Shown here: piece after piece, positions 1-12,106 of the stretch
Position numbering within the stretch: position 1 is the stretch's first letter
How the letters are laid out: every line of letters starts with the position of its first letter
IMG/VR virus record: IMGVR_UViG_2744054964_000001
Source: a virus
Lineage: Duplodnaviria; Heunggongvirae; Uroviricota; Caudoviricetes
Direction: 5' to 3' (one strand)
Length of the DNA: 12,106 nucleotides
Made by a program: the position numbers and the translations under genes
Notes under the pieces: model-generated
Database searches by the model: none
What the model was told of the DNA's origin: nothing
What the model saw: only the letters and a program-made list of their open reading frames with translations

Positions 1-1254
1 ATGCTGGAACAAATGGGCATTGCCGCGAAGCAAGCCTCGTATAAATTAGCGCAACTCTCCAGCCGCGAAAAAAATCGCGTGCTGGAAAAAATCGCCGATG
101 AACTGGAAGCACAAAGCGAAATCATCCTCAACGCTAACGCCCAGGATGTTGCTGACGCGCGAGCCAATGGCCTTAGCGAAGCGATGCTTGACCGTCTGGC
201 ACTGACGCCCGCACGGCTGAAAGGCATTGCCGACGATGTACGTCAGGTGTGCAACCTCGCCGATCCGGTGGGGCAGGTAATCGATGGCGGCGTACTGGAC
301 AGCGGCCTGCGTCTTGAGCGTCGTCGCGTACCGCTGGGGGTTATTGGCGTGATTTATGAAGCGCGCCCGAACGTGACGGTTGATGTCGCTTCGCTGTGCC
401 TGAAAACCGGTAATGCGGTGATCCTGCGCGGTGGCAAAGAAACGTGTCGCACTAACGCTGCAACGGTGGCGGTGATTCAGGACGCCCTGAAATCCTGCGG
501 CTTACCGGCGGGTGCCGTGCAGGCGATTGATAATCCTGACCGTGCGCTGGTCAGTGAAATGCTGCGTATGGATAAATACATCGACATGCTGATCCCGCGT
601 GGTGGCGCTGGTTTGCATAAACTGTGCCGTGAACAGTCGACAATCCCGGTGATCACAGGTGGTATAGGCGTATGCCATATTTACGTTGATGAAAGTGTAG
701 AGATCGCTGAAGCATTAAAAGTGATCGTCAACGCGAAAACTCAGCGTCCGAGCACATGTAATACGGTTGAAACGTTGCTGGTGAATAAAAACATCGCCGA
801 TAGCTTCCTGCCCGCATTAAGCAAACAAATGGCGGAAAGCGGCGTGACATTACACGCAGATGCAGCTGCACTGGCGCAGTTGCAGGCAGGCCCTGCGAAG
901 GTGGTTGCTGTTAAAGCCGAAGAGTATGACGATGAGTTTCTGTCATTAGATTTGAACGTCAAAATCGTCAGCGATCTTGACGATGCCATCGCCCATATTC
1001 GTGAACACGGCACACAACACTCCGATGCGATCCTGACCCGCGATATGCGCAACGCCCAGCGTTTTGTTAACGAAGTGGATTCGTCCGCTGTTTACGTTAA
1101 CGCCTCTACGCGTTTTACCGACGGCGGCCAGTTTGGTCTGGGTGCGGAAGTGGCGGTAAGCACACAAAAACTCCACGCGCGTGGCCCAATGGGGCTGGAA
1201 GCACTGACCACTTACAAGTGGATCGGCATTGGTGATTACACCATTCGTGCGTAA
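1..1254 (+). CDS. proA: gamma-glutamyl phosphate reductase (glutamate-5-semialdehyde dehydrogenase)
   Basis: Full-length 417-aa ORF starting at window position 1; sequence recognised as enterobacterial ProA (aldehyde dehydrogenase fold); TAA stop at 1252-1254; followed by the tRNA-Thr gene as at the E. coli proBA-thrW locus. Confidence 0.95.
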
Positions 1255-1259
1255 ATAAA

Positions 1260-1317
1260 ACCGGGTGATGCAAAAGTAGCCATTTGATTCACAAGGCCAT
1301 TGACGCATCACCCGGTT
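1260..1317 (+). terminator. Perfect 12-bp inverted repeat (ACCGGGTGATGC / GCATCACCCGGT) with 33-nt spacer, followed by TAGTTTT; possible proA terminator or attenuator
   Basis: Arms at 1260-1271 and 1305-1316 are exact reverse complements; T-rich tail follows. The loop is large for a canonical intrinsic terminator, so the function is uncertain. Confidence 0.3.
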
Positions 1318-1368
1318 AGTTTTAACCTTGTCCACCGTGATTCACGTTCGTGAACATGTCCTTTCAGG

Positions 1369-1444
1369 GCCGATATAGCTCAGTTGGTAGAGCAGCGCAT
1401 TCGTAATGCGAAGGTCGTAGGTTCGACTCCTATTATCGGCACCA
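1369..1444 (+). tRNA. thrW: tRNA-Thr (anticodon CGT), 76 nt including encoded CCA
   Basis: GCCGATATAGCTCAGTTGGTAGAGCAGCGCATTCGTAATGCGAAGGTCGTAGGTTCGACTCCTATTATCGGCACCA: acceptor stem GCCGATA/TATCGGC, D-loop AGTTGGTAG, anticodon loop TTCGTAA, T-loop GGTTCGACTCC, 3' CCA. Position after proA matches thrW. Confidence 0.9.
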
Positions 1445-1461
1445 TTCAAACATCTCCCCAA

Positions 1462-1548
1462 GTCTACTAAAGTCTTTCAAAACCCCTTATAATCCGCGTA
1501 TTAAAGCCCCGTTCGTCTTTTGACGTCTACTAAAGTCCCTCAAAATCT
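1462..1548. repeat. Two direct copies of GTCTACTAAAGTC(T/C)(T/C)TCAAAA (1462-1485 and 1526-1548) between the tRNA and int; candidate integrase arm-type sites or int promoter elements
   Basis: Direct repeat read from the sequence; a TATAAT hexamer (1488-1493) lies between the copies; a third partial copy, TTTACTAAAGTA, lies at 2849-2860 just after the int stop. Confidence 0.35.
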
Positions 1549-1609
1549 ACGGTCAGATGGGGGTACTTATGGGGGTATTTGCTGTTCGGTTTAGTGGAGG
1601 TACCCCCAA

Positions 1610-2824
1610 GTGAAACTCAATGCCCGTCAAATAGACACAGCCAAGCCAAAAGAGAAGGCTTACAAGCTGGCCGATGGTGGCGGTTTGTATCTCTTGGTAA
1701 AACCTAATGGAGGTAAATACTGGCGACTTAAATATCGTGTAGCTGGTAAAGAGAAGCTATTGGCACTAGGTGTGTATCCTGAGGTTACTCTAGCCGATGC
1801 GCGAGCTAAACGTGAAGATGCGAAAAGGGGTATCGCTGGTGGTATCGATCCGATGGAAGCGAAACGAGAGGAAAAGATTGCCCGGGAAACGCAGTTAAAC
1901 AACACCTTCAAAGATATTGCCCTTGAGTGGCACAGCAGCAAATTAAAAAAATGGTCTGCTGGTTATGCTTCAGACATCCTCGAAGCCTTCAACAAAGATG
2001 TGTTCCCTTACATTGGCAAAAAACCAATCGCCGAAATCAAACCACTTGAACTTCTGAATGTGCTGCGGCGCATCGAGGGGCGCGGTGCTACAGAAAAAGC
2101 CAAAAAAGTGAGGCAGCGGTGCGGGGAAGTTTTCCGCTATGCAATAGTCACTGGTCGCGCAGAGTATAACCCTGCACCAGACCTTACTAGCGCGATGCAA
2201 GGTCATGAATCTAATCATTACCCTTTCCTTACAGCCAAAGAATTACCTGATTTTTTCAAGGCATTGTCCAGTTACTCAGGAAGCGCATTGGTTGTTATGG
2301 CGGCTCGTCTACTGATTATCACCGGCTTGCGGACTGGCGAACTACGTGGCGCATTATGGGATGAAATTGATTTCAACAAGGCTATCTGGGAGATACCCGC
2401 TTCACGTATGAAAATGCGGCGGCCTCATATTGTGCCATTGTCTGAGCAGGCTCTTTCGCTTATTGGGAAGATTAGAGAAATAACAGGCAATTACCCTCTT
2501 ATGTTTCCCGGGCGCAATGATCCAAGGAAAACAATGAGCGAGGCCAGCATAAACCAAGTGTTTAAGCGCATTGGCTACGCTGGACGTGTAACTGGTCATG
2601 GGTTCCGGCACACTATGAGTACGATTTTGCATGAGCAGGGCTATAACACTGCGTGGATAGAAACGCAGCTCGCTCACGTTGATAAGAACTCAATTCGTGG
2701 CACATACAACCATGCGCAATATCTGGATGGAAGGCGGGAGATGCTTCAATGGTATGCCGACTATATGGATTCTCTCGAGCATGGCGGAAATGTGGTGCAT
2801 ATGGTGTTTGAAAAACACGCATGA
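1610..2824 (+). CDS. int: Site-specific tyrosine recombinase, P4-family integrase (GTG start)
   Basis: 404-aa ORF; N-terminus KPKEKAYKLADGGGLYLLVKPNGGKYWRLKYR is typical of P4-type integrases (DUF4102-like arm-binding domain); C-terminal catalytic region with LRTGELRG, HGFRHT and a C-terminal Tyr; SD GGAGG at 1596-1600; immediately downstream of a tRNA. Confidence 0.9.
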   Translation: MKLNARQIDTAKPKEKAYKLADGGGLYLLVKPNGGKYWRLKYRVAGKEKLLALGVYPEVTLADARAKREDAKRGIAGGIDPMEAKREEKIARETQLNNTFKDIALEWHSSKLKKWSAGYASDILEAFNKDVFPYIGKKPIAEIKPLELLNVLRRIEGRGATEKAKKVRQRCGEVFRYAIVTGRAEYNPAPDLTSAMQGHESNHYPFLTAKELPDFFKALSSYSGSALVVMAARLLIITGLRTGELRGALWDEIDFNKAIWEIPASRMKMRRPHIVPLSEQALSLIGKIREITGNYPLMFPGRNDPRKTMSEASINQVFKRIGYAGRVTGHGFRHTMSTILHEQGYNTAWIETQLAHVDKNSIRGTYNHAQYLDGRREMLQWYADYMDSLEHGGNVVHMVFEKHA

Positions 2825-2890
2825 AACAACTGGACAAGTATACAGAGGTTTACTAAAGTATAAGGGAGTAGATTGATAAAAACTCACAGA

Positions 2891-3213
2891 GGATTGCTAT
2901 TTAACAGTTAGCCATGGAGAAGGGCAATTGCTCTTTTAACAACGAAGATGGAATCTTCTACGCAGCTGAAAAGCTGGATGCTCTTTAACAGCCTTTGGTG
3001 CTTTCCTGATGCAGGAAAGAATAGGGATACATGCACCTTTACAATGCATGTAATGATTCATCCATGAGGCTGCGGAGCGCTGACAAAGCGCAATTGCTCT
3101 TTAACATTGATGTGGGCGGGATGGTTCATCCCGCAGTGACCGATAGATTTCTATCGGGAAACATACAATGATTCAAATATGAATCTACGGCGCTGACAAA
3201 GCGCAATTGCTCT
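2891..3213. repeat. Array of five direct repeats of the motif (GC)AATTGCTCTTTAACA, including two near-identical 24-bp copies GCGCTGACAAAGCGCAATTGCTCT, in an ORF-free int-alpA spacer
   Basis: Copies at about 2891-2906, 2924-2941, 2975-2990, 3077-3106 and 3190-3213; core GCAATTGC is an 8-bp perfect palindrome; spacing is irregular (33, 51, about 115 and 112 bp). Two small hairpins lie nearby (GCGGGAT..ATCCCGC at about 3114-3132; CCGATAGA..TCTATCGG at about 3139-3157). Confidence 0.5.
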
Positions 3214-3475
3214 CTTGCCTGCCCACCATGCCCTGAAAAAGGGCGTTCTTTAAAACTACTGGATGTCACGCCTAATAGCGTGATCCTGCCGAAATGCAGG
3301 GTAGCTCTACCCTTGTGGAGCAAACAAACCAAAACAATCTGACTATCTTTTATAAAAGACCGCAATATGTTTTTCATATTGTGGTCTTTGGCGTATTCGA
3401 CATTTGACGCAAATAAAACTCTCGCCATTCGTTGCAGGAGGGGGTTATTGCGTCATTAGTACAGGATATTAATAA

Positions 3476-3679
3476 ATGGCTAATTACAATTCATTAATTC
3501 GTCTCTCTGAAGTTCAAAGGCGAACTGGTTATAGCAAAGCATGGATTTATCGTCTTATTAGTCAGGGGAGGTTCCCTAAACAGGTAAAAATTGGAAGTCG
3601 GGCAATTGCTTTTGTTGAGTCTGAAATAGATGAATGGATTGAGAAGTGTATATTAGAATCTAGAGACGAGGTGGCCTGA
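3476..3679 (+). CDS. alpA: AlpA/Vis-family phage transcriptional regulator (excisionase-like DNA-binding protein)
   Basis: 67-aa ORF; sequence LSEVQRRTGYSKAWIYRLISQGRFPKQVKIGSRAIAFVESEIDEWI matches the AlpA family helix-turn-helix pattern; stop overlaps the start of the next ORF (TGATG). Confidence 0.85.
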   Translation: MANYNSLIRLSEVQRRTGYSKAWIYRLISQGRFPKQVKIGSRAIAFVESEIDEWIEKCILESRDEVA

Positions 3680-4110
3680 TGGAAAAGAAAAACCGCCCAT
3701 TACAGGCGGCTAACTCAGATATTCGCACGTCTGATATTACGCCGACCACCAGCCCGGTACAAGTACCTAGGCGTACCCCAAAGAAACACCGCGCCCGCGT
3801 CTATATGCTGCGTACTGGTATAGAGGGATGGACAGAAAACGACATTCTTCGCTACTGCCGTCTGTCTTCTGGTCGTAACTATGCAACAGAGTTAGAACGC
3901 CAGCTTGGAATCACTCTGGAGCGTATCGACGAAAAGAATCCTGATGGTATCGGAACACACCTTCGCTACCGTTTCTCCTGCCGTGGTGATGTTCTGAAAG
4001 TGATCACTCATGTTAACCATCTTGCGAACATAAATGATCACAACGGACTTTCTCAGCAGGAAATTGCCGACATTCTGAAACTCTACCCGGACGCGTTTAA
4101 CGCCGCCTAA
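3679..4110 (+). CDS. Hypothetical protein, 143 aa, translationally coupled to alpA
   Basis: ATG overlaps the alpA stop; SD GAGGTGG at about 3667-3673; basic N-terminal region (PRRTPKKHRAR); no family recognised by eye. Confidence 0.6.
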   Translation: MEKKNRPLQAANSDIRTSDITPTTSPVQVPRRTPKKHRARVYMLRTGIEGWTENDILRYCRLSSGRNYATELERQLGITLERIDEKNPDGIGTHLRYRFSCRGDVLKVITHVNHLANINDHNGLSQQEIADILKLYPDAFNAA

Positions 4111-4122
4111 CGGAGACTGAAA

Positions 4123-4956
4123 ATGAACATCGAAAAAAGCAGATTAATTTCTGAGGCCGCCCCTCATCTGAACGCCTATCAGGGAACAATTAACGGTAAT
4201 GAATTTGCCGCAATTGTCCCGGTTATTCCTGGTCATATCGGTGGGCGTGAAACCAATATTGTTAGCGCAAAAGCGTTACACAAAGCGTTGGGCGTGGGAA
4301 AAGACTTCTCTACATGGATCGCTGATCGCATCTCTGAATATGACTTCACCATTGGGCACGATTACTCAGTCCATAAAACAATTTCCCCAAATCTGGGGAA
4401 AAGCCCGAATGGCGCGGCTTACAGCAAGATTAAACAGTCTGGCAGACCCGGCAAAGACTATCTGTTAAGTGTCGGAATGGCGAAAGAACTGGCAATGATC
4501 GAACGCAATGATCAGGGGCGTGCTATCCGTCGTTATTTCATCCAGTGCGAGGAAGAATTACAGCGTAGCGTGCCTGAAATCGCCGCCCGCTATCGTCGCC
4601 AGCTAAAAGCCCGTATCAGTGCCGCAAACAACTTTAAGCCAATGTGCGATGCGCTGAATATGGCCCGTGCCGAGATGGGTAAAGCGACGCAGCAGCGCCA
4701 CTACAGCAACGAGAGCAACATGATCGCCCGTATCGTGCTGGGTGGCATGACGGCGAAGCAGTGGGCGCAGGCAAATGGCATTACTGGCGAACCACGGGAC
4801 AGCATGAACGCAGCACAGCTTGAACACCTCGCCTATCTCGAAAGCACCAATATCACGTTAATTGATATGGGCATGGAATATGAGCAGCGCAAAGGAGAAC
4901 TCACCCGCCTGTCGCAACGCTGGCTCGCTAAACGTCTGGAGGTAAACCATGCGTAA
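4123..4956 (+). CDS. Phage antirepressor-like protein (AntA/AntB / KilAC-type, Bro-N-like N-terminal domain)
   Basis: 277-aa ORF; motifs SAKALHKALGVGKDFSTWIADRISEYDF and DYLLSVGMAKELAMIERNDQGRAIRRYFIQCEEEL match the pattern recalled for AntA/KilAC antirepressors; SD GGAG upstream. Confidence 0.7.
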   Translation: MNIEKSRLISEAAPHLNAYQGTINGNEFAAIVPVIPGHIGGRETNIVSAKALHKALGVGKDFSTWIADRISEYDFTIGHDYSVHKTISPNLGKSPNGAAYSKIKQSGRPGKDYLLSVGMAKELAMIERNDQGRAIRRYFIQCEEELQRSVPEIAARYRRQLKARISAANNFKPMCDALNMARAEMGKATQQRHYSNESNMIARIVLGGMTAKQWAQANGITGEPRDSMNAAQLEHLAYLESTNITLIDMGMEYEQRKGELTRLSQRWLAKRLEVNHA

Positions 4957-5131
4957 CCATAATCCGATGCCGGGAAGCCGTTACAAGGATTCGCACGGGG
5001 CTGTAGTGACCGTTGAGCGCGTCGAGCATAACCGAGTGACCTTTTACCGCGAGGGCTATCAGTCGCCATGTGTTCAGCCTTTGGAGAGATTCGTTAATGA
5101 GTTCGTGGAGGTGCGCCGTGATACTGAATGA
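4949..5131 (+). CDS. Small DUF4222-like protein (60 aa)
   Basis: ATG overlaps the upstream stop (ATGCGTAA); SD GGAGGT at 4937-4942; sequence PGSRYKDSHGAVVTVERVEHNRVTFYREGYQSPCVQPLERF resembles DUF4222 small proteins common in enterobacterial P4-like islands. Confidence 0.55.
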   Translation: MRNHNPMPGSRYKDSHGAVVTVERVEHNRVTFYREGYQSPCVQPLERFVNEFVEVRRDTE

Positions 5132-5171
5132 ACCTGCCGCCCAGAAAGAAGCCTTTAATCTGGCTGGCATG

Positions 5172-5187
5172 TTGTCAAAAGTTGACA
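5172..5187. promoter_or_regulatory. Operator-like inverted repeat TTGTCA-AAAG-TTGACA (contains a perfect -35 hexamer TTGACA)
   Basis: Read directly; a near-identical site TTGTCA-AAAC-TTGACA recurs at 10615-10630; no strong -10 hexamer at canonical spacing. Confidence 0.35.
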
Positions 5188-5418
5188 TCTGCAACCTTAC
5201 AAAACCTGATATTGATACCGCAGCGCCTGGAGTTCCGTTACCAGTACGCGAGGCGCTTACCCTCAACAAAAAGATGGTGAGCCGTGCACAGGGAAAACTC
5301 TTAAAGGGTTACGGTTTTATCTGGTATGACCACCTAGCAGAGAAAAGCTGTTATAGTCCAAGCGTTGCTGCAAAATCAGCAACCGGGCGTGAGAACCCGA
5401 ACACACTCAGGGCGACAC

Positions 5419-5441
5419 AGACGCCGAAAGCGTCTTTTTTT
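5419..5441 (+). terminator. Rho-independent terminator (AGACGC-CGAAA-GCGTCT followed by T7)
   Basis: 6-bp GC-rich stem, 5-nt loop, run of seven T; preceded by a second hairpin GTTGCTG-CAAAAT-CAGCAAC at 5364-5383. Confidence 0.5.
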
Positions 5442-5507
5442 GTGTCCATTCACTACGCACATCAAATCAGCGGACTTACCCGTACTGTATCAATGGTGGC
5501 GTTAGTG

Positions 5508-5622
5508 GGGCTACGTTCGCGTAGGCCGGTTTCCTTTGTGTCCGGTATTCTCACCCCCGCTGACGTCACCGCCAATTCAGAGCGTGAGAACTCAGGCGGT
5601 GACTCCTTAAACACAAAGGAGG
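5508..5622 (+). promoter_or_regulatory. Candidate C4/CI-type antisense RNA or RBS-masking leader upstream of the icd-like gene
   Basis: Hairpin CTACG-TTCG-CGTAG (5511-5524); CCGG-TTTCCTTTGTGT-CCGG stem-loop (5526-5545) whose loop TCCTTTGTGT (5532-5541) is the exact reverse complement of ACACAAAGGA (5611-5620), which overlaps the SD AAGGAGG (5616-5622) of the icd-like ORF; second copy TTTGTGTCC at 5439-5447. Confidence 0.35.
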
Positions 5623-5630
5623 CTGCCATA

Positions 5631-5822
5631 ATGGCTACTACCCCTACCCAAAAACCGCAATTTATCTGGATTATCGCAGCAGTTCGCCGCGATATGCCGA
5701 CAATTACCGCCAAAATTCACCATATCGCCGCAGAGACTGAGCAGGAAGCCCGCCGCATTCTGGCGCGGGATCACGTTTGCTTTTTTGCCGGACGTATTCG
5801 CACAGGGGGCGCACATGCTTAA
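5631..5822 (+). CDS. Icd-like small protein (putative host cell-division inhibitor, P1 Icd / P4 Kil-like)
   Basis: 63-aa ORF with strong SD AAGGAGG 9 nt upstream; pattern F-W...A..RR ... AAETEQEARRILA ... FFAGRIR matches the remembered Icd-like family signature. This is the 3' part of a 250-aa track ORF (5070-5822) that is otherwise not credible. Confidence 0.6.
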   Translation: MATTPTQKPQFIWIIAAVRRDMPTITAKIHHIAAETEQEARRILARDHVCFFAGRIRTGGAHA

Positions 5823-5994
5823 TTACTTCCGTGTTGCAGGATGCGCCACCGCCAGGAGCGGCGAATTAGTCGAGTTCGTTTATATCGTTGACGCCCGCAG
5901 CGCGATCAGCGCCAAAGCTGAGGCGCTAAATCAGGCCAGAAATGAACGCCTTTCCCACATCCAGATTACCCGCGTTCGTGAGGTGGCGGCATGA
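5815..5994 (+). CDS. Hypothetical small protein (59 aa)
   Basis: ATG at 5815 with SD AGGGGG at 5804-5809; overlaps the icd-like stop by 8 nt; stop overlaps the next start (ATGA). The track's 5785 start is a TTG without SD. Confidence 0.5.
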   Translation: MLNYFRVAGCATARSGELVEFVYIVDARSAISAKAEALNQARNERLSHIQITRVREVAA

Positions 5995-6305
5995 GCATGT
6001 ATGACGATTTAGTGTCCTGCAAATTTGATGGTTGTACACCTGATGATCTGAACGGAATTGAGAGCCGCGCCAGTGATGCCGTGGATGATTTAATGCTGGG
6101 CGTAAGTGCCATTGGTAGCCTCATGTTCTGGGCGGCTGGTAGCGATGGCTACCCGGAGGAAATCGCTAAGGCTGATATGTACAGATTAGGCGCAATGCTG
6201 GGACATATCGGAGAATTTGCGCGGGCGCTGAACGATATCGCTGCAAACGCCGCATTCTTGCGCTCAATCAGTGAAAAAGAAGCCAAAGGGAGGGCGGGCA
6301 AATGA
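5991..6305 (+). CDS. Hypothetical protein (104 aa)
   Basis: SD GAGGTGG upstream; ATGA start/stop overlaps on both sides (translational coupling). Confidence 0.6.
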   Translation: MSMYDDLVSCKFDGCTPDDLNGIESRASDAVDDLMLGVSAIGSLMFWAAGSDGYPEEIAKADMYRLGAMLGHIGEFARALNDIAANAAFLRSISEKEAKGRAGK

Positions 6306-6565
6306 ACATAACTACCATCTATCGCCACCCGGCAGAGCTGGAAGCCGAAGCGATGTTATCCCGCGAGCAGGCTTACCCGGATGATTTTACGCTGGCAGAC
6401 CGAACAGCAGAACGCATGACCCGCGCCCGCAATGGGCTGGCTCACGTTATGACCGATTTATTACCACTCCTCGAAGTTGAGCAAGCAGCCATCGCGTATT
6501 GCTGGCTGAGTAAAGTCCTGACGATTGTCGATATAGCCAGAATTGATGCGGAGGGCAGCGCATGA
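6302..6565 (+). CDS. Hypothetical protein (87 aa)
   Basis: SD AAAGGGAGGG upstream; ATGA overlaps with both neighbours. Confidence 0.6.
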   Translation: MNITTIYRHPAELEAEAMLSREQAYPDDFTLADRTAERMTRARNGLAHVMTDLLPLLEVEQAAIAYCWLSKVLTIVDIARIDAEGSA

Positions 6566-7188
6566 GCAACGCACCGACCATTAAATCGGGAAATGCCGAC
6601 TTATTACACGCCGAAGCCACACCGCACGGCGTCAATATCATGACCCGCAATGATGCCGGGGGATATGAGCAGGTTGCTCTTATCAGCTACGAGAGCGCCG
6701 TGAACGGCCTTGACGCCGGAGAGTACGACGATAAGCCAGATATCGGATACGCCATTCATTTTGCCGTTGCTGATGGCGGGGCGCGTGGCTGGTTCGACTT
6801 CACCGCGCAGCATAACGTCACTATGTGGCGCTGGCTGATTGCTGCGACGTTCATTTCTGAGATGAAGCGCGAAAACGGCACAACCACGGTAACTGAGTCT
6901 GACGGCACTTCATCGCAGGTGGCGATTTACTCCAATGGCACGGCGGGGATTGTGGTTTACCCGTTCGCGGAACGTCTGGCGATGGCTAACAACATGGAGG
7001 GCGCAATGGTTGAGCGCTACGGCATTGAGCAGGGAACAGCGAACGCCATTGTTTTTTATCAGGCCATGATCGACACGGAGCGCGGCGAGTTGACCCCGTT
7101 CGGGCGTGAAACGCTTGCTGAACTTCACAACAGCTTTATAGCTGAACTGGATGAAAACGGCTGGCCTGAAATGCCGCTGGCGCACTGA
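6562..7188 (+). CDS. Hypothetical protein (208 aa)
   Basis: SD GCGGAGGG upstream; ATGA overlap with the upstream ORF; coding-like composition; no family recognised. Confidence 0.65.
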   Translation: MSNAPTIKSGNADLLHAEATPHGVNIMTRNDAGGYEQVALISYESAVNGLDAGEYDDKPDIGYAIHFAVADGGARGWFDFTAQHNVTMWRWLIAATFISEMKRENGTTTVTESDGTSSQVAIYSNGTAGIVVYPFAERLAMANNMEGAMVERYGIEQGTANAIVFYQAMIDTERGELTPFGRETLAELHNSFIAELDENGWPEMPLAH

Positions 7189-7197
7189 GGGGGCGAC

Positions 7198-7539
7198 ATG
7201 ATTACTAAAAATTTCCGACTTAATGCGCTGGCGAATAAGTATGCGTCGGCACTGTATAACCACATTACGGCTATCAATGGTGGCAATTACTTCATGGTTG
7301 ACGCGGCAGGCCAGCAAATCCGTGTGGAGATCGTCAATGGAGTAAAAGGCGTTCGCAGCCTGATCGATAGCTACACACTGGCAGCCATGAAAGTGTCCTA
7401 CCCGCAGTGGGAAACCGTGGGGGTCGAGCTTCTTGAGCGTTGCGTCACTAAGGACGGATTGACTGACGTCGGGCGCGAGATATGGCAAAGCATGGTTAAA
7501 GACATGGGCGCGACAGTGGCAGGAGGCAATCATGCGTAA
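7198..7539 (+). CDS. Hypothetical protein (113 aa)
   Basis: SD GAGGGGG upstream; stop overlaps the primase start (ATGCGTAA). Confidence 0.6.
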   Translation: MITKNFRLNALANKYASALYNHITAINGGNYFMVDAAGQQIRVEIVNGVKGVRSLIDSYTLAAMKVSYPQWETVGVELLERCVTKDGLTDVGREIWQSMVKDMGATVAGGNHA

Positions 7540-9973
7540 TATCGACCTTATCCGCGAAGTGACCAGTGCCGCCGCCGGGCGCTGGCCTTATGTGCTGGCT
7601 GGATTGTCTATCGACGTGCCTGATTCATCGCGCCGCCATTCTCCATGCCCTGCATGTGGTGGAAAAGACCGTTTCAGATTCGACGACAACGGGCGCGGTA
7701 GCTTTATCTGCAACCAGTGTGGCGCTGGTGACGGGCTGGATTTAATCAAGCGGGTTAACAACTGCGACACTACGGAGGCGGCACAGCTTGCCGCTGACGT
7801 GCTGGGTATTGATTACCGGGCAGCGCAAACCGACCCGGTGGCAGCGAGCCATAGAAGAGAGCAACTGGAAGCTGACCGCCAGCAGCGTGAGCAGGAGCGC
7901 CAGAAACAGGCAGCAGAGGATGCAGAGCAGCGAAGGGCTACGTTTGCCCGTCTGTATGCCGGAATGCGCCAGAGTGCCACACAGGGCGAATCTGATTACC
8001 TGCAATCAAAAGGGCTGACCGGGTTTAAATATCCGGTAATGCCGGATGGTTCGTTATTGCTGGAGCTGGTGGACGAATCCGGCGCAGTGGCAGCAGCGCA
8101 AACCATTACACCGCAGGGAGAGAAGCGACTCCTGACAGGTTCAGCAAAGCGCGGGGCATATCACGCCGTAAACGCGCCAGAATCGCCGCAGAGCGTTTTA
8201 ATTGCCGAGGGGCTGGCGACGGCCCTTTCAGTTCACCTGATGCGCCCGGACGCGCTGGCAGTGGCAGCAATTGACGCGGGCAACCTGCTACCCGTTGCCG
8301 AAGTGATGCGCCGGAAACACCCGCAGTCGCAAATTATCATTGCCGCAGATAACGACCACCAGCAGGACGAACAGGCGAACACGGGCAAAGATGCCGCAGA
8401 GAAAGCCGCCTTATCCGTGGCTGGCTGGGTGGCGCTGCCGCCGACAGACTATAAAGCCGACTGGGACGACTACCGCCAGCAAAACGGGCTGGAAGTCGCT
8501 ACGGCTGCGTTTAACGATTCGATGTACCAGATTCAGGGGGAAGCCGTGAAACCACAACTACAGGCCATTGCGGGCGGTAAATCCCGCCGTAAAGCCGAAG
8601 TCGGAGATATTGCACAAATGGCAGCCAGCCAGAAAGCGCGGTTGCTTTCATCTCGATGGGATATGTTGGCGGTTAACCCTGATAGTGGCACTGTTTACTG
8701 TTACGAATCTGGCGTATGGGAGAAGCTACCAGACAGTGAATTAGAAAGGGTTATGGTGGCAATTTTCGACGAGCACGAAGCCCACTACACCGAAAAGGGG
8801 ATTAAATCGGTTGTCGCAACCATGAAGCTGCAAATACCGGTAATTGGTGAGCGGAGCGGGGATCTGATTGGTTTTGATAACGGCGTTTATGACCTCGCCA
8901 CGCAGACGTTTTCCGCCCATTCGCCGGGTAACTGGCTGATGAACCACAATGGGATCACCTACACCCCGCCAGCGCCGGGGGAAAATATTACCACCAGCGC
9001 CCCCAATTTTACCCGTTGGCTGAATCATGCAACGGCTGGCGACCATCATAAGGCCGAGCGTATCAAAGCAGCCTTGTTTATGGTGCTGGCGAAGCGTCAC
9101 GACTGGCAGCTATTCATTGAGATAACTGGCGAGGGCGGCAGTGGGAAATCCGTATTCAGCAGCATAGCAACCACGCTGGCAGGTGAACACAACACCGCCA
9201 GCGGTAGCATGATGACGCTGGACACCGCACGGGGACGAGCGCAGTTCGTAGGAAAAAGCCTGATTATTATGCCTGACCAGACCCGCTATGTTGGAGAGGG
9301 TGCGGGGATTAAGGCCATTACGGGCGGCGATCCGGTAGAGATTGATGGGAAATATGAAAAGCAGTTCACAACCGTGCTAAATGCCGTTGTTATGGCAACC
9401 AATAACGAGCCGATGACATTCACGGAGCGAAACGGGGGCATTGCCCGCCGCCGCGTGATATTCCCGTTTAATAACCCGGTATCAGACGCAGACAAAGACC
9501 CGGATTTAACCGCAAAAATCAGGCGAGAAATCCCGGTGATTATCCGCCACCTGCTAACCACCTTTGCCGACCAGAACAAAGCAAAGGCACTATTACTAGA
9601 GCAGCGCGATTCGCAGGAGGCGCTAGAGGTTAAACGCGGCACAGATCCGGTTGTCGATATGTGTGCGGCGCTTTTTTTCATGAACGAACCCAAAGGCATG
9701 ATGATGGGCGGAGGTACATGGGCAGGCCAGCCAGAGCCGAGGACATATCTTTATCATCTTTATCTGGCGTTTATGGAGTATCACGGCCTGGGTAAACCGC
9801 TTTCCGTCAATAAGTTTTCACGCGCCATAAAATCAGCAGCAAAAGAGTACCGAGCCAGCTACCTGACGAGAAGCATTAACGGCAGAGCGCAAACCAACGT
9901 TGGCTATAACGAGAAGGCTGAGGAGTTCATGCCACGCGCTTACGGCGTGGAGAGCGGGCAGAGTGATGATTGA
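7532..9973 (+). CDS. P4 alpha-type bifunctional DNA primase / helicase
   Basis: 813 aa; N-terminal Cys4 zinc ribbon (CPACGGKDRF...CNQCGAGDG); Toprim-like acidic motifs (LIAEGLATA, IIAADNDHQQDE); C-terminal P-loop GEGGSGKS (nt 9128-9151) of D5_N/SF3-type helicase; SD AGGAGG upstream. Confidence 0.9.
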   Translation: MRNIDLIREVTSAAAGRWPYVLAGLSIDVPDSSRRHSPCPACGGKDRFRFDDNGRGSFICNQCGAGDGLDLIKRVNNCDTTEAAQLAADVLGIDYRAAQTDPVAASHRREQLEADRQQREQERQKQAAEDAEQRRATFARLYAGMRQSATQGESDYLQSKGLTGFKYPVMPDGSLLLELVDESGAVAAAQTITPQGEKRLLTGSAKRGAYHAVNAPESPQSVLIAEGLATALSVHLMRPDALAVAAIDAGNLLPVAEVMRRKHPQSQIIIAADNDHQQDEQANTGKDAAEKAALSVAGWVALPPTDYKADWDDYRQQNGLEVATAAFNDSMYQIQGEAVKPQLQAIAGGKSRRKAEVGDIAQMAASQKARLLSSRWDMLAVNPDSGTVYCYESGVWEKLPDSELERVMVAIFDEHEAHYTEKGIKSVVATMKLQIPVIGERSGDLIGFDNGVYDLATQTFSAHSPGNWLMNHNGITYTPPAPGENITTSAPNFTRWLNHATAGDHHKAERIKAALFMVLAKRHDWQLFIEITGEGGSGKSVFSSIATTLAGEHNTASGSMMTLDTARGRAQFVGKSLIIMPDQTRYVGEGAGIKAITGGDPVEIDGKYEKQFTTVLNAVVMATNNEPMTFTERNGGIARRRVIFPFNNPVSDADKDPDLTAKIRREIPVIIRHLLTTFADQNKAKALLLEQRDSQEALEVKRGTDPVVDMCAALFFMNEPKGMMMGGGTWAGQPEPRTYLYHLYLAFMEYHGLGKPLSVNKFSRAIKSAAKEYRASYLTRSINGRAQTNVGYNEKAEEFMPRAYGVESGQSDD

Positions 9974-9990
9974 AACTTTTACGGCGGCAC

Positions 9991-10238
9991 TTATCCCTAC
10001 TGCCCTACTAAAAACGAGACGAGGCCAGACGTAGCAAGGCTTTAAACTAGGTAGGGATATATATTTTTATCCCTACTTATCCCTACATATCCCTACCAAA
10101 TAAAACAGGCAGCAAAATGCCGTTGAAGTGATTTAGTAGGGATAAGTAGGGTTATGTAGGGCAACAAAATTGAATGCCTACCAGTCTGAAAGCCTTGCCA
10201 TTCGTGGCCTGAGACAGTTAGTAGGGATTGGTAGGGAT
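9991..10238. repeat. Iteron cluster (about 11 copies of the octamer ATCCCTAC / GTAGGGAT in both orientations) flanking an AT-rich stretch; putative replication origin
   Basis: ATCCCTAC-orientation copies at 9993-10000, 10003-10009 (variant), 10069-10076, 10079-10086, 10089-10096; GTAGGG(A/T)T-orientation copies at 10051-10058, 10137-10144, 10146-10153, 10156-10163, 10221-10228, 10231-10238; ATATATATTTTT at about 10057-10068; immediately downstream of the primase-helicase gene. Confidence 0.55.
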
Positions 10239-10292
10239 ATTACACCCCCAAAAAGATTCTATGGGGGGGGTAGCTTATAACGAAGGTGGGCA

Positions 10293-10574
10293 ATGAATAC
10301 AGAAACCAGCCAGAAAATGACCTATCAGGAGCGTGAAGCATTGAAGGGGTTTACTGACAAACGCGCATTACAGGGCGACACCCAAAGCCTGCAAATGACC
10401 TTGAGGATGATCGCCCACTGGATGAGGCAGCCAGCAGAAATTGGATTTACAGAATATGCAACACACTGGACGGCGGCACAGGCCGGACGTGATGACGGGA
10501 ATCACTCGACCGCAGCAATGGCGGAGCAGTGGCCTTTAAGGGAAGAAATGAAAAGCGCCTGCCGTGAAGAGTAA
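10293..10574 (+). CDS. Hypothetical protein (93 aa)
   Basis: ATG with SD AAGGTGG upstream; followed by an operator-like palindrome and an intrinsic terminator; no family recognised. Confidence 0.5.
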   Translation: MNTETSQKMTYQEREALKGFTDKRALQGDTQSLQMTLRMIAHWMRQPAEIGFTEYATHWTAAQAGRDDGNHSTAAMAEQWPLREEMKSACREE

Positions 10575-10614
10575 TGCGACACCATAAATATAGTTTTTAG
10601 AGCCCATAAAAAAC

Positions 10615-10630
10615 TTGTCAAAACTTGACA
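10615..10630. promoter_or_regulatory. Operator-like inverted repeat TTGTCA-AAAC-TTGACA (second copy of the 5172-5187 motif)
   Basis: Read directly; differs from the 5172-5187 site by one central base; sits just upstream of the terminator that precedes the AT-rich cassette. Confidence 0.35.
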
Positions 10631-10641
10631 CACAGAACGAT

Positions 10642-10672
10642 GCCACCAGCTACTGAGCGGTGGCATTTTTTT
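10642..10672 (+). terminator. Rho-independent terminator (TGCCACC-N11-GGTGGCA followed by T7)
   Basis: 7-bp GC-rich stem, 11-nt loop, then ATTTTTTT; separates the primase/ori module from the downstream cassette. Confidence 0.55.
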
Positions 10673-10689
10673 GTGCTATTTGTTTCATA

Positions 10690-10766
10690 TTTTGCAATTA
10701 CGGTGATAAATATTGCTATTTGTGAAACTATAATAACTGTTGTTTTATACAGTTCTAAGGGGCGTT
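10690..10766 (+). promoter_or_regulatory. AT-rich promoter region for the downstream cassette (TATAAT at 10729-10734; SD TAAGGGG at 10756-10762)
   Basis: Consensus -10 hexamer and AT-rich upstream tract; candidate -35 hexamers (TTGCTA, TTGCAA) lie at non-ideal spacing, so the exact promoter is not resolved. Confidence 0.3.
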
Positions 10767-10940
10767 ATGGCTATTTCAGCAAAGCCGGTATTGATAAGTG
10801 AGAAGCAAATGGAAGCGATAAAGAAAATTCAGGAGGAGCAGCGTAAAAAATCAGAGGTAGGAGTTGCGCCAACGATCCACGAAATTGCTCGGGGATTAAT
10901 GGATAAGGCGCTGGCCTCACTGGCAAGCGAGGGCGCGTAA
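10767..10940 (+). CDS. Small ribbon-helix-helix-like protein (57 aa), putative DNA-binding partner of the downstream metallopeptidase
   Basis: ATG at 10767 with SD TAAGGGG (the track's 10740 start is a TTG); predicted beta-strand PVLIS followed by two helices (EKQMEAIKKIQEE; PTIHEIARGLMDKALASL), typical of CopG/Arc-like proteins; stop overlaps the next start (TAATG). Confidence 0.5.
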   Translation: MAISAKPVLISEKQMEAIKKIQEEQRKKSEVGVAPTIHEIARGLMDKALASLASEGA

Positions 10941-11611
10941 TGGGCGCCATTCACCAGATATATGAGCATGAAATGTTCTATAACTGGATAGGTGATGGTA
11001 AACGATGTGTAGCATTCCACGAAGCGGGACATGCAGTAGCTGCATGGCTTATTCGCTTAGATATACAGGTTATCGCCGTTATGGATGAATACGGTTACGT
11101 TGCTGGCGAACATGTACATGAGGCCAAGTGTTTGGGTGTTGTTAAACACAGCATAATTCACAGCCACGATCTAGGGCGTTTGCGGGATAGTAAATCTGGT
11201 GTAGTTGGGCAGAATGGTAAAGTTATCCCTTTCATACGTTACTATGCGGATGGTATAAAGCGCGATGCAAAAAAGGCCGCTTTTGTATCCCTCGCCGGAC
11301 CAGTAAGCGAAGCCCTTTACGAAAACAACGATATTTTCAACAAAAAGTATTCGCTACCTCATCGCTATGACATGGCTAACGTAAATGACATGCTCGATTT
11401 AATCTGCGCTACAGATAAGCGAATTAACAGGGAGTTAATGCTTTCTAAACTCGTTGAAAAGACCAAAGCCCTCATGTCTCAATACTGGTATGAAGTAGAA
11501 AAAATAGCGCATTTGCTTGAACGGGATAGCATTGTGAATGGTCGAAATGTTAGCTCGTTAATTGGCATCAACGTCATAGACCGGGCAACGCCATTTTTGC
11601 TGGTGGAATAA
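10940..11611 (+). CDS. Standalone HExxH zinc metallopeptidase, FtsH / peptidase M41-like catalytic domain without AAA+ or transmembrane modules
   Basis: 223 aa; motif AFHEAGHAVAAWLI followed by IQVIAVMDEYGYVAG aligns by eye with the FtsH protease-domain segment YHEAGHAIIGRLV...VHKVTIIPRG; downstream SLAGPVSEAL aligns with FtsH TLYGGRLAEE (third zinc ligand region); visibly lower GC than neighbouring genes. Confidence 0.7.
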   Translation: MGAIHQIYEHEMFYNWIGDGKRCVAFHEAGHAVAAWLIRLDIQVIAVMDEYGYVAGEHVHEAKCLGVVKHSIIHSHDLGRLRDSKSGVVGQNGKVIPFIRYYADGIKRDAKKAAFVSLAGPVSEALYENNDIFNKKYSLPHRYDMANVNDMLDLICATDKRINRELMLSKLVEKTKALMSQYWYEVEKIAHLLERDSIVNGRNVSSLIGINVIDRATPFLLVE

Positions 11612-11824
11612 CTCCAGACCAAACTCATTCGATGATTCATTTCTCCACGGGTAAGCTATGCCGGTATACCTAACTCCGCAGTATTACCGGAATCAGCCAG
11701 GCTACAGGCACACAGGAGGCCACGCAACACAATCCGCGCCGGGATAGGAGTTATATAATACCCCTGATGATTTTGACCAACGCCCACCATTCGACGATGA
11801 AACGCCATTCTGGGGGAGATAAAC

Positions 11825-12106
11825 ATGGTAAACGACAGTAAAGCCGAGGATCTGGAAGCAAAAGGGCTGTACCGACGCGCCGCAGCGCGATGGATGGAAG
11901 TCATGCTGTTATGCACCGAGGACGATGATCGGGAATGGATAAAGCGCCGCCGTGAAACGTGTCTGGAGAACGTGAAGCGCCCGCCCGTGAAGGTTGAGGA
12001 CTTTGGCGACCTACATAAAGCTGTTACCGAAACGCAACACCGCATGGGGATAGCGCAACCGAACGGTAACGCCTTCCGGTTAAATGGCGGCAAGAGGCAA
12101 AGGTAG
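11825..12106 (+). CDS. PerC-like small transcriptional regulator (93 aa)
   Basis: SD GGGGAG upstream; N-terminal AEDLEAKGLYRRAAARWMEVM resembles the conserved PerC-family signature common in enterobacterial P4-like islands; TAG stop at the last three bases of the window. Confidence 0.5.
   Translation: MVNDSKAEDLEAKGLYRRAAARWMEVMLLCTEDDDREWIKRRRETCLENVKRPPVKVEDFGDLHKAVTETQHRMGIAQPNGNAFRLNGGKRQR

Follow-up and report, generated by a model that had tools for sequence, protein, structure and literature searches.

Within the window (the whole stretch of 12,106 nucleotides analyzed here), proA is the first gene listed and is followed by the tRNA gene thrW, the integrase gene int of a satellite element, an int-alpA spacer and alpA (Table 1). 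The genes after alpA are co-oriented and, according to Pfam, PHROG and Rfam scans, include an AntA/Bro-type protein, an Ash/Icd-like region and a P4-type primase. In strain CP131_Sichuan, which is 99.8% identical, the element occupies about 12 kb at thrW. We compared it with the definition of Gram-negative PICIs, elements of about 10-20 kb with no phage structural set, and with their published layout of integration, Bro and replication regions (PMC10111431). The element combines that size with a specific att site, co-oriented int, alpA and primase genes and a Bro/Ant/Ash zone with a C4-type RNA. The AlpA of its near-identical relatives is WP_000035054.1, which is also the RefSeq accession of the AlpA of EcCIMP1, a PICI of E. 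coli MP1 that has been verified by experiment and lies in tRNA-Thr between proA and yagU (PMC11773190). With the thrW site and the AlpA accession in common, the element is classified as a member of the EcCIMP1 satellite (PICI) family. Gram-negative PICIs lack a repressor, and their master activator gene alpA is switched on at the level of transcription by helper phages (PMC6092414). The ORF that follows alpA has no family match in Pfam or PHROG and shows no convincing arginine-rich N-like motif, and the satellite encodes no recognizable N within the window. The dependence on a regulator encoded elsewhere that the original prediction had considered is probably real. Lambdoid prophages lie in tandem at the tRNA site of the island; the one beside the island in CP131_Sichuan is defective and lacks an annotated N, and no helper could be matched on this basis.

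The int-alpA interval is free of ORFs, as had been predicted, but for one sizeable frame on the minus strand. This ORF exists as a reading frame and was judged spurious, since Pfam and PHROG scans gave zero matches, just one relative among those checked has it annotated (as hypothetical), and the deletions that distinguish most related spacers remove it. On these grounds we rejected a protein-coding reading of the spacer. Rfam covariance models gave no match in 2825-3475 at E≤1. RNA folding of the spacer was far more stable than that of shuffled sequences (z = -9.5), and about 13 local hairpins are predicted where only two short ones had been counted. The two 24-nt units noted earlier (3077-3100 and 3190-3213) are present and identical to each other. 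When up to two mismatches are allowed, TTGCTCTTTAACA is matched three times, always inside the spacer and on the plus strand, although 0.28 matches would be expected for the window as a whole. The palindrome GCAATTGC, taken originally as the core of the repeats, does occur three times (2924, 3090 and 3203), but it is a by-product of the junction at which a boxB ending in GC is followed by AAT and by the TGC that starts a boxA.

The repeat itself, AATTGCTCTTTAACA, is recognizable as a boxA, a signal for antitermination, and does not differ from those of the E. coli rrn leader and of phage 21 nutR. The boxA copies were compared with real lambda, P22, 21 and phi80 sites. The rrn leader boxA is TGCTCTTTAACA(A), and a 41-mer starting with it is found in about seven copies per genome in all 5426 E. 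coli genomes, 144 nt before the 16S gene; the curated boxA-R of phage 21 is AATTGCTCTTTAACAG, also present in Kapi1, and with its AATT prefix TGCTCTTTAACA becomes AAATTGCTCTTTAACAG, again the curated boxA-R of phage 21 and likewise found in Kapi1. Scored against CGCTCTT(T)A or TGCTCTTTAACA, the five direct copies of the original prediction were all recovered: the copies that start at 2979 and 3095 are exact 12-mers, those at 2895 (one mismatch) and 2929 (one extra T) come near, and at 3208 the match is partial, covering just the first 6 nt. There is also a sixth copy, at 3244, which is degenerate and again partial. In four of the copies the agreement with the rrn boxA is almost perfect. The conserved order of the repeat unit, boxB-AAT-boxA, equals the rrn order of hairpin, 3 nt and boxA, and the only stretch resembling a boxC is the GT-rich TGATGTGGGCGGG after the fourth boxA. 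Every boxB has a boxA upstream, at a spacing of 3 to about 85 nt.

The hairpins between the boxA copies can be assigned as phage boxB elements, and their loops distinguish at least three apparent specificities: lambda (GAAAA/GAAGA), P22/HK97/933W/H-19B (GACAA) and a phage-21-like type (CUAACC in phage 21). One boxB equals that of lambda nutR in all 15 positions and two equal that of P22 nutL. Around the first of these two, at 3077-3091, there is an exact 18-nt match to the nutL of Stx phages, HK97 and mEp234. The second, at 3190-3204, belongs to the 933W/H-19B-type nutL copy, which consists of a dyad GATTCaaatatGAATC (3170-3185), a TACG linker and the boxB GCGCTGACAAAGCGC; its phage counterparts have a GATTC..GAATC dyad, lie upstream of N in the same sense as the pL transcript, and are annotated as nutL in GQ499361. 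The stem of the first boxB-like hairpin is broken in the window copy and intact in most relatives, as GCCCTGGAGAAGGGC, where it matches 14 of the 15 positions of the lambda nutL boxB. A scan for GCCCTGGAGAAGGGC was dominated by chance matches and was uninformative. In relatives, the dyad at 2944-2958 reads GAAGG...CCTTC or GAAGAT...GTCTTC, changes that still pair and so keep the hairpin.

The phage-21-like site (3244-3283) aligns with the nutR of phage 21 and Kapi1 at 30-33 of 47 positions (z of about 6-7 against shuffles), sharing a boxA, a spacer of 9-10 nt and a 6-bp stem with a hexaloop. Its hairpin TCACGCCTAATAGCGTGA (3266-3283) pairs TCACGC with GCGTGA, and the stem changes found in the tRNA-Gly island L090 keep this pairing. 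The fold of the phage 21 boxB hexaloop CUAACC has been described (PMC12550061). The loop at 3266-3283 is CUAAUA and differs in its last two bases, so that the site is only similar to the phage 21 boxB; the hairpin may be bound by the N of phage 21 or Kapi1. An exact-match scan of viral contigs for this hairpin returned only copies in the satellite family and one unrelated match, and BLAST of 3205-3300 against phages gave nothing useful because a boxB is too short for it.

Table 1. Features of the window and of its int-alpA spacer
Feature	Position	Strand	Evidence or remark
proA	1-1254		first gene listed in the window
tRNA-Thr thrW	1369-1444		tRNA scan; adjoins int
Tyrosine integrase (int) of the satellite	1610-2824	+	Pfam Phage_integrase, Arm-DNA-bind_3
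int-alpA spacer, 651 nt	2825-3475		ORF-free
Promoter-like site TGGACA-17 nt-TAAAGT	2831-2859	+	consensus scan; about 35 nt 5' of the first boxA
boxA copy 1, TGCTATTTAACAG	2895-2907	+	11/12 to TGCTCTTTAACA
boxB-like hairpin 1, GCCATGGAGAAGGGC	2911-2925	+	13/15 to lambda nutL boxB
boxA copy 2, TGCTCTTTTAACAA	2929-2942	+	one extra T; CGCTCTTTTA... in relatives
Dyad hairpin GAAGAT-gga-ATCTTC, then TACG	2944-2958	+	corresponds in position to the H-19B/933W nutL spacer dyad
Hairpin CAGCT-GAAA-AGCTG	2963-2976	+	GNRA loop; GACAA-loop boxB in this slot in relatives
boxA copy 3, TGCTCTTTAACAG	2979-2991	+	identical to phage 21 nutR boxA
Two hairpins, CTTTCCTG-atg-CAGGAAAG and CATGCA...TGCATG	3001-3050	+	nearly identical in the tRNA-Gly element L090
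boxB GCGCTGACAAAGCGC, GACAA loop	3077-3091	+	P22/HK97/933W/H-19B type; 15/15 to P22 nutL boxB
boxA copy 4, TGCTCTTTAACAT	3095-3107	+	followed by GT-rich TGATGTGGGCGGG (possibly boxC-like)
Two hairpins, GCGGGATG-gtt-CATCCCGC and CCGATAG-attt-CTATCGG	3116-3157	+	
ORF of 100 aa, judged spurious	3126-3428	-	no Pfam/PHROG match; lost in most variants
933W/H-19B-type nutL copy, boxB-proximal half	3160-3207	+	94-96% identity, at least 90 phage records
boxA copy 5, truncated, TGCTCTCTT	3208-3216	+	22 nt 5' of the lambda-type boxB (17 nt in lambda)
boxB GCCCTGAAAAAGGGC	3230-3244	+	15/15 to lambda nutR boxB (J02459)
Phage-21-like nut: degenerate boxA CGTTCTTTAAAAC, 9-nt spacer, hairpin TCACGCCTAATAGCGTGA	3244-3283	+	
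Hairpin CCTGC-cgaaat-GCAGG	3285-3300	+	double compensatory change to CCCGC...GCGGG in L090/L109
C/A-rich, G-poor tract	3316-3345	+	may be a site of Rho loading (weak evidence)
15-bp hairpin followed by UUUGGCGUAUU	3355-3389	+	candidate intrinsic terminator between nut array and alpA
Inverted repeat TGACGCAA ... TTGCGTCA	3405-3455		just 5' of the alpA ribosome-binding site
alpA, AlpA-family gene	3476-3679	+	Pfam Phage_AlpA E=7e-20
Ash/Icd-like region with C4/isrK-type RNAs	5351-5576		downstream of alpA
P4-type primase	7532-9973		co-oriented with alpA

On the plus strand, the spacer thus reads: promoter-like site, nut array (2895-3283), hairpin, CA-rich tract, hairpin with U-tract, inverted repeat and alpA. 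The promoter-like site matches the consensus in 9 of 12 positions, in a scan in which such sites were no commoner than in shuffled sequences; it is kept in all E. coli variants, EcCIMP1 included, and lies inside the published -449 to +50 alpA reporter, which must contain a promoter. It is probably active as a promoter. Downstream of the array, the composition of 3305-3382 is 22% C against 12% G, and the counterpart in L090 is richer in CA. The hairpin at 3355-3389 is more stable on the plus strand (-20.8 kcal/mol) than on the minus strand (-16.3 kcal/mol); L090 shows a compensatory U-A to C-G change in it, together with a better U-tract. The U-tract UUUGGCGUAUU of the window copy is weak, and a consensus terminator scan of the interval did not report this hairpin on either strand. 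Transcription would be expected to terminate here before alpA. In the RNAalifold alignment, the row of L119 has wrong-strand coordinates and is to be disregarded.

The inverted repeat at 3405-3455, whose TGACGC half-sites are retained in L090, might, speculatively, be an autoregulatory site of AlpA or a promoter. It bears on the proposal, made originally, that the repeats are DNA sites for an AlpA/Vis-type protein or the integrase, controlling excision or int expression. The direct repeats do lie beside int and alpA, and Vis, the P4 relative of AlpA, binds DNA near its own promoter, which counts in favor of such a reading. So does the finding that AlpA, which starts excision and replication, activates its own promoter (PMC6092414). 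However, the repeat is a known RNA signal present in a single orientation, the variable parts are hairpins in which relatives differ in ways that preserve pairing, with G-U pairs allowed, on the plus strand only, the AlpA of one accession is found behind arrays of 2 to 5 modules, AlpA of EcCICFT073 has no control over int (PMC6092414), and the inverted repeat is the better candidate for an AlpA site. We consider DNA-level control by these repeats highly improbable. The proposal of a non-coding RNA came close, in that the signals would act in a leader transcript. All in all, the original view of a regulatory spacer, including the idea of a leader RNA, has held, given the boxA/boxB array and the lack of a conserved gene, but the protein-binding DNA repeats and the scar of a deleted repressor gene have not.

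The last of these points rests on the comparison of relatives. A search of 5426 complete E. coli genomes found an alpA at least 99% identical in 277, and the spacers of these relatives exist in at least eight versions in E. coli and metagenomes (391, 392, 427, 651 nt and others). What sets them apart is the presence or absence of entire boxB/boxA modules, the junctions of which fall within the repeats, and they hold no gene remnants of the kind that a deleted repressor would have left; in one slot, some versions have the loop GAAA and others GACAA. The long version seen in the window, to which the lambda-type boxB and a second 933W-type nut belong, is a rare one (29/5426 genomes). In L090, whose alpA is only 75% identical, the central block of the array is nearly identical, and boxBs have decayed in L109 and L119, relatives of this tRNA-Gly island. 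Decay of this kind, as also seen in the first boxB of the window, together with the tandem arrangement of lambdoid prophages and island at one tRNA site, would suit non-functional debris, that is, pieces of lambdoid nut sites acquired by recombination with prophages and now decaying. We regard this as quite improbable, since (i) the fragments come from at least three phage types and all share one orientation and position, (ii) the central block stays nearly identical between elements whose alpA has diverged so far, (iii) compensatory changes preserve the hairpins, and (iv) analogous arrays exist in other genera (Pantoea and Providencia).

Experimental data are available for EcCIMP1, a close relative of the window copy and not the window copy itself, which has been shown to be induced and packaged by the helper phage Kapi1 (PMC11773190). 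Its int-alpA spacer is a 427-nt version of the array described here and is wholly covered by the -449 to +50 reporter. This alpA-lux fusion was strongly induced when Kapi1 was induced, did not respond to DNA damage alone in a mitomycin C-treated non-lysogen, and still responded in an alpA deletion (PMC11773190), a behavior from which it follows that a helper-responsive cis element and a promoter lie inside the spacer. The authors name the region only "the alpA promoter region" and make no mention of nut-like content or of N (PMC11773190). Kapi1 encodes a phage-21-type N (100% identity over the 44 residues compared) and its nut sites are identical to those of phage 21. As the loop of the satellite hairpin is CUAAUA and not CUAACC, binding by the N of phage 21 or Kapi1 is putative and the link between EcCIMP1 and Kapi1 circumstantial.

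These data also bear on a host-only mode of action, as in rrn leaders and in CRISPR arrays preceded by a boxA, in which boxA would recruit NusB, NusE, NusA, NusG and SuhB for constitutive protection of the leader against Rho, the hairpins being incidental. The four near-perfect rrn boxA copies, the order of the unit and a leader of about 600 nt that is untranslated and contains a CA-rich tract would all be expected from it. It leaves unexplained, however, the exact boxB copies of lambda, P22 and 933W and the 48-nt homology to nutL; a single boxA would suffice; expression from the EcCIMP1 reporter begins only with induction of the helper (PMC11773190); and read-through into alpA at all times would be expected to do harm, since over-expression of AlpA leads to uncontrolled replication of the island (PMC6092414). 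We therefore find protection by host factors alone unlikely.

Taken together, these results point towards a spacer that functions as a sensor of N proteins of several specificities, consisting of promoter, nut array and terminator followed by alpA, and we consider this reading of the sequence to be probable, if by no means certain. The spacer would form the leader of a transcript toward alpA that carries tandem lambdoid nut sites. In the absence of a helper, transcription from a weak promoter just 3' of int would halt before alpA at the hairpin with its U-tract, perhaps by means of Rho, and the satellite would stay silent for want of read-through in the quiet cell. Upon induction of a lambdoid helper, or infection by one, its immediate-early and first gene product, N, would bind a matching boxB in the leader RNA as this emerges. 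With the host factors NusA, NusB, NusE and NusG at boxA, it would render RNA polymerase resistant to termination. Read-through into alpA, which would thus depend on N, would be amplified by AlpA acting on its own expression and lead to excision and replication. The presence of several boxB types in one leader may widen the range of helpers to those of lambda, P22/HK97/933W and phage 21 type, with boxB cassettes reshuffled by recombination between boxA repeats. A promoter, a nut site, a terminator and a reporter make up the classical construct for assaying lambda N antitermination; the spacer shares this design, with alpA in the reporter's place. Points that count against the sensor are the weak U-tract, the promoter match of 9 in 12, the mutated first boxB, the CUAAUA loop, the decayed boxBs of L109 and L119, the unit in which boxB precedes boxA, and the upstream boxA of the lambda-type sites, which is degenerate or oddly spaced.

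It is tempting to speculate further that the array is a cassette-based locus of helper range, with one boxB cassette per N family swapped by recombination at boxA, and that its leader RNA, once abundant, also titrates N and Nus factors and slows the helper, making it a sensor and a weapon of interference at once; this extended version seems rather doubtful. Titration might also take place instead of sensing, or besides it, if abundant leader RNA of the replicating island soaked up Nus factors and the N of the helper and delayed the helper's early program. A single RNA with several high-quality sites, for various N types, would serve this end; besides, PICIs are known to interfere with helpers and EcCIMP1 is described as affecting superinfection by Kapi1 (PMC11773190). 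The location of the array, immediately 5' of the master activator gene and separated from it by a candidate terminator, nevertheless suits a switch and would be superfluous for a decoy, the candidate promoter is weak, and N acts in cis, on whichever polymerase synthesized the RNA, so that bound N would still drive read-through. A decoy is thus an improbable explanation, though it may be an added role.

The lambdoid nutL and nutR sites (lambda, P22, 21, H-19B/933W, HK97) have the same boxA and boxB elements as the spacer, some of them identical, and, on the proposed reading, the same succession of promoter, nut, terminator and regulated genes, as well as the H-19B-style dyad between boxA and boxB. 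Whereas these phages have one site per operon, the spacer holds five or six in tandem with differing specificities; furthermore, it belongs to a satellite without a recognizable N, it places boxB before boxA, and it would control the satellite's activator. The rrn leader (boxB-boxA-boxC) shares a boxA identical over 12 nt and a hairpin immediately 5' of it. In contrast to the rrn leader, the hairpins of the spacer are boxBs of the phage N-binding type, there is no clear boxC, the signals are multi-copy, and the output is expected to be conditional rather than constitutive. The window shares the gene order int-alpA-Bro zone-primase with EcCIMP1 and other Gram-negative PICIs, differing from EcCIMP1 in its rare long spacer with the added lambda-type boxB and second 933W-type nut. 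De-repression of SaPI Stl and P4/P2 cross-activation follow the same logic of a satellite that is silent until an early product of the helper appears, but there a helper protein contacts a regulator of the satellite in protein-protein or protein-DNA interactions, while here a cis-acting RNA array without a repressor is proposed. Helper-embedded PICIs likewise tie satellite expression to the transcriptional control of the helper, through cis wiring inside a helper late gene and not, as proposed here, through a response in trans to a diffusible antiterminator (PMC10111431).

How Gram-negative PICIs detect their helpers has been a standing question since 2018, when the founding paper reported the helper-encoded inducer to be still under study (PMC6092414), and no paper among the literature searchable identifies it. 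For the EcCIMP1/thrW family, our reading offers the helper N protein as a candidate inducer and the nut array as a candidate sensor. Each of the components, nut sites, antitermination by N and induction of alpA by a helper, is already known; a multi-specificity nut array controlling the activator of a satellite appears to be undescribed, as no paper in the searchable full-text literature connects PICIs or satellites with nut, boxB, boxA or antitermination. If true, it would be a cis-acting RNA sensor of helpers that exploits phage antitermination, it would explain the response of one island to unrelated lambdoid helpers and make the helper range predictable from sequence, and it would bear on the spread of islands with virulence or defense genes and on engineered PICI "drones".

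The device appears to be family-specific. EcCICFT073 is inducible by lambda and phi80 despite having no recognizable lambda boxB upstream of alpA, where we found only the boxA-like CACTCTTAAAAAT and an unrelated 12-bp hairpin, and the nut-sensor model could not be extended to this island. The E. coli alpA families L091-L093 and L251-L253 have no boxA array in this place, carrying cargo genes or different repeats instead. As EcCICFT073 and most other alpA families lack such arrays, the mechanism would not be general to PICIs. Among 80 AlpA loci of other Enterobacterales, an rrn-type boxA was found upstream in only two, L010 of Pantoea septica and L070 of Providencia. Both have ORF-free int-alpA spacers with 4-5 boxA-like motifs on the plus strand, each beside a hairpin. 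In L010 two terminators precede alpA, the homologous hairpin and a second, strong one, and in L070 a perfect TTGACT-17-TATAAT promoter precedes the first boxA.

The centre of the boxA/boxB array (window 2940-3260) is almost 100% identical to its counterpart in the tRNA-Gly/actS island of E. coli strain 4 (L090 2060-2270). Because the alpA genes of the two islands are only 75% identical and the island flanks differ, the sequence comparison suggests that the array has recently been exchanged as a module between them. Beyond E. coli, the ORF-free int-alpA spacers of Pantoea septica (L010) and Providencia alcalifaciens (L070) contain four to five boxA-like motifs, each with a different hairpin beside it (e.g. 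GCTCT-GAGTA-AGAGC). A perfect sigma-70 promoter lies ahead of the first boxA in the Providencia spacer, and two terminators, one of them homologous to the terminator-like hairpin of the window, are found 5' of alpA in Pantoea.

Other E. coli alpA families differ from this arrangement. The architecture of the EcCICFT073 int-alpA spacer (strain CFT073, L095 9161-9525) is unlike that of the window array. The sequence (A/G)ACAACG is directly repeated some six times, CACTCTTAAAAAT matches lambda nutL boxA plus spacer at 12 of 13 positions, and GUAAAA forms the loop of a hairpin whose stem is 12 bp long; lambda boxB is absent from this spacer, although lambda induces EcCICFT073. In further families (L092/L251 and L093), a cargo gene encoding a DUF6387 or hypothetical protein separates int from alpA, and the repeats that lie 5' of alpA (at about 230 nt in L092/L251 and about 250 nt in L093) are either the palindromes ACCCTGAGGGT and CACCCTTAGGGT or of the ATAGTGCCCACC type. 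These repeats differ from those of the window array and resemble operators bound by proteins more than they do nut sites. As for phage counterparts, the satellite hairpin CACGC-CUAAUA-GCGUG has the start of the stem and a UAA loop in common with the boxB of both phi80 and phage 21.

Next to alpA, the inverted repeat listed in the table, whose TGACGC half-sites are also kept in the tRNA-Gly element, may be a site of AlpA autoregulation or an activator-dependent promoter (TTGACG-17-ATTCGT). Searches of Pfam and PHROG assigned no family to the 143-aa ORF that follows; it is annotated as "PM1773 family" in one genome. In cf-PICIs, the gene 3' of alpA has been described as a variable region (2025 preprint).

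Coordinates of the features compared in the window and in related loci
Feature	Location	Remarks
P. septica int-alpA spacer (L010)	-740..-1 relative to alpA	ORF-free
P. alcalifaciens int-alpA spacer (L070)	-1170..-1 relative to alpA	ORF-free
phi80 nutL	L254 9050-9215	boxA TGCTTTTTAACAA + core hairpin CACG-UAAA-CGUG
Inverted repeat TGACGCAA ... TTGCGTCA	window 3405-3455	between terminator-like hairpin and alpA ribosome-binding site
143-aa ORF	window 3679-4110	overlaps alpA stop codon (ATGA)
c4-a1b1	window 5351-5403	strong Rfam match
isrK	window 5364-5440	strong Rfam match
C4 antisense RNA	window 5489-5576	strong Rfam match

Lambdoid or P22-like prophage genes follow the thrW island directly in tandem in strains CP131_Sichuan (L246 24798-28651) and F5656C1 (L002, from 12090). 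The CP131_Sichuan prophage is truncated by IS1, and no N is annotated in it. Within the satellite, window 5351-5576 is an RNA immunity module of the P1/P7/P4 type, belonging to the PICI "Bro zone". The three Rfam matches lie 3' of the AntA/Bro gene, within or adjoining an Ash/Icd-like ORF.

Follow-up and report, generated by a model that had tools for sequence, protein, structure and literature searches.

The window analysed here, i.e. the whole stretch of 12,106 nucleotides, is Escherichia coli-like chromosomal DNA with the order proA, tRNA-Thr (CGU), integrase and island, and the same proA/tRNA-Thr/integrase order is annotated in E. coli ZF34. A 601-nt query (positions 5300-5900) matched 476 E. 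coli records, with 98.8% identity in the case of E. coli ZF34. Beyond the integrase, a co-oriented chain of genes runs from alpA, which is followed by a 143-aa ORF, through the genes for an AntA/Bro-type protein and a DUF4222 protein to a 50-aa ORF; starts and stops overlap along this chain, except that 12 nt separate the 143-aa ORF from the AntA gene (Table 1). The chain is followed by a long Eta-like ORF, at whose 3' end an Icd/Kil-like gene is nested, and by a second co-oriented chain which ends with a P4-family primase/helicase. The genes downstream of icd had been described as coupled by an earlier, sequence-only reading of this DNA, and this was borne out: the chain extends from 5815 to 9973 with overlapping starts and stops, save for one 9-nt gap that precedes ORF 7198-7539. 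The PHROG matches of the ORFs in this chain are of unknown function.

Among the scanned ORFs of the window, which ends 2.1 kb past the primase gene and thereby bounds the search for helper-exploitation genes, there was no Pfam, NCBIfam or PHROG match to sid, psu, delta or epsilon; in this respect the window differs from P4, and the same four genes are not listed in the near-identical island of E. coli ZF34 either. It may thus be that the island falls short of a complete P4-type satellite and that the switch described below is a relic.

Table 1. Coordinates of the genes, RNA elements and recognition sites discussed in the text.
Feature	Position	Strand	Evidence or remark
tRNA-Thr (CGU), island integration site	1369-1444	+	ARAGORN, Rfam tRNA
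Tyrosine integrase	1610-2824	+	Pfam Phage_integrase, Arm-DNA-bind_3, Phage_int_M
Upstream co-oriented chain	3476-5280	+	Pfam, PHROG, ORF coordinates
AlpA	3476-3679	+	
AntA/Bro-type protein	4123-4956	+	Pfam AntA; PHROG anti-repressor
DUF4222	4949-5131	+	
50-aa ORF	5128-5280	+	
Eta-like ORF (plausible start), icd frame, Icd/Kil-like gene nested at 3' end	5274-5822	+	Phage_ASH, open frame
Putative PLE-like promoter, extended -10 TGtTATAGT	5349-5357	+	start predicted near G5364
IsrK/seqA-like leader RNA	5364-5440	+	isrK and c4-a1b1 (Rfam)
Leader hairpin 1	5364-5383	+	
Leader hairpin presenting a1	5384-5399	+	
a1 target	5389-5395	+	GUGAGAA, hairpin loop in leader, complementary to a' (7 nt)
b1 target	5400-5412	+	ACACACUCAGGG, degenerate in this element
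Intrinsic terminator, 6-bp stem, GAAA-type loop, U7	5419-5440	+	terminator scan, isrK model, P4 conservation
C4/CI antisense RNA	5489-5576	+	Rfam, MFE fold, co-variation
C4 acceptor-like outer stem, 17 bp	5494-5510 with 5555-5571	+	
C4 hairpin 1, UUCG loop	5511-5524	+	
C4 hairpin 2	5525-5546	+	
b' recognition loop	5530-5541	+	UUUCCUUUGUGU, 12 nt
a' recognition sequence	5548-5554	+	UUCUCAC, single-stranded junction of C4
3' CCA after C4 outer stem	5572-5574	+	
a2 target	5584-5590	+	GUGAGAA, complementary to a' (7 nt)
c2 segment	5595-5603	+	GGCGGUGAC, complementary to 5565-5573 (C4 stem 3' strand + CC)
b2 target	5611-5625	+	ACACAAAGGA, perfect to 5620, G-U extension to 5625
Icd/Kil-like gene, 63 aa	5631-5822	+	NF033153; P4 Kil similarity
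Downstream chain	5815-5994, 5991-6305, 6302-6565, 6562-7188, 7198-7539, 7532-9973	+	ORF coordinates
P4-family primase/helicase	7532-9973	+	TIGR01613, Zn_Ribbon_Prim, Toprim_3

The icd-like gene matches NCBIfam NF033153 with 73.5 bits (threshold 25), and its product is 41% identical to the 65-aa Kil protein of P4, so that the identity first proposed for it holds; its ATG, however, lies at 5631 and not at 5632 as originally placed. Upstream of this ATG, 197 codons of the icd frame are free of stops, and the conceptual protein matches Pfam Phage_ASH (75.5 bits) over a segment corresponding to nucleotides 5352-5654, i.e. to the RNA module itself. A plausible start of the Eta-like ORF is the ATG at 5274, in which case its beginning would overlap the stop codon (TGA, 5278-5280) of the ORF before it. 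In the RefSeq/PGAP annotation of a near-identical E. coli copy, the region is covered by one long 217-aa "Icd-like" CDS, without any RNA feature. The possibility that the long ORF is purely an annotation artefact, with the PGAP CDS over-extended, was considered and rejected on account of the Phage_ASH match and of the eta/kil nesting known from P4, where kil is nested in eta, a constitutive promoter is internal to eta, and Kil is the short product (PMC10111431). When an upstream promoter leads to translation of full-length Eta, termination is prevented in P4 (PMC10111431).

The C4 antisense RNA suggested by the sequence-only reading was recognized by Rfam (RF01695) at 5489-5576 with 76.9 bits against a gathering threshold of 45, the match spanning model positions 1-87 of 87. 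Folding of the isolated C4 segment gave a minimum free energy of -41.9 kcal/mol (z = -4.75) and the same structure as the model, in which the TTCG-loop hairpin already pointed out at 5511-5524 is hairpin 1. RNAs of the C4 family are cut from a longer transcript, and in P1 and P4 it is RNase P that makes the 5' cut. The scan of the whole window with Rfam returned two further matches upstream of C4, namely isrK (RF01394; 68.7 bits, gathering threshold 50) at 5364-5440 and c4-a1b1 (54.3 bits, gathering threshold 46.7) at 5351-5403. Matches to isrK and C4 were also obtained in P4, in the P1-like RCS47, in the lambdoid mEp460 and in 10 further loci. The intrinsic terminator previously located at 5419-5435 plus a T-run was found again by a terminator scan.

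It should be noted that the promoter of this transcription unit is putative. The -10 sequence TATAGT annotated in the P4 record X02534 aligns with positions 5352-5357 of the window, and A5353 and T5357 do not vary among the 30 aligned loci; the assignment of a PLE-like promoter rests on this homology and this invariance. A canonical sigma-70 promoter was discarded, as the promoter scan reported neither a canonical sigma-70 site nor a canonical -35, and only a TG-extended -10 was present. The -35 of P4 is not conserved in the window, which has the TG-extended -10 instead. With promoter, leader and Icd/Kil-like gene included, the functional unit extends from about 5349 to 5822; the stretch from 5419 to 5630 that was first singled out lies within it and is too narrow.

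The recognition sites are named here according to the convention for P1, in which b2 is the site over the ribosome binding site (RBS). The 10-nt complementarity at the centre of the sequence-only reading is exact: as checked by script, TCCTTTGTGT (5532-5541) is the reverse complement of ACACAAAGGA (5611-5620), and each of them occurs once in the 12.1-kb window. G-U pairs lengthen the b'/b2 duplex to 15 bp (5527-5541 with 5611-5625), with a predicted energy of -20.2 kcal/mol. The 10-mer is indeed displayed in a hairpin loop, closed by the stem GCCGG/CCGGU (5525-5529 with 5542-5546), and the mean unpaired probability over the b' loop (5530-5541) is 0.91. Its target overlaps, as proposed, the Shine-Dalgarno sequence AAGGAGG (5616-5622), 8 nt 5' of the ATG at 5631. 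A complement to the loop of at least 10 nt within 130 nt downstream was obtained in 19 of 20,000 shuffles.

A second recognition pair, overlooked in the earlier account, is formed by a' with a1 and a2. The a' sequence has an unpaired probability of 0.999 and finds its 7-nt complement once in a hairpin loop of the leader and once upstream of b2. The fourth site, b1, is degenerate: only 5 of 9 pairs with b' can form in register (-8.2 kcal/mol), while another locus (L038), which has the same b' loop, carries a perfect b1 (ACACAAAGG). This may make the seqA-type interaction weaker in this element. The nearby sequence GACACAGA (5414-5421) was tried as b1 and rejected, being part of the terminator stem and having in P4 a counterpart, GACAUAUGA, that is kept despite a different loop.

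The sequence TTTGTGTCC at 5439-5447 had also been reported as a copy related to the loop. The copy is real, but it plays no part in the mechanism: its polarity is that of the loop, by which it therefore cannot be bound, and the T-run with GTGTC after the terminator is conserved in P4 and in most of the aligned loci whatever their loop sequence, so that it is not a target. Neither a third target nor a decoy is therefore seen in it: the similarity to the loop is coincidental in this element, and the copy is treated as the terminator tail.

The closest described relative of the module is the immunity region of P4 (PLE, seqA, CI RNA/seqB, seqC, kil/eta, timm), for whose sites the definitions were taken from its sequence and from papers that cite the primary work. 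The two are colinear from the -10 sequence TATAGT of PLE to kil, with 76% identity in two pieces, or a mean column identity of 76% over the 613 columns of the alignment; the similarity to P1-like phages is lower (71-72%). P4 has isrK and C4 matches in the same order, a' (UUCUCAC), the a1 hairpin, a2 and the terminator, with its U-run and GUGUC, identical to those of the window, a Kil/Icd-like first gene in an Eta-like ORF, and the P4-family primase downstream. The b specificity, in contrast, is different: the loop is UCCUUUGUGU in the window and UCCUGUGAA in P4, each with a matching b2, and the partners of the P4 loop are UUCACAGGA downstream and UUCACAGG upstream. In addition, b1 is perfect (8 nt) in P4 while it is degenerate in the window, the distance from the terminator to CI is 59 nt longer in P4, and the window has four extra genes between alpA and the Eta-like ORF. 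It has already been published that in P4-like prophages IsrK is equivalent to seqA and C4 to CI (PMC3632133; PMC4825925; PMC10111431). The layout in the window, i.e. seqA/IsrK, CI, seqC, kil and then replication genes, is P4-type, and the region is very probably a P4-type antisense RNA immunity switch, carried by a P4-like island integrated at tRNA-Thr in E. coli.

Whether the complementary segments co-vary in related elements, a point on which the sequence-only reading had made its proposal depend, was examined in loci gathered in three ways. Species-representative genomes were scanned for the pattern, which gave 35 loci from Enterobacterales and Pseudomonas; viral contigs were scanned for the same loop; and a search for the Icd protein in viral contigs gave 80 loci. 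P4, the P1-like RCS47 and the lambdoid mEp460 were added to the set. There were 35 distinct b'/a' combinations, including seven variants of a'. In all 35, a1 and a2 each matched over 7 nt and b2 over 6-10 nt, while b1 was weak (4-6 nt) in about eight, the window being one of them.

Pairing was counted formally in an alignment of 30 sequences. The three internal helices of C4 were 100% paired, with 16 compensatory pairs. The antisense-target helices behaved in the same way: b' with b2 was 86.1% paired (7 of 10 pairs compensatory), a' with a2 98.6% (6 of 7), a1 with a' 100% (6 of 7), and b1 with b' 90.7% (8 of 9). When the partners were slid by 1-3 columns, pairing fell to 35-50%, and none of 500 shuffles matched the observed pairing or co-variation score. 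It follows from the collapse of the slid controls and from the result of the shuffles that the complementary segments do co-vary, and the proposal thus survived the refutation test set for it beforehand. As a side observation, one b' loop was found together with three different a' sequences, and the a and b specificities therefore reassort among elements.

By analogy with P4 and P1, the switch could work as follows. Within the Eta-like ORF, a PLE-like promoter with its -10 at 5352-5357 would be constitutively active and give rise to an untranslated leader, and most transcripts would end at the terminator at 5419-5440, yielding a short RNA of the IsrK/seqA type (about 77 nt). Read-through would be needed to produce the precursor of C4, from which the tRNA-like C4/CI RNA (approximately 5494-5574) would be cut out by processing. 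The mature C4 RNA is predicted to expose b' in the loop of hairpin 2 and a' in the junction, both single-stranded, and these would pair with a2 and b2, which lie shortly before and over the Shine-Dalgarno sequence of icd/kil; their pairing with a1 and b1 in the leader would be poorer. Such pairing would block translation of icd/kil, presumably the first gene to be translated from the PLE-like transcript, and Rho would then terminate the untranslated RNA within icd/kil, so that the coupled downstream genes, including the primase gene, would stay silent and the island quiescent.

If left untranslated, the Icd/Kil-like gene is a candidate site for termination by Rho. The sequence evidence for a Rho site in the window is an excess of C over G at 5600-5760, with a GC skew down to -0.37 at 5640-5719, and the terminator timm of P4 (X51522, 8365-8209) sits inside kil (PMC3177188). 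Transcripts from an upstream promoter, on the other hand, would be translated through the Eta-like frame and would be expected to escape this control; the upstream chain is likely to be the counterpart of the PLL-driven, immunity-insensitive transcript of P4, an analogy drawn from PMC10111431.

A different emphasis would follow if the module were mainly an IsrK-type activator as in Gifsy-1, where the short leader RNA acts in trans to open an inactive fold of the read-through transcript and thereby enables downstream translation; the C4 portion would then be mostly a structural partner. The match to isrK above the gathering threshold is what this reading expects, as is the predicted fold of the full leader, in which a1-a' and b1-b' pair in cis, with a probability of 0.97 for a1-a', and in which the C4 stem does not form, much as in "structure A" of the Gifsy-1 work (PMC4825925). 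Gifsy-1 IsrK/orf45 (STnc1160)/anrP shares with the window an isrK followed by a C4-type RNA and the possibility of cis pairing between leader and C4, and an RNA of C4 size (STnc1160) was also detected there (PMC4825925). The activator reading is compatible with the immunity model, because the same elements serve both. However, the degenerate b1 weakens the interaction between leader and C4, and the perfect 10-bp match is directed to b2 at the RBS, as repression predicts. The downstream genes, moreover, are unlike orf45-anrP: Gifsy-1 has the antirepressor-like AnrP, the window Icd/Kil and replication genes. Binding of IsrK to Hfq and trans-activation of a read-through mRNA are known only in Gifsy-1 (PMC4825925). 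Activation as the main function is, on balance, unlikely here.

Far less likely still is a P1-type immI operon, in which the c4 RNA would control icd and, by translational coupling, a downstream ant gene. In P1, the Ant antirepressor inactivates a protein repressor. The immI region of P1/P7 has much in common with the window, namely RF01695, the pairing of a' and b' with a1/b1 upstream and a2/b2 downstream, the position of b2 over the icd RBS, and an Icd-like first gene, and the P1-like RCS47 carries isrK, C4, icd and then ant. An AntA-domain protein is even present in the window; its gene, however, lies upstream of the switch, outside the control of the PLE-like promoter, and none of the six genes after icd matched the Ant, AntA, KilA or Bro families in Pfam, NCBIfam or PHROG. 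As there is no ant gene downstream, the module is P4-type and not P1-type. The C1/Coi context of P1 is also missing, with no C1-like repressor seen in the window, and P1 is a plasmid prophage while the element in the window is an integrated island; the greater similarity to P4 and the P4 primase downstream likewise speak against a P1-type operon. The C4/CI-like immunity logic of the sequence-only reading is thus upheld by Rfam, the P4 alignment, the Icd-like gene and co-variation, but its parallel with the c4-icd-ant layout of P1 is not.

Finally, it is scarcely conceivable that the region has no RNA function and is simply Eta/Ash-like coding sequence with incidental complementarities: a long ORF does cross it and match Phage_ASH, and PGAP does give one long CDS in the near-identical copy, but double changes at 16 intramolecular and 27 antisense-target pairs, together with the collapse of the slid controls, form a compensatory pattern that protein constraint cannot produce, the RNA features are kept although the frame of the ORF relative to icd is not the same in all loci (of 63 distinct related loci, 95% have an ORF of 93 codons or more across the RNA region, and it shares the icd frame in only 30%), and CI of P4 was established as an RNA by genetics (cited in PMC3632133 and PMC10111431).

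Besides the pairings expected for a P4-type switch, a third helix can form between 5565-5573 and c2 (5595-5603). In the related loci it was 97.4% paired, with 6 of 9 pairs compensatory, against 25-63% when the partners were slid, and no description of it was found in the accessible literature. The helix would loop out a2 and would exclude the acceptor-like stem of mature C4, to the top of which it is nearly equal in energy (-60.0 against -59.7 kcal/mol); in the fold of the full leader it coexists with the a1-a' pairing in cis. It could gate the maturation of C4 by RNase P, or display a2 in a loop in the same manner as a1. That it is a functional switch in the unprocessed transcript is put forward only tentatively, as somewhat doubtful; if true, the third helix, the reassortment of a and b and the degenerate b1 would refine the model of P4/P1 immunity. 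A fourth candidate, pairing of the 5' strand of C4 (5493-5500) with the spacer GCUGCCAU between Shine-Dalgarno and AUG (5622-5629), was rejected: it was 88.7% pairable, without double changes, and shuffles equalled the observed values.

The module is an unexceptional representative of a family described before, and the system is already known. Its discovery value is small, since it is a textbook P4/P1-type module that existing Rfam models are able to catch, and many E. coli genomes carry near-identical copies of it; its practical value lies in annotation. The comparative set, with its 35 a'/b' combinations, provides a clean example of RNA-RNA specificity evolving through matched changes, and the loci also exemplify an RNA module inside a protein-coding frame. 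As regards annotation, the label given to the Icd-like protein in PHROGs is "transcriptional repressor", a legacy of the old cI ORF of P4.

The loop of hairpin 2 of the C4 antisense RNA (b'), UUUCCUUUGUGU, is common to the window (5524-5557) and to two viral contigs, L038 (4403-4773) and L040 (9859-10229), and is coupled in them to three variants of the single-stranded junction segment a', namely UUCUCAC (in the window), UUUCCAC and GUUCCAA. In every case, both the upstream and the downstream targets of a' (a1 and a2) match the respective a' sequence. Because one b' loop thus occurs with three a' sequences, each matched by its own a1 and a2, we infer that the a and b recognition sites reassort independently. 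It should be noted that the upstream target of b' in the window (b1, 5400-5412) is degenerate (ACACACUCAGGG), while L038, whose b' loop is identical, has a perfect b1 (ACACAAAGG); a weak b1 was found in about 8 of the 35 specificity types, i.e. of the distinct a'/b' combinations.

A further helix can be formed by 5565-5573 (the C4 stem's 3' strand and the adjoining CC) with 5595-5603, the segment between a2 and b2, the downstream target of b'. This helix co-varies across the 30 aligned loci (97.4% paired, compensatory pairs at six of nine positions). It cannot form together with the top of the C4 stem, to which it is nearly isoenergetic. No description of it was found in the accessible literature. 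The C4 stem's 5' strand (5493-5500) could form 8 bp with GCUGCCAU (5622-5629), the conserved spacer between the Shine-Dalgarno sequence and the AUG; as both strands are nearly invariant, co-variation speaks neither for nor against this candidate pairing.

The RNA module also lies within a protein-coding frame (see table), and the Pfam Phage_ASH match (nt 5352-5654) corresponds exactly to the non-coding RNA region. Among related loci, the ORF across this region stays open in 95%, and is out of the icd frame in 65%. For E. coli ZF34 (L001, 6370-7023), RefSeq lists no ncRNA feature here; a single 217-aa 'Icd-like' CDS is annotated across the RNA genes. The PHROG label for Icd-like proteins (matches of 5631-5822) is 'transcriptional repressor', which apparently derives from the old annotation of the P4 cI ORF.

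Features adjoining or overlapping the immunity module of the window
Feature	Position	Remarks
AntA/Bro-type anti-repressor-like gene	4123-4956	upstream of immunity module, between alpA and Eta-like ORF
Eta-like ORF	5274-5822	frame open from 5070; icd frame; covers entire RNA module

The AntA/Bro-type gene is absent from ZF34, the closest E. coli relative, and P4 has nothing at this position. The related viral contigs L038 (1277-1345) and L040 (12071-12138) carry the Rfam int-alpA RNA (RF02996) in the interval from int to alpA; none was found in the window at the Rfam gathering threshold.

C4 RNAs are also present in many Pseudomonas genomes (among loci L003-L037, e.g. L004, L027 and L037). Their a' (UUCUCAC) and hairpin-2 stem are identical to those of enterobacterial P4-like elements, but the loops, of 10-11 nt, are shorter, and b2 is located farther downstream, at about +70.

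Follow-up and report, generated by a model that had tools for sequence, protein, structure and literature searches.

The interval between an Icd-like gene and a primase gene in an Escherichia coli satellite is filled by a chain of five small ORFs, o1 to o5. We analysed it within a stretch of 12,106 nt, hereafter the window (IMG/VR virus record IMGVR_UViG_2744054964_000001), which represents a phage-inducible chromosomal island (PICI), a satellite belonging to the EcCIMP1 family and inserted at tRNA-Thr beside proA (Table 1). The att core TCCTATTATC, at 1428-1437 within the tRNA gene, is the attL core and is identical to the att core of EcCIMP1 (PMC11773190); attR falls beyond the window. The genes int, alpA and pri are co-directional and follow each other in that order, which is the arrangement expected of Gram-negative PICIs and is also found in EcCIMP1. 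Here, alpA opens a long co-directional gene run, and induction of EcCIMP1 requires AlpA (PMC11773190). Helper-dependent excision, replication and transfer have been demonstrated only for EcCIMP1 with phage Kapi1 (PMC11773190). The 60-aa ORF behind the AntA gene showed PHROG matches of its own, together with precomputed PF13973 matches in its relatives. Over 812 aa, the primase shares 38% identity with P4 alpha (3e-172). As the origins of Gram-negative PICIs are located downstream of pri (PMC10111431), the iteron array at this very position may well serve as the replication origin. DNA similar to the interval is carried by 370 of 5426 complete E. coli genomes.

Table 1. Features of the window and the basis of their assignment.
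Feature	Position	Strand	Basis or detail
tRNA-Thr(CGT), integration site	1369..1444	+	ARAGORN
Satellite tyrosine integrase	1610..2824	+	Homologues annotated as integrase; relatives with Pfam integrase domains
AlpA-family regulator	3476..3679	+	Pfam Phage_AlpA 7e-20
143-aa conserved protein	3679..4110	+	ORF; 94% identical to EcCIMP1 homologue
AntA/AntB-type antirepressor homologue	4123..4956	+	Pfam AntA 1.8e-21
60-aa ORF, DUF4222-type homologues	4949..5131	+	Homologue in loci L001/L002 (98% identical), as annotated by RefSeq
Eta/Kil-like long ORF (Ash + Icd-like)	5070..5822	+	Pfam Phage_ASH 5e-21
a1/b1 target sites of C4 RNA	5351..5403	+	Rfam RF03163, 54.3 bits (gathering 46.7)
isrK / P4 seqA-like RNA element	5364..5440	+	Rfam RF01394, 68.7 bits (gathering 50)
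C4 / P4 CI-type antisense immunity RNA	5489..5576	+	Rfam RF01695, 76.9 bits (gathering 45), full length
a2 + b2 targets	5584..5620	+	a2 GTGAGAA 5584-5590; b2 ACACAAAGGA 5611-5620
SD of o1	5804-5809	+	AGGGGG
o1, 59 aa, basic (pI 9.2)	5815..5994	+	ORF; independent gene calls
SD of o2	5980-5986	+	GAGGTGG
o2, 104 aa, acidic (pI 4.5, charge -7)	5991..6305	+	ORF; phrog_6805, phrog_15327
SD of o3	6288-6294	+	GGGAGGG
o3, 87 aa, acidic (pI 4.7, charge -6)	6302..6565	+	ORF; dN/dS 0.12-0.41
SD of o4	6550-6555	+	GGAGGG
o4, 208 aa, strongly acidic (net charge -18)	6562..7188	+	First gene of conserved pair
SD of o5	7189-7193	+	GGGGG
o5, 113 aa	7198..7539	+	Second gene of pair
SD of primase	7521-7526	+	AGGAGG
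P4-alpha-type primase-helicase (Zn ribbon, Toprim, D5_N, DUF5906)	7532..9973	+	Pfam
Putative replication origin	9989..10240	.	TATCCCTAC / GTAGGGATA iterons, 10-nt phasing, AT-rich core (repeat search)

The chain is headed by an antisense-RNA module of the P1/P4 type, consisting of a C4/CI RNA structure, both target sites and an adjoining downstream Icd/Kil-like ORF. The C4 RNA is encoded 55 nt upstream of the Icd/Kil-like gene. GTGAGAA at 5389-5395 (a1) pairs with C4, and a2 and b2 are exactly complementary to C4 5548-5554 and to the C4 loop 5532-5541, respectively. The 10-nt pairing with the loop involves the Shine-Dalgarno of icd (ATG 5631), which b2 overlaps. This complementarity, together with the P1 and P4 precedents, suggests that C4 represses icd and the genes downstream of it. 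The isrK/seqA-like element contains a terminator hairpin (5419-5435) and a T run, as detected by a terminator scan, so that read-through into the chain presumably needs an antitermination or translation-coupled mechanism. A site scan found no promoter-like or terminator-like sites between 5436 and 8029. C4 and isrK of Gram-negative PICIs have been recognised as relatives of CI and seqA, with translation of eta preventing termination (PMC10111431). Among nine related PICI loci, C4 is kept in seven and isrK in six.

From ATG 5631 onwards, the Icd-like part matched NCBIfam NF033153 phage_ICD_like (1e-20 on 5631-5822). It belongs to a longer Eta/Kil-like ORF that is 43% identical to P4 'cI137' and whose frame passes through the RNA module. 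The Pfam 'Ash' match was first taken for spurious translation of RNA genes. We softened this reading because the Ash/Icd-like frame was called as a single ORF of 220-303 aa in 10/10 assemblies, and because P4 eta offers a precedent (the eta/kil paradigm is described in PMC10111431).

The initial annotation described five coupled ORFs of 59, 104, 87, 208 and 113 aa between the icd-like gene and the primase, each with its own Shine-Dalgarno, and this description holds. The ORFs span the interval between the stop codon of the icd-like gene and the start of the primase, all on the + strand, and a purine-rich SD lies 4-7 nt ahead of every start in the chain. Chaining by ATGA or 8-nt overlaps, as proposed for the whole series, applies to every junction except o4/o5, where a 9-nt gap separates the two genes. 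The icd stop and the o1 start share ATGCTTAA (8 nt), the o1/o2, o2/o3 and o3/o4 junctions are each formed by an ATGA overlap, and the o5 stop shares ATGCGTAA (8 nt) with the primase start.

Several observations establish o1-o5 as genuine protein-coding genes. The same five CDS are annotated by RefSeq in other E. coli genomes, and the exact 59-aa o1 protein was found in 4537 blocks of the assembly collection, with the 104- and 87-aa genes always next. In line with the proposed check for intact frames in related elements, the ORFs were intact in 10/10 assemblies, apart from o4, which is missing from four of them. Values of dN/dS between 0.06 and 0.41 point to purifying selection on o3-o5. Constraint on o1 and o2 is less well documented, since o1 is basic and tiny, and close pairs of o2 differed by 5-7 nonsynonymous and no synonymous changes, which does not reach significance. 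That the ORFs are spurious, being chance frames or translation of a non-coding region, would be in agreement with the missing Pfam and NCBIfam matches and with a 207-aa ORF on the opposite strand (6910-7533). However, this explanation is hardly credible in view of the low dN/dS in the + frame (well below 1), the hundreds of homologous clusters whose length is conserved, confident AF2 models, the SD and overlap coupling and the agreement between RefSeq and independent gene calls; for o3-o5 it is refuted.

According to the initial annotation, none of the proteins matched a known family. This stood for Pfam, NCBIfam and PADLOC, but three of the ORFs fall into PHROG families, all of 'unknown function', by profile matches over most of the protein: o2 (phrog_6805, 5.6e-11; phrog_15327, 3e-10), o4 (phrog_1515, 2.4e-45) and o5 (phrog_37628, 9.1e-48). 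The anti-phage defence profiles of PADLOC-DB gave only noise against o1-o5 (E >= 0.027), and profile or sequence searches of the PDB returned nothing below E 0.17. Antirepressor domains of the AntA/AntB, Bro-N and KilAC/ORF6N types were not matched by o1-o5 in Pfam at E <= 0.1. The P4 epsilon family PF25738, which matches P4 eps at 9e-51, matched none of the five. BLASTP and hhalign comparisons with P4 eps, orf151 and cnr were negative for all of o1-o5; against eps, BLASTP gave E > 1 and the o2 profile a probability of 0.1% in hhalign. None of the five could be assigned to a characterised replication-accessory family, the second check that had been suggested. A literature search by RefSeq protein accessions found no paper.

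A lead towards Cnr came from faint precomputed matches to DUF5375 (Cnr family, PF17345) in some o4-family proteins. The window's own o4 and o5 had no Pfam match to this family, and the lead was dropped for o4 after a rescan gave only 1/150 family members at E 0.012. A Cnr relationship likewise found no support in hhalign, with probabilities of 4% for the o4 profile and 0.2% for the o5 profile. Scanning IMG/VR for diverse Cnr homologues returned near-identical copies only.

The head and the tail of the chain differ in their distribution. The head, o1-o3, is variable, satellite-only and rapidly swapped: in a census of 24 related loci, o1 and o2 were each present in five and o3 in 14, and no match to the three was found among 50,697 phage records. 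The o2 family is characterised by the motif G..aiG.LmFWA...Y and comprises no more than 31 representative clusters among 1.84 billion proteins. A deep search of this family revealed no Pfam domain, and three longer proteins with an o2-like stretch lacked informative domains. For o3, there was no phage, Pfam, PHROG or PDB match.

The tail, o4-o5, is a conserved gene pair that is carried also by temperate phages in repressor-controlled early-left operons. An o4 homologue ends 8-17 nt ahead of o5 in 29 of 46 loci. In all 21 PICI-type loci among the 46, the primase starts -16 to +1 nt from o5, and its C-terminal half is of either the D5/DUF5906 or the DUF927 type. Homologues of o4 (30-38% identical) and o5 (60-64%) lie between the repressor and xis/int in temperate enterobacterial phages (phiP27 L06, Stx phages, CharmingMan, phi467, EKP1, Klebsiella prophages), in the same order and often beside an antirepressor gene. 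Unlike in the window, the phage pair is under protein-repressor control, with no C4 RNA upstream on that strand and no primase adjacent. The idea that o4-o5 always follow a C4 RNA was rejected, as a scan of 18 prophage-type genomic loci and four phage records (22 loci) showed no C4 upstream of the pair. Tracking of alpha-type primases by o4 was rejected as well, since phages with o4 use unrelated replication modules (O, DnaC/DnaB, DEAD-helicase + primase, or toprim). Moreover, o4 is dispensable: the gene is cleanly missing from some otherwise identical elements (L002 and the four assemblies mentioned above). The AlphaFold models of both proteins, although confident, matched neither PDB nor viral folds. 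The C-terminal half of o4 and o5 share the same order of secondary-structure elements and an LTxxGRE motif, and hhalign gave a colinear alignment (E = 0.11), which hints that the two may be paralogous.

The closest known relative is EcCIMP1 from E. coli MP1 (PMC11773190, OR778291), which occupies the same integration site and shares the order int - alpA - 143 aa - antA - DUF4222 - ash/icd - small ORFs - primase - ... - PerC. Identity amounts to 100% for AlpA, 92% for AntA, 88% for o5, 64% for o4 and 60% for o3 (87-aa protein). Its interval contains six ORFs (64, 87, 73, 200, 113 and 123 aa). Neither o1 nor o2 is among them, and a second o5-like gene, a distant paralogue, is interposed between o5 and the primase. 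The EcCIMP1 primase has a DUF927-type C-terminal half, and P22-like ejection-protein genes follow downstream. The genes of the interval lay outside the scope of the EcCIMP1 study (PMC11773190).

Comparison with P4 and P1 places the chain in a familiar setting. The P4 left operon reads vis/orf88 - eta/kil with CI RNA and seqA - eps - orf151 - cnr - alpha. P4 and the window have in common an AlpA/Vis homologue, an eta/kil-like ORF with CI/C4 and seqA/isrK-like RNAs, and a run of small ORFs followed by an alpha-type primase. Unlike in P4, o1-o5 are not detectably related to eps, orf151 or cnr, no sid, delta or psu lies within the window, and the origin iterons directly follow the primase on its 3' side. 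With immI of P1/P7 (c4 RNA - icd - ant), the window shares a C4 RNA with a'/b', the a1b1 and a2b2 targets, the position of b2 over the icd ribosome-binding site and an Icd-like gene at the head of a translationally coupled chain. In contrast to immI, the genes after icd are not ant, the AntA-type gene sits upstream and not downstream of the RNA module, and an isrK/seqA-like terminator element lies between a1b1 and C4. The positional analogy to P1 and P4 drawn in the initial annotation is thus borne out: with a C4/CI-type RNA and its targets just upstream of icd and a primase resembling P4 alpha, o1-o5 occupy the slot of eps-orf151-cnr. By layout alone, the window also resembles the ECOR61 cell-death locus, where the Icd-like gene is extended at its N-terminal end and precedes small overlapping ORFs and a DNA primase, and where six linked genes act together (bioRxiv 10.1101/2023.04.06.535777). 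The ECOR61 small ORFs measure about 61 and 63 aa, compared with 59 and 104 aa for o1 and o2.

On balance, we favour the reading that o1-o5 form an accessory segment of an early/replication run (alpA ... eta/icd - o1..o5 - primase) that is gated by immunity and does not belong to core replication. In the resting island, C4 RNA would block icd translation and/or cause premature termination, following the paradigms of P1 c4-icd-ant and P4 CI/seqA/eta, and as a consequence o1-o5 and the primase would stay silent. Given the complementarity between the C4 loop and the ribosome-binding site of icd, the chain most likely stays off until immunity is overcome. AlpA-driven transcription together with translation crossing the eta/icd ORF, or entry into a naive cell, would then allow the whole chain to be made together. 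When the element enters its active phase, the proteins most likely bind to proteins of the host or of a phage, and host takeover, counter-defence or exclusion are possible ends. With moderate confidence, we consider o1-o5 most likely to be protein binders, since all are small, most are acidic, and domains for membrane association, DNA binding or catalysis were not detected in them. Acidity and absent motifs are in themselves weak grounds for the term 'protein binder'. It is conceivable, if unlikely, that o4-o5 represent an unrecognised two-protein module of Enterobacterales satellites and temperate phages, which would be expressed at the start of the active cycle and hit a host or rival-phage target, either in counter-defence or as sensor and effector of an Icd-type exclusion; o1-o3 would then be helper- or trigger-specific adaptors, similar in kind to the genes struck by transposons in the ECOR61 locus.

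The proteins are probably not essential for replication, because the primase together with the origin makes up a complete module and some elements do without o4. In every PICI-type locus, however, o5 adjoins or overlaps the primase, which would also be compatible with a role as partner of the primase. Accordingly, o5, and perhaps o4 with it, could be a replication accessory of the alpha-type primase-helicase, with a role analogous to that of P4 Cnr, which is encoded directly before alpha; copy-number control, loading or origin recognition come into question, and translational coupling would set the stoichiometry. Besides the overlap of the o5 stop with the primase start, this is suggested by the placement of the second o5 paralogue of EcCIMP1, by Zn-ribbon/toprim primases encoded elsewhere in the genomes of both phage records with o5 (EKP1 and phi467) and by the faint DUF5375 matches in the o4 family. 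Nevertheless, we regard such a role as unlikely: the sequence tests of o4 and o5 against Cnr fail, the pair resides far from any replication gene in the early-left operon of prophages, the dispensable o4 is found with four unrelated replication systems, and both proteins are acidic or neutral without a DNA-binding motif. 

Slightly less likely still, in our view, is abortive infection or superinfection exclusion based on Icd/Kil, in which the chain from icd to the primase would kill or arrest the cell as soon as an incoming phage perturbs RNA immunity, the small ORFs being needed for toxicity. The model for this comes from ECOR61, where the phage accessory protein orf24 triggers cell death via the element of like layout, removal of the Icd-like gene abolishes it, and Tn5 suppressors map to the Icd-like gene and the next two small ORFs; the same screen struck AlpA, Icd-like, cnr and primase genes of a P4 prophage (bioRxiv 10.1101/2023.04.06.535777). 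Even the 8-nt overlap of the first small ORF with the Icd-like gene recurs there, if the start coordinates are 0-based. Against this, Tn5 insertions upstream of the primase can work through polarity, the immunity phenotype of EcCIMP1 has not been mapped to genes of the interval, and o4-o5 also occur in prophages that have neither icd nor C4 in their vicinity. Strict helper manipulation, with at least one of o1-o5 acting as an epsilon-like derepressor, an antirepressor of the helper repressor or an interference factor that redirects the helper, is very improbable. The position equivalent to P4 eps speaks for it, as does the fast swapping of the satellite-only o1-o3 among related islands, which would be expected for tracking diverse helpers. 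Yet o1-o5 lack similarity to P4 epsilon and to the Ant, Bro and KilAC families, an AntA antirepressor is already encoded upstream, and EcCIMP1 left helper titres and CI reporter expression unaltered. In addition, the presence of the o4-o5 pair in temperate phages themselves argues against a satellite-specific role of this kind for these two genes. The helper-manipulation or anti-immunity functions expected in the initial annotation thus found no direct support, and none of the five proteins is related to epsilon, orf151, Cnr or antirepressors.

Taken together, an ordinary architecture, not in itself surprising, holds a set of uncharacterised proteins, and several misleading database names for these proteins were corrected. 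The slot between icd and the primase houses a helper derepressor and a copy-number regulator in P4 and phage-triggered cell-death genes in the ECOR61 element. In the common island family of the EcCIMP1 type, the same slot holds a swapping set of proteins without assigned function. The cassette is therefore a defined experimental target, with a variable head set against a phage-shared tail whose confident models have no known fold.

Between the icd-like gene and the primase gene, the + strand carries five ORFs (o1 to o5), each preceded by a purine-rich Shine-Dalgarno sequence 4-7 nt upstream of its start. The stop of the icd-like gene and the start of o1 share ATGCTTAA, ATGA overlaps join o1/o2, o2/o3 and o3/o4, and the o5 stop overlaps the primase start in ATGCGTAA. 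The initial annotation had described five chained ORFs ending in a primase overlap, and reading of the sequence confirmed this observation, with a 9-nt gap between o4 and o5 as the sole departure. The identical set of five CDS is present in the RefSeq annotation of other E. coli chromosomes, and independent gene calls in ten further assemblies yielded matching lengths. Nei-Gojobori estimates of dN/dS against homologues of graded divergence were 0.06-0.32 for o5, 0.10-0.38 for o4, 0.12-0.41 for o3 and, from distant pairs only, 0.33-0.38 for o1. For o2 the ratio was not estimable, as close pairs differ by 5-7 nonsynonymous and 0 synonymous substitutions, a difference without significance; homologues of o2 at 35-49% identity stay intact.

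Features of the island and identity of its proteins to those of EcCIMP1
Feature	Coordinates	Strand	Description	Identity to EcCIMP1 protein
AlpA				100%
143-aa protein				94%
AntA				92%
a1b1 targets	5351-5403	+	Rfam, 54 bits	
isrK-type element	5364-5440	+	Rfam, 69 bits; contains terminator hairpin and T run 5419-5435	
C4 antisense RNA, full-length	5489-5576	+	Rfam, 77 bits	
o1	5815-5994	+	59 aa; ORF search	
o2	5991-6305	+	104 aa; ORF search	
o3	6302-6565	+	87 aa; ORF search	60%
o4	6562-7188	+	208 aa; ORF search	64%
o5	7198-7539	+	113 aa; ORF search	88%

The element adds a member to the family of EcCIMP1, a PICI of E. coli that has been mobilised experimentally and is inserted in tRNA-Thr beside proA (PMC11773190). 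The window starts with proA, tRNA-Thr(CGT) and a tyrosine integrase, followed by AlpA, a 143-aa protein, an AntA-type antirepressor, a 60-aa ORF with homologues annotated as DUF4222, a long Ash+Icd-like ORF, o1-o5, a primase-helicase (Zn-ribbon/Toprim/D5_N/DUF5906), small ORFs and a PerC-like gene. Layout and tRNA-Thr site by proA are common to both elements, and the att core TCCTATTATC, at 1428-1437 in the window, is identical (PMC11773190). In contrast, EcCIMP1 has no counterpart of o1 or o2, and its interval consists of ORFs of 64, 87, 73, 200, 113 and 123 aa, none of which was investigated in PMC11773190. The 123-aa ORF, found between o5 and the primase in EcCIMP1-type islands (EcCIMP1, L004 16168-16536; L013 8335-8706), encodes a distant o5 paralogue with 21% identity and a common L-T-x-x-G ... 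W-Q motif.

Directly after the primase gene, an iteron array (9989-10240) contains TATCCCTAC at least five times and the inverted GTAGGGATA at least five times, with 10-nt phasing around an AT-rich core. The array is probably the replication origin of the island, and it fits the origin placed downstream of pri in Gram-negative PICIs. Further downstream, a 66-aa ORF that recurs in many related islands is followed by a 223-aa protein with a HEAGH metalloprotease-like motif, for which the FtsH-type match was only weak, and by the PerC-like ORF; this region (10740-11611 and 11825-12106) may be accessory or defence cargo. The int-alpA RNA motif (Rfam RF02996) lies between int and alpA in six of nine related islands (L009, L010, L014, L018, L021, L041), and Rfam reported none in the window at E <= 1.

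Searches of Pfam, NCBIfam and PADLOC were empty for all five proteins, and for these databases the earlier statement that none matched a family by eye holds; o2, o4 and o5 do fall in PHROG families, which are annotated as unknown function. A faint precomputed label on some members of the o4 family, DUF5375 (Cnr family), was rejected after a re-scan matched 1/150 at E = 0.012. Confident AlphaFold2 models, built on alignments of database homologues, were obtained for o4 (pLDDT 88.6, pTM 0.83) and o5 (pLDDT 91.8, pTM 0.84); these predicted structures match no known fold, and PDB sequence and profile searches with the ORFs were empty. The o2 family is tiny (31 representative clusters in 1.84 billion proteins); its members share the conserved core G..aiG.LmFWA...Y, and none is an informative fusion. 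According to their net charges, o2 (-7), o3 (-6) and o4 (-18) are acidic, while o1 is basic and o5 near neutral. The C-terminal half of o4 and o5 have secondary-structure elements in matching order and an LTxxGRE motif in both; their profile alignment is colinear and not significant (E = 0.11). Some homologues of o2, o3 and o4 (L002 9177-9751; phage hits H43/H44/H47; P0083/P0116) carry the names 'ubiquinol-cytochrome C reductase', 'nicotinic acetylcholine receptor subunit beta' and '2-polyprenylphenol hydroxylase related flavodoxin oxidoreductase', which are backed by no profile search and look like propagated errors.

The cassette is two-layered, with a fast-turnover, satellite-specific head and a conserved o4-o5 pair shared with temperate phages. 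Interval-like DNA is present in 370 of 5426 complete E. coli genomes, the full five-gene version in only 35 and an EcCIMP1-type cassette in most of the others. Scanning one genome per species revealed an o5 homologue in 46 loci, almost all of them in Enterobacterales; the few exceptions look like mislabelled records. Three records titled Pseudomonas lundensis, Chryseobacterium sp. and 'Elizabethkingia phage EKP1' (L018, L020 and L008) hold island or prophage sequence of enterobacterial type, 60-80% identical at the protein level to genes of E. coli, and are probably contaminated or mislabelled. The o5 loci form a PICI-type class (int, alpA, further genes, C4/icd, small ORFs, o4, o5, primase) and a prophage-type class, in which antirepressor, o4-o5 and xis/int follow in this order without an adjacent primase. 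In 29/46 loci the end of an o4 homologue lies 8-17 nt upstream of o5, and in 21/46 a primase starts within -16 to +1 nt of the o5 stop.

Clustering of the interval ORFs across 24 PICI-type loci, using o5 as anchor (24), gave counts of 20 for o4, 14 each for o3 and the EcCIMP1 73-aa family, and 5 each for o1 and o2, besides several more small ORF families; the order was always variable head, o4, o5, primase. Among 50,697 phage records, tblastn found no match for o1, o2 or o3, 36 matching records for o4 and two for o5. In these phages, the genes lie in a repressor-controlled early-left operon, often beside an antirepressor gene, and the replication modules are mutually unrelated (O protein, DnaC/DnaB, DEAD-box helicase with primase, toprim primase-helicase). 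No C4 RNA was found upstream of the o4-o5 pair in 22 loci (18 prophage-type genomic loci and four phage records). In the Stx2d phage Stx2_112808, a C4/isrK RNA pair (L135 782-970) lies in the early-right region on the strand opposite the o4 homologue; it overlaps a hypothetical CDS, and the replication gene O is a few hundred bases away.

Within the island, o4 is cleanly absent in L002 and in 4/10 assemblies with identical o1, where a spacer of 55 nt separates o3 from o5 (L002 9751-9806; L141, L145, L146 and L148 4751-4806). The o4-less variant is common, with all remaining genes near-identical; as a naturally occurring polymorphism, by deletion or insertion, it would be useful for functional tests.

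The a1b1 targets, the isrK-type element and C4 lie shortly before ATG 5631, the start codon of the icd-like gene. The C4 loop TCCTTTGTGT has its exact complement in ACACAAAGGA, a stretch at 5611-5620 that overlaps the Shine-Dalgarno sequence of icd, and a second C4 element, TTCTCAC, pairs with GTGAGAA at 5389 and at 5584. The a1b1 / C4 / a2b2-icd anatomy upstream of o1-o5 has the geometry of the P1 immI operon. C4 and isrK matches in Gram-negative PICIs have been recognised as relatives of P4 CI RNA and seqA, which in P4 sit inside the eta/kil gene, whose translation prevents termination (PMC10111431); among related PICI loci, we found C4 in 7/9 and isrK in 6/9. ORF 5070-5822 is likewise open through the RNA module, as is its intact equivalent (220-303 aa) in 10/10 other assemblies, and has 43% identity to the P4 'cI137' ORF; judged by sequence, it is the eta/kil equivalent. 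Pfam matches Ash in this ORF over nt 5352-5655, almost exactly the span of the a1b1/isrK/C4/a2b2 module, so much of the 'Ash protein' conservation may reflect the RNA genes. A site scan detected no promoter-like or terminator-like sites between 5436 and 8029. Following the P1 and P4 precedents, C4 RNA would silence icd, o1-o5 and the primase as long as the island rests, and the chain would open once AlpA drives transcription and ribosomes translate through eta/icd. The five proteins would then be made with Icd/Kil and the primase only on island activation or entry into a naive cell.

The best-supported reading is that o1-o5 make up the accessory part of an early operon gated by an immunity RNA; with moderate confidence, we infer small protein-binding accessory factors that act on targets of the host or of phages when the active phase begins. 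The initial annotation had expected helper-manipulation or anti-immunity functions here, but a strict epsilon-like or antirepressor role found no support: BLASTP and profile comparisons of o1-o5 with P4 epsilon, orf151 and Cnr were negative, and an AntA homologue is already encoded upstream. The o4-o5 pair occurs with unrelated replication systems and, in prophages, at a distance from replication genes, and some islands have lost o4; this renders an essential role in alpha-type primase function unlikely for o4 and less likely for o5, although the o5-primase overlap, invariable in PICIs, would fit such a role. An Icd-linked cell-death role, by analogy a testable lead, has experimental backing in the look-alike E. 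coli ECOR61 locus, where death triggered by a phage accessory protein needs an Icd-like gene together with the two small ORFs that follow and with linked genes, a primase among them (bioRxiv 10.1101/2023.04.06.535777).

P4 (left operon), P1 (immI operon) and Gram-negative PICIs (the 'Bro zone to Replication zone' layout) already show this architecture, and o1-o5 are uncharacterised families, three of them already catalogued as PHROGs of unknown function. To this picture, our analysis adds the anatomy of an RNA gate, which P1 and P4 suggest would be silencing, the split of the cassette into variable head and conserved tail, the o4-o5 pair as a module common to phages and satellites, and a possible connection with the ECOR61 phenotype that can be tested.

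Follow-up and report, generated by a model that had tools for sequence, protein, structure and literature searches.

The origins of the Gram-positive phage-inducible chromosomal islands (PICIs), the SaPIs, lie just 3' of the rep gene, where two sets of iterons flank an AT-rich region and recognition is specific to the island. This description is drawn in part from the summary in PMC6092414, in which Fillol-Salom et al. 2018 described the Gram-negative islands. A pri-ori fragment of one of these, EcCICFT073, supports plasmid maintenance, and loss of either pri or ori impairs it (PMC6092414). In phage P4, the GenBank annotation places crr directly after the alpha gene and ori ~4.7 kb away. The P4 crr contains type-1 repeats in both orientations, arranged in two repeated units that form a direct duplication; in PMC9942202 it appears merely as part of a cosmid. 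The P4 ori contains six type-1 repeats which, read on the strand where five of the six are forward, begin at relative positions 0, 10, 53 (reverse), 75, 86 and 96.

Here we describe a 12,106-nucleotide stretch of DNA (the window) in which a preliminary description had placed a satellite origin in a cluster of short repeats. That interpretation is supported, with the binding and replication functions predicted from sequence. We assign a probability of about 0.86 to the reading that 9992-10239 is the replication origin of a ~12-kb Gram-negative PICI-type satellite residing at tRNA-Thr(CGT)/proA of E. coli, the putative initiator being the island's own primase-helicase.

The island and its distribution

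The window is E. coli DNA and contains, from left to right, proA, tRNA-Thr(CGT), a tyrosine integrase, a 67-residue AlpA-type excisionase/regulator, an AntA-family protein, an Ash-family protein, several small ORFs, the primase-helicase, the iteron array, further small ORFs and a PerC-family regulator. The island thus has a specific attachment site, an alpA-type regulator, a rightward gene order and a size within ~8-15 kb, and its annotation contains no phage structural genes. Pfam and PHROGs scans of a subset of the window ORFs detected none of the core genes of P4-like satellites listed in PMC10085698 (sid, delta, psu and epsilon), nor do these genes occur in the annotation of a related island from strain PC6 (L002). 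The PC6 island is ~12.2 kb long and is bracketed by a pair of 22-nt repeats 12.2 kb apart.

Of 5,426 complete E. coli genomes, 77 carry the origin region at an identity of at least 95%. These 77 genomes hold 80 copies, such that three carry the same origin class twice, which bears on the coexistence of same-class satellites. The same primase-plus-array module also occurs in a different island, which has another integrase and occupies a yicC/dinD site.

Several other repeats and one gene of the island deserve mention. The stretch from the tRNA to the integrase gene contains a 21-nt direct repeat, GTCTACTAAAGTC..TCAAAA (1462-1482 and 1525-1545), together with a tandem ATGGGGGTA pair (1557-1578) that recurs 12,210 bp downstream in the PC6 island (L002 19767-19788). 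Both are probably integrase arm sites that mark the island ends. Between the genes for the integrase and the AlpA-type regulator are three direct copies of the 24-nt word GCGCTGACAAAGCGCAATTGCTCT (2911-2934, 3077-3100 and 3190-3213), two identical and one at 75%, which may be regulatory binding sites. The Ash-family ORF (5070-5822) encodes 250 residues and its PC6 counterpart (L002 11118-12029) 303; the length varies by island, and in related islands the ORF is annotated as an Icd-like host cell division inhibitor.

Layout of the iteron array

The array and its parts, with the evidence for each, are as follows.

9992-10239, no strand: whole array of 12 iterons; copy counts, fold, and a layout kept in homologous loci
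9992-10008, plus strand: left outer pair, TATCCCTAC at 9992-10000 and TGCCCTAC at 10001-10008; word matches
10022-10043, no strand: conserved non-iteron block of the left spacer, AGGCCAG..GCAAGGCTTT; array alignment, part of an 80-nt inverted repeat
10051-10059, minus strand: lone reverse iteron of the left arm, reading GTAGGGATA on the plus strand; word match
10057-10070, no strand: 14-nt pure A/T run, ATATATATTTTTAT, candidate melting site; duplex stability scan
10068-10096, plus strand: three TATCCCTAC iterons starting at 10068, 10078 and 10088, at 10-bp spacing
10097-10135, no strand: central spacer of 39 bp and 36% GC, the dyad centre, with a small hairpin, GGCAGCAAAATGCC, inside it
10136-10164, minus strand: three reverse iterons at 10-bp spacing, GTAGGGAT, GTAGGGTT and GTAGGGCA
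10174-10181, plus strand: degenerate lone forward iteron of the right arm, ATGCCTAC; a CCCTAC-core copy stands there in several relatives
10186-10194, no strand: conserved non-iteron block of the right spacer, CTGAAAGCC; array alignment, present in EcCICFT073
10221-10239, minus strand: right outer pair, GTAGGGAT and GTAGGGATA
10245-10270, no strand: right-flank element, CCCCCAAAAAGATTCTATGGGGGGGG; conserved across iteron classes

The octamer ATCCCTAC/GTAGGGAT occurs in eight exact copies on both strands, all within 9993-10238, where 0.20 were expected; none of 200 shuffles contained as many as eight. Of the 6-mer core CCCTAC, there are 11 copies in 9995-10236 and a single one in the rest of the window. 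The eight exact octamers, three CCCTAC-core variants and one degenerate copy bring the number of sites to 12, so the earlier count of about eleven copies in about 250 bp was correct, with 11 cores and a degenerate twelfth. The array begins 19 nt 3' of the primase-helicase stop codon (9971-9973), directly after the gene as had been stated.

The preliminary description called the array a bidirectional cluster. Both orientations do occur, but the sites stand in strict palindromic order rather than in a loose cluster: two forward, one reverse, three forward, the centre, three reverse, one forward and two reverse. The entire 9992-10239 segment constitutes one imperfect palindrome, in each arm of which two forward sites and one reverse site are followed by three forward sites in 10-bp phase. 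Within it, a repeat finder identified an 80-nt imperfect inverted repeat, and folding of 9992-10239 as single-stranded DNA yielded one hairpin with a z score of -9.8 relative to shuffles. The left arm sites begin at relative positions 0, 8, 58 (reverse), 76, 86 and 96; those of the right arm are their mirror image.

The presumed initiator

The gene that precedes the array encodes the following.

7532-9973, plus strand: primase-helicase of 813 residues, presumed initiator; ORF list and Pfam
9641-9919, plus strand: residues 704-796, putative origin-binding domain of winged-helix type; 1KA8 match, and divergence that tracks the iteron word

Pfam assigns to the 813-residue protein a Zn-ribbon, a Toprim domain, D5_N, an SF3 helicase region and a Pox_D5 C-terminus. 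This domain set, and 38% identity with P4 alpha over 98% of the query, bear out its assignment as an alpha-type primase-helicase. Residues 704-796 match the solved P4 origin-binding domain (PDB accession number 1KA8) with an E value of 4e-8.

Residue 781 is the sole alignment column that splits the domains associated with the CCCTAC class of iterons (Ser, Gln or Val) from those associated with the TCTAC class (Lys or Leu), and is therefore a candidate specificity position. Judged by general winged-helix topology, it is presumably where the predicted wing begins. An AlphaFold model built from the single sequence of the C-terminal 123 residues had a pLDDT of 53, too poor for mapping helices and wing, and a homolog search with the C-terminal domain alone returned 12 close fragments only, which left the alignment no deeper.

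Conservation of the array in homologous loci

Homologs with 47-99% primase identity were collected from species-representative genomes (20 loci) and from viral contigs (22 loci), to which P4, EcCICFT073 and EcCIRM13514 were added. Loss of iteron position in homologs had been named beforehand as an argument against an origin; instead, the ~260 bp after the primase stop codon contain an array of the same site order and closely similar spacing in all but one of the ~45 loci with downstream DNA. Most of these arrays have the full layout, and a few have only part of it. The words that fill this layout are as follows.

TATCCCTAC: the class of the window
ACsTCTAC: viral-contig loci L028-L036 (L033 and L035 have the CCCTAC core)
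TATCTCTACC: L006
GGTCTACC: L013
TGTCTACC: EcCICFT073
aaCCCTACC: Aeromonas
TGTTCACC: Tatumella, Rahnella, Erwinia, Serratia, EcCIRM13514 and P4; also L017 and L037
TGTTCAG / TATTCAG: Yersinia

Among loci that share the word of the window, the mean pairwise identity is 0.81 for iteron columns versus 0.56 for spacer columns. Literature text containing GTAGGGAT consisted of unrelated primer sequences only.

The exception is L008 from Serratia fonticola, where the array is absent both downstream of the primase and throughout the 10-kb locus, and the link between gene and array is thus not absolute. Its primase shares 66% identity in the helicase and 55% in the C-terminal region, and a coding region begins 44 nt after the stop codon (L008 6415-6855); this element may have lost its origin. 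L040 was considered as a second iteron-free exception and was rejected upon inspection, which revealed the same array as in L039.

Co-variation of the iteron word with the primase C-terminal domain

Helicase core and C-terminal domain were each compared with their counterparts in the window protein, with the following identities.

L017 and L037: helicase 81%, C-terminal domain 33%, iterons TGTTCACC
L033, L038 and L022: helicase 81-82%, C-terminal domain 90-92%, CCCTAC core
L028-L036 except L033 and L035: helicase 89%, C-terminal domain 76-78%, ACsTCTAC
L035: helicase 90%, C-terminal domain 89%, CCCTAC core

The iteron word tracks the primase C-terminal domain and not the helicase core. Over 30 loci, iteron-matrix distance and C-terminal distance are correlated (r = 0.81); there is some circularity in these comparisons because the matrices were built with class-specific anchors. 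When helicase distance is controlled for, the partial Mantel r over the same number of loci is 0.79 with a permutation p of ~2e-4, which is indicative only because the loci are related by descent and the p-value overstates their independence. The reverse partial correlation is -0.27. Together with clear swaps of domain plus origin, the partial correlation confirms the co-variation of word and primase C-terminus proposed earlier.

As specificity determinants, alpA, the integrase and the ORFs on either side of the primase gene were also considered, and were rejected because none tracks the iteron class. Most loci that share the iterons of the window lack the downstream ORF, which has 78% identity in L017 and L037, whose iterons differ.

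In L017 and L037 (6436-6760) and in L048 (8055-8300), a P4-like C-terminal domain accompanies the exact P4 word TGTTCACC. The islands of this class, as P4 itself, have an AT-rich stretch between the outer pair and the lone reverse site, unlike the window class, in which the A/T run adjoins the triplet. Since the shape of the origin goes with the P4-like domain, the whole origin module appears to travel with the domain.

The A/T run and other non-iteron elements

The 20-mers across 10057-10070 are the least stable duplexes of the 12.1-kb window (top 0.017%), and the TATATAT of the run is nearly invariant in the array alignment. The run is short (14 nt) and occurs in the left arm only, between the third site and the first site of the phased triplet. 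An AT-rich tract bracketed by iterons had been described; the strongly A/T run exists, but it lies within the left arm, and the 39-bp centre is only moderately AT-rich.

The two spacers contain mirror partners, AGGCCAG..GCAAGGCTTT (10022-10043) and CTGAAAGCCTTGCC..TGGCC (10186-10207). These blocks are conserved in relatives that use other iteron words, including EcCICFT073 (where CTGAAAGCC is found), and may bind a second factor, possibly one of the host. Outside the right end of the array, the flank motif CCCCCAAAAAGATT-N4-GGGGGG (10245-10270) is found at the same position in L027, L028, L033, L036 and L044, and a related motif, AAACTTTT..GG, stands at the left end (9974-9990), after the primase stop codon.

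A scan of 9800-10400 revealed neither a sigma-70-like promoter nor a terminator following the primase gene; the sole terminator-like site is weak, on the minus strand and at the array centre. An RNA gene at the array was considered and rejected, as Rfam gave only sub-threshold matches to microRNA hairpins, which mirror the palindrome.

Proposed function of the array and alternative readings

From homology and co-variation, the C-terminal domain of the primase-helicase is predicted to recognize the 9-bp word TATCCCTAC at the 12 sites. These form two inverted six-site modules, each laid out in sequence like the P4 origin. The phased triplets would set bound protein on one face of the helix beside the A/T run, and binding to both arms may concentrate the protein such that the adjacent run melts, as suggested by analogy with SF3 initiators. 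The inverted arms could then load SF3 hexamers in opposite directions, leading to bidirectional replication, a step modelled on SF3 initiators and on mpox E5, and the fused primase of the same protein would start synthesis. Exchange of word and C-terminal domain together between lineages would give each satellite a private origin specificity.

The array might instead be a crr-like cis-acting helper that binds the primase, with initiation at a separate origin in the island. In P4 it is crr, such a helper, that follows alpha, and it too has type-1 repeats in both orientations in two repeated units, so position alone is no proof of initiation. However, there is no second iteron cluster either in the window, where a single lone CCCTAC lies at 5642, or in the complete related island L002, where all eight exact copies (8/8) are inside one array. 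The arms match P4 ori, and not crr, in site order and spacing, and pri with its downstream region alone sufficed for plasmid maintenance of EcCICFT073 (PMC6092414). A helper role is thus improbable. The earlier comparison with P4 ori/crr is corrected to the extent that the element after alpha is crr and not ori, while the resemblance to ori holds for the layout within each arm. Judged by its layout, the array is in the crr position but is built of two ori-like modules in inverted orientation.

A second alternative is that the repeats are operators for downstream genes or for autoregulation, bound by the primase or another island protein. A gap of 319 bp separates the primase gene from the next ORF (10293-10574) and contains the array, and the flank element at 10245-10270 is just upstream of that ORF. 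The missing sigma-70-like promoter argues against operators, as do the downstream ORF, which varies independently of the word, and the other island ORFs and integrase, which do not track it. Moreover, 12 palindromic sites around an A/T run are origin-like and not operator-like, and we regard operators as very unlikely. The DnaA box has the consensus TTATCCACA, which TTATCCCTA matches at 7 of 9 positions, but relatives with the same layout use words unlike it (e.g., ACGTCTACC and TGTTCACC), the word co-varies with the primase C-terminal domain and the module occurs with different integrases, so that host DnaA boxes, or sites of a packaging or recombination protein unrelated to the primase, are hardly credible.

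If 9992-10239 is the replication origin, its annotation locates the origin of the satellite family carried by the E. coli genomes counted above, and the 2-1-3/3-1-2 site pattern in the 260 bp after a primase gene provides a rule for finding others. The paired exchange of domain and word would amount to a natural set of orthogonal initiator-origin pairs. Such pairs could explain private satellite replication, although 3 of the 77 genomes carry the same origin twice, and could serve as compatible, inducible replicons for engineering.

We tentatively extend this, at slightly less than even odds, to a family-wide proposal. Enterobacterial PICI and P4 alpha-type replicons would share a common palindrome plan of two six-site modules, each with the layout of the P4 origin; the winged-helix and array cassette would be exchanged independently of the helicase and of the remaining island, giving at least six to eight specificity groups; residue 781, on the predicted wing, would be one determinant; and P4 ori plus crr would be a rearranged derivative. 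Specificity classes, the P4-origin equivalence and cassette exchange were not found described in the open-access papers searched.

Comparison with known systems

The SV40 large T antigen and papillomavirus E1 are SF3 helicase initiators whose origins have inverted short words beside easily melted DNA. The window array shares this arrangement, and its geometry would suit two opposed hexamers, but the viral sites have no sequence relationship to those of the window. The mpox E5 helicase forms a head-to-head double hexamer, and no origin-binding role was found for its homologous C-terminal domain (PMC12137749); the role of this domain is therefore not uniform across the wider family and the double-hexamer analogy is partial. 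By description, SaPI origins follow a plan like that of the window, whereas host range and iteron words are unrelated.

With P4, the window shares a homologous initiator, a homologous C-terminal origin-binding domain and 8-bp words in both orientations. Each arm is ordered and spaced like the six type-1 repeats of P4 ori (two, one reverse, three), and the array is in the same place as crr, directly 3' of the initiator gene. The systems differ in the word, which is TGTTCACC for P4 type 1 and TATCCCTAC in the window, as the preliminary description had noted; in the distribution of sites, which P4 splits between ori and crr ~4.7 kb apart whereas the window has one locus with two inverted arms; and in gene content, since the window island is without sid, delta, psu and epsilon among the ORFs scanned.

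The likeness to PICI-type origins suggested at the outset is apt. The gene order is int, alpA, ..., pri, ori, ..., perC, the origin is immediately 3' of the pri/rep gene, and two sets of short iterons surround AT-rich DNA, with the 2-1-3/3-1-2 order in both published islands compared. By exact core match, EcCICFT073 has sites in the order 2, 1, 3 and then 2, 1, 2, with spacing that matches the window and the word TGTCTACC. By the same measure EcCIRM13514, with the word TGTTCACC, has 2, 1, 3 and then 3, 1 plus a right outer pair; one copy of this pair, like a further GGTGAA beside it, is not a full iteron. The window initiator has 813 residues with Zn-ribbon and Toprim, whereas the proteins of EcCICFT073 and EcCIRM13514 have 585 and 607 residues; the EcCICFT073 protein aligns with the window protein in its helicase and C-terminal regions. 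Table S1 of PMC6092414 does not list the tRNA-Thr site beside proA for E. coli. The putative recognition word TATCCCTAC is new in that neither EcCICFT073 (TGTCTACC) nor EcCIRM13514 (TGTTCACC) matches it. The family-wide layout, the P4-origin equivalence and cassette exchange are useful generalizations that extend a known theme and do not define a new kind of system, and the array is a new specificity class of the known PICI/P4-alpha origin type.

Follow-up and report, generated by a model that had tools for sequence, protein, structure and literature searches.

Lit, the protease of the e14 prophage, causes abortive infection through the cleavage of EF-Tu. A different arrangement is found in ImmR/ImmA of ICEBs1 and in other ImmA/IrrE pairs, where a small putative DNA-binding gene lies beside an HExxH metalloprotease on a mobile element. 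In FtsH, the reference M41 protease (PDB 2di4, 2ce7 and 8xkv), the peptidase is accompanied by transmembrane helices and an AAA+ unfoldase. An orphan protein of Vibrio cholerae (PDB 5iqj) is a possible solved example of a stand-alone M41-like protein. Among islands, experiments have shown that EcCIMP1 of Escherichia coli MP1 is a PICI, with the P22-like phage Kapi1 as the helper that mobilises it (Pick et al., ISME J 2025, PMC11773190). Its att core is TCCTATTATC and its induction is driven by AlpA (PMC11773190). P4-like satellites, like PICIs, are known to carry anti-phage systems as variable cargo (Rousset et al. 2022, PMC9122126; Tai systems, PMC11364771).

The DNA analysed here, referred to as the window, is the whole stretch of 12,106 nucleotides of IMG/VR record IMGVR_UViG_2744054964_000001 (Caudoviricetes). 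It contains an island inserted at thrW, with the following landmarks.

Positions 1369 to 1444: tRNA-Thr(CGT) thrW (tRNA annotation).
Positions 1428 to 1437, + strand: left end of a 12.4-kb PICI, marked by the attL core repeat TCCTATTATC at the 3′ terminus of tRNA-Thr(CGT) thrW.
Positions 11825 to 12106, + strand: PerC-family regulator gene (Pfam PF06069, E = 1.5e-29), a backbone gene that bounds the variable slot on its right side.

The attL coordinates were derived from locus L001, which holds an identical element, using an offset of 1194. In L001 the TCCTATTATC repeats at 2622-2631 and 15044-15053 bracket the element 12.4 kb apart, with 0.05 matches expected by chance. Annotation of the L001 element gives int, alpA and a primase core, a length within the 10-20 kb of PICIs and att repeats, with structural and lysis genes absent. 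The P4 core genes sid, psu, delta and epsilon are likewise missing from the RefSeq annotation of the full element. The thrW site and att core are shared with EcCIMP1, as is the order int, alpA, antA/B, DUF4222, icd, primase and small ORF, followed at the right end by perC (93.6% identical), a 61-aa ORF and pRiA4b-ORF3. The common parts are 92-97% identical, and from this level of identity between int and antA helper-dependent excision and transfer of the window island can be inferred. The two islands differ in length (12.4 kb as against 20 kb for EcCIMP1), in an extra orf93 in the window, and in the primase, which is of the P4-family D5_N/DUF5906 type in the window and TOPRIM-DUF927 in EcCIMP1. 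Other P4-like traits of the window island are a C4-type antisense RNA with an a1b1 target and icd. Judged by these comparisons, the thrW-integrated element is a 12.4-kb EcCIMP1-like PICI, which is a better label than canonical P4-like satellite. A further difference lies downstream of the primase, where an M41-type protease gene replaces both alpA_1 and the block of DUF2824/gp7/gp20/gp16-like ejection-protein genes of EcCIMP1. The features of this slot are as follows.

Positions 10538 to 10915, + strand: conserved PICI backbone, running from the end of orf93 through a terminator and a TATAAT-containing spacer to codon ~49 of the small ORF.
Positions 10639 to 10672, + strand: intrinsic-terminator-like hairpin and U7 downstream of orf93, conserved in EcCIMP1-type elements.
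Positions 10682 to 10734, + strand: imperfect palindrome and perfect TATAAT, a candidate operator and -10 element.
Positions 10767 to 10940, + strand: 57-aa small ORF, a chimeric backbone gene whose last ~8 codons were imported along with the protease.
Positions 10912 to 11678, + strand: imported segment, which takes in the 3′ tail of the small ORF, all of the protease gene and the next 67 nt.
Positions 10940 to 11611, + strand: 223-aa stand-alone M41/FtsH-fold zinc metallopeptidase, with predicted active-site residues H27, E28, H31, E124 and D144.
Positions 11675 to 11726, + strand: 52-nt scar, a 100% match to L065 12019-12070, beyond a 352-aa lipoprotein gene.
Positions 11713 to 11821, + strand: 3′-terminal remnant of an SSB gene (encoded sequence ...DDFDQRPPFDDETPF), 93.8% identical to L076 6855-6965.

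The earlier note on this DNA had described a terminator-insulated, AT-rich cassette of two genes with its own promoter, acquired as a unit. The terminator, placed near 10642-10672, is present and was recovered both by folding and by a consensus scan. Its hairpin spans 10639-10667 with the core stem UGCCACC/GGUGGCA, followed by U7 at 10666-10672; the folding energy is -26.2 kcal/mol (z = -7.5), and none of 200 shuffled sequences was equally stable. The arms of the palindrome (10682-10698 and 10712-10728) abut the TATAAT at 10729-10734, and from this position they may act as operator and -10 element, respectively. The TATAAT is therefore real, but the separate promoter is not established, because no acceptable -35 hexamer was recognised near it and a sigma-70 scan of 10575-10766 reported no promoter. 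The promoter of the operon may be activator-dependent. The AT-richness holds in part: the 10575-10766 spacer has 34.9% GC and the protease gene 43.3%, compared with 50.5% for the whole element, 55.4% for the primase and 55.7% for perC, whereas the small ORF, at 48.3%, is not unusual for the element.

The small ORF is preceded by an AAGGGG Shine–Dalgarno sequence at 10758-10763 and is under purifying selection (dN/dS 0.15-0.18 between families). The 57-aa and 223-aa ORFs, and the coupling of one to the other through TAATG, are present as originally reported: the start of the protease gene overlaps the stop of the small ORF, with a GAGGG Shine–Dalgarno sequence within the last small-ORF codons. 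The product of the small ORF had been likened to ribbon-helix-helix (RHH) proteins. This likeness does not extend beyond a compatible secondary-structure pattern, as no match to an RHH family was obtained by sequence, profile or structure, nor to an HTH family. In the AF2 monomer, an extended N-terminus (residues 1-11, KPVLIS) is followed by helices at 12-28 and 37-56. An RHH fold is possible from this model, in which the topology is compatible; the RHH strand needs a dimer.

Assignment of the 223-aa protein to a free-standing M41/FtsH-type domain is borne out by a profile search of the PDB, which retrieved FtsH at E = 3e-5 over two colinear stretches, and by an AF2 model (pTM 0.72) that has the M41 fold. 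The PF01434 score is 21.3 bits, below the gathering threshold of 29.9, and the match spans residues 21-40 only; the relatives P0029, P0083, P0106, P0120 and P0221 exceed the Pfam M41 threshold. The HEAGHA sequence occupies residues 27-32, inside a predicted helix (4-37). Conservation of the HExxH motif had been proposed as a check, and neither the 13 close relatives nor the 30 distant ones that were compared show any change in it. The full set of H27, E28, H31, E124 (in LAGPVSE) and D144 is invariant down to 25% identity, the last two at colinear positions. By comparison with the FtsH motifs, in which the third zinc ligand follows a conserved (G/A)G..AE segment, D144 presumably corresponds to this ligand, D495 of FtsH. 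Purifying selection is also seen here (dN/dS 0.16-0.28 between families).

The protease differs from FtsH in having neither transmembrane helices nor an AAA+ unfoldase, in an identity of only ~15%, and in a lineage-specific His/Cys-rich insertion of ~40 residues after the catalytic helix (within ~residues 49-100). The reported lack of ATPase and membrane domains was upheld by profile and fold analysis: the protease domain occupies all 223 aa, no AAA+ module was hit, and TIGR01241 matches residues 20-43 only, with 15 bits against a cut-off of 600. A membrane protease of the M50 type was considered and set aside, as the weak Pfam matches cover the HExxH helix only and the fold is that of M41. 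Dominant-negative co-assembly with host FtsH was likewise rejected given the ~15% identity, the strictly conserved catalytic residues and the presence of the family in many phyla.

The clade to which this protease belongs is narrow, with 29 clusters confined to Enterobacterales, including one variant cluster with an altered end (P0022). The wider family is large: its profile is matched at E<=1e-3 by ~2,200 cluster representatives; the best 150 of these are mostly 150-250 aa long, and HEAGH is kept in a sample of 30. Neighbourhoods of the wider family were examined at 15 loci with stand-alone genes, chosen from 48 genome loci, where ORF calling is noisy in high-GC MAGs. No Pfam family recurs among the 44 neighbouring ORFs. 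One locus is in a prophage beside an integrase (Pfam), one lies beside an ORF that was read by eye as excisionase-like, and the remainder are ordinary chromosomal. The window clade is set apart from other stand-alone M41-like proteins by its extra insertion and its satellite-specific neighbours.

The origin of the gene can be followed at both junctions. The backbone at 10538-10915 has 93-97% nucleotide identity to EcCIMP1 (L012), L003-5 and L061-64. From 10860 to 11676/8 the window instead matches L065 at 95.6% identity and both L002 and L009 at 89%, with exact identity to L065 starting at ~10912, inside the small ORF. The protease gene can, with high confidence, be taken to have arrived by homologous recombination within the small ORF, in its conserved 3′ half. 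The imported last ~8 codons of the small ORF contain the Shine–Dalgarno sequence of the protease gene. On its match to L065, the scar at 11675-11726 is read as marking deletion of the lipoprotein gene in the window lineage. The sequence that follows corresponds in L076 to the end of an intact SSB ORF.

The probable donor is a module with the order 183-aa protein, 62-aa protein, 58-aa homologue of the small ORF, M41 protease and 352-aa lipoprotein. At least three further PICI-type elements of enterobacteria carry it. The sites include a yicC-adjacent element, among others in EPEC E2348/69, and a tRNA-Ile-adjacent element in which the module is placed after perC; it is also present on IMG/VR contigs. 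In a sister element the RosmerTA defence system directly adjoins the module. Other satellites have DUF2280 or DUF5681 genes directly downstream of the module, or SEN34-like head and tail genes beside it. DUF2280 and DUF5681 genes are often annotated as small terminase subunits. The 183-aa, 62-aa and 352-aa proteins had no matches in Pfam, PADLOC, PHROGs or PDB sequences, and the NCBI name of the 183-aa protein, XRE family transcriptional regulator, is supported by no HTH profile. A second M41-like clade, only 22-28% identical, occurs downstream of the primase in related satellites, including L076, where it is carried on the window's own backbone type. Taken together, this history is very probable: an island at thrW in which the body of the ejection operon was replaced by a single gene for a soluble M41 protease through recombination, with the module as donor and subsequent loss of the lipoprotein gene.

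The distribution of the two genes bears directly on whether they form a cassette. The protease is present in 26 of 5426 complete E. coli genomes, and in 26 of the ~526 that have the upstream backbone. The other ~500 match only the backbone part, with the match ending inside the small ORF, and at all nine of the backbone-only loci that were inspected an operon of P22-like ejection-protein genes starts with the small ORF. The small ORF is thus mostly found without the protease. Conversely, the protease is found without the small ORF in L007, L008, L069, L072 and L074, where a different 55-aa ORF takes its place, and in the Dickeya locus L006, where an intact protease follows a small ORF reduced to a VKPV remnant. 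In L070 another gene, Neck1-like, is interposed and the small ORF is coupled to it. The usual neighbours of the protease are the 183-aa protein, the 62-aa protein and the 352-aa lipoprotein, none of which is present in the window.

The earlier note was therefore right that the protease is variable, compositionally distinct cargo. The two genes were not acquired as one unit, since the import starts only at ~10912, and the terminator, TATAAT region and first ~49 small-ORF codons belong to the backbone. The variability that it expected of the whole cassette in related islands applies to the protease; the terminator, control region and most of the small ORF are constant. The idea of a dedicated pair also fails, as each gene occurs without the other, and the small ORF is, by its distribution, a backbone gene and not a dedicated partner of the protease. 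Comparison of the islands shows the conserved EcCIMP1-type small ORF serving as a recombination anchor for swapping the contents of the post-primase operon. The slot resembles the anti-phage hotspots that are described, in the reports cited above, for P4-like elements and PICIs: it is a variable position between backbone genes with low-GC cargo, it is exchanged by flanking recombination, and a sister element has RosmerTA as a neighbour. It differs in that the window occupant is not a recognised defence gene and in that most relatives hold helper-type virion genes in the slot.

The role of the protease is most likely to be accessory, phage-directed proteolysis, in interference or defence. Combined with the island history above, this is the best explanation as a whole, with a rough probability of 0.45. 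Synthesis of the protease would be coupled to translation of the small ORF and would take place whenever the post-primase operon is switched on, which would occur in the helper-induced cycle of the island. Its target would be a phage or host protein, cleaved independently of ATP at an exposed or disordered stretch, as expected of a protease that has no unfoldase. The island would gain an advantage, through interference or defence, over its helper or competing phages. The small ORF would most simply be a backbone regulator or operon leader, and neither substrate nor antidote. These steps, taken jointly, are tentative and rather less likely than the overall explanation. Lit is the nearest model of how a defence protease of this kind might work, as a stand-alone HExxH zinc protease of a mobile element, though no sequence or fold relationship to the window protease was detected. 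PADLOC 2.0 gave no match for the protease and only a chance-level Cas11a match (E = 0.016) for the small ORF. PHROGs and NCBIfam scans of the protease, small ORF and orf93, and PADLOC on orf93, returned nothing useful. A literature search brought up no relevant report of an M41/FtsH-like protease in a defence system or satellite. The one “ftsH-like” match from that search concerns the extracellular domain of IetA.

Several considerations temper the functional proposal. The window protease may be crippled, because its usual neighbours (the 183-aa and 62-aa proteins and the lipoprotein) have been lost. Isolated FtsH protease domains are poor proteases without their ATPase. A phage-related role may also not be general, since distant members have no conserved neighbourhood and many are in ordinary chromosomal contexts. 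A bolder version, which is doubtful, takes the five-gene module as a previously unrecognised satellite system in which an FtsH-type protease without unfoldase would cleave a phage or host protein and so block competing phages or reprogramme the helper, the window holding a minimal, effector-only form. On this version, the occurrence of two very divergent M41-like clades downstream of satellite primases suggests that the activity itself is selected there.

Alternatively, the protease could be a stranded leftover of the five-gene module, intact only through recent recombination. The genes for the 183-aa and 62-aa proteins are absent from window-type genomes, the lipoprotein gene is deleted, and deletion scars and the SSB remnant flank the protease. 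Divergence from the donor type is small (dS 0.065 between the window and L065 proteases), and P0022 documents a protease with an altered end. Nevertheless, all 26 genomes, which come from diverse hosts and sources, have an intact ORF in which no catalytic residue is lost, the dN/dS against L065 is 0.18, and the coupling and Shine–Dalgarno sequence are preserved. This account is therefore unlikely.

A processing role on the virion, with the protease acting on ejection, neck or capsid proteins of the helper within a hijacking module, is less probable still. It would fit a slot that otherwise holds ejection-protein genes, the proximity of the module to DUF2280/DUF5681 and SEN34-like head and tail genes, and the Neck1-like gene inside the L070 module. 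It is at odds with a window island that has no structural genes and with a tblastn search of both proteins against 50,697 phage records, which gave no match. No phage maturation protease is known to have the M41 fold. Just as improbable is cleavage of a helper-phage repressor or lysis-lysogeny regulator, in the manner of FtsH on CII/CIII, as a means to induce or steer the helper. The active site is of the FtsH type, and EcCIMP1-type islands influence helper excision and replication and carry a gene of the AntA/AntB antirepressor family. However, the rarity of the protease in islands (26 of ~526) indicates that it is not part of the core helper-induction mechanism.

Two analogies raised by the earlier note require an obligate pair and are disfavoured for that reason, as the pairing is not obligate in either direction. 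In the first, modelled on ImmR/ImmA, the small protein would repress the operon or island until signal-triggered cleavage by the protease derepresses it. The two genes are adjacent and translationally coupled, they are juxtaposed again in the native module, the palindrome beside the -10 element is a possible operator, and the small protein has a beta-alpha-alpha-compatible pattern. Little credence is given to it even so: the small ORF occurs without the protease in ~500 genomes, six loci (L006-8, L069, L072, L074) have the protease without the small ORF, and the L070 small ORF is coupled to the Neck1-like gene instead. The protease has the M41 fold and not that of M78/COG2856, with no hit to PF06114 (ImmA/IrrE, M78) at E<=1, and its neighbour is not an XRE-HTH protein and matches neither HTH nor RHH families. 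In addition, it is AlpA that controls EcCIMP1 induction (PMC11773190).

In the second, a toxin-antitoxin or abortive-infection pair, a protease toxin restrained by the small protein would be freed by phage to kill or arrest the cell. The coupled layout with the small gene first, the position as mobile-element cargo, the RosmerTA neighbour in another element and the precedent of Lit, a prophage HExxH protease, would accord with this. It is equally improbable, given an intact Dickeya protease that has only a remnant of the small ORF, the lack of a PADLOC match, and a junction inside the small ORF that leaves its N-terminal two-thirds derived from protease-less elements.

Accessory, phage-directed proteolysis on an exchanged slot of the island thus remains the preferred reading, and the window protease gene is a rare, uncharacterised and moderately interesting candidate. 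Stand-alone FtsH-type domains are widespread, as the ~2,200 representatives indicate, and no characterised member was found. One stand-alone M41 clade is now tied to phage satellites of enterobacteria, where it lies in the accessory or hijack region and is exchanged among islands via recombination in a conserved leader ORF. As an E. coli PICI with a known helper exists (EcCIMP1/Kapi1), the protease is experimentally tractable. Should it turn out to act against phages or to interfere with the helper, it would represent a new protease class in satellite-phage conflict; otherwise it would be an ordinary orphan cargo gene.

The mobile element in the window enters at a tRNA gene next to the host gene proA. 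Its genes were named by domain search and from the annotation of the complete copy in strain PC6 (L001), and are laid out as follows.

1-1254: proA, at the left end of the window
1369-1444: tRNA-Thr(CGT) gene thrW, the entry into the mobile element
1610-2824: P4-type integrase
3476-3679: AlpA-like regulator
Between the AlpA-like and DUF4222 genes: AntA/AntB-family gene
After the AntA/AntB-family gene and before the primase: DUF4222 and Icd-like genes
7532-9973: P4-family primase of 813 aa with Zn-ribbon, Toprim, D5_N and DUF5906 domains
10293-10574: orf93, between the primase and the 57-aa ORF
11825-12106: PerC-family gene, 3′ of the protease gene

The PC6 copy is 99.5% identical over the stretch under study, which holds the 57-aa and 223-aa ORFs, and lies between two copies of the direct repeat TCCTATTATC that are 12.4 kb apart. 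EcCIMP1 (L012) has this repeat too, sits at thrW between proA and yagU, and matches the element in gene order; it is a phage-inducible chromosomal island (PICI) whose induction and transfer by the P22-like phage Kapi1 have been shown experimentally (Pick et al. 2025, PMC11773190). Identity to EcCIMP1 is 92–97% from the integrase gene to antA and 93.6% in perC. The replication module (7532-10574) is mosaic when compared with L012, L003 and L076; EcCIMP1 has a TOPRIM-DUF927 primase where the window has the D5_N/DUF5906 primase and orf93. The N-terminal ~340 primase codons retain 73–76% identity between the two types. Rfam placed a C4 antisense RNA at 5489-5576 (76.9 bits), its a1b1 target at 5351-5403 and isrK at 5364-5440, all directly upstream of the RefSeq Icd-like region. 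The island thus has an antisense-RNA immunity region of the P1/P4 type.

The intrinsic terminator downstream of orf93 is a hairpin at 10639-10667 followed by U7 to 10672, with a folding energy of -26.2 kcal/mol (z = -7.5), as the earlier note had claimed. The promoter proposed there is confirmed in part: the TATAAT is present at 10729-10734, but a -35 hexamer is absent and a consensus scan returned no promoter in the spacer. The TATAAT is abutted by an imperfect palindrome with 17-nt arms at 10682-10698 (GTTTCATATTTTGCAAT) and 10712-10728 (ATTGCTATTTGTGAAAC), and the palindrome is conserved in EcCIMP1-type islands. Lying beside a TATAAT that lacks a -35, it is a candidate operator of an activator- or repressor-controlled promoter.

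The 57-aa ORF occupies 10767-10940 behind a good Shine–Dalgarno sequence, and the 223-aa ORF (10940-11611) begins in a TAATG overlap, both as originally described. The GAGGG Shine–Dalgarno sequence of the protease gene sits inside the final codons of the small ORF; judged from this arrangement, the protease is placed for translation by coupling to the leader ORF. Both ORFs evolve under purifying selection (dN/dS 0.15–0.28) and are therefore real genes. The AT-richness ascribed to the pair belongs to the protease gene (43.3% GC versus 50.5% for the element), while the small ORF is ordinary at 48.3%; the primase gene and perC are at ~55%.

The two genes had been viewed as a terminator-insulated cassette acquired as a unit, which the comparative data do not bear out. 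By megablast of window 10600-11650 against 5,426 complete E. coli genomes, the full stretch was found in just 26, and ~500 more matched query positions 1-316/322 only, that is, window 10600-10921. In all nine genomes of this second group that were inspected, EcCIMP1 included, this conserved piece holds the terminator, the spacer and a small ORF of 53–57 aa. It is followed by P22-like virion-ejection genes (DUF2824, gp7-like, “phage DNA ejection protein” and a lytic-transglycosylase protein), then by variable cargo (Abi, ImmA/IrrE and others) and perC. The ejection operons of L003, L004, L005, L012 and L061-L064 carry DUF2824, gp7-, gp20- and gp16-like genes behind the leader ORF and conserved terminator, and the leader ORF of these loci occurs in two subtypes distinguished by the C-terminal tail. 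The mosaic in the window was resolved by pairwise BLAST.

10538-10915: EcCIMP1-type backbone, 93–97% identity
10860-11676: match to the protease module, 95.6% to L065 and 89% to L002/L009
~10912-10916: crossover, in the small-ORF codons for K-A-L-A
11675-11726: 52 nt identical to L065 sequence beyond its 352-aa lipoprotein gene, and therefore a deletion scar
11713-11821: 3′ remnant of an SSB gene (last ~100 nt), its acidic C-terminal tail readable

Only the protease gene and the final ~8 small-ORF codons were imported, and the spacer alignment puts the terminator and TATAAT region in the backbone. The two scars between the protease gene and perC (11675-11821) record at least two deletion/recombination events in this slot. 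The alignments show the protease to be non-core cargo, swapped between satellites by homologous recombination with the conserved leader ORF as the anchor.

The FtsH/M41-type assignment of the 223-aa protein is upheld by profile matches to FtsH structures and by invariant catalytic residues. Pfam M41 gave a sub-threshold match on the HExxH helix alone (21.3 bits against a cut-off of 29.9). A profile of 13 homologues matched FtsH structures (E = 3e-5) in two colinear stretches, one over the catalytic helix and one over the C-terminal helices. Homologues with as little as 25% identity all retain H27, E28, H31, E124 and D144, whose positions we read as colinear with the catalytic motif, GG..AE segment and third-ligand Asp of FtsH. 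The protease domain fills the whole protein, and an AAA+ module and membrane segment are absent, as had been noted. Following the catalytic helix, residues 49–100 form a clade-specific, low-confidence, His/Cys-rich insertion (conserved H58, H60, C64, H70, H74 and H76; pLDDT < 50 for residues 49–75 of the predicted structure), which may act as a regulatory lid or form a second metal site. Profile searches rejected an ImmA/IrrE (M78) identity and found no match among catalogued defence proteins.

An exhaustive profile search (E ≤ 1e-3) matched the family to ~2,200 cluster representatives; most among the best 150 of these are 150–250 aa long, and some exceed the Pfam threshold. The window’s own clade is narrow, with 29 clusters, all from Enterobacterales, whose members are at times named “peptidase M41 family protein” in RefSeq. 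The gene product is a soluble M41-fold peptidase, catalytically plausible, which belongs with family M41 by fold and catalytic motif yet is not FtsH. Our literature search found no paper on free-standing M41 domains in satellites or defence; what is new here is a known protease fold in a stand-alone, satellite-borne form.

Elsewhere the protease is part of a module with the order 183-aa protein, 62-aa protein, 58-aa small-ORF homologue (68% identical to the window small ORF), M41 protease and 352-aa predicted lipoprotein. The module occupies several sites.

yicC-adjacent PICI-like element, directly past the integrase (O45:H2, Salmonella, EPEC E2348/69)
tRNA-Ile-adjacent island, after perC
Several IMG/VR contigs

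The 183-aa and 62-aa genes travel with the protease down to 46% identity, whereas the small-ORF homologue does not. It is absent from L007, L008, L069, L072 and L074, whose 55-aa ORF is homologous to the 62-aa protein. The L070 copy is coupled to a Neck1-like gene that precedes the protease gene, and in the Dickeya locus L006 only a “VKPV” remnant persists, joined to the start of the protease. Neither the 183-aa nor the 62-aa gene was found in any of the 26 window-type genomes. The 183-aa protein (L002 5133-5681; clusters P0224-P0264) is an “XRE family transcriptional regulator” by its NCBI name, and Pfam returned no HTH or other domain. Its family comprises 41 clusters, from Enterobacterales only, similar in size to the protease family. 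In the yicC element RosmerTA adjoins the module directly downstream (L009 8137-9995; also L002 and L066), with matches to RmrA (E = 2e-125) and RmrT (E = 6e-15), and the stretch between integrase and alpA looks like a cargo hotspot. Other elements carry the module upstream of DUF2280/DUF5681 genes.

Related satellites (L075; L076 6965-7606; L077 6953-7609) have a second M41-like clade (type 2), 22–28% identical to the window protease, downstream of the primase. The L076 backbone is the window’s own (primase C-terminus 98%, orf93 99.8% identity), with the order SSB, type-2 protease and a 116-aa protein whose N-terminus resembles a signal peptide, an arrangement that 25 complete E. coli genomes carry. 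A member of the 352-aa lipoprotein family follows the type-2 protease of L077. In six IMG/VR contigs (L067-L072), a PICI-like integrase, primase and protease module lead directly into SEN34-like (Brunovirus) myovirus late genes. The major capsid proteins of L067 and SEN34 share 99.7% identity, and the capsid gene of L068 and L072 is truncated at one common point (…LKWNMDTDEQVYIGD). The 7-kb flank of these six contains neither a large terminase nor a portal gene; they may be satellites inserted in a prophage or satellites with captured helper late genes.

Expression of the protease would follow the post-primase operon of the island, which by analogy with EcCIMP1-type PICIs should belong to an AlpA-dependent, helper-induced programme. 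As there is no unfoldase, the enzyme would be limited to exposed or disordered segments. The best single reading is phage-directed proteolysis, either helper interference or defence against competitors, to which we give a probability of roughly 0.35. It is favoured because of position, rarity and the repeated occurrence, in related satellites, of two divergent M41-like clades downstream of the primase. As to position, the gene fills a slot of helper-type virion genes in this island, adjoins RosmerTA in another element, and lies upstream of DUF2280/DUF5681 genes in others. Anti-phage systems on P4-like satellites and PICIs are documented in the literature.

Cleavage of a helper repressor and a role in virion processing are each conceivable, at a lower probability. 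The gene may also be a stranded remnant of the module, and in the window it is stripped of its usual module neighbours. An ImmR/ImmA-like switch or a toxin-antitoxin pair formed by the small ORF and the protease would each require an obligate pairing, and the comparative data contradict this. The protease is a good testable candidate, and EcCIMP1/Kapi1 offers a tractable model system.
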